The translations under genes were made by a program, and so were the position numbers. This document shows positions 1 through 34,479 of a stretch of 34,479 nucleotides of DNA, piece by piece (positions within the stretch are counted from its first letter, which is position 1; each line of letters opens with the position of its first letter). The notes beneath the pieces were generated by a model, which was not told the DNA's origin, made no database searches, and saw only the letters and a program-made list of their open reading frames with translations. The stretch spans positions 1 through 34,479 of the forward strand of contig JAQBRG010000004.1 in the NCBI GenBank assembly GCA_028286615.1. Reading direction: 5' to 3'. Origin of the DNA: Parcubacteria group bacterium (GTDB taxonomy: Bacteria > Patescibacteriota > Minisyncoccia > Phycocordibacterales > Phycocordibacteraceae).

Positions 1-640
<640 letters not shown>

Positions 641-746
641 ACCACTTAACGTTTTCTACTCTAGTGATTCTGCAATTCAAGCCGTTCGTACGGTATCAAT
701 GAAGACACCGCCGTATACGGCGTTGATACCTATTTACATATTCGTG

Positions 747-757
747 TGTCAAAGTCC
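747..757 (-). promoter_or_regulatory. boxA-like antitermination element in the rRNA leader
   Basis: GGACTTTGACA resembles boxA (GCTCTTTAACA) and lies between the promoter and the 23S 5' end. Confidence 0.45.
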
Positions 758-871
758 CCGTGTCGCTTCAAGAAAAAAGCCCCTCCCGGGGCGGTTGCAA
801 ACAAGCCAAGGGCTTGCCGCCTATCCGCTCCGTTTAGTAAGTAATTTCTTGTTCTTCAACACGTAAGGCGA

Positions 872-900
872 AGTATACGCGGGGCGTATTAGCCTGTCAA
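872..900 (-). promoter_or_regulatory. sigma70 promoter of the 23S rRNA gene
   Basis: TTGACA (900-895), 17 nt spacer, TATACT (877-872), just downstream of a terminator. Confidence 0.85.
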
Positions 901-916
901 ATAAAGCTAGAAATAA

Positions 917-949
917 GAAAACAGCCCCGCACGAGGCGGGGCTGTTTTC
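917..949. terminator. intrinsic terminator hairpin
   Basis: GAAAACAGCCCCGC-acgag-GCGGGGCTGTTTTC inverted repeat after the 966-1643 gene. Confidence 0.85.
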
Positions 950-965
950 AGTCAAAACGAGTGTT

Positions 966-1643
966 TTACTTGATCTCGTCCTGCATGCGCTCAATGTAGC
1001 GAGAGGCTGCCTGCTGGCCTCCGAGGCCAAAGGCTAGACCGAACGCTAGAGAGAAGGCTACAACTGCACCCGTAAAGAGAGTCTGTACGAGTGGAGAGAT
1101 GCCAAGACGGTCGAGAGCAGCAAGGATAGCAAAGATCCAGATTGCCCATCGAGCGATGGTTCCGAGCAAGTTAGCTGCGCGGAGATTAGCTGCACGTGCT
1201 GCGCCTGCTACAACGCGCTGCGTAGCGTCAGCAATGACGGCTGCAACGAGAAGGATAAGGACCGCAACGATAACCTGAGGGATGTAGTTAAGAACTACGC
1301 CTGTAAGGAAGGCTGTCACCTGCGTAAGGCCGAGCACGTCAAGAGACGCGACGAGGAATACGATGATGAAGAACCACTTCACAAGAGCGCCGAGGAATGC
1401 GCCGGAGTTTAGTTTGAATCCTGCACGAGTGAGGACCTTTTCAACGCCTGCGGAACGGAGTGCCTGATCAACCTTAAGAGAACCGATGACTTGCGCCACC
1501 AATCGTCCGAGGCCAGCTCCAACGAGCCAACCAACGATGAAGATGATGATCGCAACGAGTAAATTCGGGAGGAATGCGACGATGCCGTAGAACAAGTTCA
1601 TGAACGACTGTGTCAGCACATCTGCCCAGGTAGTGAGGAACAT
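966..1643 (-). CDS. TM-helix repeat membrane protein (CmpX / MscS transmembrane-like)
   Basis: Two repeats of the FLPNLLVAIIIFIVGW / YIPQVIVAVLILLVA type; C-terminal ALAFGLAFGLGG-like segment. Confidence 0.8.
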   Translation of the reverse strand: MFLTTWADVLTQSFMNLFYGIVAFLPNLLVAIIIFIVGWLVGAGLGRLVAQVIGSLKVDQALRSAGVEKVLTRAGFKLNSGAFLGALVKWFFIIVFLVASLDVLGLTQVTAFLTGVVLNYIPQVIVAVLILLVAAVIADATQRVVAGAARAANLRAANLLGTIARWAIWIFAILAALDRLGISPLVQTLFTGAVVAFSLAFGLAFGLGGQQAASRYIERMQDEIK

Positions 1644-1763
1644 AGGTGGTTACTTCTTTAACGTTTTCCAATAATTGTCGCGCAGGTTCTATCCTGCTTA
1701 ATGCTAAGTGTAGCAAGGTGCAGGCTTAGGAAATACCTAGGTGTGGATAGGGCTTTCTGAGCC

Positions 1764-2342
1764 TTAGGACTTGGTCATCCCCAGACGGTCAACAATCATG
1801 CGGTGAGGGTAGTCAAAGATGTCTCTCAAAAGACGGTCATAGACACCCAGGCGGTACCTAAACTCTTCTGTAGTGAAGCTGGCGTAGCGTAATTCGCGAC
1901 CCAATTCCGCCTCAAGAAAACGTATAGCCGAAGTGAGAGGCTTCTCTTCTAACTTGTCTCCAACAATAAGCATGTCTACCTTTGCTTCAAGGACACCTGT
2001 AAACATTCCTGAGAGCGCAACGAGACGTATGGTCCCAGCTTTCTTTAGCGCGGTTAACATGTCCGCATCACTTATATCCGTGGTAGTACGTAAGAATTCC
2101 TGTAGCTGGAAATAGTGCCTGAATCGTTTGTCTGCTGCATACCCCATGCCCTGTTTGCCGGATCTCTTTTTTATAATGCCTGCAGCTAAAAGTACGGAAA
2201 GTTCTTTTCGGACAGCATCCTTAGGAGTGCGGCTTCTAAATGCAGCGTCGGCTGAAGAAAAGGCCGTGTCGTCATTAAAGAAAAAGAGACGGAGGAGTTT
2301 GAGCCGATAGGGCGAGCCGATGAGTCGAGCAAGAGGATCCAT
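1764..2342 (-). CDS. winged-helix protein with a degenerate nucleotidyltransferase-like C-terminal domain
   Basis: N-terminal RLKLLRLFF...VRKELSVLLAAGII wHTH; C-terminal VALSGMF...VDMLIVGD; start at MDPL follows a TACAAT -10 element. Confidence 0.65.
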   Translation of the reverse strand: MDPLARLIGSPYRLKLLRLFFFNDDTAFSSADAAFRSRTPKDAVRKELSVLLAAGIIKKRSGKQGMGYAADKRFRHYFQLQEFLRTTTDISDADMLTALKKAGTIRLVALSGMFTGVLEAKVDMLIVGDKLEEKPLTSAIRFLEAELGRELRYASFTTEEFRYRLGVYDRLLRDIFDYPHRMIVDRLGMTKS

Positions 2343-2396
2343 GAACGTGGGGGCATTGTACCTGTCTTTATATAAGGTTCGCAAGGCTTGACGAAA

Positions 2397-2434
2397 TACA
2401 CAAAAACGCCCGCAGATGCGGGCGTTTTTGTGTA
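2397..2434. terminator. intrinsic terminator after rplL
   Basis: TACACAAAAACGCCCGCA-ga-TGCGGGCGTTTTTGTGTA. Confidence 0.9.
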
Positions 2435-2448
2435 CAAAGAGCCTTTAG

Positions 2449-2916
2449 TTACTTAAGGGTAACCTTGCCTCCTGCTTCCTCAAGCTTCTTCTTGAGGTCG
2501 TCTCCTTCTTCCTTAGAAACGTTCTCCTTCACAACTGAAGGGGCACCGTCCACAAGGTCCTTAGCCTCCTTGAGACCAAGACCGAGAATTTCCTTAACGG
2601 CCTTGATAACCTGGATCTTGTTTGCGCCTGCGTCAGAAAGCTCAACCGTAACGGTGCTCTTTCCTTCATCAGCACCTGCACCACCGGCTGCAGGACCTGC
2701 AACAGCAACTGCTGAAGCTGATACGCCAAACTTCTTCTCGAATACCTTCACGAGCTCAGAGAGCTCAAGAACGGTCATCTTCTCAACGGCTTCAACAATT
2801 GACTTGAATGCTGCAGGTACTTCTACCTCAGCAACAGGTGCAGCTGTCTCCGCTTTCTCAACAGGAGCTGCAGGAGTTTCCTCTACTGCTGCTTCTGGGT
2901 TTATTTCATCTGCCAT
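2449..2916 (-). CDS. rplL: 50S ribosomal protein bL12 (L7/L12) with N-terminal extension
   Basis: [48 protein letters not shown]. Confidence 0.98.
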
Positions 2917-2940
2917 AGTATGTAGCTAAATGCTTGATAA

Positions 2941-3435
2941 TTATGCTGCTTTCTTCTCACTGATCTGGCCAAGTGCAATAACAAAGCTCTGAATAGGGCT
3001 GTTAAGCACGTTGACGAACATGCCACGAAGTACAGGTACTGGTGGGATGGTCGCAATTGCGTTCATCTTCGCAGCATCTGCAAAAGCACCTTCAAATACG
3101 CCGCCCATGATAGAGAGCGCACCCTTGTGCTTCTTGCCATGCTCATAGATCTGGCTTGCTGCGAGCGTTGCATCAGCATTGCTCCACACCATAGCGATCT
3201 CTCCAGGAAGACTTGGTTCGCTGCCTGTATAGCCCTTGCTTGCGAGTACACGGCTGAGGAGGGTCTTCTTAGCTACGTAGTAGCCAATTCCCTGCTCACG
3301 GAGTGTGCGACGCATAGCGGACGTGTCAGCTACCGTAAGTCCCTTGAAGTGCACGAAAACTACGGAGACCGCGTTCTCAAGTGCACTAGTGATCTTTTCA
3401 ACGATCTCTTGCTTCTTTTGCTTGGTAATTGCCAT
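2941..3435 (-). CDS. rplJ: 50S ribosomal protein uL10
   Basis: KQKKQEIV, GLTVADTSAMRRTLR, VAKKTL; adjacent to rplL. Confidence 0.96.
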   Translation of the reverse strand: MAITKQKKQEIVEKITSALENAVSVVFVHFKGLTVADTSAMRRTLREQGIGYYVAKKTLLSRVLASKGYTGSEPSLPGEIAMVWSNADATLAASQIYEHGKKHKGALSIMGGVFEGAFADAAKMNAIATIPPVPVLRGMFVNVLNSPIQSFVIALGQISEKKAA

Positions 3436-3588
3436 AGATAGAATGGTTCATGTACGAAACGGAAATAGTCCCGGTATTGGGACTATTTCGAAGGAGACGT
3501 TCGACCTACCTAAGCCGTAGCTTGGCAGTCGTCCCTCGGCGGGTCTTAGTGCTTCCTTAGAAGCTGCCTGCTGTCTTCGGTCCGTACT
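3436..3588 (-). promoter_or_regulatory. L10 leader (ribosomal protein autoregulatory RNA)
   Basis: Minus strand CCGAAGACAGCAGG...TAAGACCCGCCGAGG matches the L10-leader core; upstream promoter TTGCCG-17-TATAGT (3622-3594). Confidence 0.85.
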
Positions 3589-3627
3589 CAGGGACTATAC
3601 CCTAGCTTTTAAGCCGCGGCAACTGCG

Positions 3628-3732
3628 TTAGAAAGGTGCTGCAGAGGCAGCGATGCGCATAAAGAAGAGCGATGCAGCGAGGATAACTGCAAAGGCTCCT
3701 ACGAACTTAACGAAATGGAAGAAGTAGTTCAT
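3628..3732 (-). CDS. 34-aa small membrane protein (not in the ORF track)
   Basis: MNYFFHFVKFVGAFAVILAASLFFMRIAASAAPF*; one hydrophobic helix; TGaTATGCT -10 element 10 nt upstream. Confidence 0.6.
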   Translation of the reverse strand: MNYFFHFVKFVGAFAVILAASLFFMRIAASAAPF

Positions 3733-3750
3733 GCTTTTCAGCAGCATATC

Positions 3751-3784
3751 ATACAAAAAGCGCCCGTCTGGGCGCTTTTTGTAT
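3751..3784. terminator. intrinsic terminator
   Basis: ATACAAAAAGCGCCC-gtct-GGGCGCTTTTTGTAT. Confidence 0.9.
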
Positions 3785-3799
3785 CTTCCTTATCTGCTT

Positions 3800-5260
3800 C
3801 TACTGATGCGCTGCAACGTATGCACGCGTCTTAGGGCCGAAGTATCCAGCAACTGGAGTGATTCCTGCTGCAGTCTGGAGCTTCATGAGCGCTGCCTTGG
3901 TGAGAGCACCGAAGAGCATTGTCTCGCTTCCCTTTGAACCAGGGCCTGTCATTGCAACCATGTAGCCATGATTGTTGAGGTATACCTGGAGGGCCATTAC
4001 ATCTGCACCCGATACGCCGACTTCAAGATCCCGATTGAAGGAAGCCATCGGTGATGCATTTGAGGAACTGTTTCCTGTTGCTGCAGGACCTACTGGTGTA
4101 GTGACAGGAACATTGCCGTTAGAACTTGAGTTTGAGCCGCCCCCTCCTCCACCAGAAGAGTGATGTGAGCTACCGCCACCGCCACCTGAACTGCCGTTGC
4201 CCGGGGAAACCATGTCTACGTCATACGTGAATGAAGTTCCGGCGACAAGAGCTACACAGGTAACTTTAATGTTGTCTTCTGTGCATGTTGCGAAAGCATT
4301 TGCGTTCAATGCGAGTACGAGGTCTTCTACAAGTTCATTTGCAGAGAGGGAGGTTGCCCCGCGGACAACGTGCGCGACTCCGCCAAGCGTAATGGTGTAG
4401 TTGTAGTTACCGAGTGTGTTAGGCGTGAACGTAACTGTCTGTGCTACCGCTGCGCGGTTTGCGGCTGAAACCGTTGCAGTGAAAGGAGTTCCTGCCACGT
4501 CTGAGGTTACATCTACGCGAGTACCTGCATTTACTGCAGTTACAGCAGCAGCTACGGTTGAGTTCGCGTTGATAGCCGTAGTGATGCCGTAAGTTGCATC
4601 TGCAAGCGCACTGCTGGTTGCCGTAAAGCTAACCGTTGTGCCGTTAATAATCGTAGTGAATACGTCACCTTCTTCAATGGTTCCTGATGGTGTTACGCGC
4701 CATACCTGGGCTACTGGGACAGTACCTGAAGTGGTTGAACTTGAAGTGATGTCACCAGTAGTGCCGTCCGTGAAGGTAATTGGTGTCGCAGCAGTTTCTG
4801 CGTTGGTGGTCGTAACTATTACGTTAGTTGTTGCACCGGTAAAAGTAATTGACCCGTGTCCTGTATCAGTCGAGGTTGCAATAGAACGAATACGAGCGGC
4901 TACAAGTGTAGGTGTGCTGTCAGTTGTTATGTTAACTAACGCGTTGGTGTTAGAACAGTCTGTGTCCTGTGTACCTGCTGTGCTGAAAGTAATAACACAG
5001 GCACCAATAGTGACGGTTTCCGCGTTAGCAGGAACTGCACCAACTGCGAGTGTGCGTGTTGCCTTAACTCCGACAACGTTTGCTGTTGTTGATGTTGTTG
5101 CAACAGCTTGAGTAAGGTCACCCCCTACCGCCACGTTTGCGACTGTTTCGGCTGCTGTAAAATCTGAACTTGATGCGGCGTTGCTTGAGACCGGAGCGAC
5201 AACAACTGCCATAAGCAGAGCAGTCGAAGCAATCCAAGCTAGAGAACGTGAATATTTCAT
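3800..5260 (-). CDS. secreted Thr-rich surface protein with a C-terminal peptidoglycan-binding domain
   Basis: Signal peptide MKYSRSLAWIA...SNA; beta-rich repeats; Gly/Ser linker; RDLEVGVSGADVMALQVYL...GYFGPKTRA. Confidence 0.8.
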   Translation of the reverse strand: MKYSRSLAWIASTALLMAVVVAPVSSNAASSSDFTAAETVANVAVGGDLTQAVATTSTTANVVGVKATRTLAVGAVPANAETVTIGACVITFSTAGTQDTDCSNTNALVNITTDSTPTLVAARIRSIATSTDTGHGSITFTGATTNVIVTTTNAETAATPITFTDGTTGDITSSSTTSGTVPVAQVWRVTPSGTIEEGDVFTTIINGTTVSFTATSSALADATYGITTAINANSTVAAAVTAVNAGTRVDVTSDVAGTPFTATVSAANRAAVAQTVTFTPNTLGNYNYTITLGGVAHVVRGATSLSANELVEDLVLALNANAFATCTEDNIKVTCVALVAGTSFTYDVDMVSPGNGSSGGGGGSSHHSSGGGGGGSNSSSNGNVPVTTPVGPAATGNSSSNASPMASFNRDLEVGVSGADVMALQVYLNNHGYMVAMTGPGSKGSETMLFGALTKAALMKLQTAAGITPVAGYFGPKTRAYVAAHQ

Positions 5261-5332
5261 GGGATCTTTATAATTAATTAATGCTTTTATTAGCATACCA
5301 GCCGCTTCCCTATTCATCTGGGTTGTCCCCAA

Positions 5333-5367
5333 CGCAAAACCCCCGCACTTTCGTGCGGGGGTTTTGC
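5333..5367. terminator. intrinsic terminator
   Basis: GCAAAACCCCCGCAC-tttc-GTGCGGGGGTTTTGC. Confidence 0.9.
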
Positions 5368-5405
5368 TGAACTTAATCAGTTAGATCAAGGACAAGGACA
5401 AGTCC

Positions 5406-7295
5406 TTAGCCGTTGAGCTGCTCTGCGTCAGTTTCAAACTCAGAAATATCAGGTACTGAGTAGGTTGTGTCATTTCCGAATGACGTCGTTCCGTTTGTGT
5501 CGAAGCGGATTGCCTCGAGTTCTACGGAGTAGAAGTCAGACTGAACTGGGTCAATGCTTACATGGAGGGTGAAGGAACGAGTGTCACCTTCACGAACAAT
5601 GAAGTGCGTTGAAGTGTCTCCGTTGTCAGAATCGTTTGCAGTTACGATGTCGGTTGTACCAACTACCGTAGATGTTGCAGTCGTGCCCTGAACAACGTTG
5701 TAGAGAACACCTGCAGTTACCGTTGTTGTTGCGTTGTCAGCTGACTTGGCGATGTAAACCGTCTCGTCTACTGCTTCAACATCGAAGGTAACTTCGAAGT
5801 CACCCTGCTCACCACCGGTGGTCGTGTTGATCACGCGGGAGTCAGAAGTAGTTTGTCCGTTGATGACTGCGATACCCTGAGATACGAGGGAGAAGGTCTC
5901 ACCCTGTGCCGTACCAGAAACATCGCTGTTGTCACCGCTAGCATCGCCTTCAGCAGTTACGTTAGCAGCTGTGATTGCGAAGGATACGGTCTGGCTTGCG
6001 CCAATAACGTCGCTACCATTGAAGGTAACAGAGAGGCTTCCGTCAGTAACGTCGTTACCAGAGATGGTTGCGTCAATGCTATCGAAGTCAATAGTGTTGT
6101 CGTCGTTGATGTCTCCACGGAAGTCATCGCCGCCAATCGTAAGAGTTGCGGAACGGATGATGTCCGAAGTTGAAGTTGCAGTTGCTGAAGTTGAAGTTGC
6201 AACCGTAACCGTAAGGTCAGTGAGGAGTGCATCTGCATCATCATTGTTGTCAATTTCAAATCCGAGAACAGTGAAGTCATCTGACTCGTCCTGATCATCA
6301 ATGATCAAGGTGTCCGCATCAGGGTTGTCTGAGCTCTCACGAACTGTGAGGTCACCAGACTGCTGTGCGCCGAATCCGAAGGAAACGCTGTCAGATCCAT
6401 CACCGATGTACTGCTGAACGCCAGCAGCGTCGATTGCGCGAACTGCATCGTCTTCAACAGTGATGTCGAAGTCCTGTGCAAGATCGTCAGTATCGATGCT
6501 GTCGTTGATGTCAGCTGCAATAGTGATTGAAGCCTGGTCGCCTTCACGTACTACGTAGTTAAGACCTGTGAGAGAGACAGTGTAGGTCGTGGAGTTTCCA
6601 GAACCATTCTCATCCCAATCATCGCGGTTGTCAGTGTCCATGTCAGCAAGCTTCTTGCCGTTTGCCCATACTGAGATGTTATCAAAGTACTTTGATGGAC
6701 GCTGTTCTACGCCTGAAGTGTTGTTCGTAGGATCGAATGTAACTTCGATGCGCTGTACGTTTACGTCACCAGAGTCAACGTCGAATTCTGCTGTTGCGAG
6801 CTGAACCTCTGATTCACCCTCGTCTCCGGAAGTATCCTCCCCGATAAGGTTGAAGTCGTTAAGGTCAGCTTCACCGCCTGAAAGCGTTGTTGAGCCAGTT
6901 GTCGTAGTTCCACCAGTTGTTGTACCGGTAGTTGTTCCACCTGCTGCGTTTACCTTAGCGCGAGTGATCGGGCCAAAGTAACCTACTGCTGGTGCGATTG
7001 CATTAGCAGCCTGGTAAGCAGCTAGAGCAGCCTTGGTCTGCATACCGAAGTATCCAGTTGCTCCTGCAGGAATTGAAAATCCCTTAGCAATGAGCCAAGC
7101 CTGAAGAGCTGTAACGTCAGCACCTGTAGAACCGATCGTAAGATCACGAGAGAACGTAGCTGAAGTAGTCGTGGTGGTCGTAGTAGTCGTCTGAGCCTTC
7201 GCTGGTGCGTAAGCTGCAAATGACATAGCTACGAGGCCGAGACCTGCAACAACTGCCGCAATCTTCGCAATCACGTTTGTGTTTGCAATTTGCAT
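5406..7295 (-). CDS. S-layer-like acidic surface protein with an N-terminal peptidoglycan-binding domain
   Basis: Signal peptide (MQIANT...AKA); FSRDLTIGSTGADVTALQAWL...GYFGPITRAKV; very D/T-rich beta-strand body. Confidence 0.8.
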   Translation of the reverse strand: MQIANTNVIAKIAAVVAGLGLVAMSFAAYAPAKAQTTTTTTTTTSATFSRDLTIGSTGADVTALQAWLIAKGFSIPAGATGYFGMQTKAALAAYQAANAIAPAVGYFGPITRAKVNAAGGTTTGTTTGGTTTTGSTTLSGGEADLNDFNLIGEDTSGDEGESEVQLATAEFDVDSGDVNVQRIEVTFDPTNNTSGVEQRPSKYFDNISVWANGKKLADMDTDNRDDWDENGSGNSTTYTVSLTGLNYVVREGDQASITIAADINDSIDTDDLAQDFDITVEDDAVRAIDAAGVQQYIGDGSDSVSFGFGAQQSGDLTVRESSDNPDADTLIIDDQDESDDFTVLGFEIDNNDDADALLTDLTVTVATSTSATATSTSDIIRSATLTIGGDDFRGDINDDNTIDFDSIDATISGNDVTDGSLSVTFNGSDVIGASQTVSFAITAANVTAEGDASGDNSDVSGTAQGETFSLVSQGIAVINGQTTSDSRVINTTTGGEQGDFEVTFDVEAVDETVYIAKSADNATTTVTAGVLYNVVQGTTATSTVVGTTDIVTANDSDNGDTSTHFIVREGDTRSFTLHVSIDPVQSDFYSVELEAIRFDTNGTTSFGNDTTYSVPDISEFETDAEQLNG

Positions 7296-7671
7296 GGTAA
7301 TTCTTTCTAAATTAATTGAAGCACGTGAGCAGTGCGTTTTAGTAAGGTGCACTCCCGCACGTACCTTTTGCTAGCTTTGTAAGTACGAACATTTTTCCTT
7401 TACTACCTGACAGAGCGTGCTATCGACGCGGTGCCCCATCAGTTAGCTGGCAAGTTCTTCTATCTTTCTGTCATTCAGCCGTGTCTGTCCTTTGCTTCCG
7501 TTCTGAACTCGTCTCACATATAGACGAGCCGGCATGCAGCTTCTTACGGCTGCAGGCCTGAGAGTATAAGCCCTATTCCTTTATCAAGGATCCGGCGGTT
7601 CAGTAATGCGCACCAGTTCGTTCCGGTAGACACCAGTATACGAGCTGCAGCCTGCATTCTGCCTTAAGCAA

Positions 7672-7680
7672 TGTGGATAA
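7672..7680 (-). promoter_or_regulatory. perfect DnaA box
   Basis: TGTGGATAA, which reads TTATCCACA on the minus strand; intergenic. Confidence 0.55.
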
Positions 7681-7700
7681 CTCATGAAGAGCAGGAACGC

Positions 7701-7727
7701 AAAAGGGGCCGTTTCCGGCCTTTTTTC
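7701..7727. terminator. intrinsic terminator
   Basis: AAAAGGGGCC-gtttcc-GGCCTTTTTT. Confidence 0.75.
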
Positions 7728-7796
7728 TGTTCCCTGTTAATACACGGCTACCACCCCAGAAGTATATGCTAAAGATGAAGAATGTCAATGAAGCAT

Positions 7797-8561
7797 TCAG
7801 GTAAGGGAGTAGGTAGTCCAACGGCGTTCTCCTGAGCGGGAAACAGTACCTTCCTCTACCAAGGATGAGAGTTCCCGCTGAATAGTCTTCTCACTTACGT
7901 CCCGAATAACCGTAGATATATCCTTTATATAGACAGGACCTTTTGAACGAAGAACATCGAGAATTGCCTGACGGCGACCTGACGCTTGAGTGCTGTCTTT
8001 TATCTGTCCTTTACCATGTCCCTTAGACTCTACCCTTTCGGTTGGTGTTGTCCTAGAGCGTGGCTCCTGCTGTATGCGTGCTGCCGCAACTGAAGACTTG
8101 GCCAGGCTTGCAAGAGTGGGGGCATCGTCCATAAATATGCGTGGCTCTTCGTACGCAGCAATTTCCTGAAGAAGCTGGTGTGCTTCATGCGCAATCAGAT
8201 CCGCGTTCATATTGGAAAGCATGCCTCCTGTGCGGGCGATTGAAAGCACGCTTGAAAGTGCGAGCAGTTCTCTTGAAAGACCTTCGCGTGCAGCATGCGG
8301 AGGAAGAATCGCAGCATCAACAAGACCTACAGCAACGAGGTCCATTCGGTTCCGAAGTGCGGGGGCATTCCGGAATGCGGGAGTTATGAGATGAATCGCT
8401 TTGGCAAGGCGTTCTGCCTTTTTGTAGATGTAGACCCTTTGTATGTCTTTTTCAAATATGTTTGAAAATATACCTTTATCTAGGACGAAACTGTCTAAGC
8501 TCGCGCTGTTTCCTTGCGTTCTTAGTGACTGACTGTCCTTGTTTTGTCCTATATCGGCCAT
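7797..8561 (-). CDS. four-helix-bundle plus C-terminal DeoR-type wHTH protein
   Basis: N-terminal YKKAERLAKAIHLIT...LRNRM helical bundle; C-terminal RRQAILDVL...IKDI...VSEKTIQRELSSLVEEG.V.R.GERRW. Confidence 0.8.
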   Translation of the reverse strand: MADIGQNKDSQSLRTQGNSASLDSFVLDKGIFSNIFEKDIQRVYIYKKAERLAKAIHLITPAFRNAPALRNRMDLVAVGLVDAAILPPHAAREGLSRELLALSSVLSIARTGGMLSNMNADLIAHEAHQLLQEIAAYEEPRIFMDDAPTLASLAKSSVAAARIQQEPRSRTTPTERVESKGHGKGQIKDSTQASGRRQAILDVLRSKGPVYIKDISTVIRDVSEKTIQRELSSLVEEGTVSRSGERRWTTYSLT

Positions 8562-8699
8562 TGGGTTGTATTAGACATTTCGTCTGTAAGACAAAAGAAG
8601 TATAGGTCCTTTAGGACACCCTCGCAACCAGCCTCGCTCTTTGTATTCTTTCAATGCTTTCATTCATGAAGTTCCTGCAAGTGGTGTAAAATATAAGGA

Positions 8700-10841
8700 A
8701 TGGCGCGTAAGAAACGTAAAGCAAAAGAGGCTGCCGAATATGGTCAGCTTACCCGTATTACTACGGGTATTATTTGCATTGCATTTGGACTGATTTTTGC
8801 CCTTGCTGCGTTCGGTCTTGCTGGCTTTGCGGGCGAGGCGATCTTCAGCTTTGGATTTGGCATTATCGGAGTAGGTGCCTTTCTCCTCCCTATCCTCCTT
8901 ATAGCAATCGGTTTTGCCATCATGATGCAGAAGAGTTTTATCTCTCCTCTTACTGCTACAGGCGTTACTCTTATTCTTCTCTCCACTCTGACATTCCTTG
9001 GGATTGTCTCTAGTGCCTGGGGAGGGCTCGCAGGAAGCTACGCGGGACATGCTGCTCGCCAGTACTTCGGTATTGCAGGTGCCATCATTTTGCTACTCGC
9101 ACTTATATCTGTAGGTGTGGTTATAACGATGGACATCTCTGCTCTCCTAACTTTCTTCAAGAGTTTCGGATCGGTACGACTTTCCCTACCGGGACGTAAA
9201 GAAGGAGAAGAGACTCCGGAAGAAGATGTTCCTCAGGAAGAGGTTCCCGCAGAAGCTGCACATGAAGCTGTTGAGCGCGAACCAGTTGTAACCATGTTCA
9301 ATCGTGGAGAGAATGCCCCTTCAATTGCAGCAGCTGCTATTCCAAACTTTGATGCTGAATATCAGGCTCCTCCCCTTTCACTCCTAGGAGAAGATAAGGG
9401 AAAACCAGGTGTTGGAGACATCAAGGCAAACGCCAACATTATTAAGCGTACCTTTATTAACTTTGGTATCTCAGTTGAGATGGATGAAGTCTCTGTTGGT
9501 CCTACCGTTACTCGTTACGCTATTAAACCAGCAGAAGGTGTTCGCCTGCAGAAGATAGTTGCTCTTCAACAGAACCTCGAACTCGCTCTTGCCGCACATC
9601 CTGTTCGTATTGAAGCCCCTATTCCGGGAAAGTCCTTGGTTGGTATCGAGGTACCAAATGCCTCTAAGGCCATGGTTGGTCTTGGTGGGGTTATCGCGGC
9701 TCCTGAATGGTCTGCAAGCAAGAAGCCGCTTCTAGCTGCTATTGGACGCGACATCACCGGCACTCCTCATTACGTGAACACAGCAAAGATGCCTCACGGT
9801 CTTATTGCTGGTGCTACGGGTTCTGGAAAGTCTGTAGCAATACACGCGGTTATCACCTCGCTCCTATATAGGAACAGTCCAAACCAGCTTCGTTTCATCA
9901 TGGTTGACCCTAAGCGCGTGGAGCTCACTCTATATAACGGTATCCCCCACCTCCTCACCCCTGTTATAACGGATCCCAAGAAGGCTATCTTCGCGCTTAA
10001 GTGGGCAGCAAAGGAAATGGATAGACGCTACACCATCCTTGAAGAGGAACAGGTTCGCGACATCGATTCGTACCACTCCACTATTGTTGAGCCTGCCAAG
10101 AAGCGCAAGGCTACTCCCCTTCCCGAAGCTATGCCGTACATCATCATTGTTATCGACGAGCTCGCCGATATCATGCAGAGCTATCCTCGCGAGCTTGAGG
10201 CAGCAATTGTTCGTCTCGCTCAGATGTCTCGAGCCGTTGGTATCCACCTCATCCTCTCTACCCAGCGTCCTTCCGTTAACGTTATTACGGGTCTCATCAA
10301 GGCAAACGTTCCTACTCGTATGGCTCTCCAGGTTGCGTCTCAAATCGACTCTCGCACTATTCTCGACGCGCCGGGTGCCGAAACACTTCTTGGAGCTGGA
10401 GACATGCTCTACATGGGAAGCGATATGCAGAAGCCTATCCGTGTTCAGACTGCCTACATCAGCGAACAGGAGGTTAAGAAGGTTGTGCAGTACATCAAGC
10501 AGCACAATGCTGGCACTCTTGGATCTCTTGATCTTGGAGGCGGTACCAACGGCACTGGGGTTCACGAGCCTAACGACGCCATTACAATGGCTACCGAAGA
10601 CGACGATGTAGATGACGACCTCTACTCGCAGGCTAAAGAAGCTGTAGAAGAAGCTGGCCGCGCCTCAACCTCATACCTCCAGCGCAAACTTCGTATCGGA
10701 TACTCTCGTGCCGCTCGTCTTATGGACCTTCTCGAGGAAAAGGGCGTTATTGGCCCAGCAGACGGCTCCCGTCCACGAGAAGTTCTCGCACAAAGCGGAG
10801 GAGCTCCTGCTGGAGCTGAGTCCTCTAATAACGACTTCTAG
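8700..10841 (+). CDS. ftsK: DNA translocase FtsK/SpoIIIE
   Basis: N-terminal TM helices, GATGSGKS Walker A, IIVIDELAD, TQRPS, gamma domain LQRKLRIGYSRAARLMD. Confidence 0.98.
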   Translation: MARKKRKAKEAAEYGQLTRITTGIICIAFGLIFALAAFGLAGFAGEAIFSFGFGIIGVGAFLLPILLIAIGFAIMMQKSFISPLTATGVTLILLSTLTFLGIVSSAWGGLAGSYAGHAARQYFGIAGAIILLLALISVGVVITMDISALLTFFKSFGSVRLSLPGRKEGEETPEEDVPQEEVPAEAAHEAVEREPVVTMFNRGENAPSIAAAAIPNFDAEYQAPPLSLLGEDKGKPGVGDIKANANIIKRTFINFGISVEMDEVSVGPTVTRYAIKPAEGVRLQKIVALQQNLELALAAHPVRIEAPIPGKSLVGIEVPNASKAMVGLGGVIAAPEWSASKKPLLAAIGRDITGTPHYVNTAKMPHGLIAGATGSGKSVAIHAVITSLLYRNSPNQLRFIMVDPKRVELTLYNGIPHLLTPVITDPKKAIFALKWAAKEMDRRYTILEEEQVRDIDSYHSTIVEPAKKRKATPLPEAMPYIIIVIDELADIMQSYPRELEAAIVRLAQMSRAVGIHLILSTQRPSVNVITGLIKANVPTRMALQVASQIDSRTILDAPGAETLLGAGDMLYMGSDMQKPIRVQTAYISEQEVKKVVQYIKQHNAGTLGSLDLGGGTNGTGVHEPNDAITMATEDDDVDDDLYSQAKEAVEEAGRASTSYLQRKLRIGYSRAARLMDLLEEKGVIGPADGSRPREVLAQSGGAPAGAESSNNDF

Positions 10842-10846
10842 GGCTT

Positions 10847-11173
10847 ATGGTTACTCGCGGAGGCATAGCAATCGTACTTCTCCTCCTCCTTATATATGGC
10901 TTCCATGAGGCTATTCCCCTTCTTTCAGGGCCTTCTCTAAGTATTGAGTCTCCTGAAGCTTATGGGGCAACTGCCTCAAGCAGTGTAACCATTGCCGGAG
11001 TTGCAAAGCGCACAGAGACATTAACCCTGAACGACGGACCTATACTTATAGACGAATCTGGACGCTTTTCGACTTCACTCGTTCTTCCTGCAGGAAACGC
11101 TATACTGTCTCTGACCGCTACCGACCGGTTCGGGAGGGCTCGCACCGAGCGGCGCACAATATTCATCCCCTAA
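10847..11173 (+). CDS. membrane-anchored small Ig-like protein
   Basis: N-terminal TM; beta-sandwich pattern ending G.AILSLTATDRFGR. Confidence 0.7.
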   Translation: MVTRGGIAIVLLLLLIYGFHEAIPLLSGPSLSIESPEAYGATASSSVTIAGVAKRTETLTLNDGPILIDESGRFSTSLVLPAGNAILSLTATDRFGRARTERRTIFIP

Positions 11174-11188
11174 TCCTTTTCTACGTAT

Positions 11189-12241
11189 ATGCCTGCAAAG
11201 AAAGCAGCTAAAAAAGCTACGAAAGCACCTCTTGAAGACGCCCATGACGGAAGCGCAGACAGCCGCGCCCGTTCTATTGAGCTCGCTCTTAAAGAGATTC
11301 GTACTAAGTTCGGAGACGAAGCCATCATGGCGTATGGCGCAGGAAAGCCTGCTGCTATAGAAGTTGTTCCCACAGGATCTCTTGGTCTTGATAACGCGCT
11401 TGGCGTGGGGGGTCTTCCCCGCGGACGCATCATCGAGATTTATGGACCTGAATCTTCAGGTAAGACGACGCTCGCACTCCATGTTATTGCCGAGGCACAG
11501 AAGAAAGGCGGTGTATGCGCATTCGTTGACGCCGAGCACGCTCTTGATCCTGAGTACGCTCGCAAGATTGGCGTGAAGCTTCCTGAGCTTCTTATCTCTC
11601 AACCAGATACTGGAGAACAAGCACTTGAAATCGTTGAGTCTCTTGTACGCGCTAACTCAATCGACGTTATTGTTGTGGACTCAGTTGCAGCACTCACCCC
11701 TAAGGACGAGATTGAGGGAGATATGGGTTCTGCGCAGATGGGAAAGCAGGCACGTCTTATGTCTCAGGCACTCCGCAAGCTCACAGCCATAACCGCGAAG
11801 TCCCACACCATCATCATCTTCATCAACCAGATTCGTATGCAGATCGGTGTGATGTTCGGAAACCCTGAGACCACCACTGGAGGAAAGGCTCTCAAGTTCT
11901 ACACCTCAGTCCGTCTTGATATTCGTCGCATCGCTCAGATTAAGAAAGGCGAAGAGATTGTGGGAGGACGTGTTCGCGTGAAGGTTGTTAAGAACAAGGT
12001 GGCTGCTCCATTCAAGACAACTGAGTTCGATCTTCTCTACAACGAAGGTATTAGCCGCGAGGGAGAAATAATTGCACTTGGAGAGAAGTACGATATTCTT
12101 CAGAAGTCTGGCTCAAGCTACAAGTTTGGAGAGGTTGCCTTGGGACGCGGGTACGATGCAACTCGTACCTTCCTTAGGGAGAACAAGCCAATTGCAGCTG
12201 AGATTCTTAAACTCATCCGTGTAAAGCTCGCAGAGGAATAG
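11189..12241 (+). CDS. recA: recombinase RecA
   Basis: [41 protein letters not shown]. Confidence 0.99.
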
Positions 12242-12255
12242 AAGGGCGACCTTAG

Positions 12256-12291
12256 AAATACAAAGAGCCTCTAACGAGGCTCTTTGTATTT
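12256..12291. terminator. bidirectional terminator
   Basis: AAATACAAAGAGCCTC-taac-GAGGCTCTTTGTATTT. Confidence 0.9.
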
Positions 12292-12384
12292 ATTTAATAT
12301 CAAAGGAAGAAAGACCGCCGTACTCTTTCGGTACATGCGGTCCTGTTGGGAACGGAGTCTTGCGACTTACGTTGTATTCTGGAA

Positions 12385-12642
12385 TTAGTTCAGAGTTCTT
12401 GTATCAGGTGGCCCTCTGAGAATATCTTCGAGGGCCTCCGAGTCCTGATGATGGTCAAGCTTGCTCTTCCTAATGAAGTCCTCCTTTTCTTCGGGCGACA
12501 TGGCGAGCGTTCGGTCTGTGATTTCCTTCGCTAGAAGATGATCTTCCGGACTCAGTCCGGGGTGACGCCTGCGGACAAACTCGTCAGCACGCTCTTGTAT
12601 TTCGGCTGGAGTCAGTGACTTAGACCTCTTGCTTTCGGACAT
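12385..12642 (-). CDS. small helical hypothetical protein (85 aa)
   Basis: TTGACA-17-CATTCT promoter (12717-12689); AGAAGGA SD-like sequence before MSESK; hairpin downstream. Confidence 0.55.
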   Translation of the reverse strand: MSESKRSKSLTPAEIQERADEFVRRRHPGLSPEDHLLAKEITDRTLAMSPEEKEDFIRKSKLDHHQDSEALEDILRGPPDTRTLN

Positions 12643-12798
12643 CGAGCGATTCCTTCTGACCAAAGACGCTGCGGGTGCGACCAAGAGTAGAATGAATGAT
12701 GGAAGAACTCATGTCAATCTATAATAATTTGAAGGTTTGATAATACCTGCATACTCCGGTATCATTCCCCCATTACTCCCCTAGTGCGGGCATTTTTT

Positions 12799-13374
12799 AT
12801 GGCAATACTTTCCTACAACGAAATCGTCTCCAAGACCGTTATTGAATACAACGGCGAACCGTACGAAGTACTCTCTTCACACGTCTTCCGCATGCAGCAG
12901 AGAAAGCCGGTTAATCAGACCAAGCTCCGCCACCTCGTATCCGGCAAGGTTACCGAGATCTCCTTCCACCAGAACGAGAGCGTTCCTGAAGCAGACATAG
13001 ACCGCATCGAAGCTACCTACCTCTACACCAACCGCGGCGAGAGCTGGTTTACTGAGAAGAACAATCCGAAGAACCGGTTCTCCTTCCCTGAGGATATGGT
13101 GCACGAGAAGGTGCAGTGGCTAGTACAGAACTCTTCTATTGAAGTACTTACATACAAAGAGAAGCCGATGACTATCAAGATTCCCGTTAAGGTTGAGCTT
13201 AAAGTTACTGAAGCTCCTCCTGCAGTTCGCGGGGACACGGCAACCGGTGGCGACAAGAAGGTTACGCTTGAGTCTGGTGCGGTTGTTTCAACTCCCCTGT
13301 TCATTAATGTAGGCGATACGCTTCGTATAAACACAGAAACTGGAGAATACGCAGAACGAGTAGAAAAAGCATAA
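12799..13374 (+). CDS. efp: elongation factor P (non-canonical loop)
   Basis: PPAVRGDTATGGDKKVTLESGAVV.TPLFINVGD...INTETGEYAER; promoter TTGATA-17-TATCAT (12737-12765). Confidence 0.96.
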   Translation: MAILSYNEIVSKTVIEYNGEPYEVLSSHVFRMQQRKPVNQTKLRHLVSGKVTEISFHQNESVPEADIDRIEATYLYTNRGESWFTEKNNPKNRFSFPEDMVHEKVQWLVQNSSIEVLTYKEKPMTIKIPVKVELKVTEAPPAVRGDTATGGDKKVTLESGAVVSTPLFINVGDTLRINTETGEYAERVEKA

Positions 13375-13388
13375 GCGAAGTTAAATAC

Positions 13389-13425
13389 GAAAAAGGCCCG
13401 CTCAGTTGAGGGGCCTTTCGCTTTT
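13389..13425. terminator. terminator between convergent genes
   Basis: AAAGGCCC...GGGCCTTT stem followed by a T-rich tract. Confidence 0.65.
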
Positions 13426-13441
13426 GGGCGTTGATGCACTT

Positions 13442-14017
13442 TCACGCAACGTTTGGCAAAACGCGAGGCCGTCGTTGCATCGGTAGCGGCCTTGGGGCTG
13501 CGTCTTGCACAATTAACTTTCGCACGACGACGAAGGTTCGCGTATTCGAATTGACCGAACGTTCAGTTTCGTAGAGAGCGTACTCGTAGAATTTCACCTT
13601 TCCGTTGCTAGTCTCGACAGGATGGATTCGATCCGTAAAGATTCCGCCCCTGAGCGATGTAGTTGGAAGCTCGTCAGGAATTTTGATGAGCCTCGGGTCA
13701 CACGGCGTCTTGCCGTCCAGATACACTCGGACGAGATACGCCTCGTCTGCGATAACTGCGAAAAAGGCTGCGCCATTGGGCATCCGGTCTCCCTCCTCAA
13801 ATGCTGAGGCCAGACCAGAACCGACGTGTGCGGGGTACTCCTTTGGACTTAAGCACTCCACAGCGACTTCCACGATGCCCTTTTTCGGCGCGTTTTCAAC
13901 CTGCACCTGTGCGACGACAGCAGCAGGACGATTTATAATCCGTGTGCCGCTGCAGACAGTGAGTCCGAACACTGCAGCGGCCACCACCACAGTTCCAAGC
14001 GCGGTCCCGATTCCCAT
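13442..14017 (-). CDS. hypothetical membrane-anchored/secreted protein
   Basis: 191-aa ORF with a hydrophobic N-terminus and a GGAGG SD; no family recognised. Confidence 0.65.
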   Translation of the reverse strand: MGIGTALGTVVVAAAVFGLTVCSGTRIINRPAAVVAQVQVENAPKKGIVEVAVECLSPKEYPAHVGSGLASAFEEGDRMPNGAAFFAVIADEAYLVRVYLDGKTPCDPRLIKIPDELPTTSLRGGIFTDRIHPVETSNGKVKFYEYALYETERSVNSNTRTFVVVRKLIVQDAAPRPLPMQRRPRVLPNVA

Positions 14018-14094
14018 AGCCGTTCCCTCCGTTTTTTATCAGCATGCACAACTGCATACCGAGTTCTGCCATAATCTAATCACGTCCCAGATTA

Positions 14095-14128
14095 AAAGCA
14101 AAAGCCGCCCGAAGGCGGCTTTTGCTTT
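14095..14128. terminator. terminator after rpsR
   Basis: AAAGCAAAAGCCGCC-cgaa-GGCGGCTTTTGCTTT. Confidence 0.9.
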
Positions 14129-14141
14129 GTAAAACCCTAGC

Positions 14142-14348
14142 TTATGCAGCGAGGTATGGAAGGAGTGCCATGTAACGAGCGCGTTTGATAGCAAGTGCTA
14201 TTTCGCGCTGCTTGTTTGCGGGCATGCCTGTGCGCTTCTTTGCAAGAATCTTTGCATGTGGATTCATGAACTGGCGCAAGTATGCGACGTCCTTGTAGTC
14301 CACGAACTTCTTGTTTTCTATTTCCTCACGTTCTGATTGATGTGCCAT
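14142..14348 (-). CDS. rpsR: 30S ribosomal protein bS18 (Zn-free type)
   Basis: VDYKDV..LRQF...KI...RTG....QR.IALAIKRARYMALLPY. Confidence 0.96.
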   Translation of the reverse strand: MAHQSEREEIENKKFVDYKDVAYLRQFMNPHAKILAKKRTGMPANKQREIALAIKRARYMALLPYLAA

Positions 14349-14358
14349 ATGCTTTTAT

Positions 14359-14835
14359 TTAAAACGGAATATCTTCCGGGTTGATCTCTTCGTCTGGGTA
14401 CTGAATCTCCTCTCCAGAAACCTCTGGCATTGCTGCCGGAGCGTTCTGCTGGCGAGGTGCTGAACCTTCTGAACTGCCTCCTCCACGATTGCCCGCAGGC
14501 GCATCGCCACCTGCCTGAGGACCGAACTGGAAGCTGTCTACGACAATCTCCGTACGGTACTGCTTAACTCCTTCTTTGTCCCAAGAACGAGTCTGGATAC
14601 GTCCTTCAACGTATACTGGGCGGCCCTTCTTGAGGTACTGGCCCATAACCTCAGCAGTACGGCCGAACGCCACGATGTTGTGGAATTCAACCTGCTCCTG
14701 CTGCTGTCCCTCCTTGTTCTTAAAAGAACGGTTTGTTGCAAGAGCGAAGCTAGCAACCTGCTGGCCTGAAGGAATTGCGCGAACTTCTGGATCGCGAGTT
14801 AGGTTACCGTAGAGAAGGACTTTGTTGAGGTACAT
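14359..14835 (-). CDS. ssb: single-stranded DNA-binding protein
   Basis: LNKVLLYGNLTRDPE, VEGRIQTRSW, C-terminal EDIPF. Confidence 0.98.
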   Translation of the reverse strand: MYLNKVLLYGNLTRDPEVRAIPSGQQVASFALATNRSFKNKEGQQQEQVEFHNIVAFGRTAEVMGQYLKKGRPVYVEGRIQTRSWDKEGVKQYRTEIVVDSFQFGPQAGGDAPAGNRGGGSSEGSAPRQQNAPAAMPEVSGEEIQYPDEEINPEDIPF

Positions 14836-14842
14836 GTAGGTA

Positions 14843-15331
14843 TTATACGCCAACCTCCTTAAGAGCTGCGTCGAGTTCTACCTCGGCAACATCTTCAGCA
14901 GGCGCTGTCTCCATTTCTGGCATCTTTGCGTAAATCTCGTGCATTTCTGCAGCGTGCGCGGCAGCTTCCTTCTCGGTGCGGATATCAAGGAATCGTACGA
15001 TGCGAGTCTCGGCACGAACTGCCTCAGTTACTGCGTCGTGTCCCTTTCCATCTACTTCGTATGCAATCCATGCGAAATGCGCAGTTGAGAAATCACGTCG
15101 TCCGGTTGTTTCGCTACGGAAGATTGTGTATGCAAGCTGGACCTTCTGGGGAAGACCCTCTGCAACAATGCTTCCAGCCTTAGCGGCTACGTCACGAAGT
15201 CCCTGGTACACCTTCTTAACTTCTTCCTGAGGAAGCTCAGGATCGATATGAAAACCGAGCTCGTATACACGAACTTCAGCGGAATCCTCCTCGGTTACTT
15301 CTACTTCTTTCTCTTTTGTCTCTTTAGCCAT
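14843..15331 (-). CDS. rpsF: 30S ribosomal protein bS6 with acidic extensions
   Basis: YELGFHIDPEL, LAYTI, IVRFL; rpsF-ssb-rpsR synteny; promoter TTGCCG-17-TAGTAT. Confidence 0.9.
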   Translation of the reverse strand: MAKETKEKEVEVTEEDSAEVRVYELGFHIDPELPQEEVKKVYQGLRDVAAKAGSIVAEGLPQKVQLAYTIFRSETTGRRDFSTAHFAWIAYEVDGKGHDAVTEAVRAETRIVRFLDIRTEKEAAAHAAEMHEIYAKMPEMETAPAEDVAEVELDAALKEVGV

Positions 15332-15377
15332 GATTTCCGCATACTAACACGCCCTTTTCTGGCCGGCAAATAGCTGG

Positions 15378-16178
15378 CTAGGCCGTAGGAAGGCCAAAAA
15401 CACGAGTAGCGTTGGTTAGTATCTGGGCACGGACCATTTCCTCGTCTTCCTCTCTAATACGAGCTATCGCGGCCACAATCTCGGGAATGGCCAAGGAGTC
15501 GTTCCTCTGTCCTCTCCGGCTAGCGGGGGCTATGTAGGGAGCGTCTGTCTCAGACAGAATATGGGTTAAAGGTGCGAATCGAAGCACCTCGTCATAGTCA
15601 TGAGTGAAGGTGAGGACGGCGGTAAAGGATAGAGTGAAATCAAGAGCAATAAGATCTCGTGCTTCTTCCACCCCTCCTACAAAGAAATGTATATCTCCTT
15701 TGAGCTTGTCCCCGTTCTCCTGCTTATACGAACGGAGAATATCTATTAAATCCCTATATGCATCCTGAGTTCCCTTTGCAGGACGCGAGTGGATCATGAG
15801 TGGCTTTCCTGTCTCTATAGAAAGTTGGACATGCTGCTCAAACACTTCCCTTTGTTTTGCTTTGGCAGCTTCCACATCAGCTGGTCTAAAGTTATCAAGT
15901 CCGCACTCCCCTATTGCAACAACTTTGGGATTTGATGCGAGCGTTCGGTACACATCCATATCAAATACTTCTTTATCTGCAGAGTTAGGATGAAGACCTA
16001 CAGAAGCAAACAGATCCTCTCGTCCTTCAACAAGTGCGGTTGCTTTCTTGGAGGACTCTAGATCAACACCGACTACAAGCCCTCCAACCTGTTCTTCTTG
16101 CATGCGAGCCAGAAGATCTTCGCGGTCCATATTATATGGATCAAACTGGACATGGCAGTGCGCATCAAAATACTTCAT
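15378..16178 (-). CDS. tatD: TatD family nuclease
   Basis: DAHCH, GLHP, AIGECGLD, IHSR, ETDAPY. Confidence 0.96.
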   Translation of the reverse strand: MKYFDAHCHVQFDPYNMDREDLLARMQEEQVGGLVVGVDLESSKKATALVEGREDLFASVGLHPNSADKEVFDMDVYRTLASNPKVVAIGECGLDNFRPADVEAAKAKQREVFEQHVQLSIETGKPLMIHSRPAKGTQDAYRDLIDILRSYKQENGDKLKGDIHFFVGGVEEARDLIALDFTLSFTAVLTFTHDYDEVLRFAPLTHILSETDAPYIAPASRRGQRNDSLAIPEIVAAIARIREEDEEMVRAQILTNATRVFGLPTA

Positions 16179-16240
16179 ATCAAAACAATATCATGTCTTA
16201 AATGCTTGACTGAGAATCGTACCAAAAGTAGTATATCGGT

Positions 16241-16531
16241 ATGCAAACAACCATCACTATTAAGACGGATAAAAAGCTACGGGATGCAGCAAAGAAAACT
16301 GCTGCAGCTCTTGGTATTCCTCTAACCACTGTGATAAACGCACAGCTACGAGAATTCGTTCGCGCCCAGCGTTTTGAGATATCCCTCACGCCTCGCCCAG
16401 GGAAAATCGCAGAGTGGAAGAAAATGAGCGATTACGCAAATGCGCATCCTGAAAGCGAGACAGCATTGCGAACCCCAGAAGAGGTTCAGAAATACTTTAG
16501 AAGCTTAATTCGAACAACTCGTAAGAAGTAA
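16241..16531 (+). CDS. RelB/DinJ-like antitoxin (RHH)
   Basis: TTITIKTDKKLRDAAKKTAAALGIPLTTVINAQLREFV; directly upstream of a toxin. Confidence 0.8.
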   Translation: MQTTITIKTDKKLRDAAKKTAAALGIPLTTVINAQLREFVRAQRFEISLTPRPGKIAEWKKMSDYANAHPESETALRTPEEVQKYFRSLIRTTRKK

Positions 16532-16795
16532 ATGGTTCTTCTCACCTCTAAACAATTTGATAAGAAGTTGTTACGGGTACCGTGGAATATTAGACGCGCT
16601 TATTTAGCCCGAATTCATCTTTTTCTTATCGACCCTCAGAATTCTGTTCTCCATAATCATCCGCTCCAAGGAACCTATAGAGGCACGCGAAGTATCAATA
16701 TAACTGGAGATTATCGTCTTATATTTGAACAATTAGGGAACGACACTATACGTCTCTTAGAAATAGACACGCATCACAATCTATACGGGACCTAA
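16532..16795 (+). CDS. RelE/YafQ family mRNA interferase toxin
   Basis: SKQFDKKL, HNHPLQG, RSINITGDYRLIF, IDTHHNLYG. Confidence 0.9.
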   Translation: MVLLTSKQFDKKLLRVPWNIRRAYLARIHLFLIDPQNSVLHNHPLQGTYRGTRSINITGDYRLIFEQLGNDTIRLLEIDTHHNLYGT

Positions 16796-18219
16796 ATACG
16801 TGGAAAGAGATTCTCTGGCTTCTTATTCTCTCGAACAGCGTTCAGTATCTTCTCAGCTGTAACTGGCATAACCGGAACAAGGTGTGCGGCAATTTTAGCG
16901 AGATGCCGCACGAGTTTCTCAATATCCTTAATTCCTTCCGCTTTTGTCTCTTCTACTTTTACTTTCTTAAACGGCTCCTCTGTTGCCATGTACTCATCCC
17001 CTTTTCCTACATGTGCCCAGATAAGATCCATTGCCTCGTTAAAGCTGAAAGTATCTATAAGAGTTGTAAATGCACCCTCAACTGCAGTATCGGCTTCGGT
17101 AAGCCCAATAGGGGTTGGTAGATGCTCCTCAGCGAGCTTCATAACTCTAGCTACAAGATTCCCAATACCGTTAACTAGGTTGGCTGTGTACGCTTCTTCA
17201 AAGCGCTCTGCAGTAAAGTCGCTGTCCTCTGAAGGATGAATGTGGCGAAGAAGGAAGTATCGAACTGCATCAGTACCGTACTTCTCTACGTACTCAATAG
17301 GGTCAACAGTATTGCCCAAAGACTTAGACATCTTCGCGCCTCCTGAGGTTATGAACCCGTGTATGAATATCTGTTTGCTTGCGGGAAGTCCTGCAGACAT
17401 AAGCATGGCCTGCCACATAGCAGCCTGCTGTCGCACCTGGTCCTTGCCTGCAAACTGAATAACCGGCCAGTATTTCTCAAACTGCTCAGTATCTGCGGGC
17501 CATCCAATAGTTGAGATGTAGCTAACGAGTGCATCAAACCATACGTACATAACCTGGCTCTCGTCTCCTGGCACGGGTACTCCCCAAGGCATCTTTGCCG
17601 CCACGCGCGAAATACTAAAGTCCTGTAGTCCTTCCCTATCGATAAGAGAAGTAAATTCGTTTAGACGGAACTGCGGTATAAGAAACTCTTCGTTACTGCT
17701 GTAGAGAGCTTTGAGTTTGTCCGCGTATGCAGAGAAACGGAAGAAATAATTCTCCTCATCAATATATTCGATCTCAAGATTCGGATGGAGAATGCAGTGC
17801 CCGTCTATAAGTTCTGAATCCGTCTTCTCGAGCTCGCACCCCACGCAATACTTGATCTGGTATGCCTTCTTATATATATCTCCTGCAGTCTCGCATCTTC
17901 GCCAGAATTCCTGTGCCGCGGACACGTGTTCTGGATCCGTTGTGCGAATGAATCTGTCATACGAAAGATTTAATGCTTCACGAAGCTTACTAAAACTATT
18001 GGCGTACCTGTCCGCATACTCTTGCGGAGTCTGCCCCGCTTCCTGAGAGTTCTTAAATATTTTGCTGCCGTGTTCGTCTGTACCGGTATTGAATACAACC
18101 TCCTCTCCTTGAAGGCGTGCGGTGCGTGCGTATGCGTCAGCCTGCACTATCTCAAGCGCGAAACCGATATGCGGATCCGCATTTACATACGGGAGGGTGG
18201 TAGTGAGGTACCGGGCCAT
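16792..18219 (-). CDS. metG: methionine--tRNA ligase (short form, no C-terminal tRNA-binding domain)
   Basis: YVNADPHIGF, GTDEHG, YVWFDAL, KMSKSLGN. Confidence 0.97.
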   Translation of the reverse strand: MARYLTTTLPYVNADPHIGFALEIVQADAYARTARLQGEEVVFNTGTDEHGSKIFKNSQEAGQTPQEYADRYANSFSKLREALNLSYDRFIRTTDPEHVSAAQEFWRRCETAGDIYKKAYQIKYCVGCELEKTDSELIDGHCILHPNLEIEYIDEENYFFRFSAYADKLKALYSSNEEFLIPQFRLNEFTSLIDREGLQDFSISRVAAKMPWGVPVPGDESQVMYVWFDALVSYISTIGWPADTEQFEKYWPVIQFAGKDQVRQQAAMWQAMLMSAGLPASKQIFIHGFITSGGAKMSKSLGNTVDPIEYVEKYGTDAVRYFLLRHIHPSEDSDFTAERFEEAYTANLVNGIGNLVARVMKLAEEHLPTPIGLTEADTAVEGAFTTLIDTFSFNEAMDLIWAHVGKGDEYMATEEPFKKVKVEETKAEGIKDIEKLVRHLAKIAAHLVPVMPVTAEKILNAVRENKKPENLFPRI

Positions 18220-18229
18220 AAACAAACGT

Positions 18230-19297
18230 TTAGTTTAAGGTTGCCTTGAGCCGTTTGGACTTTTCAACGTCTGCAAGGAATTCGCGTACGGCAGCAGCAA
18301 GCGGTACCGAAAGAAGTACGCCGAGGAAGCCTGCGAGGCTACCGCCAATAATAAGCGCGAGGATAACAAGGAGTGGAGGTATGCCAACGACCTTATTCAC
18401 CACGAGAGGATAGATAAGGTGTGCCTCAAACTGGTTCACAACGAAGAAGAGTCCGGCAACGATGAGCGCGAGGGTAAACCCTCCTGCAGAGAACGCCACG
18501 ACAACACCGAGTACCCCGGCAATGAAGGAGCCAAAGATAGGAATAAGATCGAGGACTGCCGTAAGCACCGCAATCAAGAGCGCGTATGGCACTCCAAGTA
18601 AGAGGAGTCCAAGATACACGATGACACCCACGATAAGCGAGAGGATGAGCTGTCCTTGCATCCACTGCCCTATCTTCTTCTTTGCACGAAGCCAGAGCCC
18701 GATAACGTATGCCTCATGCTTCACCGGCGTTACAAGACGGATGAAGTCATCTACACCTGTCTCTTGAATAGCGAAGTAGAACGAGAGCACCACCACAAGA
18801 AGCAGTGCAAAGATGCCGCCGAAGAATGTGGATACCACGCGCACTACGCCGCCTGAGGTATCTGCGAACGCTGAACGATACGCAAGAATAGTATCGAATA
18901 TAGACTGCGCCTGATTCTCGCTTGCCGTAACCTGGGCACTATCAGCAAATGCACTGAACGAACTTAGTGAACTTGGGAGGTTAAGTGTATTTAGATACTG
19001 CGGTGCTGCAGAGATGAAGTTCTGGGTATCATCGAGTACTGGCGGGAGGAAGAAGTACACCACGCTGAACAAAGAACCAAAGACAGCAATGTACATAAAA
19101 CTCACGGCGGCTGCTCGTGGGAGACGGCGCTTAACGAAGAAATCAACGCCTGGCTCAATTGCTGAGGCTATAACAATGGCCGTAAGCACAAGGAGAGCGA
19201 GGTCTCGAAGCGTCCAGAGCGCGAACGTTAAGGCTGCGATAACGATTATCTTAAGAACGGTACCGGTCGTTATGTTGATTGAGACGTGTTTATCCAT
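18230..19297 (-). CDS. AI-2E (PerM) family transporter
   Basis: Multi-TM; LIPIFG, NQFEAHLIYP, GFLGVLLSVPLAA. Confidence 0.92.
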   Translation of the reverse strand: MDKHVSINITTGTVLKIIVIAALTFALWTLRDLALLVLTAIVIASAIEPGVDFFVKRRLPRAAAVSFMYIAVFGSLFSVVYFFLPPVLDDTQNFISAAPQYLNTLNLPSSLSSFSAFADSAQVTASENQAQSIFDTILAYRSAFADTSGGVVRVVSTFFGGIFALLLVVVLSFYFAIQETGVDDFIRLVTPVKHEAYVIGLWLRAKKKIGQWMQGQLILSLIVGVIVYLGLLLLGVPYALLIAVLTAVLDLIPIFGSFIAGVLGVVVAFSAGGFTLALIVAGLFFVVNQFEAHLIYPLVVNKVVGIPPLLVILALIIGGSLAGFLGVLLSVPLAAAVREFLADVEKSKRLKATLN

Positions 19298-19317
19298 AGG
19301 AAAATACTAGCATTTCT

Positions 19318-20706
19318 TTAGCTTATTGCCTTCTGAAGGCGTTCCGCGACTTCACTGACCGAAAGTCGCTCCTGCTCCCCACTGTCTCGATGCCTGAGCG
19401 TTACCGTGTCTTTGAGTTCAGGATTTTCCCCTAGGGTATCGAAGTCTATGGTTATGCAGAACGGTGTTCCGATCTCATCCTGACGACGGTATCGCTTTCC
19501 AATGTTGCCGTTGTCGTCCCACGCAATTGCAGGATGTACTTTCTGGAGTTCTTTTCGAATCTCCTTCGCTTTCTCAACAAGTTCAGGCTTGTTCTTAAGA
19601 AGCGGCGAGACCATCGCTTTAATAGGAGCAAGAGATGCCGGGAAACGTAGCACTACGCGCTTCTCTCCTCCGAGCTCGTCTTCGTCATACGCTTTCGCAA
19701 GGACAGCGAGTACATGGCGGCCAACACCAAACGTAGGCTCGAGTACGTGCGGAACTGATCTCTCGTTTGATTCAGGGTCTAGGTACTGGAGATCTACACC
19801 GCTTTCACGCATGTGATTGCTAAGGTCAAAGTCTGTGCGATATGCGAGACCTCCGATCTCTTTGTATCCTGTTGGATATTTGAAGTAGAAGTCGGTTGTG
19901 CGCTTTGAATAATGGGCACGGTCTTCTGCAGGCACTTCTACTTCTTTAATATCCTCTGCATCAAATCCAAGCAACGCAAACCATGCGTGCATTTCTTTTC
20001 GCCAGTATTCGAACTTCTCTTCCCAGGTAGCTTCTGCTAGGAAGTATTCAAATTCCATAATCTCAAGTTCGCGGACACGGAAAAGGAATTCGCGTGGCGC
20101 AATCTCATTTCTGAAAGACTTTCCTATCTGCGCAATACCAAACGGAAGCTTGGGGTGGTATGAGTCCTGAATATTCTTAAAGTTAACGAACATACCTTGA
20201 GCTGTTTCTGGACGAAGGTATACGGGAATCTCTTCGCCTTCAATAGAACCAACTGAAGTCTTGAACATCATATTGAACTGTTGCGGTTCAGAGAGCGCGT
20301 TCCCGTCTGGACTCTTAATTCCCTTTTCCTTTATAGCGGCGCCCATCTGCTCAAGAGACATGCCCGTAGGGTCTACGCCAATATCTTCAAGAAGATTATC
20401 TGCGCGGTATCGCTTGTTTGTTTTAAGATCAACAACAAGAGGATCATTAAATCCGCCTACGTGTCCGCTGGTCTCCCAGACCCTCGAGTTCATAAGAATT
20501 GCTGAGTCGATACCGTACATGTCGTCTCGACTCTCTACGAACATACGCCACCACAAATTCTCTATATTCTTCTTGAGCGCTACACCGAGCGGTCCGTAAT
20601 CAAAGGTGCCAGCAAGACCGCCGTATATTTCAGAACCTGGAAACACAAACCCGCGTCGCTTGGCGAGTGCAATGATGGTGTCGAGCGATATAGGGGTGCG
20701 TTCCAT
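19318..20706 (-). CDS. glyQS: glycine--tRNA ligase, alpha2 (eukaryote-like) type
   Basis: KRRGF..P.SEIYGG, YLRPETAQG, FRNEI.PR, IGKRYRRQDEIGTPFC. Confidence 0.97.
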   Translation of the reverse strand: MERTPISLDTIIALAKRRGFVFPGSEIYGGLAGTFDYGPLGVALKKNIENLWWRMFVESRDDMYGIDSAILMNSRVWETSGHVGGFNDPLVVDLKTNKRYRADNLLEDIGVDPTGMSLEQMGAAIKEKGIKSPDGNALSEPQQFNMMFKTSVGSIEGEEIPVYLRPETAQGMFVNFKNIQDSYHPKLPFGIAQIGKSFRNEIAPREFLFRVRELEIMEFEYFLAEATWEEKFEYWRKEMHAWFALLGFDAEDIKEVEVPAEDRAHYSKRTTDFYFKYPTGYKEIGGLAYRTDFDLSNHMRESGVDLQYLDPESNERSVPHVLEPTFGVGRHVLAVLAKAYDEDELGGEKRVVLRFPASLAPIKAMVSPLLKNKPELVEKAKEIRKELQKVHPAIAWDDNGNIGKRYRRQDEIGTPFCITIDFDTLGENPELKDTVTLRHRDSGEQERLSVSEVAERLQKAIS

Positions 20707-20716
20707 AAATAAAAAA

Positions 20717-22573
20717 TTAATTCGTAACTTCGCTATCAACGTTCAGGTCAGGCTGCGCTCCCGTTATAGGCTTGTTAGCAAAAGTGTCGGTTCCTGAGAA
20801 TTGTTGATTGGCGAGCAGTAAAGGACTTGTACCGCGCTGGGAATCGGTTGGCAAGAGCCCTACCTGGAAGGACAGCACCTTTGAAGCACTCACCTCCCCG
20901 GCATTCCAGGTAAGTGTACGGGTGGTGTCGTTGTATTCAAGATTACTGCCAGCAGGACTCATCATTCCTGTGTACCGCACATATGACGGCAATACGGCAG
21001 TTACCTTGGCTCCCTTAACGGTGTTCACGCTATTCCCAAGACTCCACACAACCGTAAAGGTTGTCTCCTGCCCCACTTTCGGAGGAAACGGTCCGGAGTT
21101 CGCAAACGGAGAGGATGTGCGTACCGCCTTGGTATCTAGAGAGAAGTTGGATGCAACAAGCACTGTGCGTGTCATGGTTGAAGTTATGGTCTCAGGCACA
21201 TTAGACTCGCCGATACGTCTGCCCGCCGCTGCGACCGTTATGGTAACCGTTGGATTGGTAAGGGACTTCAGTGCGCCTGCTGACTTAGTTTCAAACGAGA
21301 ACGAGCCGTTGCCGGTGTCTCCGGGCGCTAGATTTGCGAGTGCGGTATCTGTCTCACGATTGAATATGATAGTTGTATCTGCTGATCGGTAGTACCCGCC
21401 GCTTATATGTACGCTATTAGGATCAAGCGCATTTCCTCCGAGCTTTACGGTTATCTGCGCGTCGGTAAGCGAAGTCTGTAGCGTGTTAATCCAAGAAACA
21501 ATTGCGGGAACAACTGCACCAGCTTCAACGGTTGGCCTGTCAGCGGTATTCCTATCAATTGAAAGAGTTGTGGCAAGGAATGGCTTAGTAAGCGTTACGC
21601 TCGCTTCGGCACTCGTGTATGGGACCGAAAGAGATATTGAATCCGCATCTCTGCGCGTGCCGGCTGTGAAGTGAAAGACTCGTTCTTCCCCGTTCTCGCC
21701 TGAGAGTGTGCCTCGTACGGTAATTACCCTCTCCTCTCCAGGAGTAAGTGTTCCTATAGGAATGAGTACGTTTGAGCTGGGTACGGACTGCTCTGTCTTT
21801 ATAAAGCCGCTTGGGTACGCAGGGAGCAACGCCACATCGTTCAGAGCAACCTGCGCATTGGAGCGTATGCGTACCGCGAGTACCAGCTCTTGCCCTGAAG
21901 AAGTTTGCGAAAGCGTTTCAACCGAAAGAGAAACTGGAGAAGAGGTAATGGTTAGTTCGTATGAGGTTTCCTTTACGAATACGGCATTGGAGCCAGGTGT
22001 GTGGTATTCGATGCGGATCGGAAGAACTATCTTGTCATTCTCGTTGCCGAAGAACACCGCGCGTACGGTGCGTTCCGCAGTCGCACCGGGTGCCAGGTCT
22101 CCGAGCGAGTCCATATATCGTTGTGCAGGCATAGTAGGATCGTCACTTGAGCGCGCACTGTCGGGAAACTCAACGCTTAGGGTTGGGTTTGTCATAACGG
22201 CCGGATTGTCGTTCTTCACGCTAATCTGCAAAGACACGCTGTCTCCGCTTCCAATAGCAACTCCGCCAGACACATCAACAAGCACGTGTTCAGTTGAAAT
22301 CGAGCGGCCTCCGAAGAAGATTAAAGCTGCAGCAACGAGTGCGGCGAGAACAAAAAAGACCGCAGCACCTCCCAGGAATAGGACAGAGACAGGATATTTC
22401 TTGAGATGCACATGGAGCGGTACCTTGGGTGTTTCCCAAAGGTTGGGCAAGGGCGTGGTGTTCTCTGCGACGTTCTCAACCGTAAAGGCTTGTGGCTGCT
22501 TGTTCGAGTAGAGGCTGTTTCGCAAACGTTCAAGAGAACTCGCTTCTTCGTTGTCTGGAGGAGTTGGAGGCAT
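20717..22573 (-). CDS. single-TM protein with tandem DUF11/Ig-like domains
   Basis: One TM helix, then repeated LGDLAPG / IGTLTPG / LANLAPG / WNAGEV beta-sandwich units. Confidence 0.75.
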   Translation of the reverse strand: MPPTPPDNEEASSLERLRNSLYSNKQPQAFTVENVAENTTPLPNLWETPKVPLHVHLKKYPVSVLFLGGAAVFFVLAALVAAALIFFGGRSISTEHVLVDVSGGVAIGSGDSVSLQISVKNDNPAVMTNPTLSVEFPDSARSSDDPTMPAQRYMDSLGDLAPGATAERTVRAVFFGNENDKIVLPIRIEYHTPGSNAVFVKETSYELTITSSPVSLSVETLSQTSSGQELVLAVRIRSNAQVALNDVALLPAYPSGFIKTEQSVPSSNVLIPIGTLTPGEERVITVRGTLSGENGEERVFHFTAGTRRDADSISLSVPYTSAEASVTLTKPFLATTLSIDRNTADRPTVEAGAVVPAIVSWINTLQTSLTDAQITVKLGGNALDPNSVHISGGYYRSADTTIIFNRETDTALANLAPGDTGNGSFSFETKSAGALKSLTNPTVTITVAAAGRRIGESNVPETITSTMTRTVLVASNFSLDTKAVRTSSPFANSGPFPPKVGQETTFTVVWSLGNSVNTVKGAKVTAVLPSYVRYTGMMSPAGSNLEYNDTTRTLTWNAGEVSASKVLSFQVGLLPTDSQRGTSPLLLANQQFSGTDTFANKPITGAQPDLNVDSEVTN

Positions 22574-22585
22574 GGAGCCAGTATA

Positions 22586-23149
22586 TCAAAGCCCAGAGGC
22601 AACGATGCCTCGATTAATACGTCCTACGATATCTCGGCGTTCCTCAGGAGAGAGCGCGAGTGCTTCTGGCTTGTACCCTTCCCCAGCAAGAACAGGGCCC
22701 GCATCAAGACCAAGCACGTTTAACACGCGGAGAGCAGCAATACATTCAGCAGCATCTTGTTCCTCAGGAGAGAGAGATGGAAGTGCGATAAGAAGTCCGC
22801 GCACGATATCAAAAAGAATAGGGTCCGTCTGCTCCCCGTGCACCAGGCGAAGCAAGAGTCCCGCGATACGTCCAGCACGTAAACGAACTTCGGGAGCTAG
22901 AGATGCGAAATGATTCTCAACGAGAACCGCGCCAGACAATCTCCATCCATCTTTTCCGCGAAGAAGTATAACGTCAGACTCTGAGAATGTTTGGAGTGCG
23001 TGAGCAAGTTTTGAGCCAGGCTTTCTAAGGCCTTCTGCGCGAGCGCGAACTAACCCGAGGTCTGGTGTTAAAAGAAATACGAGCACACCAGCCTCGCGCA
23101 CCGAAGCGCGTCCAAGTACTAGTGCTCTTGTTGCGTAGTTATGCCGCAT
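22586..23149 (-). CDS. recO: DNA repair protein RecO (short CPR-type)
   Basis: [12 protein letters not shown]...[25 protein letters not shown] fold; LNVLG in the helical domain; start overlaps the ileS end. Confidence 0.85.
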
Positions 23150-26100
23150 CGCGCACGAGCGAGAAGCGCACGGAACCTGTAGAAAGTTCTGCGCTGTATA
23201 CGCCATCTTCGCGCTTTTCGACCTTAACCACGTCTCTAGGCGAGAACCCTTCTGTCTTGCGCGCTTCTGCAACAGCTCGCTGGAATGCACGCTCGTCTCC
23301 TTCGGCAACAAGAGTTGGCGTGAGTTCTGTATCAAGCACCATCTCTGCCGCGTTCTGTTTGATTTCTTTTACGTTCACCTCGTCTGCGAGAATTGCAGCA
23401 AGTTCTGAAGGAAGAGTTCCTGGTATGGAGAGAGACGCAAGAGGTTGGCGTACTTTTATAACAGCCTTCTGACGAAGCATGAGTGCGCCTGACACAAGTT
23501 CACGCACCTTCGCCATGTCGGTGATTAGCGCATCTTCTTTCTTTTGTGCACCAAGAAGATTCCCAACGAATGAAGTCTTTACTTCAGGCCAGGATGCAAG
23601 ATGTACGCTTTCTGGATCATGAGACTCTTTTACAAGTTGGTATACGTTTTCCGCAATGAATGGAGCAAATGGAGCAAGCAAGAGTGCTGAGGTACGGAGT
23701 GTCTCCTGGAGTGTTGTTAATGCTGCTGCATCACCCGCGCGAGCGCGGTCTCGGATACTTCGTACGTACCACTGCGACAGGTCTTCAATTAAGCGGCCGA
23801 TTGCACGCGTTGCGTCATAGAGCTGGTACGCATCCAACGCTTCAGTTACTTCCCTCACAGCAAGGTTCGTGCGTGCTTTCATCCACGTATCAATTATCTG
23901 TTCCTCTCCCTTGCTCTTCCCTTCTGTCTTAAAGAGTTCGTAGAACTTCGCACTGTTATCAAGCCATGAGATTACACGCGCTGCTTCTTTAACAGTCTTC
24001 TCATCAAAACTCTTTGAGTCCCCTGGCTGATTAACGCTGTACATCCAGTAGCGAAGAGTATCAACGCCGTACTGCTCAATTGCTACCCATGGGTCTATTA
24101 CGTTGCCCTTAGACTTCGACATCTTCTGACCGTTTCCATCAAGCAAGTGTCCGAGGCAAATAACGTTCTTGTACGGCGTACCACGCTCCATAAGAGTGCC
24201 AACCGCTTGGAGGGTGTAGAACCAGCCACGTGTTTGGTCTATAGCTTCTGAAATAAAGTCTGCTGGGTATCCAGAGTGTTCAACCTCTCTCTTGTGCTCG
24301 AAAGGATAATGGTCCTGCGCAAACGGCATGGCACCTGAGTCAAACCAGACGTCCATAACTTCAGATACACGTTTAAGTTCTGTTCCGGAATCAGATACAA
24401 GTACTACGTCATCTATGTAAGGACGATGCAGATCGAGTTCGTAATCGTCATTGTGTGGAAGAGGAACGAATTCAAATTCAAGGAAGCTTGCGTACCCGGG
24501 CGTAAAGCTATCGAGTACCAATCTTCCCTCCTTCTTATCGTTTCCTTTTGTAAAAGCCAGGAAAGATTCTTGTGCTACGCCGTGCGATACCACCAATATC
24601 TTTGCATCTTTGTTTGCTGCGTCTACTTCATAGGCAAAAGATGCAAAACGATTCTTAGCGTCAAAATAGCTTTCGCCTCCAGGAAGCTTCTGGTCGTATG
24701 CTGACAGCTTACCGTTACGGTATTCAACAAGCTTTGCGAAAGGCTGCTCATCAAGTTCTCCAAAGTTAAGTTCGCCGAGTCTTTCATCAACCACGATTGA
24801 GTTCTTGGGCAGACCGAGTACTTCTGCGGTTATCTCGGCAGTCTCTTTCGCGCGACGAAATGGCGAAGAATACACTAGAGTTATTCCCTTGCCCTTTAAA
24901 TTTTCTGCAGAAGCACGTGCCTGTTCCTTCCCCGCTTCAGTTAATCCGTACTTATCAAAGTCACAGCAACTAAGCACGTTCTTTATATTATGCTCTGCTT
25001 CTCCGTGCCGCATTACGAGAAATGTATTTCCGTTTCGCTTGATGCGAGCTGTGAGTTCTTCAATGGAACCTATTGTTACCCGCTCGGTACCATCGCTGTT
25101 CTGCCACACTGGAAGCGGCGTGCCCCAGTACCTCTCACGGCTAATAGCCCAGTCTTTCGCGTTTGCGAGCCATTCGCCCATACGTCCATCTCGTATATGA
25201 GACGGCTCCCAGTTAACCTTAGCGTTCTCAGCAAGCAAAGTTGGACGTAAATCCTGCATGCGTATGTACCAAGAGTCTCGTGCGTAATAAATGAGAGGAG
25301 TCTTGCAGCGCCAACAGAACGGGTAGCTGTGGAGATAGTTCTCCTTTGCGAAGAAGAGTCCACGTTCCTGCAGATCTTTTAAGATATCAACGGCTACGTC
25401 GGCGTCTTTAACAAAGCGTCCTTCAAGAAAGGTTGTGCCCGGAATGAACTTTCCGTCAGGGCCAACAAGGTGCACCTTGGGCAAACCAACCTGCTGTCCG
25501 AGTTCAAAGTCTTCCTGTCCGTACATAACGGCAGTGTGCACGATACCGGTACCGTCTTCTGTTGTTACGAATGACGCAGGATATACGTGAAATGCTTTAT
25601 CGAACTTTGCTTTCTCTGTGTCGTTTGCGAGTTCCTTAGCATATGGATAAAGAGGTTTGTACTCCTTCCCAATTAAAGTGCTGCCGAGAAACTCTTCTTC
25701 AAGAGCCCAGCCTTCTTCAAGAACAGTTGTTGCGCGACTTGTAGCAAGGATGACTTTCTCTCCATCCTTTGCGTATCGTCCGTATGAAATCTTTTCTCCA
25801 ACAGCGAGCCCAACGTTTCCAGGGAGCGTCCAAGGGGTTGTTGTCCACGCAAGGAAGTACGTACCAGGCTCGTCTTTCAGCTCAAACTTCGTTGTGAGAG
25901 AAAGATCTTTTACATCTGCGTATCCTTGTGCAAGTTCGTGTGAGGAGAGTGCGGTACCGCAACGCGCACACCACGGCACCACCTTGTAGTCTTTAAAGAG
26001 ACGTCCGTCGTCTGACACCTTTTTCATGATGTTCCAGACAGACTCCATGTAGTTCTTATCAAACGTAAAGTACGCCTTCTCTTGGTCTACCCAGTACCCA

Positions 26101-26477
26101 ATGCGATCCGTAAATCGAGTCCATTCATCGATGTACTTCATGACGCTCTCACGGCACTTCTTGTTGAAGGCTGCTATGCCGTACACCTCAATGTCTTTCT
26201 TTCCCTTGAAGCCAAGATCTTTCTCAACCTCAAGCTCCACAGGAAGACCGTGCGTGTCCCAGCCAGCACGTCGAGGTACACGATATCCGCGCATGGTCTT
26301 GTATCGAGGAAGCGCGTCCTTAAAAGAGCGTGATTCTATATGGTGTACACCGGGACGGCCGTTAGCTGTTGGAGGACCTTCATAGAATACAAAGTCGCCC
26401 TTAGGAGCCGCCTTCTTAAGCGACTTCTCAAAGATGTGATTCTCTTTCCAAAAAGCCAGTATCTCTTCCTCGGTCAT
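23139..26477 (-). CDS. ileS: isoleucine--tRNA ligase (type 2) with an inserted histidine-phosphatase domain
   Basis: [59 protein letters not shown]; RHGE...SHG insert. Confidence 0.97.
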
Positions 26478-26506
26478 GATTTCTTTATCCTATCGTTTTG
26501 CGTATG

Positions 26507-26543
26507 AAAAAGGAAACGGCCGACACCCAATGAGTGCCGGCCG
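26507..26543 (-). terminator. intrinsic terminator upstream of ileS
   Basis: Minus strand CGGCCGGCAC-tcattgg-GTGTCGGCCG-TTTCCTTTTT. Confidence 0.8.
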
Positions 26544-26568
26544 AGATTCTGCAGAGCTTTGAGCCCAG

Positions 26569-26841
26569 TTAGGTTGGGAGCGTCTTTGCACCGGTAGCGA
26601 TCAGGTGTTCGAGATATTCCCGCATCCAGTCCACGACCTTCTTGGCGCGCTTCCAGACATCATACGCCTTGCGCACCTGCTCGCTATCGTGCTTCTTGAA
26701 CTTCCAGCTGTAGGCCTTGCGGAAGAGATGCATGGCGCTCACGCTGAAAGCCTTGATCGCTTCCTTGACCTGGGCGGCGGCGCTTTTGACCGGAACGTTT
26801 TCACGGACGGGTTGCCTCTTGTACTTATAGCGTTTAGTCAA
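26569..26841 (-). CDS. basic helical hypothetical protein (90 aa)
   Basis: GGGGAGAG SD-like sequence before a TTG start; GC3-rich coding pattern; followed by a terminator. Confidence 0.6.
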   Translation of the reverse strand: MTKRYKYKRQPVRENVPVKSAAAQVKEAIKAFSVSAMHLFRKAYSWKFKKHDSEQVRKAYDVWKRAKKVVDWMREYLEHLIATGAKTLPT

Positions 26842-26985
26842 AGCTCTCTCCCCAAATATCTATGGCTCCCGGATTGGAGCCAAGTGCAACCTTATCGCGC
26901 CCACACAACACAAGCAAGCAAATCTTTGTATATAAAGGTGATGGCCAGCAACGAGAAGTCTCGCTGCTGGCCACAGGTGCGGGTG

Positions 26986-27213
26986 CTAGCCGCTGATTCG
27001 GAAGTTGGCGAGCTTGTTGGCGCGGTTCGCGCTTTCCAAGATTTTCGGCTTAGGCGCATGGCTGCCGATGGCGTCGACCATGGCCAGCTTTCGCGCGCCA
27101 TCTCCATCATGCTGCGGAGCGGTATCGAATCGGCGCCCTTTCGAACGAACGCGTTGAGGGTTGTCACTCAAAAGATCTTCCTCCCACTTAAAATGCCGCG
27201 GGTGTCGCGGCAC
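26986..27213 (-). CDS. hypothetical protein (75 aa), possibly leaderless
   Basis: TTGCGA-16-TAGAGT-6-GTG matches the leaderless promoter pattern seen elsewhere in the window. Confidence 0.45.
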   Translation of the reverse strand: MPRHPRHFKWEEDLLSDNPQRVRSKGRRFDTAPQHDGDGARKLAMVDAIGSHAPKPKILESANRANKLANFRISG

Positions 27214-27251
27214 TTCAGTACTCTACAATACTTTGTATAATTCGCAACTAA

Positions 27252-28898
27252 TTACATCCTCTCGGGTGTGGGTATCCCAAGCAAACGAAGTCCGTTTGTC
27301 ATTGTGTTAACAAACGCTTCTGCGAGTCGAAGCTTGTATGTTTCATGATCGCCTCCAATTACGCGTTCCTGTGCGTAGAAAGAGTTCCATTCGCTCGCAA
27401 GCTGTGTGAGGTACTGAGCAATAACATGTGGCGCGCTAAGTGCTTCTGCTTTAGCAATAATTCCTGGGAAGCGAGTTATGAGTCTCTCAATGTCGTATGG
27501 AGTTGCCGGAGTACTTTCATCCTTAGACTCAGGTTCTTTTGCAAGAACTGCCTTTGCACGAACGAGGGCATACTGAAGATATGGTCCTGAATCTCCTTCT
27601 AGAGAAAGAGATTTCTCAAAATCAAAAATTATATCTGAGCCAGCTGATTGTTTAAGTATTGAGTATTTAATTGCTCCCATAGCAACTTGCTCAGCAACAA
27701 GTGGGTCTTCGTTACGCTCTAGCGTCTTTTCAATAACATCCTTTATGAGTGAGGCGGCGGTAACAACGTTTCCTTCTCGAGAGGACATCTTTCCGCTTGA
27801 TAGACGGAGGAAGCCGTGCGGAACGTGCGTAGTCTTTGCTGCGAGCGCTGGCGCGATATCTTCAAGCGCAGCAAGGAATACTTGGAAGTGCCCTATCTGC
27901 TCTGCTGCTGTAATAATTATAGAAACATCTGATGGCCAGCGTTCTTCTTTAAGGAATGCGAGTCCTATATCTTTTGCTTCGTATGTAGGAGTACCACGAG
28001 AGGTTATGAACACGAGCGTATGCAGGCCTTTATTCTCTCCTTTATAGATAATTGCTCCTTCGCTCTCTTCAAAGATTCCCTTTGCAAGGCCTTCGCGTAC
28101 TTTTTCAGTACCGATGCCAGCAGTCTCGCTTTCGAAGAACAGGTAATCAAAATGCGTATCAAGAAGTCTGTAGAGATCTTTGAAGGCATCTATAGAGACA
28201 TCGCGTCCCTTGCGCCACAGCTCCATGAGTTCGTGGTCTGTGCCTTCGTATATGGCAGTGTTAAGTGCGTCTATTTCTGCTTTTATCTTTTCAGACTCTT
28301 CGTATGCACGAGAACCGTGCGCATACGCCTTTCCTATTTCTTCAGCTGTTGCTGGTTCAGATATGCCAGCATCTCGAAGTCCCCACAAGGCTTTGGCCAC
28401 ATGCGGACCCACATCGCCTCCGTATGAGTCGCGGCACACATTGGCTCCCTGGTATTCAGTTATGCGTGCAAGAGATTCTCCAATGATGGTGCTCATCAAG
28501 TGACCGATGTGCATTTCTTTAAACGCGTTCGTGTTTGAGAACTCAATGATTACTCGCTTGCCTTCGTGCAGAGTTCCCTTTCCCCATCCTTCTACATCTA
28601 ATACAGCTCGTTCAATTACTTCTGTAATTGCATGGGGCGCGAGCGTTATGTTAACGAACCCAGGACCAGCGGGCGTAACTGAGGTTGCGCTGTCTCCTAG
28701 AGTTTCTTTTATGCGCGCGGCTAAATCTTCCGCTAACTCTCGAGGATTCTTTCCAAGTTGTTTAGCAGCTGCCATAGCAGCATTCGTAGCGAAGTCTCCG
28801 TGTACCAACTCTCCTGGCCACTCAACAACAAAGGGTGCCTCGCCTGCTCCCAGGTCTTCGAGGGCCTTTTGTACTGCTTCACGAATCTGTCTCTCCAT
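27252..28898 (-). CDS. argS: arginine--tRNA ligase
   Basis: GDFATN, GPGFVN, MHIGHL, KMSSREG, GDSGPYLQYA. Confidence 0.98.
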   Translation of the reverse strand: MERQIREAVQKALEDLGAGEAPFVVEWPGELVHGDFATNAAMAAAKQLGKNPRELAEDLAARIKETLGDSATSVTPAGPGFVNITLAPHAITEVIERAVLDVEGWGKGTLHEGKRVIIEFSNTNAFKEMHIGHLMSTIIGESLARITEYQGANVCRDSYGGDVGPHVAKALWGLRDAGISEPATAEEIGKAYAHGSRAYEESEKIKAEIDALNTAIYEGTDHELMELWRKGRDVSIDAFKDLYRLLDTHFDYLFFESETAGIGTEKVREGLAKGIFEESEGAIIYKGENKGLHTLVFITSRGTPTYEAKDIGLAFLKEERWPSDVSIIITAAEQIGHFQVFLAALEDIAPALAAKTTHVPHGFLRLSSGKMSSREGNVVTAASLIKDVIEKTLERNEDPLVAEQVAMGAIKYSILKQSAGSDIIFDFEKSLSLEGDSGPYLQYALVRAKAVLAKEPESKDESTPATPYDIERLITRFPGIIAKAEALSAPHVIAQYLTQLASEWNSFYAQERVIGGDHETYKLRLAEAFVNTMTNGLRLLGIPTPERM

Positions 28899-28916
28899 GG
28901 GGCGAGTGTAGCAAGA

Positions 28917-28946
28917 AAACCCGCCACCTCGAAGGGTGGCGGGTTT
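28917..28946. terminator. intrinsic terminator
   Basis: AAACCCGCCACC-tcgaag-GGTGGCGGGTTT. Confidence 0.85.
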
Positions 28947-28955
28947 ATCTTCTAA

Positions 28956-29057
28956 CTACATATTCTGAGCAAAGGCGAACATGAGGCTTCCGGCGATAAC
29001 AATTCCGACCGCCATCACGACCGCTGATTCAAGTGCTGCTTGTGCAAGTTTGGTCAT
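28956..29057 (-). CDS. 33-aa small membrane protein
   Basis: MTKLAQAALESAVVMAVGIVIAGSLMFAFAQNM; single TM; flanked by terminators. Confidence 0.55.
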   Translation of the reverse strand: MTKLAQAALESAVVMAVGIVIAGSLMFAFAQNM

Positions 29058-29146
29058 ACGCGAGAAGTGAGCTGATAGTGACTGTCCCAAATAATATACG
29101 AATAGATACATGAGGAGTCTGTGAGCGTATGAGAATGGAAACAATA

Positions 29147-29170
29147 AAGGGCGGTCAGTTGACCGCCCTT
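29147..29170. terminator. terminator hairpin
   Basis: AAGGGCGGTCA-gt-TGACCGCCCTT. Confidence 0.75.
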
Positions 29171-29173
29171 AGG

Positions 29174-29506
29174 CTACCAAGAACGAAGTTCACTATGTTT
29201 ATTACAAGGAACAACATACCCGCTAAAGCCCGTCTCCCTCTTCCATTCCTGTAAAAGATAGGGGTGCACATCTTTTTTAGACACAGGCACATGTACATCA
29301 CAGCACGGGCAAAGTATATAAGCGAAATAGTATTTCATGCCTTTGTAACCACAATCTTTTACCCATTTTCGTAACTGAATGTCTGAACGCTGCACTTGCA
29401 ACTTAGCGCCACACCCTCGACCAAGAATGCTAGTTGTACACAACAACTCGATCGTCCATGACTCCGGAATTTCTGTAGGAATTACACCTACGTTGATTAA
29501 CTTCAT
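29174..29506 (-). CDS. Cys-rich hypothetical protein (putative zinc ribbon)
   Basis: C..GCGA.L.V...D....CPCC pattern; ATGA overlap with the upstream gene. Confidence 0.65.
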   Translation of the reverse strand: MKLINVGVIPTEIPESWTIELLCTTSILGRGCGAKLQVQRSDIQLRKWVKDCGYKGMKYYFAYILCPCCDVHVPVSKKDVHPYLLQEWKRETGFSGYVVPCNKHSELRSW

Positions 29507-29730
29507 TTCTTTTCTCCAAACATGATTGCCATGGCAGCCCGAAGACCGCCTCGCTTATACGCTTCGTCTGCTTTAACTAGAATCGCCTTACCTTCTGAAC
29601 CTTCTCTCCAAGCGTGCGTGCGTGCCTGTACTCTTTGTAGGATTGCCTCAGCTTTTAATGAGACAGCAGGAAGTGTATCCAACGTATAGGTTCCTGGAGG
29701 AATGGGAGGTCTTTCGCGATCTTCATCCAT
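29503..29730 (-). CDS. hypothetical protein (75 aa) directly downstream of the SAM-I riboswitch
   Basis: AAAGGAG SD before MDEDRE; translationally coupled to the next gene. Confidence 0.6.
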   Translation of the reverse strand: MDEDRERPPIPPGTYTLDTLPAVSLKAEAILQRVQARTHAWREGSEGKAILVKADEAYKRGGLRAAMAIMFGEKK

Positions 29731-29753
29731 ACTTAGCTCCTTTGCCATAGAAA

Positions 29754-29792
29754 GAACAAAACGGCCACTCCGAAGAGGTGGCCGTTTTGTTC
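29754..29792 (-). terminator. riboswitch expression-platform terminator
   Basis: GAACAAAACGGCCAC...GTGGCCGTTTTGTTC followed by TTTCT. Confidence 0.85.
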
Positions 29793-29799
29793 GGTTTTT

Positions 29800-29897
29800 A
29801 CATCTTCCCCGGAGGGCTGGAATTCGCACCTTACCGATTGGCAGGTTGCGGATAGAGTATTGGGCCAGAACCCTTTGCACCTCTATGCTCTTGATGT
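29800..29897 (-). ncRNA. SAM-I family riboswitch aptamer (variant P2)
   Basis: ACAUCAAGAG...AGGGUUCUGGCCCAAU...GCAACCUGCC..GGUAAGGUGCGAAUUCCAG.CCC..GGGGAAGAUGU: P1 ACAUC/GAUGU, CUGG/CCAG pseudoknot, P3 GCAACC/GGUGC. Confidence 0.85.
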
Positions 29898-30326
29898 CTT
29901 GTCTGGAGTTAGTGTATCACGTAATTGCTTAGCACGTTTAGCACCCAACAAAACACTGTAGTTAGGGTGGTTCTTAAAATCCTTGAGATCCCAGACTATT
30001 GGATATCCAACTTCCTTTGATAGATGAATTACTTTGTCAGAACCGATATACACCCCCATGTGCGCACCATAGGATTCTTCTTTGCTATTAAAGAACAGAA
30101 TATCCAAAGGTTCGAGGACCTCTACCCTTCGTGTATAAGTCTCATCTTCCCAAAGATTACTTGAGCGCAGATCTGGCACTTTGTATCCAAAATATTTGAG
30201 AAGTTCGTATGCAAAGTACTGGCAGTTAGCTCCTTTCTCTAATCCTTCACAGTTTCCACTGCCAGGATACCGAGACCCGTCGTAGAAAGAATTGAAGAAG
30301 TGTGCCGGGATGCAGAGGGTATCCAT
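29883..30326 (-). CDS. NlpC/P60-like cysteine hydrolase
   Basis: ANCQYF, LDILFF, HMGVYIG, VIHLS. Confidence 0.75.
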   Translation of the reverse strand: MDTLCIPAHFFNSFYDGSRYPGSGNCEGLEKGANCQYFAYELLKYFGYKVPDLRSSNLWEDETYTRRVEVLEPLDILFFNSKEESYGAHMGVYIGSDKVIHLSKEVGYPIVWDLKDFKNHPNYSVLLGAKRAKQLRDTLTPDKTSRA

Positions 30327-30332
30327 GAGGGC

Positions 30333-30371
30333 ATGGTATCAAATTACCAAGGTTTGGGACGATGTTGGAAC
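30333..30371 (-). repeat. cassette-junction repeat copy A
   Basis: TGGGACGATGTTGGAAC (30355-30371) plus ATGGTATCAAATT (30333-30345). Confidence 0.85.
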
Positions 30372-31010
30372 CTATTTTTGCCGCACAGCAAGTATGTTCT
30401 TTCCTGATTCGTTCGGAAAAGCCCACGCTCGCTCAAACTCATCCATTGATACACGTTGATTTTCAGCTGGGGGTAATCCCGGATTGTGTAGGAGCAAAGT
30501 TTCGTCTTCATGTCCCCAAACCACTACCGAGTGTGGCAAATATCCTTCGACATCCTTCAATCTCGCGGAATTAATATTACAAATCACTAAATAACCATCA
30601 TCTATAAACTTCTTTAGGTCACTCAGGTCCGGTATCCTCACCCGAACATCCACATACTTCAAAAGCTTTTTGCTCAATTTCTGTTCCTGCTCCAGACTTG
30701 TGTGCTTGTCTTGTGCCTCGGCAATTTCATTCCCGAACATTTCTTGCAGATAGCCTTTCCCCTCCAGGGAAAACTTCTCATAGTCAAAGAGTTCAATATC
30801 TACCACTTCATATCCACTCTCTGAAAGCCAGATCATAGCAGCAATAGGCCACGTCCACTGCCCCTCCACCTTCGCCGTTATACGCTCCAGTTCCTTCCAA
30901 GAATAATCCTTTTCGCGGTTAAAGAATTTCAAGACCATCCTCAGGGCAGCCTGGAAACAATGAGTATTGTCTTCTGTGTTTGCGTAAAAGGGTACCTGCG
31001 AATCTTTCAT
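30372..31010 (-). CDS. peptidase C39-like papain-fold protein
   Basis: VPFYAN, HCFQAALRMVL, HSVVVWG, LHNPG. Confidence 0.8.
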   Translation of the reverse strand: MKDSQVPFYANTEDNTHCFQAALRMVLKFFNREKDYSWKELERITAKVEGQWTWPIAAMIWLSESGYEVVDIELFDYEKFSLEGKGYLQEMFGNEIAEAQDKHTSLEQEQKLSKKLLKYVDVRVRIPDLSDLKKFIDDGYLVICNINSARLKDVEGYLPHSVVVWGHEDETLLLHNPGLPPAENQRVSMDEFERAWAFPNESGKNILAVRQK

Positions 31011-31016
31011 ACTTAA

Positions 31017-31056
31017 ATGGTACCAAATTGCTGGCAATCTGGGACGATGTTGGAAC
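31017..31056 (-). repeat. cassette-junction repeat copy B
   Basis: TGGGACGATGTTGGAAC (31040-31056) plus ATGGTACCAAATT (31017-31029). Confidence 0.85.
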
Positions 31057-31168
31057 TCTTGTGTCGCTAGCCAGGTCCTCACCCCGTATTGGGTACTAGA
31101 GTTTTGGATGTAGAACGCGCGGCCACTTGGACCGCGCGATTGTTAAAAGAGGTGTATTCGCTTCAGAG

Positions 31169-31354
31169 TTATCCGGTGTAGCGAACTCGTTCGGCAACAG
31201 CCTCCATCACCTCAGATGGTCGGAATTGGCGTTCGATGATCGGGAGATCAGGATTAAGTACACCGGATGACAATTGGCTCGACGCTCTGACGACAGCTGC
31301 GGCTGCGTCAAGATTGTCTGCCAGACGTTGGCTGTCCATACTTTTCAGGTCCAT
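31169..31354 (-). CDS. small hypothetical protein (61 aa)
   Basis: GAGGAA SD-like sequence; GC hairpin downstream (about 31116-31138). Confidence 0.4.
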   Translation of the reverse strand: MDLKSMDSQRLADNLDAAAAVVRASSQLSSGVLNPDLPIIERQFRPSEVMEAVAERVRYTG

Positions 31355-31477
31355 GCTAGTTCCTCACTTACGTCCAGGTTGGTCTGGGTGGAAACTCTAG
31401 CAAATAACTTCAGTTCCTTCAATCTACGGCCTTTGGTGTAAAGAATGCTTGCGATATGAGACGACGTTAGAACCTTT

Positions 31478-31906
31478 CTAACTATAGAGCTGGAACTCCT
31501 CCGTAAGGATTCTAATCGCTTCGGTCGCCCCATACAGAGTGGCGCCCAGATATTCAAAATCGCTTTCTTGTTTTCCAGCCATAGAATCATTGAGTTTATC
31601 GTCGTGTCGGGTATCGAGCATTTCTCTAGGAAAATCAACAAGTAGGAGATCTTCCATAGTTCTGGCTTTCCCTATTAGGTCAGCGATTTTTGCAGAGCTC
31701 CCTTTCTTTATTACAAAACCAAACCGCGCAATGCCGGCATGCTTAATACCAGATCCGTCTTTAAGTACGCTGCGTCCCATAAGTTCGCCGTCCTTATTTG
31801 CACCAATGGCTATTGCCATGTGTCCAAGCACATTCATTGCTTGCCATGGCTCTAATGAATCAGAAATGATAGCAATAATTTTTCTGGCCTTAAAGTCGTA
31901 CGTCAT
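31478..31906 (-). CDS. DUF2000-like protein (PTH2 fold)
   Basis: KIIAII...LEPWQAMNVLGHMAIAIG, D.SG..H.GI, VDFPREM, YLG..LYG....I..LT. Confidence 0.75.
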   Translation of the reverse strand: MTYDFKARKIIAIISDSLEPWQAMNVLGHMAIAIGANKDGELMGRSVLKDGSGIKHAGIARFGFVIKKGSSAKIADLIGKARTMEDLLLVDFPREMLDTRHDDKLNDSMAGKQESDFEYLGATLYGATEAIRILTEEFQLYS

Positions 31907-31926
31907 CTACAGATAGTATCAAAGAT

Positions 31927-31950
31927 TGCTGGGAGACTAGGGATCGAACT
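31927..31950 (-). pseudogene. 3' fragment of a tRNA-Gln (att-like remnant)
   Basis: AGTTCGATCCCTAGTCTCCCAGCA = T-loop, 3' T-stem, acceptor strand ending A72, G73 discriminator; no 5' half. Confidence 0.7.
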
Positions 31951-31959
31951 CCCTCAGAC

Positions 31960-33225
31960 CTATGCAAAACTCTCAGGAATAGGATGTGCTGCTGCTAGCT
32001 CCTGTACTTTCAAATGCGCAGCTTTAACCGTTGCATCGTCTCGCTTCGTTAGGATTTCAATCATGAGCTCTGCAACCTGCACGCATTCTTCTTTCTTAAA
32101 TCCACGCGTTGTCATAGCAGGTGTACCAAAACGAATACCAGAAGGATCCATTGGCTTACGCGTATCGTCAGCAATTGAGTTCTTGTTAAGCGTTATGCCA
32201 GCTTCGTCGAGAAGCTTTTCTGCTTCCCCTCCTGAGATACCAAACGAAGTCCATGCGTCAGCAAGGATGAGATGGTTGTCCGTGCCACCAGTTAGAAGAC
32301 GTGCACCGTGTGCCTTGAACACTTCGGCCATAGCAGCAGCGTTCGCAACAGTCTGGTGTGCATAATCTTTGAACGAAGGGCGGAGTGCTTCTCCAAACGA
32401 AATTGCTTTAGCAGCAATCTGGTGCATGTGCGGACCGCCCTGAAGTCCAGGGAAGAGTGCCTTGTCTATCTTCTTCGCAACTTCTTCGCTCTCTCGCGTA
32501 AGGATCATGCCGCCACGTGGACCTCGAAGCGTCTTGTGCGTGGTTGTGGTCATAACATCGAAGCCGTGATCAAAGGGGCTCTTCGCTGCGCCTCCTGCGA
32601 TGAGTCCTGCAATGTGCGCTACGTCAGCAACGGCATATGCACCAACCTCTTTAGCGATATCTGAGATCTTCTGCCACTCAAGTTCCCTGGGGTATGCAGA
32701 GAAGCCAGCCAGAATAACCTTCGGCTTTTCTTTAAGGGCCGTCTCTCGAAGCGCGTCGTAGTCTATCTCCCCTGTCTCAACATCTTTCATCTTGTACCTG
32801 ATGAAGTTGAAGATCTTGCTGATGTACGTAACTGGGTGTCCGTGCGTAAGATGTCCTCCATGCGAGAGGTCCATACCTAGAATGGTGTCTCCTGGCTCCA
32901 TAAGTGCCATATAGAGCGCGATGTTTGCGTTTGCGCCTCCTAGTGGCTGTACGTTTGCGTGCGATGCGTTAAAGAGCTTTTTCGCGCGATCTTGAGCGAT
33001 GCGTTCAACCTGGTCTGTGTATTCCTGTCCTCCGTAATACCGCTTGCCTGGGTACCCTTCTGAGTACTTGTTCGTAAGCGCACTGGCCATTGCTTCACGT
33101 ACTGCGCTTGATACGTAGTTCTCTGATGGGATAAGCTCAAGTCCTTCCGCTTGGCGCTTTTCTTCTCCCGTAAGAGTTGCAAACACCTCTGCGTCCTCTT
33201 TCTGTACGTGTGGGTACCAATCCAT
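31960..33225 (-). CDS. glyA: serine hydroxymethyltransferase
   Basis: LIPSENY, NKYSEGYPGKRYYGG, GGHLTHG, TTTTHKTLRGPRGG. Confidence 0.98.
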   Translation of the reverse strand: MDWYPHVQKEDAEVFATLTGEEKRQAEGLELIPSENYVSSAVREAMASALTNKYSEGYPGKRYYGGQEYTDQVERIAQDRAKKLFNASHANVQPLGGANANIALYMALMEPGDTILGMDLSHGGHLTHGHPVTYISKIFNFIRYKMKDVETGEIDYDALRETALKEKPKVILAGFSAYPRELEWQKISDIAKEVGAYAVADVAHIAGLIAGGAAKSPFDHGFDVMTTTTHKTLRGPRGGMILTRESEEVAKKIDKALFPGLQGGPHMHQIAAKAISFGEALRPSFKDYAHQTVANAAAMAEVFKAHGARLLTGGTDNHLILADAWTSFGISGGEAEKLLDEAGITLNKNSIADDTRKPMDPSGIRFGTPAMTTRGFKKEECVQVAELMIEILTKRDDATVKAAHLKVQELAAAHPIPESFA

Positions 33226-33286
33226 AATTCCGTAATCGTACCTTGTCCACGCCTTCATTCCAACCACATGCTCTATAGTGCTCAAT

Positions 33287-34306
33287 ATGCCTTTTAAACA
33301 CATGCTCAAGCCCGTACGAAAGATAGGACCGCTTTTTGAATCAAACCGCTTTAAAGACGTTAAGGATCCTTGCGTCGCTTTTGACGGGACAACCTGGCAT
33401 ATATATGGAACTGCTGGAGATACCTTTCCTGAAGAATGGGAGATTCTCCACGCAACCGCGCCTGCTATTGAGGGGCCTTGGACTGAGTTAGGTGTTGTAA
33501 ACCTGCGAGGTGTAGAGGGTCCTCACGTATGCGCTCCTACCGTTGTATATGACCCCGAGGACAAACTTTTTCACATGGCAGTGCAGAAAGATTTCATGGA
33601 TGTTGGCGGAGGTCTCGCCTATCTCGTATCAGCAGACGGGCATACGTTTACAAAGATGCGTACTCTCATGCGTCCCACAAACGAGAGCGAGGCAGGCTTG
33701 TATGATCCTCAACTTAGTACGATTAAAGGTAAGAAGTACTTGGTGTATTCCGGCATACCAGAGATGCGAGCGTACGACACACGTCCGCGCCCTGTCCCGC
33801 AACCTGACGTGTACCTCGCAAAGAGCAGTACTGATTATTGGTCTGGGCACTGGAAGCGCATGAAAGCTATTCTTAGGCACGAAGATATTGCGTGGCATCA
33901 CAACCATCGCGAACACCCAGATTACGAATGGGGTATCGAGGGCCCTGAAGTTCGCGAACTTCCTGGCGGAAAGATTCTTCTTAATGCCACCTGCTTCATT
34001 GAGGAAGGAAGACGAGGCACGCGCCAGCGAGTCTTTTTCGCTATGGCTGACGATGTGAAGGGTCCATACACAACGATTGGTCCTGTGCTTCCCACCGAAG
34101 GCTTAGAGGAATGGGAGAACGGAGAGAACGGTCACGCAAGCACGTGGATTATGGGAGACGAGTTATATCTTTTCTATCAAGCACGTCCACAGACTGTGGC
34201 TGAACCGATAGAGGCAAATGCTTGGAAATACGGTATCGCGATCTTTAAGATTGAAGATCTTTTGAAAGAATTCGAAGCGGTTAAAGCAGAAACAATTACC
34301 CAGTAG
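33287..34306 (+). CDS. five-bladed beta-propeller glycoside hydrolase (GH43/GH32-like)
   Basis: KDPCV, CAPTV, YDPQL, EGPEV, NGHAS...LFYQA blade motifs with Asp/Asp/Glu; no signal peptide. Confidence 0.75.
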   Translation: MPFKHMLKPVRKIGPLFESNRFKDVKDPCVAFDGTTWHIYGTAGDTFPEEWEILHATAPAIEGPWTELGVVNLRGVEGPHVCAPTVVYDPEDKLFHMAVQKDFMDVGGGLAYLVSADGHTFTKMRTLMRPTNESEAGLYDPQLSTIKGKKYLVYSGIPEMRAYDTRPRPVPQPDVYLAKSSTDYWSGHWKRMKAILRHEDIAWHHNHREHPDYEWGIEGPEVRELPGGKILLNATCFIEEGRRGTRQRVFFAMADDVKGPYTTIGPVLPTEGLEEWENGENGHASTWIMGDELYLFYQARPQTVAEPIEANAWKYGIAIFKIEDLLKEFEAVKAETITQ

Positions 34307-34479
34307 AACCAATGCCTCCTCGAGAAGGATTACCTAAAGAGTCTACTTCGTCCCACTCAACACGGTCATAAGGCACGACAATGATCTGGGTTACGCGCTC
34401 CCCTTTCTTAACTTCTACGTCTTGGTCTGTGAAGTTGTAGAAGATAACTTTGTATTCGTCGTCATCTCCGCAATAATCT
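34296..34479 (-). CDS. dut: dUTPase, 3' part (truncated by the window end)
   Basis: Manual translation DYCGDDDEYKVIFYNFTDQDVEVKKGERVTQII...SRGGIGSTG* covers motifs III-V. Confidence 0.92.
   Translation of the reverse strand, partial: DYCGDDDEYKVIFYNFTDQDVEVKKGERVTQIIVVPYDRVEWDEVDSLGNPSRGGIGSTG

Follow-up and report, generated by a model that had tools for sequence, protein, structure and literature searches.

Auxiliary operators situated in transcribed DNA are known from several bacterial systems, among them lac O2 in lacZ, gal OI in galE and the internal glpD operators of GlpR, and DeoR has three deo operators. A binding site inside the gene of its own binder is known from Bacillus subtilis, whose spo0J/parB gene contains a parS site, and the ParB/parS system has a 16-bp palindromic site present in a few copies clustered around the origin. 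CtsR of Firmicutes combines a winged helix with a four-helix bundle and binds a tandem heptad direct repeat, and Spo0A, CtrA, MtrA, AdpA and HP1021 are transcription factors with additional binding sites on or beside DnaA boxes in origins.

In the 34,479-nt stretch of Parcubacteria DNA analysed here (the window), a gene for a winged helix-turn-helix (wHTH) protein carries copies of a 9-bp box in its promoter region and in its own coding sequence. As in the lac, gal, GlpR and DeoR systems, a predicted promoter operator is accompanied by predicted operators in coding sequence hundreds of bp downstream, with a proposed cooperation of sites, and the protein has a DeoR-like helix-turn-helix. Here, however, the internal sites belong to the coding sequence of the regulator itself, are direct repeats of the box at 11-12 bp instead of palindromes, and fall within the codons of disordered segments, where the codon choice is fixed; compared with DeoR itself, the domain order is reversed and the C-terminal sensor domain is lacking. 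The parS site of spo0J/parB is alike in lying inside its own gene and in its link to the origin region, but the present protein has no ParB domain, and its predicted box is non-palindromic, is repeated many times per gene and overlaps promoters; in contrast with ParB/parS at large, clusters of 9-bp direct repeats are found at the wHTH gene and at one or two loci besides it. As regards iteron/Rep systems, direct repeats are present here and one cluster lies near a GC-skew minimum, and no Rep family match was found with Pfam. CtsR has the same two kinds of domain and a direct-repeat operator with a period of about one helical turn, whereas here the domain order is reversed, no CtsR Pfam match is present, box and taxon are different and no link to heat-shock genes is seen. 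With Spo0A, CtrA, MtrA, AdpA and HP1021 the locus has in common that boxes are intermingled with a DnaA box close to the predicted origin, in addition to promoter targets, here predicted; unlike them, the protein has no receiver or other signal-sensing domain, and the site concerned, the xth-cca spacer, is a putative origin.

The wHTH gene (7797..8561, minus strand) is an open reading frame encoding a 254-aa protein. Residues 5-26 form a disordered N-terminal tail and about 40-136 a four-helix bundle; a second disordered segment, the linker at 169-190, leads to a winged helix-turn-helix at the C-terminus (191-253). In the AlphaFold2 model (mean pLDDT 80.6), the tail and the linker, which both contain the intragenic boxes, have pLDDT values below 50. 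HTH_DeoR (PF08220) matches residues 196-242 with an E-value of 4.7e-5 and 23.5 bits against a cut-off of 21, a narrow margin, other winged-helix families scoring slightly under their own Pfam cut-offs. The helix-turn-helix is C-terminal in the protein, whereas that of DeoR members is N-terminal; among Pfam matches with E up to 0.1 there is no DeoR C-terminal sensor/oligomerisation domain and no ParB, Rep or DnaA-interaction domain, and the NCBIfam DeoR-type equivalogs reach 11-21 bits only against cut-offs of 253-400. A profile search of solved structures returned only a penicillinase-repressor winged helix (E 0.025), Foldseek against the PDB gave no match at E up to 0.001 and generic winged helices only, and the ESM Atlas search yielded only unnamed clusters and generic helical bundles. 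The four-helix bundle has no Pfam sequence-family match. It superposes on 2rld (Z 15.5), 2gsc (14.4) and Avd (13.4 and 13.2), with rmsd of 2.1-2.7 over 99-110 residues in the superpositions concerned (2rld, 2gsc, 4dwl and 8ub7), helical bundles typically reaching about 14 by chance; the 23S rRNA IVS four-helix-bundle proteins and DGR Avd, to which these structures belong, are without a winged helix. Throughout the order, both recognition helix (SEKTIQREL) and wing (GERRW) are near-invariant, and in other classes of the radiation SEKT(I/V)QREL-type proteins are encoded by the genomes of at least 594 species. The protein is proposed to be a DNA-binding factor specific to a Parcubacteria lineage of the Kaiserbacteria/Paceibacteria type.

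Copies of TGTC(C/T)(C/T) on the plus strand, which read as GGACA-type boxes on the sense strand of the gene, are found at 7994, 8005, 8017, 8049, 8444, 8534 and 8545; the positions and 11-12 bp spacings given in the original prediction were all correct. Copies of reverse orientation lie upstream of the gene at 8588 and 8613, and a further TGTC(C/T)(C/T) is present at 7486. The predicted -35 hexamer TTGCGA (8623..8628) and -10 hexamer TATACT (8600..8605) were read from the sequence on the minus strand; orthologs from the same genus again show a hexamer of the TTGC type 17 nt ahead of TATACT, and TATACT or TATAAT is kept in orthologs. The spacer between them is filled by a candidate promoter operator (8606..8618; sense strand TGTCCTAAAGGACC) of two overlapping inverted boxes, which are weak in this genome with position weight matrix (PWM) scores of 9.7 and 8.8 bits. 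In most orthologs the predicted -10 is directly followed or flanked by TGTCC/GGACA: TGTCC comes immediately after TATACT in same-genus orthologs, TGTCC-N10-GGACA encloses the -10 in distant families, and some orthologs have GGACA-TATACT-TGTCC. The predicted 5' leader also has two half-box variants, TGTCT (8574..8593, minus strand), of uncertain status, and the inverted copies previously proposed at about 8572 and 8588 were not confirmed as conserved sites, being weak AGACA variants with no 13-mer reaching 7 bits.

Within the coding sequence, a pair of boxes (ATAGGACA and CAAGGACA; 8532..8555, minus strand) lies 11 nt apart with PWM scores of 16.6 and 10.9 bits and codes for I-G-Q-N-K-D-S in the disordered tail. 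A linker array of three boxes spaced by 12 and 11 nt (7992..8027, minus strand; 12.9, 17.0 and 7.9 bits) codes for K-G-H-G-K-G-Q-I-K-D-S in the disordered linker, and the putative further copy at 8049 scores 10.8 bits. Codons 25-40 (FVLDK...FEKDI; 8442..8489, minus strand) are under strong synonymous constraint; in most orthologs they hold TGTCCTA as an inverted box and GAAAAGGACATA as one in sense orientation, both of which are degenerate in this genome (GTCCTA and AAAGACA). Over 104 orthologous loci, TGTCC peaks at -20..-11 ahead of the ATG with 31 copies, sense GGACA reaches 120 copies at 0..+30, and a further heavy concentration of sense GGACA is found right before the winged helix. The motif in the gene's own promoter and inside its coding sequence at a spacing of one helical turn, as first described for this locus, is therefore kept in orthologs. 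The intragenic copies of tail and linker are all in sense orientation, which is not required of a pure DNA site and would suit a signal at the RNA level.

Nine copies in one 625-bp stretch occur at this place only in the 757-kb genome, but 245 of 300 random 625-bp windows hold some equally degenerate hexamer at least nine times, and within the same 625-bp region GCRTKC, with 12 occurrences, exceeds the noted motif; the raw copy count was consequently dropped as evidence, the look-elsewhere control not being passed. The k-mer enrichment that had been suggested as a check is absent, as GGACA and its extensions show no genome-wide enrichment (observed/expected 0.87-1.14; TAAAGGACA 11 against 6.2). 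PWM matches number 204 in this genome and 261 in its reversed sequence, and no preferred pair spacings were found in it. Thus the count in the single window does not rise above post-hoc choice, but the comparison of orthologs shows that the feature is real.

The consensus from 105 non-redundant loci is T(A/T)A(A/G)GGACA, of 9 bp, with a T at -4 in 76-100% of sites in every site class, the non-coding leader included, and conservation at the nucleotide level extends over the leader, codons 4-10 and the codons of the linker; the check for the motif in orthologs, proposed at the outset, thus gave a positive result. The orthologs are related, so that the counts given here across them overstate independence. 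In 20 orthologs, the glycine of G[QH] in tail and linker is encoded by GGA in 44 of 45 cases; the other glycines of the same genes use this codon in 57 of 213, the genome-wide share of GGA among glycine codons being 38%. K-D-x is written AAGGACA in 26 of 36 cases, and the residue after K-D has a codon starting with A in 32 of 36 (AGY for Ser, AGR for Arg); the remaining 4 of 36 are not of the GACA type, their next codon beginning with T, C or A. Replacements of K by S retain tcGGACA. The peptide varies (K to S; Q or H; S, T, N, R or I), but GGACA with the A after it is retained. An unbiased scan of synonymous sites in 91 orthologs placed G5, G185, K184, I187, V26, L27, I31 and D39 among its top columns. 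Gly5 is GGA in 99% of 78 orthologs; in the linker, G185 is GGA in 96%, K184 AAA in 90%, I187 ATA in 93% and the next D GAC in 96%; in codons 25-40, V26 is GTC in 94%, L27 CTA in 64% where 8% would be expected, I31 ATA in 100%, E37 GAA in 100% and D39 GAC in 100%. Codon usage and the synonymous-site scan agree, and at the level of sequence they confirm that selection on the motif acts on the DNA and not on the peptide, the constraint first suggested from the different reading frames of the copies.

The same signal is found at greater distance. Fourteen loci of other families were scanned with a PWM trained on the close clade alone, giving 35 matches in 2,240 bp of leader and N-terminus against 0 in the reversed control, and 19 matches in 1,820 bp of linker against 1. 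Glycine at these loci is GGA in 12 of 14 cases against 51 of 176 elsewhere, and with a relaxed PWM boxes are present in 11 of 14 leaders and 9 of 14 linkers. Successive sense boxes are mostly 11-12 nt apart (76 pairs). Across the order, the protein was found in 138 of 151 genomes. The strict tandem AAGGACA-N3-6-AAGGACA has 99 matches in 63 of the 151 genomes, compared with 19 for the backwards control, and 36 of the 99, in 30 genomes, lie inside or within 250 bp of the wHTH gene, in accordance with the module of protein and site for autoregulation that had been predicted. Such a tandem is thus found at the gene in just 30 of the 138 genomes that bear the protein.

Downstream of the gene, a perfect DnaA box (TTATCCACA; 7672..7680, minus strand) is situated 116 nt past the stop codon and 31 nt upstream of a TATACT at 7635-7640 which points towards a surface-protein gene, and it is preceded by a terminator-like hairpin (GGCCGGAAACGGCC) with a T run (7701..7727, minus strand), read from the sequence and recurrent in orthologs. 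The surface-protein gene (5406..7352, minus strand) encodes a secreted protein with PG_binding_1 (Pfam E 2.7e-10) and has a leader of about 280-330 nt; judging translations by eye, the same kind of surface gene follows the DnaA box across the order. The wHTH gene sits just upstream of the DnaA-box promoter from which a major surface protein would be expressed; its other neighbour in this clade is ftsK (8700..10841, plus strand; Pfam FtsK_SpoIIIE E 1.8e-61). Both neighbours in the original prediction were borne out, since ftsK is divergent upstream in 90 of 101 loci, the 11 loci without it at that position belonging to other families, and a perfect same-strand DnaA box is found at most 400 nt downstream of the stop codon in 98 of 101 orthologous loci. 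The box copies that had been reported near the surface genes, at 7486 and 5388-5407, are on the other hand not conserved (3 PWM matches against 9 in the control for the equivalent region of 100 orthologous loci).

Outside the wHTH gene, boxes of both orientations flank a perfect DnaA box in the spacer between xth and cca and overlap the -35, the -10 and the spacer of a promoter there. The composite AGGACA-N0-3-TTATCCACA has a single occurrence in each of 22 of the 151 genomes, the backwards control giving 1, and lies mostly within this spacer. In the complete genome G071, whose dnaA is at 206 kb, the cumulative GC-skew minimum at 176,009, flat to 182 kb, brackets the xth-cca spacer (177.4-178.2 kb); the skew changes sign inside the 20-kb sample containing xth in G171, and 10-25 kb away in G117. 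On the contig of the present genome the skew is flat over 60-140 kb, and in G017, a complete genome of the same genus, it changes sign many times and is too noisy, so that the origin cannot be placed within the genus. As to the position relative to the GC skew, which had been suggested as a check, the xth-cca boxes lie near the minimum in three complete genomes. Rfam searches of the xth-cca spacer and six related loci returned only tRNAs and sub-threshold noise. Conserved box clusters are also found inside cca and upstream of tRNA-Pro, and the protein probably acts at a few other places too, namely the xth-cca spacer and upstream of tRNA-Pro. A general co-occurrence of DnaA boxes with GGACA boxes was considered and rejected; it stands at chance level in this genome (1 of 12), and the 4 of 23 in G071 was reached by 6 of 2000 simulations.

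The reading that we favour, with a probability of about 0.6, is that the boxes constitute an autoregulatory operator array on DNA, their binding being deduced from sequence. As in an autoregulated repressor, there are predicted sites in the core promoter and conserved sites inside the transcribed region. The winged helix would recognise the 9-bp box T(A/T)A(A/G)GGACA and the protein would repress its own gene; since boxes overlap with or adjoin the -10 and the start site, binding would occlude RNA polymerase. The boxes of the leader, of codons 4-10 and, some 530 bp further on, of the linker codons would be bound as well. As pairs lie one helical turn apart, neighbouring winged helices of one oligomer could share a face of the DNA, and the distal cluster might serve as an auxiliary operator, either by looping to the promoter or by blocking elongation. 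The constraint on nucleotides, the box positions and spacing, the occurrence across genomes and the domain layout are results of the sequence comparison and structure model; from the association of the boxes with its gene we infer that this protein is the binder, and likewise that binding represses and that the clusters cooperate. Because the intragenic boxes coincide with the two disordered segments, the DNA would dictate the peptide there (K/I-G-Q/H, K-D-S/T/R) without harm to the fold.

The alternative that there is no site at all, and that selection on the peptide (KGQ/KGH, KD(S/T)), codon bias or chance produced the pattern, is hardly credible: the count in the single window is within the post-hoc range and the peptides do recur in orthologs, but GGA at nearly every boxed glycine compared with 27% elsewhere in the same genes, residues that change while GGACA and the following A persist, the same 9-mer conserved in non-coding leaders and at other loci and reversed-sequence controls near zero all argue otherwise. 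It also seems quite unlikely that the boxes are read on the mRNA, where an RNA-binding protein, possibly this one, or the ribosome would recognise UAAAGGACA and control translation or mRNA stability. Such a reading would account for the sense-strand copies in tail and linker codons and for a first pair within 30 nt of the start codon behind a very short predicted leader, and in several distant orthologs a box lies 5-8 nt ahead of the ATG, where AAAGGA could be a ribosome-binding site; the conserved ACA after GGA would however not be explained by pairing with the 16S rRNA tail. Boxes of opposite orientation are moreover conserved in place over the -10 or ahead of it, where transcription is not expected, and both orientations occur around the DnaA box and over the -35/-10 at xth-cca. 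A TGTCC/GGACA RNA hairpin in codons 23-44 was tried and rejected, single-sequence folds being weak (-3 to -17 kcal/mol) and RNAalifold giving no consensus structure on these codons. The two orientations in promoter DNA, the two at xth-cca and the lack of an RNAalifold structure thus point to a DNA rather than an RNA site.

If the site is DNA, it could belong to another factor, for example a global or replication-linked regulator, with this gene as its most targeted one. This is unlikely, although the box is not private to the wHTH gene: 63 of the 99 strict tandems are situated elsewhere in the genomes, the clusters of the xth-cca spacer, of cca itself and of the tRNA-Pro upstream region are conserved, and G029, which is 99% complete and has no match to the protein, contains one AGGACA-N3-DnaA-box composite. 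Against it, box density across the order is highest at this gene, box and recognition helix stay invariant across the same range of taxa, and the tandem box is missing from 11 of the 13 genomes that lack a match to the protein, the other two being 80% and 87% complete; self-targeting is, furthermore, the rule among bacterial regulators. The original prediction also considered an iteron- or parS-like module acting in chromosome organisation, and a reading of the boxes as primarily a chromosome-level, origin-associated array (iteron/parS/datA-like), with the protein a replication or segregation factor and autoregulation secondary, would draw on the composite at xth-cca, on the skew minimum or sign change at or near xth in G071, G171 and G117, and on the DnaA box that follows the gene in almost every locus. 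It is nevertheless distinctly improbable, given a protein without ParB, Rep or DnaA-interaction domain, boxes neither dispersed nor enriched genome-wide, DnaA boxes seldom accompanied by GGACA boxes, xth-cca boxes that overlap a -35/-10 pair as operators do, and a skew that is noisy in G017 and flat on the present contig. The suggested link to chromosome organisation has partial support from the boxes flanking a DnaA box near the GC-skew minimum and from the DnaA box that follows the gene, while membership of the iteron/parS class, with a 9-bp box and no ParB/Rep domain, is not supported.

Beyond the autoregulatory operator array itself, one can tentatively entertain that the protein is an undescribed origin-linked regulator beside DnaA whose own gene doubles as a datA-like sink of boxes. 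If so, its boxes would bracket a DnaA box at or near the origin and sit at stable-RNA promoters, the dense array in its own gene would set or buffer the level of free protein, and replication initiation, envelope synthesis and division would be coupled in cells without known cell-cycle regulators.

Candidate-phyla-radiation bacteria cannot be grown alone and, to our knowledge, almost nothing is known of their gene regulation; the portion of the literature accessible to us on Parcubacteria regulators and autoregulation, on the box sequence and on the DnaA box and oriC of Patescibacteria holds nothing on this family or motif. Taken together, the results provide a near-universal candidate pair of regulator and site (138 of 151 genomes of a large order), for which both the 9-bp box and a handful of targets can be named. 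They also present an unusually clean case of dual coding, in which a predicted DNA site within a coding sequence, besides shaping the peptide in the disordered segments, holds individual codons at 96-100%. Finally, the DnaA boxes near the predicted origin and before the surface gene (98 of 101 loci) offer a handle on a possible tie between replication and envelope growth in minimal cells.

The window takes up positions 1 to 34,479 of a contig of 186 kb, in a genome of 757 kb and eight contigs, and the predicted feature consists of the regulator gene (7797..8561, minus strand) together with the region upstream. The sole Pfam domain of the 254-aa protein is a DeoR-like helix-turn-helix at residues 196-242 (E 4.7e-5, 23.5 bits against a cut-off of 21), and its NCBIfam matches were to winged-helix entries only, all below threshold. 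Full membership in the DeoR family was rejected with both databases, the helix-turn-helix being at the wrong end and a sensor domain lacking, and by Pfam the protein is not a member of the ParB/parS or Rep/iteron systems that it had been likened to. In an AlphaFold2 model built on 34 orthologs (mean pLDDT 80.6), residues 5-26 form a disordered tail with pLDDT below 50, followed by a bundle of four helices (40-63, 67-84, 88-111 and 117-136), a linker that is again disordered (169-190) and a winged helix (191-253). The bundle superposes on 23S-rRNA-IVS-type bundles and DGR Avd with Z 13-15.5, values near the background that helical bundles give, and therefore no conclusion was drawn on the oligomeric state.

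All the TGTC(C/T)(C/T) copies of the original prediction were found at their positions, and the 9 within 7994-8618 exceed the count of every other 625-bp window of the genome. Some equally degenerate hexamer, however, reached at least 9 copies in 245 of 300 random 625-bp windows of the same genome, so that this number is not significant alone and could be due to chance on the evidence of the window; GCRTKC occurs 12 times within the region itself, above the 9 of the motif. The anticipated enrichment against the genome was not observed, as GGACA and its extensions are not over-represented in whole-genome k-mer counts, and no pair spacing of GGACA-type words stands out genome-wide. When the weight matrix (PWM) of the 9-bp box T(A/T)A(A/G)GGACA was applied, with GGACA on the sense strand of the gene and TGTCC as the opposite orientation, single boxes were not commoner in the genome than in its reversed sequence (204 vs 261 at 9 bits, 9 vs 8 at 16 bits). 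Clusters of at least three boxes numbered three in the genome and zero in the control, and lie in the linker codons of the regulator gene, in the spacer between the xth (exonuclease III) and cca (CCA-adding enzyme) genes (contig C6, 105,052-105,094) and inside cca (C6, 106,583-106,615).

Orthologs were matched in 37 of the 41 relatives of the first search, database homologs number 1,474, and in an even sample of 151 genomes across the order the family profile matched 138 (125 of the 134 of good quality). The frame-independent motif was kept across the ortholog set of 105 non-redundant loci; from a batch of 80 loci, two whose frame extended past the contig end and eight identical to loci collected before had been removed. 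Among 20 orthologs with 48-71% identity, GGA encodes the Gly of G[QH] in tail and linker in 44 of 45 cases, compared with 57 of 213 for the remaining Gly codons of the same genes and a genome-wide GGA share of 38% (51% before Q/H). K-D-x in these orthologs is written AAGGACA in 26 and AAAGACA in 6 of 36 cases, the residue after K-D being encoded from A in all 32 (Ser AGY, Arg AGR, or Thr, Asn, Ile), and the remaining 4 read AAGGATC, AGGGATT, AGGGATA and AGAGATC. Replacement of Lys by Ser leaves the DNA as tcGGACA, and the KD dipeptide within the winged helix, which served as internal control, reads AAGGACA in just 10 of 25 cases. When every conserved column of 91 orthologs was scanned for synonymous-site constraint with no regard to the motif, the top columns included V26 (GTC, 94%), L27 (CTA, 64% with 8% expected), I31 (ATA, 100%), G5 (GGA, 99%), G185 (GGA, 96%), D39 (GAC, 100%), K184 (AAA, 90%) and I187 (ATA, 93%).

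The box logo was derived from an alignment of 431 sites, T at -4 being present in 76-100% of each site class, the non-coding leader included. Over 104 loci, sense GGACA peaks at -50..-1, 0..+30, +110..130 and directly before the winged helix, and TGTCC at -20..-11 and +70..90; the commonest step between successive sense copies is 11 or 12 nt (76 pairs). In order to limit the effect of shared ancestry, a PWM trained on the close clade only was applied to 14 loci of 14 other families, where it gave 35 matches in leader and N-terminus (2,240 bp; 0 in the reversed control), 19 in the linker (1,820 bp; 1) and 12 in the bundle-coding core (6,022 bp; 1). GGA also encodes the Gly of G[QH] in 12 of 14 cases in these distant loci (51 of 176 elsewhere). 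Codon usage, blind scan and distant-family matches thus show that the original prediction was correct in placing a constraint on the nucleic acid across reading frames.

The protein itself is the inferred reader of the box. A strict tandem (AAGGACA-N3-6-AAGGACA) was found 99 times in 63 of the 151 genomes, against 19 times in 17 genomes for the same pattern backwards, and 36 of the 99, in 30 genomes, fall in the regulator gene or no more than 250 bp away, an area that makes up about 0.2% of a genome. Among 13 genomes without a match to the protein, a tandem is absent from 11, and the two that carry one are at 80% and 87% completeness. Both the recognition helix (SEKTIQREL) and the wing (GERRW) hardly vary across the order, and neither does the box. 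Autoregulated factors usually leave such a combination of traits in comparative genomics, and it would also be compatible with a different factor as the possible reader.

Whether the signal acts as DNA or RNA was weighed on the arrangement of the copies. Most same-genus orthologs display a TTGC-type -35, 17 nt, TATACT and directly thereafter GTCC, about 12 nt before the ATG, and some GGACA-TATACT-TGTCC; in other families TATAAT is enclosed by TGTCC-N10-GGACA and the leader is filled by one to four sense boxes. Copies 5' of or over the -10 should lie outside the transcript, both orientations occur around the DnaA box and over the -35/-10 pair of the xth-cca locus, and RNAalifold found no consensus structure in the most constrained coding stretch, for which reasons we read the box as a DNA site. 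A less likely RNA-level role would agree with the sense orientation of all tail and linker copies and with the closeness of the tail copies to the start codon. The predicted leaders are very short (window 8562-8700 and orthologous loci L002-L020), TATACT ending about 12 nt 5' of the regulator ATG in most same-genus orthologs and TAAAAT standing 7 nt 5' of the ftsK ATG in the window; with no ribosome-binding sequence before either gene in these sequences, leaderless or near-leaderless mRNAs are suggested. Of 101 loci, 90 have the divergent ftsK upstream, and the 11 that lack it at this place belong to other families.

The DnaA box noted at 7672-7680 carries no weight on the window alone, where matches with up to one mismatch number 6 vs 5.8 expected, but it is conserved: a perfect TTATCCACA lies on the strand of the regulator gene, within 400 nt past its stop, in 98 of 101 loci, with 2.8 expected over all DNA searched. 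It stands about 30 nt 5' of TATACT/TATAAT (window 7635-7680 and orthologs), followed by a leader of 250-450 nt and a gene for a secreted protein with signal peptide and peptidoglycan-binding domain (Pfam for the window's genome, by eye from translations elsewhere). This order of regulator gene, DnaA-box promoter and surface-protein gene is order-wide, and the position of the conserved box suggests DnaA-dependent control of envelope protein synthesis. No conserved GGACA boxes were found in the surface-protein leader (3 PWM matches vs 9 in the control, 100 loci); for the copies at 7486 and 5388-5407, chance is the best reading. The leader (7353-7600) contains CCTTGATAAAGGAATAG, with CTTTGATAACTGAATAG at the same place in orthologs, which we take to resemble boxA-type antitermination sequences.

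The second of the three box clusters, beyond the window, adjoins a perfect DnaA box in the 490-bp spacer between the convergent xth and cca genes (C6:105051-105545; fetched locus L036, 1552-2045). A composite, AGGACA-N0-3-TTATCCACA, is present in 22 of 151 genomes, each time as a single copy (backwards control 1), and in inspected loci sits after xth, followed by TGTCCTTTACA-TGTCCTTTAT overlapping the -35 and spacer of TATAAT/TATACT. Among 20 sampled loci with tandem boxes outside the regulator gene, 13 have the tandem next to a perfect DnaA box, with xth, cca or both in the sampled DNA; one more has an 8-of-9 DnaA box, and another two have a DnaA box with neither xth nor cca within the stretch. 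Several of the remaining ones are at a distance of 100-190 nt from tRNA-Pro. Near tRNA-Pro, at 100-200 nt, strong boxes (single or tandem) were seen in the window's genome, with an 18.8-bit box 200 nt upstream (L036 3865-3877, C6:107364), and in five others (L139, L142, L145, L152, L153). Three TAAA(A/G)GACA boxes also lie within 70 bp at C8:209541-209611 (L037 2042-2112), antisense over the initial codons of a gene for a secreted protein of 161 aa. A general company of GGACA and DnaA boxes was rejected: it was seen for 1 of 12 perfect DnaA boxes in the window's genome, as expected by chance, and for 4 of 23 in the complete genome G071 (742,714 bp), a number reached in 6 of 2000 simulations.

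Regarding the replication origin, cumulative GC skew in G071 is V-shaped with its minimum at 176,009, flat to about 182 kb; the spacer spans 177.4-178.2 kb, and dnaA is located at 206 kb. Skew turns from negative to positive inside the 194-214 kb sample holding xth (203.6 kb) in G171, and changes between 581 and 595 kb in G117 (xth at 570.7 kb), so that the spacer is predicted to be origin-proximal in these three AT-rich genomes; the same-genus G017, where skew flips sign many times, and the window genome's own contig, flat from 60 to 140 kb, were uninformative. Alternatively, the origin core of G071 may be a pair of perfect DnaA boxes at 173,888/173,919 (L163 13888-13927), within about 2 kb of the skew minimum and with TGTCC/GGACA-like neighbours; such pairs, 23-31 bp apart and about 4 kb from the spacer, also occur in the window's genome (C6:109459/109482). 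The spacer of the latter has no ORF of at least 80 aa and no Rfam match, and its promoter-like -35/-10 is followed by four copies of the palindrome TTTCACGTGAAA, which G071, G017 and several more genomes have in the corresponding position. The middle of the spacer in AT-rich G071 looks GC-rich by eye, as for structured RNA. The spacer may serve as an origin, as an unknown RNA gene, or in both ways. Within cca, the three sense boxes coincide with a conserved ...KGQ..DPY.GQKDI... peptide, and boxes at seemingly the same peptide were seen by eye in G160, of another family (L148 around 2477); this would make cca the second gene whose codons carry boxes.

As for mechanism, we infer that the protein, probably oligomeric through its helical bundle, would bind the promoter boxes and shut off its own gene, pairs one helical turn apart allowing cooperative binding on the same DNA face. 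The distal cluster, about 530 bp farther along the gene, would either reinforce repression through looping or hinder elongation, and a protein linker of such length and flexibility would allow the winged helices to bind boxes in direct as well as inverted arrangement. Placing internal boxes in the codons of two disordered segments would avoid conflict with folding and account for the odd conserved peptides. The lac, gal, glpD and deo repressors use auxiliary operators within coding DNA, a mode that the proposed one would resemble, and the domain make-up and direct-repeat operator resemble those of CtsR. Literature listings and abstracts returned no publications on the protein family or the box. 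The regulator and its box array stand out in two ways: the protein's disordered segments are encoded by DNA that also carries the boxes, a form of dual coding, and there is a connection with DnaA boxes.

Follow-up and report, generated by a model that had tools for sequence, protein, structure and literature searches.

A SAM-I-type leader within an accessory insert

The window, a stretch of 34,479 nt from a Parcubacteria group bacterium (contig JAQBRG010000004.1, assembly GCA_028286615.1), carries on its minus strand a SAM-I-type leader, an intrinsic terminator and two short genes, orf75 and orf110 (Table 1). An earlier note, made from the sequence alone, had described TGATACACT, P1, J1/2, P2a, P3, the pseudoknot, P4, the terminator and the ORFs, and all of these were found where it had placed them. 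The surrounding insert holds genes assigned by Pfam to DUF2000, C39-like and NlpC/P60 proteins, and also the riboswitch, orf75 and orf110; its GC content (0.435-0.48) is only slightly below that of the flanks. SHMT and argS adjoin in seven of the eight same-genus loci (of 11, L056-L066) in which the sequence compared includes both genes. The NlpC/P60 gene was found in 0 of the 120 other genomes of the genus. Its overlap with the aptamer, also noted earlier, was seen again, the stop codon TAG (29885-29883) falling inside P2a.

Table 1. Features of the leader, the two-gene operon and the surrounding insert (positions in the window)
Feature	Position	Strand	Details
Accessory insert, ~2.8 kb	29147..31962		Between glyA (SHMT) and a small membrane ORF with argS
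NlpC/P60-like ORF	29883..30326	-	Pfam PF00877, 3.8e-5; last codons and stop inside the leader
Extended -10-like element, candidate promoter of the leader	29911..29919	-	TGATACACT; read from the sequence
SAM-I-type aptamer	29797..29900	-	RF00162; four-way junction P1-P4, pseudoknot, kink-turn-less P2
P1	29897-29893 / 29804-29800	-	ACAUC/GAUGU, 5 pairs
J1/2	29892-29888	-	AAGAG
P2	29852..29886	-	P2a AUAGAG/CUCUAU, internal loop, P2b GGG/CCC, loop UUCUGG
P2 internal loop	29880-29874 / 29861-29858	-	GUGCAAA opposite AAUA, at the kink-turn site
P3		-	GCAACC.../...GGUGC
Pseudoknot partners	29817..29868	-	CUGG 29868-29865, CCAG 29820-29817
P4	29816-29808	-	3 pairs
Intrinsic terminator	29749..29792	-	Hairpin 29792-29754: 15-pair lower stem, bulge, 2 pairs, UUCG loop; UUUCU
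orf75, 75 aa	29503..29730	-	RBS AAGGAG 29742-29737
orf110, 110 aa	29174..29506	-	4-Cys zinc-ribbon-like; start overlaps the orf75 stop (ATGA)
Terminator-like hairpin ending the two-gene operon	29147..29170	-	10 pairs, 7 G-C, weak T tail

Identity of the aptamer

Minus-strand positions 29900-29797 make a full-length match to RF00162 (model positions 1-108) with a score of 35.8 bits and an E-value of 1.3e-6 in the local search and 6.5e-7 when the search covers all 757 kb of the genome, which contains no other match to this model. The Rfam gathering score for RF00162 is 44.4 bits; the aptamer is below this cut-off, and the default Rfam scan of the window at the gathering threshold gave no entry. 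The earlier reading, in which a CPR-like genome carries a SAM-I-type aptamer that lacks the kink-turn of P2 and has a terminator behind it, is borne out by the match to the full model, with SAM-I winning the competition within the clan, albeit at a sub-threshold score. Our own covariance model, R1, whose seed includes the window sequence, scores the aptamer at 89.7 bits, and the fold of the leader was better than those of all 200 shuffled sequences (z -3.46).

Both alignment and fold contain the core: the four-way junction, AUC/GAU in P1, AAGAG, GCAACC/GGUGC and AAUUCC. These conserved bases are, we assume, the ones that contact SAM in published structures. The conserved core columns of the Rfam alignment match except in the P2 loop and the three outer pairs of P1, and the core bases of the four-way junction are invariant columns in 32 relatives. 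The pseudoknot between the P2 loop and J3/4 is formed by CUGG and CCAG. The kink-turn (a 3-nt bulge with tandem G-A/A-G pairs) is absent from P2, and the UGAA columns of the model read AUAC. These comparisons confirm the locus as a real but unusual SAM-I-type element, beyond what chance would give, and SAM sensing is predicted for it.

With known SAM-I leaders (RF00162; Thermoanaerobacter tengcongensis metF, Bacillus subtilis leaders) the window element shares the P1-P4 junction, AAGAG, GCAACC/GGUGC, AAUUCC in J3/4, the pseudoknot and, by prediction, the terminator-based OFF platform. It differs in the 7+4-nt loop replacing the kink-turn, in a P4 of three and a P1 of five pairs, in the sub-cut-off score and in downstream genes that are not Met/Cys/SAM genes. 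SAM-IV (RF00634) belongs to the same clan and, according to the passages of PMC6890682 on its architecture, also has a turn other than a kink-turn between P2a and P2b and keeps PK-1, but lacks P4 and has P5 and a second pseudoknot, PK-2. This identity was rejected, as the window has P4 with the terminator directly after P1, and the clan competition kept SAM-I. SAM-I/IV (RF01725), for which the same passages of PMC6890682 give an undivided P2 and no PK-1, was rejected too, the window P2 being split by an internal loop and PK-1 being backed by covariation.

In the experiments of PMC3672288 that concern this element, disruption of the kink-turn of a studied SAM-I aptamer abolishes SAM binding, and an engineered aptamer with a pk-turn (Daldrop, Masquida and Lilley 2013) binds SAM 1000-fold more weakly (Kd 300 uM versus 0.54 uM). 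Because loss or exchange of the kink-turn is harmful there, the SAM affinity of the window aptamer could, by analogy, be low or nil. By the same part of PMC3672288, an element other than a kink-turn can bend P2 enough for SAM binding; the pk-turn aptamer is artificial, whereas the loop in the window is natural, has another sequence and is conserved across many lineages.

A kink-turn-less subclass in CPR genomes

A pattern scan of the public genome collection found the same 7+4-nt loop at 34 loci, 24 of them labelled CPR. The subclass it defines turns up repeatedly across the ultrasmall CPR/Patescibacteria. The loop is asymmetric (consensus 5' N-U-G-Y-W-A-A, 3' R-A-N-N) and common to at least 36 loci, with pairs that covary around it and a pseudoknot that is kept. 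In an alignment of 32 kink-turn-less aptamers, P2a, P3 and the pseudoknot covary: 94.9% of 725 cells are paired versus 28-44% when slid, and the covariation score is 0.367 versus 0.04-0.09 in slid controls, a value reached by 0 of 500 shuffles. In P2a five of the six pairs change on both sides, with 100% of cells paired. The outer pair of the pseudoknot is C-G in 15-16 aptamers, U-A in 6 and A-U in 4 (25-26 of the 32) and non-standard in 6-7, and pair 4 of P1 is C-G in 12, U-A in 12 and U-G in 8.

Members of the subclass precede metA at L012/L021, L022 and L024 (PF04204, 6.9e-120) and metK at L013, L023, L034 and L041. Because the same subclass heads both genes, it is predicted, very likely correctly, to sense SAM. 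At 25 of the 34 pattern-scan loci the downstream genes are non-methionine genes, and in an order-level sample a gene other than metK, metA or a PLP Cys/Met enzyme follows 8 of 10 kink-turn-less versus 6 of 23 other aptamers (Fisher p 0.007, with relatives that are not independent and kink-turn classes assigned by eye from the sequences rather than by regex). This predominance of uncharacterized genes may point to a new SAM-responsive function in CPR, one of two possibilities raised in the earlier note.

PADLOC and NCBIfam scans of 28 riboswitch-led proteins gave nothing for 27 of them, bar weak PglZ and mad8 scraps, and a PduO match in L053. A Cys motif is present in 2 of 26 riboswitch-led proteins and 13 of 382 background proteins (two L102 entries being in the wrong frame), an uninformative contrast. 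SAM aptamers are followed repeatedly by members of a zinc-ribbon family, A4 (L031, L039, L048/L050 and L051); in genome G280, found through its A4 protein, three tandem A4 paralogs lie downstream of an RF00162 match (29.8 bits). Beside the A4 member in G217 there was no convincing aptamer (R1 E 0.64, wrong side). The kink-turn-less pattern had 0 matches in 2.9 million viral contigs. In the literature searched (few subscription journals, and articles without their supplementary alignments) we found no description of a natural kink-turn-less SAM-I, and a search of similar reach (few subscription journals) gave no report of SAM riboswitches in CPR/Patescibacteria.

The downstream genes

The earlier description of the downstream pair as a 75-aa protein without relatives and a Cys-rich, zinc-ribbon-like protein agrees with our searches and with AlphaFold. 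Apart from the weak score of orf110 against phrog_2834 given below, neither product matches a known family (Pfam, PHROG, PADLOC, NCBIfam), and neither has the identity of a Met/Cys/SAM gene. A search of 5.8 billion proteins returned orf75 alone, and Pfam, PHROG, PADLOC and NCBIfam gave it nothing below E 0.1; its AlphaFold model, made without an alignment, has three helices (pLDDT 71.5). Just two features, the ribosome-binding site and the coupled stop-start, suggest that it is a coding gene. An upstream in-frame ATG at 29748 would extend it to 81 aa.

Nine relatives of orf110 were found at E<=1e-3 among 1.84 billion representatives, a sparse family, and Cys66, Pro67 and Cys69 are invariant in the nine-row alignment. 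The closest structural neighbours of its AlphaFold model (pLDDT 77.7) are uncharacterized phage proteins, and against phrog_2834 (phage proteins without a known function) orf110 scores E 0.0087 and its relative in G078 8.5e-6. The viral contigs contained no relative, and tblastn against 50,697 phage records gave none either; the suggested phage likeness comes solely from neighbours in predicted structure and in a language model. Foldseek against solved structures gave nothing at E<=0.001 (best 0.25), and the best VIA-align Z was 3.3. No relationship between the orf110 family and the A4 family was detected by hhalign (probability 4.3%). Complex prediction for orf75 with orf110 gave a score of 0.00, which speaks neither for nor against a complex.

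Promoter, terminator and switching

TGATACACT is possibly the promoter of the leader: the G106 leader described below has a similar element, TGtTAtcCT, at the same distance. Against this, a consensus sigma-70 promoter scan of 28800-30500 gave 0 sites. The terminator has about 16-17 pairs and its segment folds at -23.6 kcal/mol (MFE folds of the leader with long coding flanks were noisy, and segment folds were used instead). The antiterminator proposed in the earlier note, GAAGAUGU with ACCUCUUC, does appear as a pairing in the fold of the nascent transcript, but reaches no further than the terminator's top; the predicted structure has -9.2 kcal/mol and spans the apical 7-8 nt of a terminator of about -24 kcal/mol. 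Because it leaves the lower 13-15 pairs free to form, termination might be constitutive. The window and four relatives are each predicted to form alternative pairings, with sequences that differ but compensate. In two metatranscriptome runs, from the study that also provided the soil metagenome run X1 (possibly the source of this DNA), nothing aligned to 28900-30400.

SAM metabolism and the origin of the leader

Neither metK (PF02773 and tblastn) nor metA was found in the genome, whose completeness is 94.7%, and the organism appears, judging from its gene content, unable to make SAM itself. Across the genus metK is present in 23 of 121 genomes and metA in 1 of 121. Genomes G000, G106 and G280 have kept the switch with no metK detected.

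The leader closest to that of the window is found in G106 (L039/L067), with 138 of 164 columns identical (84%; 88% by BLAST) and 66 identical bases in a row, whereas the flanks are unrelated (14 of 46 and 6 of 20 columns identical); the argS genes of the two genomes are ~70% identical. The G106 leader precedes a 138-aa zinc-ribbon gene different from orf110, in the company of genes for ParB, a C5 DNA methylase and a protein with homing-endonuclease repeats. The next-closest, in G009 (L012), is 67-75% identical and precedes metA. Both leaders are homologous to that of the window in aptamer and terminator and have the same type of P2 loop, but the sequences upstream and downstream are unrelated. 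Two more contigs, from X1, match only 29751-29905 and diverge at both ends. On a 3,376-nt contig of X1 a near-identical leader is followed by a ribosome-binding site and ATG CCA ATC, resembling the metA start MPVKIP (a 30-letter loose end). Homology is confined to the module of leader and terminator, with flanks far less conserved.

The earlier suggestion that the switch was captured from a lost metK fits these comparisons poorly: within the genus, leaders of metK carry the canonical kink-turn in P2, and the closest kink-turn-less leaders precede a zinc-ribbon gene (G106) and metA (G009). As for orf110, 0 of 2 relatives, L069 and L019, have a SAM aptamer (L069 is one metagenome locus, found with the four-row alignment A2, while the nine-row A1 is without a conserved stretch), which favours capture by module exchange. 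The identity with the G106 leader may mean recent transfer rather than selection, so that the switch in the window may be a young relic.

Interpretation

The reading that we consider probable, with some reserve, is that a working SAM OFF-switch module was recombined onto two accessory genes, one an ORFan and the other coding for a zinc-ribbon protein with few relatives. The aptamer match, the covariation within the subclass, the terminator, the insert, homology limited to the module and the absence of detectable metK and metA are observed; that the RNA binds SAM and acts as an OFF switch, that it has this promoter and that both ORF proteins are made is what we infer. With SAM bound, P1 and P4 would hold, the 17-pair terminator would form and transcription would stop at ~29750. 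Under SAM shortage the top of the terminator's 5' strand would be taken up by pairing with the 3' strands of P1 and P4, and some transcripts would continue into orf75-orf110. The self-contained module of leader and terminator, within the ~2.8 kb insert, would have been recombined before these two genes, and because no metK or metA was found, what the switch reports would be how much SAM is supplied by scavenging.

If the reading of this locus holds, the natural replacement of the kink-turn within an otherwise SAM-I architecture would give RNA structural biology a test case for P2 bending by other means. SAM regulation in CPR genomes would be under-annotated, because 27 of the 36 kink-turn-less aptamers fall below the Rfam cut-off, which 9 reach. 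In CPR cells, moreover, little besides riboswitches hints legibly at what dark-matter genes do; a SAM switch before small proteins of this kind, in genomes with no metK, would tie their genes to host cofactor scavenging and make them testable in cultivable Saccharibacteria systems.

It is unlikely, although worth weighing, that selection and not accident keeps the switch with its genes, orf75 and orf110 belonging to a dedicated CPR response to SAM starvation. In such a response a shortage of SAM from the host would induce small, fast-evolving proteins, frequently of the zinc-ribbon type. The prevalence of non-methionine genes behind kink-turn-less aptamers (both the order-level contrast, with its dependence among relatives, and the pattern-scan loci), the recurrence of A4 behind SAM aptamers, G280 included, and the persistence of the switch in three genomes with no metK detected speak for such a regulon. 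Against it, neither orf110 relative has an aptamer, orf110 has no detectable kinship with A4, orf75 has no relatives and the A4 member of G217 is without a convincing aptamer. A broader speculation, to which we give rather little credence, makes kink-turn-less SAM-I a portable CPR sensor that ties fast-evolving small proteins, including orf75 and orf110, to SAM scavenged from the host: low SAM would signal host loss or phage attack and trigger a starvation or defence-like programme, and through its altered P2 the sensor would be adjusted to the SAM levels of such cells, most of which miss metK.

We think it decidedly improbable that the leader is inactive, either having lost SAM binding with the kink-turn or being the remnant of a replaced metA, and that its terminator attenuates the ORFs constitutively. 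The sub-threshold score, the short P1, the weak antiterminator and the harm done by kink-turn loss in the model aptamer (the experiments of PMC3672288 mentioned above) agree with a relic, as do the metA gene behind the closest leader with a known gene and the metA-like start, read from a mere 30-letter loose end, on the X1 contig. Yet the kink-turn-less loop is no private defect: at least 36 loci share it, the pairs around it covary, the pseudoknot is kept, and intact metA and metK genes also follow leaders with this loop. The leader is moreover far more conserved than its flanks, and its departures from the conserved core are limited to the P2 loop and the three outer pairs of P1.

That the altered P2 goes with another ligand, SAH or some other adenosyl or sulfonium metabolite, is suggested by the unusual peripheral architecture and the mostly non-methionine genes downstream, but it is very improbable, as the change is peripheral, the pocket columns of P1, P3 and J1/2 match the SAM-I consensus and both metK and metA are found behind aptamers of the subclass.

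Identification of the SAM-I-type leader

The minus strand of the window carries a SAM-I-type aptamer and a terminator ahead of two short genes, orf75 and orf110. At curated Rfam thresholds, a search of the window reported the 5′ end of 23S rRNA alone and no SAM riboswitch. Under permissive filters, the Rfam SAM-I model RF00162 matched the leader over model positions 1-108 (35.8 bits, E 1.3e-6), and two weaker matches of the SAM clan at the leader were discarded in its favour. The covariance-model check proposed in an earlier note thus returned a match below the gathering score of 44.4 bits, mainly because the kink-turn columns and the three outer P1 pairs misfit RF00162. Genome-wide (756,930 bases, 8 contigs, 94.67% complete), the leader is the sole RF00162 match (E 6.5e-7). 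It folds at −62.6 kcal/mol, better than 200 of 200 shuffles (z −3.46). Given the model match and the better-than-shuffle fold, the SAM-I-type aptamer is real. Read on the minus strand, every element that the earlier note had named was found where it had been placed; P2a contains the TAG stop (29885-29883) that ends the NlpC/P60-like ORF upstream.

Elements of the leader and the genes behind it in the window
Feature	Position	Strand	Remark
-10-like element TGATACACT	29919-29911	-	sequence reading
P1 ACAUC / GAUGU	29897-29893 / 29804-29800	-	
J1/2 AAGAG	29892-29888	-	
P2a AUAGAG / CUCUAU	29886-29881 / 29857-29852	-	
P2 internal loop GUGCAAA / AAUA	29880-29874 / 29861-29858	-	
P2b GGG / CCC	29873-29871 / 29864-29862	-	
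Pseudoknot CUGG / CCAG	29868-29865 / 29820-29817	-	
P3 GCAACC... / ...GGUGC	29850-29825	-	
P4	29816-29808	-	3 pairs
Terminator	29792-29754, to 29749	-	17-pair hairpin, then UUUCU
RBS AAGGAG	29742-29737	-	
orf75	29730-29503	-	
orf110	29506-29174	-	ATGA overlap with orf75
Second terminator-like hairpin	29170-29147	-	

A subclass of aptamers without the kink-turn

Of 61 related genomes, 15 have RF00162 matches at E ≤ 1 and 11 above the cut-off; most of these matches have the canonical kink-turn and lie ahead of metK, and seven same-genus metK leaders are backed by PF02773 matches immediately downstream. Five matches (the window, L012, L013, L016 and L017) share the odd P2 loop. Scanning one-genome-per-species contigs for the exact loop pattern yielded 34 loci. 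By record titles, from which organism labels were taken, 24 belong to CPR groups (Saccharibacteria, Paceibacterota, Minisyncoccia, Uhrbacteria and others), seven to 'uncultured Gammaproteobacteria', two to 'uncultured bacterium' and one to 'Bacillota'.

To assess covariation, 32 distinct aptamers were aligned with MAFFT and 23 base pairs, drawn from P2a, P2b, P3 and the pseudoknot, were counted. Standard pairing was observed in 94.9% of 725 cells, against 28-44% when the partner was slid by 1-3 columns; the covariation score was 0.367, against 0.04-0.09 in the slid controls, and was reached by none of 500 shuffles. Five of the six P2a pairs show both-side changes; at the outer pseudoknot position, 25-26 of the 32 aptamers have a Watson-Crick pair (C-G, U-A or A-U). 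P1 is short in the subclass (4-6 pairs), with C-G (12), U-A (12) or U-G (8) at the fourth pair. Conservation of the 5′ loop side, UGYWAA, was partly imposed by the search pattern. R1, our own covariance model with the window in its seed, was made without P4 and P1; run over 151 genomes of the order, it found additional members, including variants not demanded by the pattern: UGCGAA (L073), AUGAUAAA (L080) and another J1/2 (L077). In this survey, a sample in part gathered by pattern, the RF00162 gathering score is reached by 9 of 35 scanned variant loci (9 of 36 counting the window). The window's aptamer is a member of a recurrent, structurally supported kink-turn-less subclass of SAM-I-type aptamers.

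The window RNA is predicted to work as SAM-I does and is a member of the SAM clan; it departs from RF00162 in two respects: it scores under the curated threshold and has no kink-turn. As reported in PMC6890682, SAM-IV has a P2a-P2b turn that is not a kink-turn, retains PK-1, lacks P4, and has P5 and PK-2; the window, in contrast, retains P4 and is without P5. In a model SAM-I aptamer, disruption of the kink-turn abolishes SAM binding, and binding returns, 1000-fold weaker, when a pk-turn is engineered in (PMC3672288). Since the published loss abolishes binding and the published replacement is engineered, a natural, conserved replacement of the kink-turn is new, within a SAM-I frame that is itself known. 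The part of the literature searched described neither a natural kink-turn-less SAM-I nor any SAM riboswitch of CPR bacteria; such variants might already be present in supplementary alignments.

Expression platform

For the terminator segment the predicted folding energy is −23.6 kcal/mol. Leaders were folded up to the terminator loop, representing the transcript before the terminator 3′ strand exists. In the predicted nascent fold of the window, GAAGA.UG pairs with CA.UCUUC (−9.2 kcal/mol), the very pairing that had been suggested as an antiterminator. Alternative pairings of the same kind are predicted in L039 (GGGA.GAUG/CAUC.UCCC), L012 (AGAAGGG/UCCUUCU), L022 (CGAAGGG/CCCUUCG) and L044 (UUAAGGG/UCCUUGA). 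Changes on both sides preserve complementarity, which supports the predicted helix being real in the window and these four relatives; it would span only the apical part of the terminator. A strong terminator is accompanied by a conserved type of alternative pairing, and the leader is probably an OFF switch. It presumably has its own promoter: the leader of a same-genus genome, G106, carries TGtTAtcCT at the same distance as the window's -10-like element. A consensus promoter scan found no promoter at the leader.

The leader as a module in an accessory insert

Elsewhere the window contains housekeeping genes (tRNA synthetases, RecA, FtsK, EF-P, ribosomal proteins, SHMT). Among same-genus argS loci (L056-L066), SHMT is also within the fetched stretch in 8 of 11 and directly adjoins argS in seven of those eight; in L058 a relative of the window's 62-aa membrane ORF separates the two. 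In the window, about 2.8 kb lie between SHMT and the argS side, containing DUF2000, C39-like peptidase and NlpC/P60-like genes, the riboswitch, orf75 and orf110. Of the 120 other genomes of the genus, none gave a match to the NlpC/P60 protein and only one gave a match, a weak one, to orf110. This 2.8-kb stretch is an accessory insert.

When 27252-31082 was searched against DNA of the genus, argS was found in all genomes (63-70% identity); the only other pieces were G106, 88% identical over 29905-29745, and G009, 75% identical over roughly that stretch. When all three were aligned, the leaders of the window and of G106 agreed in 138 of 164 columns, with 66 consecutive identical bases; agreement dropped to 14 of 46 columns on the upstream side and 6 of 20 on the downstream side. 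Behind the G106 leader is a gene for a 138-aa zinc-ribbon protein; genes on the upstream side encode ParB and a protein with homing-endonuclease repeats, and genes on the downstream side a C5 DNA methylase and a membrane protein. Behind the G009 leader is metA (PF04204, 6.9e-120). Run X1, a soil metagenome from which this DNA may come, contains another two contigs, of 3,376 and 240 nt, whose similarity is limited to 29751-29905, with 11 and 5 substitutions respectively, and which diverge beyond both ends; one goes on with an RBS and ATG CCA ATC. As homology is confined to the leader and the flanking genes vary, the leader behaves as a discrete module ahead of different genes. The last NlpC/P60 codons, reading into the module, would fit a junction near 29905-29920, and the pairing of switch and genes probably arose by swapping of what lies behind the leader.

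Two further sets of loci may be mentioned. L035 (2677-3748) and L041 have identical trimmed aptamers and nearly identical terminator regions; behind the L041 leader is metK, and behind the L035 leader, which has a Dam-type methylase gene on its upstream side, is a gene for a Bro-N domain protein. The gene behind the leader appears to have been exchanged. In L032, L042 and L047 the aptamer occupies the same position, between clpP and the RNase Y gene (rny), and the ORFs from leader to rny differ (65, 64 and 213 aa; 72 aa; 167 aa).

Genes behind the aptamers

Methionine or SAM genes follow the aptamer in eight of the 34 pattern-scan loci and other genes in 25; L044 is cut and gives no information. 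The eight are metA (L021, L022, L024) and metK or metK-like (L023, L029, L034, L041 and a truncated L049); for L029 the listing contains no long ORF. Genes of the relatives were called mechanically, as ORFs. No Pfam family was found for the scanned first gene of L026, L027, L028, L030, L031, L033, L036, L038, L040, L046, L047, L048, L051, L052 and L054; exceptions with a family are Bro-N (L035) and a PduO-type adenosyltransferase (L053).

The sample of 151 genomes of the order gave 33 matches in 27 genomes, all with gene information. Ten kink-turn-less aptamers precede two methionine/SAM genes, metA (L070) and metK (L075), and eight others: the window's pair, four no-family proteins, an ABC ATPase, a MoxR-like ATPase with metK 4 kb beyond, and one ambiguous case. 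The remaining 23 precede 17 methionine/SAM genes (14 metK, three PLP Cys/Met enzymes) and six others (L003, L085, L089, L094, L095, L103). Classes were assigned by eye, and the Fisher p of 0.007 overstates this contrast given the non-independence of relatives.

A zinc-ribbon family, A4, recurs behind these aptamers (L031, L039 (= L067:4173-4565), L048/L050 and L051). Its members, from several CPR lineages, have CxxC ... C-x5-WH and then a coiled C-terminal part. A search with the protein in 401 genomes made two finds, G280 and G217. In G280 three tandem paralogs (L102:1112-2178) lie behind one aptamer with large insertions (RF00162 29.8 bits; R1 E 4.4e-4), namely ~40 nt in the P2 loop and a long one in P3. 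No convincing aptamer was found at the G217 member.

A PduO-type ATP:cob(I)alamin adenosyltransferase-like gene comes first behind SAM-I aptamers in separate lineages: L053:5403-6002 (minus strand; PF01923 2.3e-27, TIGR00636 1.8e-31), of which L025 is a cut copy, and L103:1461-1967 (minus strand; PF01923 1.7e-21). The aptamer is kink-turn-less in L053 and L025 and has a kink-turn in L103. The search for metK was negative in the genomes carrying L053 and L025, whose completeness is uncertain; G217, the genome of L103, has metK. Transfer of adenosyl from ATP, the reaction of the PduO family, is also the chemistry behind SAM synthase; the gene might therefore have a role in SAM metabolism. In L085:6-1413 (minus strand) a kink-turn-type SAM-I aptamer stands ahead of a 129-aa ORF and a gene for a C5 cytosine DNA methylase (PF00145, 5.8e-102); here a DNA methyltransferase may be under SAM control.

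orf75 and orf110

Both genes lack an assigned family, in agreement with the earlier description of them as orphan genes, and no metK or metA is detectable in this genome. Among 5.8 billion proteins orf75 has no relative but itself (the entry, 81 aa, starts at an upstream ATG); it has no usable ESM Atlas neighbour and no family match, and three helices are predicted (pLDDT 71.5, made without alignment). For orf110 a word index returned itself only, and a full HMMER pass over 1.84 billion representatives gave nine proteins at E ≤ 1e-3, the best being 118 aa long with 55% and 44% identity. The family alignment shows a four-Cys pattern (Cys66, Pro67 and Cys69 invariant) and common motifs GCGAxLxV and DCGYKGM. 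AlphaFold predicts a beta-rich protein with a C-terminal helix (pLDDT 77.7). Solved structures gave no match; uncharacterised proteins of tailed phages came closest, both among predicted structures (BFVD E 9e-4, TM 0.55/0.63) and by language-model similarity (Atlas 0.95), and no sequence relatives were found in phage or viral collections. The two relatives with visible context, L069 (between secY and adk/map) and L019 (in G078), have no SAM aptamer by Rfam (E ≤ 0.01) or R1 (filters off).

SAM supply and readings of the switch

In the window's genome (94.67% complete) no metK was detected by PF02773, and tblastn with three relatives' MetK, MetA and a PLP enzyme gave a best E of 0.03. Across the genus sample of 121 genomes, 23 have metK and one has metA; of the 93 high-quality genomes, 19 have metK. 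In G106 and G280 (91% completeness) no metK was detected, and both have a SAM leader ahead of zinc-ribbon genes. Most of the genus appears dependent on imported SAM, the absences being read from incomplete genomes. The sole metA, in G009 (G009:C1:9011-9901; L012:1665-2498), has one in-frame TGA in its family match and an ORF of 277 aa, against 306 aa (L022) and 307 aa (L024); it may be broken, or the TGA may be read through.

Because the subclass heads metK and metA and its pocket columns fit SAM-I, the RNA would be expected to bind SAM. We consider it probable that a working SAM OFF-switch module was recombined onto accessory cargo. That the cargo is part of a selected SAM-starvation regulon, a stronger claim favoured by the recurrence of A4, is doubtful. 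An inactive or relic leader, to be weighed with the effect of kink-turn disruption and with the covarying helices, seems quite improbable, and a changed ligand, given pocket columns that fit SAM-I, hardly credible.

Other features of the window and relatives

An isoleucyl-tRNA synthetase-like ORF of 1112 aa (23142-26477, minus strand) has its catalytic domain split by a histidine-phosphatase domain (PF00300, 6.2e-31, residues 487-650). At 16241-16792 (plus strand) a 96-aa ORF is followed by an 87-aa ParE/YafQ-like toxin ORF, likely a toxin-antitoxin pair. The 23S rRNA 5′ end (1-626, minus strand) has an insertion of ~55 nt relative to the Rfam model, near model position 228. Among relatives, a LOOT RNA (RF03000, 62.3 bits) lies at L028:7666-7780, ~230 nt past the riboswitch-led gene, and group I introns were found at L052:4914-5164, within 16S rRNA, and L102:438-674.

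Follow-up and report, generated by a model that had tools for sequence, protein, structure and literature searches.

A short polar site resembling the tRNA-Gln 3' end punctuates rows of candidate single-gene cassettes in a Parcubacteria group genome

CPR bacteria (Patescibacteria) have very small genomes in which few mobile elements can be recognised. Up to 13% of CPR genome length has been reported as horizontally acquired (PMC12455944). In integrons, both the sedentary chromosomal ones and the CALINs (clusters of attC sites without an integrase), mostly single and unrelated accessory genes of very diverse function are arranged in rows, each unit ends in a recombination-type site, ORFs often end inside that site and one distinct entry site heads the row. 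The attC sites are conserved in structure, as imperfect hairpins (R''-L''/L'-R'), and attI lies beside intI, in divergent orientation to it, together with a common promoter, Pc. Composite islands of the SCC type consist of tandem elements, many kilobases long, which are inserted behind the 3' end of a housekeeping gene (the single site in rlmH) with short direct repeats between them, and in which units lacking a recombinase are moved in trans by the Ccr large serine recombinases. The pdif modules of Acinetobacter plasmids are small gene modules bounded by short conserved sites, namely 28-bp dyad XerC/XerD sites in alternating orientation; their movement is ascribed to the cell's housekeeping Xer enzymes, which makes a dedicated enzyme unnecessary. 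The tycheposons of Prochlorococcus are presented by Hackl et al. (bioRxiv 10.1101/2020.12.28.424599) as tRNA-seeded additive islands of a streamlined genome with few classical mobile elements; new DNA enters beside the tRNA gene, partial tRNA copies part successive insertions, and the elements, 1-2 per genome, carry their own integrase and replication genes. No description of the cassette system reported below, with its repeated site and its heads, was found in the literature.

The DNA analysed here (the window, 34,479 nt) belongs to a genome of 757 kb and 94.7% completeness (hereafter named G000). Between glyA and argS it contains one row of what are probably mobile cassettes, most of them with a single gene; at least six such rows exist in G000. 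The parts of the row are listed in Table 1.

Table 1. Features of the window row and its flanks, in the order in which the minus strand is read
Feature	Position	Strand	Remarks
glyA (serine hydroxymethyltransferase)	31960..33309	-	Conserved, upstream of the row; taken from the ORF list, where it begins at TTG; real start probably further in
Row head (junction C)	31925..31949	-	22-nt exact copy of tRNA-Gln(UUG), T-loop to 3' end (31949-31928), then AAT
Unit 1: DUF2000 gene, 142 aa	31478..31906	-	Pfam PF09391, 1.1e-31; extended -10 box TGATACTAT at 31921-31913, 6 nt ahead of ATG 31906
Degenerate S_rep	31445..31479	-	Core 31457-31473 with 3 mismatches; 4 nt past the DUF2000 stop
Unit 2	31063..31444	-	61-aa ORF (31169-31354; no Pfam match), terminator-like hairpin and, directly ahead of S_rep B, a decayed 'reverse-gene promoter module' (by-eye comparison with copies at other S_rep loci)
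S_rep B, full 35-nt site	31028..31062	-	Core 31040-31056; nhmmer E 3.2e-09
Unit 3: Peptidase_C39-like gene, 212 aa	30372..31010	-	Pfam 8.3e-07 / 2.6e-05; extended -10 box TGGTACCAT at 31025-31017, 6 nt to ATG 31010
S_rep A	30343..30377	-	17-nt core exact (30355-30371), 3' part diverged (AACCTTGGTAAT); nhmmer E 5.3e-06
Unit 4, first gene: NlpC/P60-family, 147 aa	29883..30326	-	Pfam PF00877, 3.8e-05; extended -10 box TGATACCAT at 30341-30333, 6 nt to ATG 30326
Remainder of inserted block	29126..29900	-	SAM-I riboswitch-like element (29797-29900; Rfam E 1.2e-05 and 35.8 bits, short of the gathering score, 44.4) with terminator hairpin; two small ORFs of no known Pfam family (~29503-29748 and 29174-29506), further terminator
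Conserved downstream flank	27252..29125	-	Small membrane ORF (ends ...MFAFAQNM), terminator, argS; from alignment to relatives

A sequence-only reading of the window had described an identical 17-mer at two gene junctions, A and B. This 17-mer, GTTCCAACATCGTCCCA, was indeed found exact at both of them on the minus strand, and a third copy just past the stop codon of the DUF2000 gene had been overlooked. The three matches in the window compare with 0.11 expected, and three were reached in 0 of 100 shuffles. Alignment of 249 unique copies, which defined limits of -6 to +28, identified the 17-mer as the core of an asymmetric, one-directional site of about 35 bp (hereafter named S_rep) with the consensus A-N-AAAR-GTTCCAACATCGTCCCAGAC-N-GCCAGC-AA. 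The third copy in the window was counted as decayed, because its match to the nhmmer profile is only weak (E 0.82). S_rep always sits between transcription units, and its left edge often provides the stop codon; as had been noted for the C39-like gene, the stop (TAG, 30374-30372) directly abuts the core of repeat A.

The 3' part of S_rep resembles, by eye, the 3' end of tRNA-Gln (GGTTC plus 11 of 14 nt at the 3' end). It is distinct from the resident tRNA-Gln 3' end in its middle part, which is different and 5 nt longer. Junctions A, B and C and one extended copy, each tested on the two strands, folded no better than shuffled sequences (z between -0.31 and +0.91; an equally good fold in 72-164 of 200 shuffles), and no dyad symmetry was seen by eye in S_rep. 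An unstructured site without a dyad is unusual for the core site of a tyrosine or serine recombinase.

The search for further copies gave 30 in G000 at up to 3 mismatches, against 2 for the reversed control. They always lie in rows, at gene-sized spacing of 300-1200 nt. Of 151 genomes from the family of G000, 55 contained a 20-mer of the site (up to 2 mismatches; 0 matches for the control), the richest of them 32 times, and the first 80 loci listed include exact copies from at least 46 further CPR assemblies. Across these distant CPR lineages the sequence of S_rep is strongly conserved. Candidate carriers among phages and plasmids were rejected: all 33 IMG/VR matches to the 20-mer fall in one GC-rich, conserved coding sequence of alphaproteobacterial type, and the same coding sequence accounts for the 11 non-CPR assemblies. 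Since the similarity ends at 20 nt, these matches are unrelated to S_rep.

Junction C had been interpreted as a tRNA-Gln 3' end placed 10 nt after the glyA stop. This was confirmed by comparison with the genome's own tRNA-Gln(UUG) gene (contig C8, 129716-129787), whose 3' end, from the T-loop to the discriminator plus C, is identical in 22 of 22 positions to 31949-31928; the glyA stop codon occupies 31962-31960. We read this head as a putative attI-like entry site. All six rows of G000 whose start lies on a contig begin with a head of this type, one being the real tRNA-Gln(UUG) gene and five being fragments of 20-25 nt that run from the T-loop to the 3' end. The same was seen in the whole data set, where the heads are tRNA-Gln genes or copies located behind glyA, an M23 peptidase gene, ychF and other genes. 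Of the 43 unique heads, 40 are followed within 3 kb by a co-oriented S_rep, 1 has an upstream S_rep and 0 have one on the opposite strand; 22 of the 30 tRNA genes beside S_rep loci are tRNA-Gln, all of them upstream and co-oriented. No recombinase gene adjoins the heads. A T-arm dyad is detectable in the head fragments (mean stem of 3.4 bp versus 2.6 ± 0.19 for shuffled upstream sequence), a signal that is weak because much of it is inherited from the tRNA. The genome comparison supports the earlier proposal: the repeat generally marks the boundaries of cassettes, and rows regularly have the tRNA-Gln fragment as their head.

The sequence-only reading had also assigned a common start architecture to the three genes, with promoters built into the repeats. 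The gene starts themselves stood: each of the three genes shows TGnTAC(C/T)AT, 6 nt and the ATG (31906, 31010 and 30326). The motif '(A/G)G(C/T)AAT', which had been included in that architecture, is the 3' end of the repeat. The idea that the promoters are a feature of the repeat had to be abandoned, the layout being found genome-wide. TGnTAnnnT-N5-8-ATG matched 148 times in the genome, in 117 cases with an ORF of at least 60 aa behind it (74 and 25, respectively, for a control motif), and argS begins with the same type of layout. It is a gene-start style of the genome and is therefore not part of S_rep.

The units between successive sites are compact and intact transcription units (median 542 nt) with their own promoters and without recombinase remnants. 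Only 3 homologous pairs were present among 173 unique units, and an attempt to locate the crossover through covariation of S_rep variants with the left or the right unit gave no signal with so few pairs. Pfam families in the cargo include NUDIX, glyoxalase, HAD, MazG, DUF218 and hydrolases, next to many ORFs without a family. Such cargo resembles the known cargo of integron cassettes. The enclosed gene is forward in 103 units and reverse in 58 of the 161 ORF-bearing ones, with S_rep orientation constant; this fixed orientation within the row, regardless of gene strand, is more in keeping with a DNA site than with an operator or RNA tied to the gene. One HAD unit is common to G000 and a second genome (G021). 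Its neighbours differ on both sides, and the match stops at the outer edges of the flanking S_reps.

Comparison of the cassettes among relatives, which the sequence-only reading had suggested as a check, revealed wholly different content between the repeats and a site lacking the window row. Two close relatives, G020 and Bin_32_2_1, share 91-94% identity in the row flanks but differ in the units between them: 4 units at the tRNA-Gln locus of one genome correspond to 1 in the other, and at the M23-peptidase locus 5 units in one genome stand against a lone 115-nt unit in the other. Homology breaks at the 3' end of the head (plus AAT) and returns at the left edge of the last S_rep, and the number of S_reps at one locus grows with the number of inserted genes (1 versus 6). 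A simple local duplication, with a repeat confined to the window and a fixed gene order, had been named as the competing outcome; the genome instead carries about 30 copies, and their content is variable.

G020 and G034 lack the whole 2.8-kb block of the window (31959 to ~29126); there, the small ORF and argS come directly after glyA. The 3' end of glyA could be aligned in 78 of 120 genomes of the genus, and 0 of the 78 alignments continue into the head. At 0.456, the GC content of the block is lower than that of the remaining window (0.495). When aligned with the empty sites of G020 and G034, the insertion has its right limit at ~29125. A target duplication of GTTC flanking the block was considered and rejected, as this limit does not coincide with the GTTC at 29183. 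No recognisable S_rep closes the far end of the block, and no head is present in the empty glyA-argS sites of G020 and G034. The cassette model does not account for the arrival of the whole row, head included, between these two genes.

We consider site-specific cassette capture a likely origin of the rows, with the head acting as an attI-like site, S_rep as an attC-like site and the recombinase working in trans. A row consists of a head, either a real tRNA-Gln gene or a 20-25-nt copy behind a housekeeping gene, followed by units each ending in S_rep. A trans-acting site-specific recombinase would join a circular unit (gene plus S_rep) to the head. As deduced solely from the standing positions of heads and S_reps, the crossover would fall within the stretch common to both (CCAGCAAT), so that the head, even where it is a real tRNA gene, would stay intact and S_rep would land behind the new unit. 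Repeated capture would stack units, and recombination between one site and another would remove or move them.

Enzymes that could act on these sites were looked for. As had been stated before, the window is devoid of an intact tRNA and of an integrase; the sole Phage_integrase-family match of the genome lies outside it (contig C6, 102968-103489). This single tyrosine recombinase of G000, encoded at C6 102626-103537, is of the XerA type (NF040815, 256.6 bits, cut-off 220) and not an IntI (TIGR02249, 134.3 versus a cut-off of 265; NF011946, 79.6 versus a cut-off of 435). Searches of the 94.7% complete genome for serine recombinases (Resolvase), Y1 HUH enzymes (Y1_Tnp), IS110 DEDD enzymes and rve gave no match. 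The one RVT_1 match, 11 kb away from a row, is a reverse transcriptase of retron-like type with no link to the rows. Ten of 11 examined S_rep carriers have one Xer-type tyrosine recombinase and the other has two, none of them inside a row; the XerA-type enzyme is the only recombinase common to all 11. In G139 (the L054 stretch), xth and the xerA-type gene enclose a row of two units, and the distance from the xerA-type gene to a row is 4-7 kb in G171 and G094, with none near in G000; such nearness amounts to one independent case and is only a hint. Clustering of 1194 ORFs around the sites, in which recurrent neighbours were sought as hidden recombinases, returned only housekeeping flanks (dnaX, M10 peptidase, FAD protein). 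The recombinase acting in trans that had been proposed from the window fits these results, as no recombinase was found in or beside any examined row, including 144 loci of the public scan. Nine apparent joints in the reads (one run, probably the source of this DNA, stored as contigs), examined as signs of excision or of circles, have sides of 22-26 nt and were identified as cross-matches between repeats; neither a recombination product nor a circle or a population variant was seen.

It is unlikely that the rows are additive tRNA-seeded islands of the tycheposon or SCC type, where integrase-bearing elements, for instance with large serine recombinases (LSR), stack at tRNA-Gln and leave partial-tRNA scars, the present units being satellites without a recombinase or what is left of such elements after decay. 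Heads do consist of partial tRNAs, and rows do start at tRNA-Gln; LSRs are common in the family (101 of 151 genomes), and in relatives their genes abut the 3' ends of tRNA-Trp (G020) and tRNA-Ile (G034). The tycheposon model includes elements parted only by partial tRNAs and degenerate remnants (bioRxiv 10.1101/2020.12.28.424599). However, S_rep does not track LSRs, being present in 35 of 101 LSR-positive and in 20 of 50 LSR-negative genomes, a census on MAGs that are incomplete and in which transient elements may supply an LSR in trans. Eight of 23 array-rich genomes (at least 5 copies) have no LSR, one of them with 32 copies and 99% completeness, and tblastn with five LSR queries revealed none in the flanks of the 144 S_rep loci (2-kb flanks at 80 of them). 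Of the five LSR genes retrieved, none abuts tRNA-Gln or a head, and the nearest S_rep is at least 14 kb away where both coordinates are listed. The compactness and integrity of the units and the difference between S_rep and the resident tRNA 3' end also speak against islands of this kind.

The conservation of S_rep as sequence rather than structure, the absence of a recombinase linked to the rows and the replacement of units between fixed flanks would likewise agree with a portable 35-bp homology used by RecA-type swapping after DNA uptake, as in the 'minimal mobile elements' described for bacteria with natural competence. Competence genes are as a rule present in CPR bacteria. Against this account, which we regard as improbable, 35 bp is close to the lower limit for efficient homologous recombination; it leaves unexplained the tRNA-Gln-type heads, which have only ~8-14 nt in common with S_rep, the strict polarity, and the seeding of a row at the glyA-argS junction, at which relatives lack a site of this kind. 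The very strong conservation across distant lineages and the constant position between transcription units, often with a stop codon at the left edge, could also suggest a cis-acting regulatory or RNA element (operator, insulator or processing signal) or a miniature selfish repeat of variable regions. This is very improbable, since orientation is tied to the row and not to the gene, the site does not fold, and the Rfam search of the region gave nothing besides the riboswitch and one weak sRNA match (E 0.2). Copies rise with the inserted genes at a locus, and a self-inserting repeat would split conserved gene neighbours, of which no case was seen. The features of MITE or REP elements (terminal inverted repeats, a palindrome) are equally lacking in S_rep, which shows neither a fold nor, by eye, a dyad.

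Returning to site-specific cassette capture, the rows share with integrons the succession of unrelated, mostly single genes, the site at the end of each unit, the distinct entry site, the ORFs ending inside the site and a diverse cargo of similar functional flavour, and with CALINs the lack of a linked integrase. The integron-like serial capture put forward in the sequence-only reading is thus borne out in part: an array of unrelated, mostly single-gene cassettes with content varying between relatives was found, but IntI and an attC-type hairpin were not, and the system is no integron. Unlike attC, S_rep is conserved in sequence and unfolded; unlike attI, the head is a tRNA-Gln mimic without an adjacent recombinase gene or Pc. 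In addition, at least six rows occur in a genome of 0.76 Mb, and the units have their own promoters, one third of them being reversed. The seeding by a tRNA gene, the entry of DNA beside it, the streamlined host and, to a degree, the partial tRNA copies recall tycheposons, whereas the units here are integrase-less single genes of ~0.5 kb, a genome can have as many as 32 sites, units are parted by a dedicated S_rep different from the resident tRNA end, and heads occur also away from tRNA genes. With SCC the rows share the tandem order behind a housekeeping gene, the short direct repeats and recombinase-less units that would be moved in trans; here, the units are single genes and serine recombinases do not co-occur with the sites. 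With pdif they share small modules between short conserved sites and a possible use of the housekeeping Xer enzyme; S_rep, in contrast, is asymmetric, direct and tRNA-like, and most carriers have a single XerA-type enzyme.

In its widest form, which is possible although doubtful, the system would be the integron analogue of the CPR (Patescibacteria) and their main trade route for accessory genes, with a portable entry site made of the tRNA-Gln T-arm and acceptor, one-gene cassettes tagged by 35 bp and, in place of a dedicated integrase, a housekeeping XerA-type or as yet unrecognised enzyme. About one third of the sampled genomes in one family contain the site, and as many as 32 copies occur per 0.7 Mb. 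Gene acquisition in CPR bacteria would gain a concrete and testable route from such a cassette site, conserved, polar and derived from a tRNA. If true, the integron principle would have been invented a second time, independently and around another kind of site. S_rep and the head together would serve as a sequence tag with which the accessory genes of uncultivated bacteria could be mined directly from metagenomes.

The row behind glyA was found on the minus strand as the sequence-only reading had described it, with glyA, the tRNA-Gln 3' fragment (junction C), the repeats and the genes all in place; junction C, 10 nt past glyA, is exact over 22 nt. Here, S_rep denotes the ~35-nt site around the 17-mer repeat, a head is the tRNA-Gln 3'-part copy (or real gene) that opens a row, and a unit is the head-to-S_rep or S_rep-to-S_rep interval. 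Both 17-mer copies reported in that reading (junctions A and B) were recovered, together with a third, decayed copy that it had overlooked; these 3 copies compare with 0.11 expected in the window. Neither an integrase nor a tRNA gene was found on searching the window, as had been noted, and the tRNA-Gln(UUG) gene matched by junction C lies on a separate contig of the same genome, G000 (C8:129716-129787).

Coordinates of the window row, of other S_rep rows and heads in G000 (contigs C3 to C8), and of loci (L-numbers) fetched from other genomes
Feature	Position	Strand	Remarks
glyA end	31960	minus	
Head (junction C)	31949-31928	minus	exact 22-nt copy of tRNA-Gln(UUG), T-loop to 3' end; 10 nt past glyA
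DUF2000 gene	after head	minus	
Decayed repeat copy	core 31457-31473	minus	3 mismatches; after DUF2000 gene
0.4-kb unit	between decayed and intact repeat	minus	61-aa ORF, no known family
Intact repeat	core 31040-31056	minus	
Peptidase_C39-like gene	between repeats 31040-31056 and 30355-30371	minus	
Repeat	core 30355-30371	minus	first base directly after Peptidase_C39-like stop codon
NlpC/P60 gene	after repeat 30355-30371	minus	
Row of 11 copies	C5:54088-59650		
Row of 8 copies	C8:123811-127705		
Row of 3 copies	window		
Pair of copies	C3:112356/113363		
Pair of copies	C6:73337/73784		
Head fragments	C3:111695, C5:60000, C6:132385, C6:74689, window junction C		20-nt search
LSR genes of relatives	L175:5148-6670, L177:4482-6055, L174:3994-6679		
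Unrelated coding-sequence 20-mer matches	L036, L051, L059, L065, L066, L077, L090, L093, L102, L109, all L179-L211		

The 17-mer, for which a genome search had been suggested, was found 30 times in the 756,930 bp of G000 when up to 3 mismatches were allowed (5 forward, 25 reverse), versus 2 copies of a reversed control pattern in the same search. Single copies also occur besides the rows. The repeat is one-directional and occurs genome-wide. The assembly breaks at rows, contig C3 ending (C3:113360-113431) just past an S_rep and contig C5 beginning (C5:1-22) inside one, and copy numbers are therefore lower bounds; the unit after C3:113363 begins like that after C5:58010. The 249 unique copies from G000 and other genomes, in which the search itself selected for positions 0-16 but not for the others, give a consensus that, counted from the G of GTTCC, is conserved between -6 and +28 and reads A-N-A-A-A-R followed by GTTCCAACATCGTCCCAGAC-N-GCCAGC-AA. 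TAA is common at the left edge and there frequently terminates the gene before the site. No fold of S_rep was detected on either strand (z -0.31 to +0.91).

Further tRNA-Gln ends, a search likewise suggested by the sequence-only reading, were looked for with a 20-nt piece (up to 4 mismatches), which matched G000 seven times: two real tRNA-Gln genes and five fragments. All five fragments and the tRNA-Gln(UUG) gene lie upstream of, and co-oriented with, an S_rep row, the tRNA-Gln(CUG) gene being the only match without one. At C5:60000 the head fragment directly adjoins an M23 peptidase stop codon, an arrangement kept in the related genomes G020 and Bin_32_2_1. Across the loci, which were picked for containing S_rep, wherever it stood with respect to a head, 43 unique heads were collected (13 real genes and 30 fragments, 33 of the heads with 1 kb or more of sequence available upstream); a co-oriented S_rep was present within 3 kb downstream in 40 of the 43, upstream in one and on the opposite strand in none. 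Among the 30 tRNA genes in the flanks of public-genome S_rep loci, 22 were tRNA-Gln, all upstream and co-oriented. Since the rows of G000 regularly carry co-oriented tRNA-Gln-type heads upstream, junction C is no accident but the regular start of a row. As judged by eye, head and S_rep share GGTTC on the left and CC(T/C)AG(T/A)CT(C/G)CCAGCAAT on the right, and the middle part of S_rep is unlike that of the head and 5 nt longer.

The units behave as modules. Their median length is 542 nt, and only 3 homologous pairs were detected among 173 unique units from all loci (tblastx, 1e-12). Judged by the longest ORF, 103 units are forward and 58 reversed, the other 12 lacking any ORF of 50 aa. The inter-site ORFs of G000 belong to unrelated families (two NUDIX, glyoxalase, DUF218, serine hydrolase, MazG, diacylglycerol kinase, two HAD, DUF6309, DUF2127, OmdA and others), and 16 of the 40 ORFs tested had no Pfam match. 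Cassette order among strains, a comparison suggested earlier, proved informative, with contents differing between the close relatives G020 and Bin_32_2_1, whose flanks are 91-94% identical. From the tRNA-Gln gene to the last S_rep, four units are present in one and one in the other; the row behind the M23 peptidase gene comprises five units and six S_rep in G020, and one 115-nt non-coding unit and one S_rep in Bin_32_2_1. At both loci the homology ends at the 3' end of the head (+AAT) and restarts 4-5 nt ahead of GTTCC in the last S_rep. A HAD unit common to G000 and the related genome G021 (78.5% amino-acid identity) differs between the two in both its left and its right neighbour, and its DNA match spans exactly S_rep, gene and S_rep. 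This comparative evidence supports the cassette reading.

From the layout, the most likely model is that a circular molecule of unit plus S_rep would recombine with a head, the head taking the role of attI and S_rep that of attC. The crossover would fall within the right-hand part common to both sites (CCAGCAAT), because heads always stay beside a conserved upstream gene, real tRNA-Gln genes are intact and S_rep always follows the units. A crossover at the left GGTTC would put S_rep first and the tRNA-type end at the far side, and such a layout was not seen. The earlier proposal of integron-like cassette capture is partly supported, by the modular units, the heads and the differences between relatives. 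The S_rep rows are not an integron, because IntI, folded attC sites and the intI-attI-Pc platform, which are integron features, are all absent from them.

The suggestion that promoters are built into the repeat did not hold. A TGnTAnnnT box with an ATG 5-8 nt later occurs 148 times in G000, and an ORF of 60 aa or more follows in 117 of these cases (control motif: 74 and 25), and argS (start at window 28898) also has an extended -10 box 5-8 nt before its ATG. Leaderless starts are a habit of the organism, housekeeping genes included, and the units carry ordinary promoters at variable distance past S_rep. Two promoter types were seen by eye in reversed units: a canonical -35/-10 promoter, or a conserved module of 31 nt that includes an extended -10 box and abuts the next S_rep.

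The relatives G020 and G034 have TCACnGA... within 2 nt of the glyA stop, and a small membrane ORF, a terminator and argS come next; the G000 counterpart of this sequence starts near 29124, 2.8 kb further on. By this alignment the window row is an insertion behind glyA. The spot itself is a hot spot even without S_rep, because its contents differ: an 84-aa ORF, a different gene, directly behind glyA in G018 (L027:2078-2332), nothing in G020 and G034, and the 2.8-kb row in G000 (29126-31959). The glyA 3' end was matched in 78 of 120 other genomes of the genus, in none of which the alignment extended past query position 376; the head is at 382-406, and one behind a diverged spacer would escape this test. 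The inserted block has 45.6% G+C versus 49.5% in the rest of the window. No recognisable S_rep was found at its far end. A SAM-I riboswitch-like element was observed at window 29797-29900 (minus strand; 35.8 bits versus a gathering score of 44.4, E 1.2e-05, P1 stem unpaired). Its 5' end overlaps the final codons of the NlpC/P60 gene, a terminator hairpin follows on the minus strand (~29752-29795), and two small ORFs without a Pfam family (~29503-29748 and ~29174-29506) lie downstream within the block. Window positions 29751-29905 are matched at ~90-93% identity by other contigs of the soil run that is the probable source of G000.

The only tyrosine recombinase found in G000 (94.7% complete) is of the XerA type rather than an integron integrase, and searches of the genome for Resolvase, Y1 transposase, IS110 and rve matches were negative. 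Five first-found S_rep relatives and five array-rich genomes each have a single Xer-type gene, with a second, weaker match in one. A row of two units directly between xth and the xerA-type gene is a single case, in one genome; this locus (L213:4479-5170 = L054:1696-2406) holds a head, two S_rep and a 109-aa membrane ORF between xth and the 3' end of the sole xerA-type gene. In G171 and G094 xth neighbours the xerA-type gene (directly in G171), and a row is 4-7 kb away. Large serine recombinases (LSR) were detected in 101 of 151 family genomes, and S_rep in 35 of these 101 versus 20 of the 50 without LSR. Among 23 genomes with at least 5 S_rep copies, cross-tabulated by hand and, being related, not independent, LSR was present in 15, which equals the base rate, and absent in 8. 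No LSR was found in the 144 S_rep loci listed. Nothing in the loci and genomes examined links LSR to S_rep; an LSR may possibly act in trans from transient elements. Five LSR genes fetched from relatives are located at tRNA-Trp, at tRNA-Ile, at the ychF 5' end or at a distance from any head. Those at tRNA-Trp and tRNA-Ile end inside or against the tRNA gene 3' end in convergent orientation, and one overlaps the 5' end of ychF beside a P4-type primase gene; this points to LSR elements that target tRNA ends in the family. A 405-aa retron-like reverse transcriptase (C5:42048-43265 = L212:3048-4265, minus; NF038233, 103 bits, below cut-off), which at its C-terminus matches DnaG primase in the N-terminal zinc-finger region (TIGR01391 positions 4-96), was seen 11 kb from the C5 row, with no link to the rows.

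The suggested search of other CPR genomes did find the repeat there. Of 36 other species of the genus in a first draw, 5 carried a 29-mer (up to 3 mismatches), and none of 24 genomes from other families of the order did. A 20-mer (up to 2 mismatches) was present in 55 of 151 family genomes (by genus 45/113, 7/33 and 2/4), with up to 32 copies, and its control gave no match in the 151. Exact copies occur in at least 144 stretches of the public genome collection; the first 80 loci listed include, counted by eye, 46 assemblies labelled Paceibacterota/Parcubacteria, Nomurabacteria, Wolfebacteria, Kaiserbacteria, Berkelbacteria, Patescibacteria or Saccharibacteria (TPA records). In the soil run, summed contig depth was 212-318 over the repeat versus 13.7 elsewhere, so the repeat must be present on many further contigs of that community. 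The 20-mer matches in Rhodobacterales, other alphaproteobacterial genomes and 33 IMG/VR contigs were set aside: they lie in unrelated, GC-rich, highly conserved coding sequence, the match stops at 20 nt, and they most likely reflect a chance match that recurs because a prophage-type gene is widespread.

No description of the S_rep/head system was found in full-text searches of the literature on integrons, cassettes and tRNA islands of CPR/Patescibacteria and on tycheposons, and the main text of a study of gene exchange in Patescibacteria (PMC12455944) does not use the words tRNA, cassette, integrase or recombinase. Tycheposon-type additive islands share with the rows a tRNA seed and, to judge by the likeness of S_rep to the tRNA-Gln end, possibly the partial-tRNA separators, whereas here the units are integrase-less and one gene long, the separator is a dedicated site, heads occur away from tRNA genes and there are many rows per genome. 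The reading of the S_rep rows as a putative site-specific gene-cassette array is supported by the comparisons between genomes.
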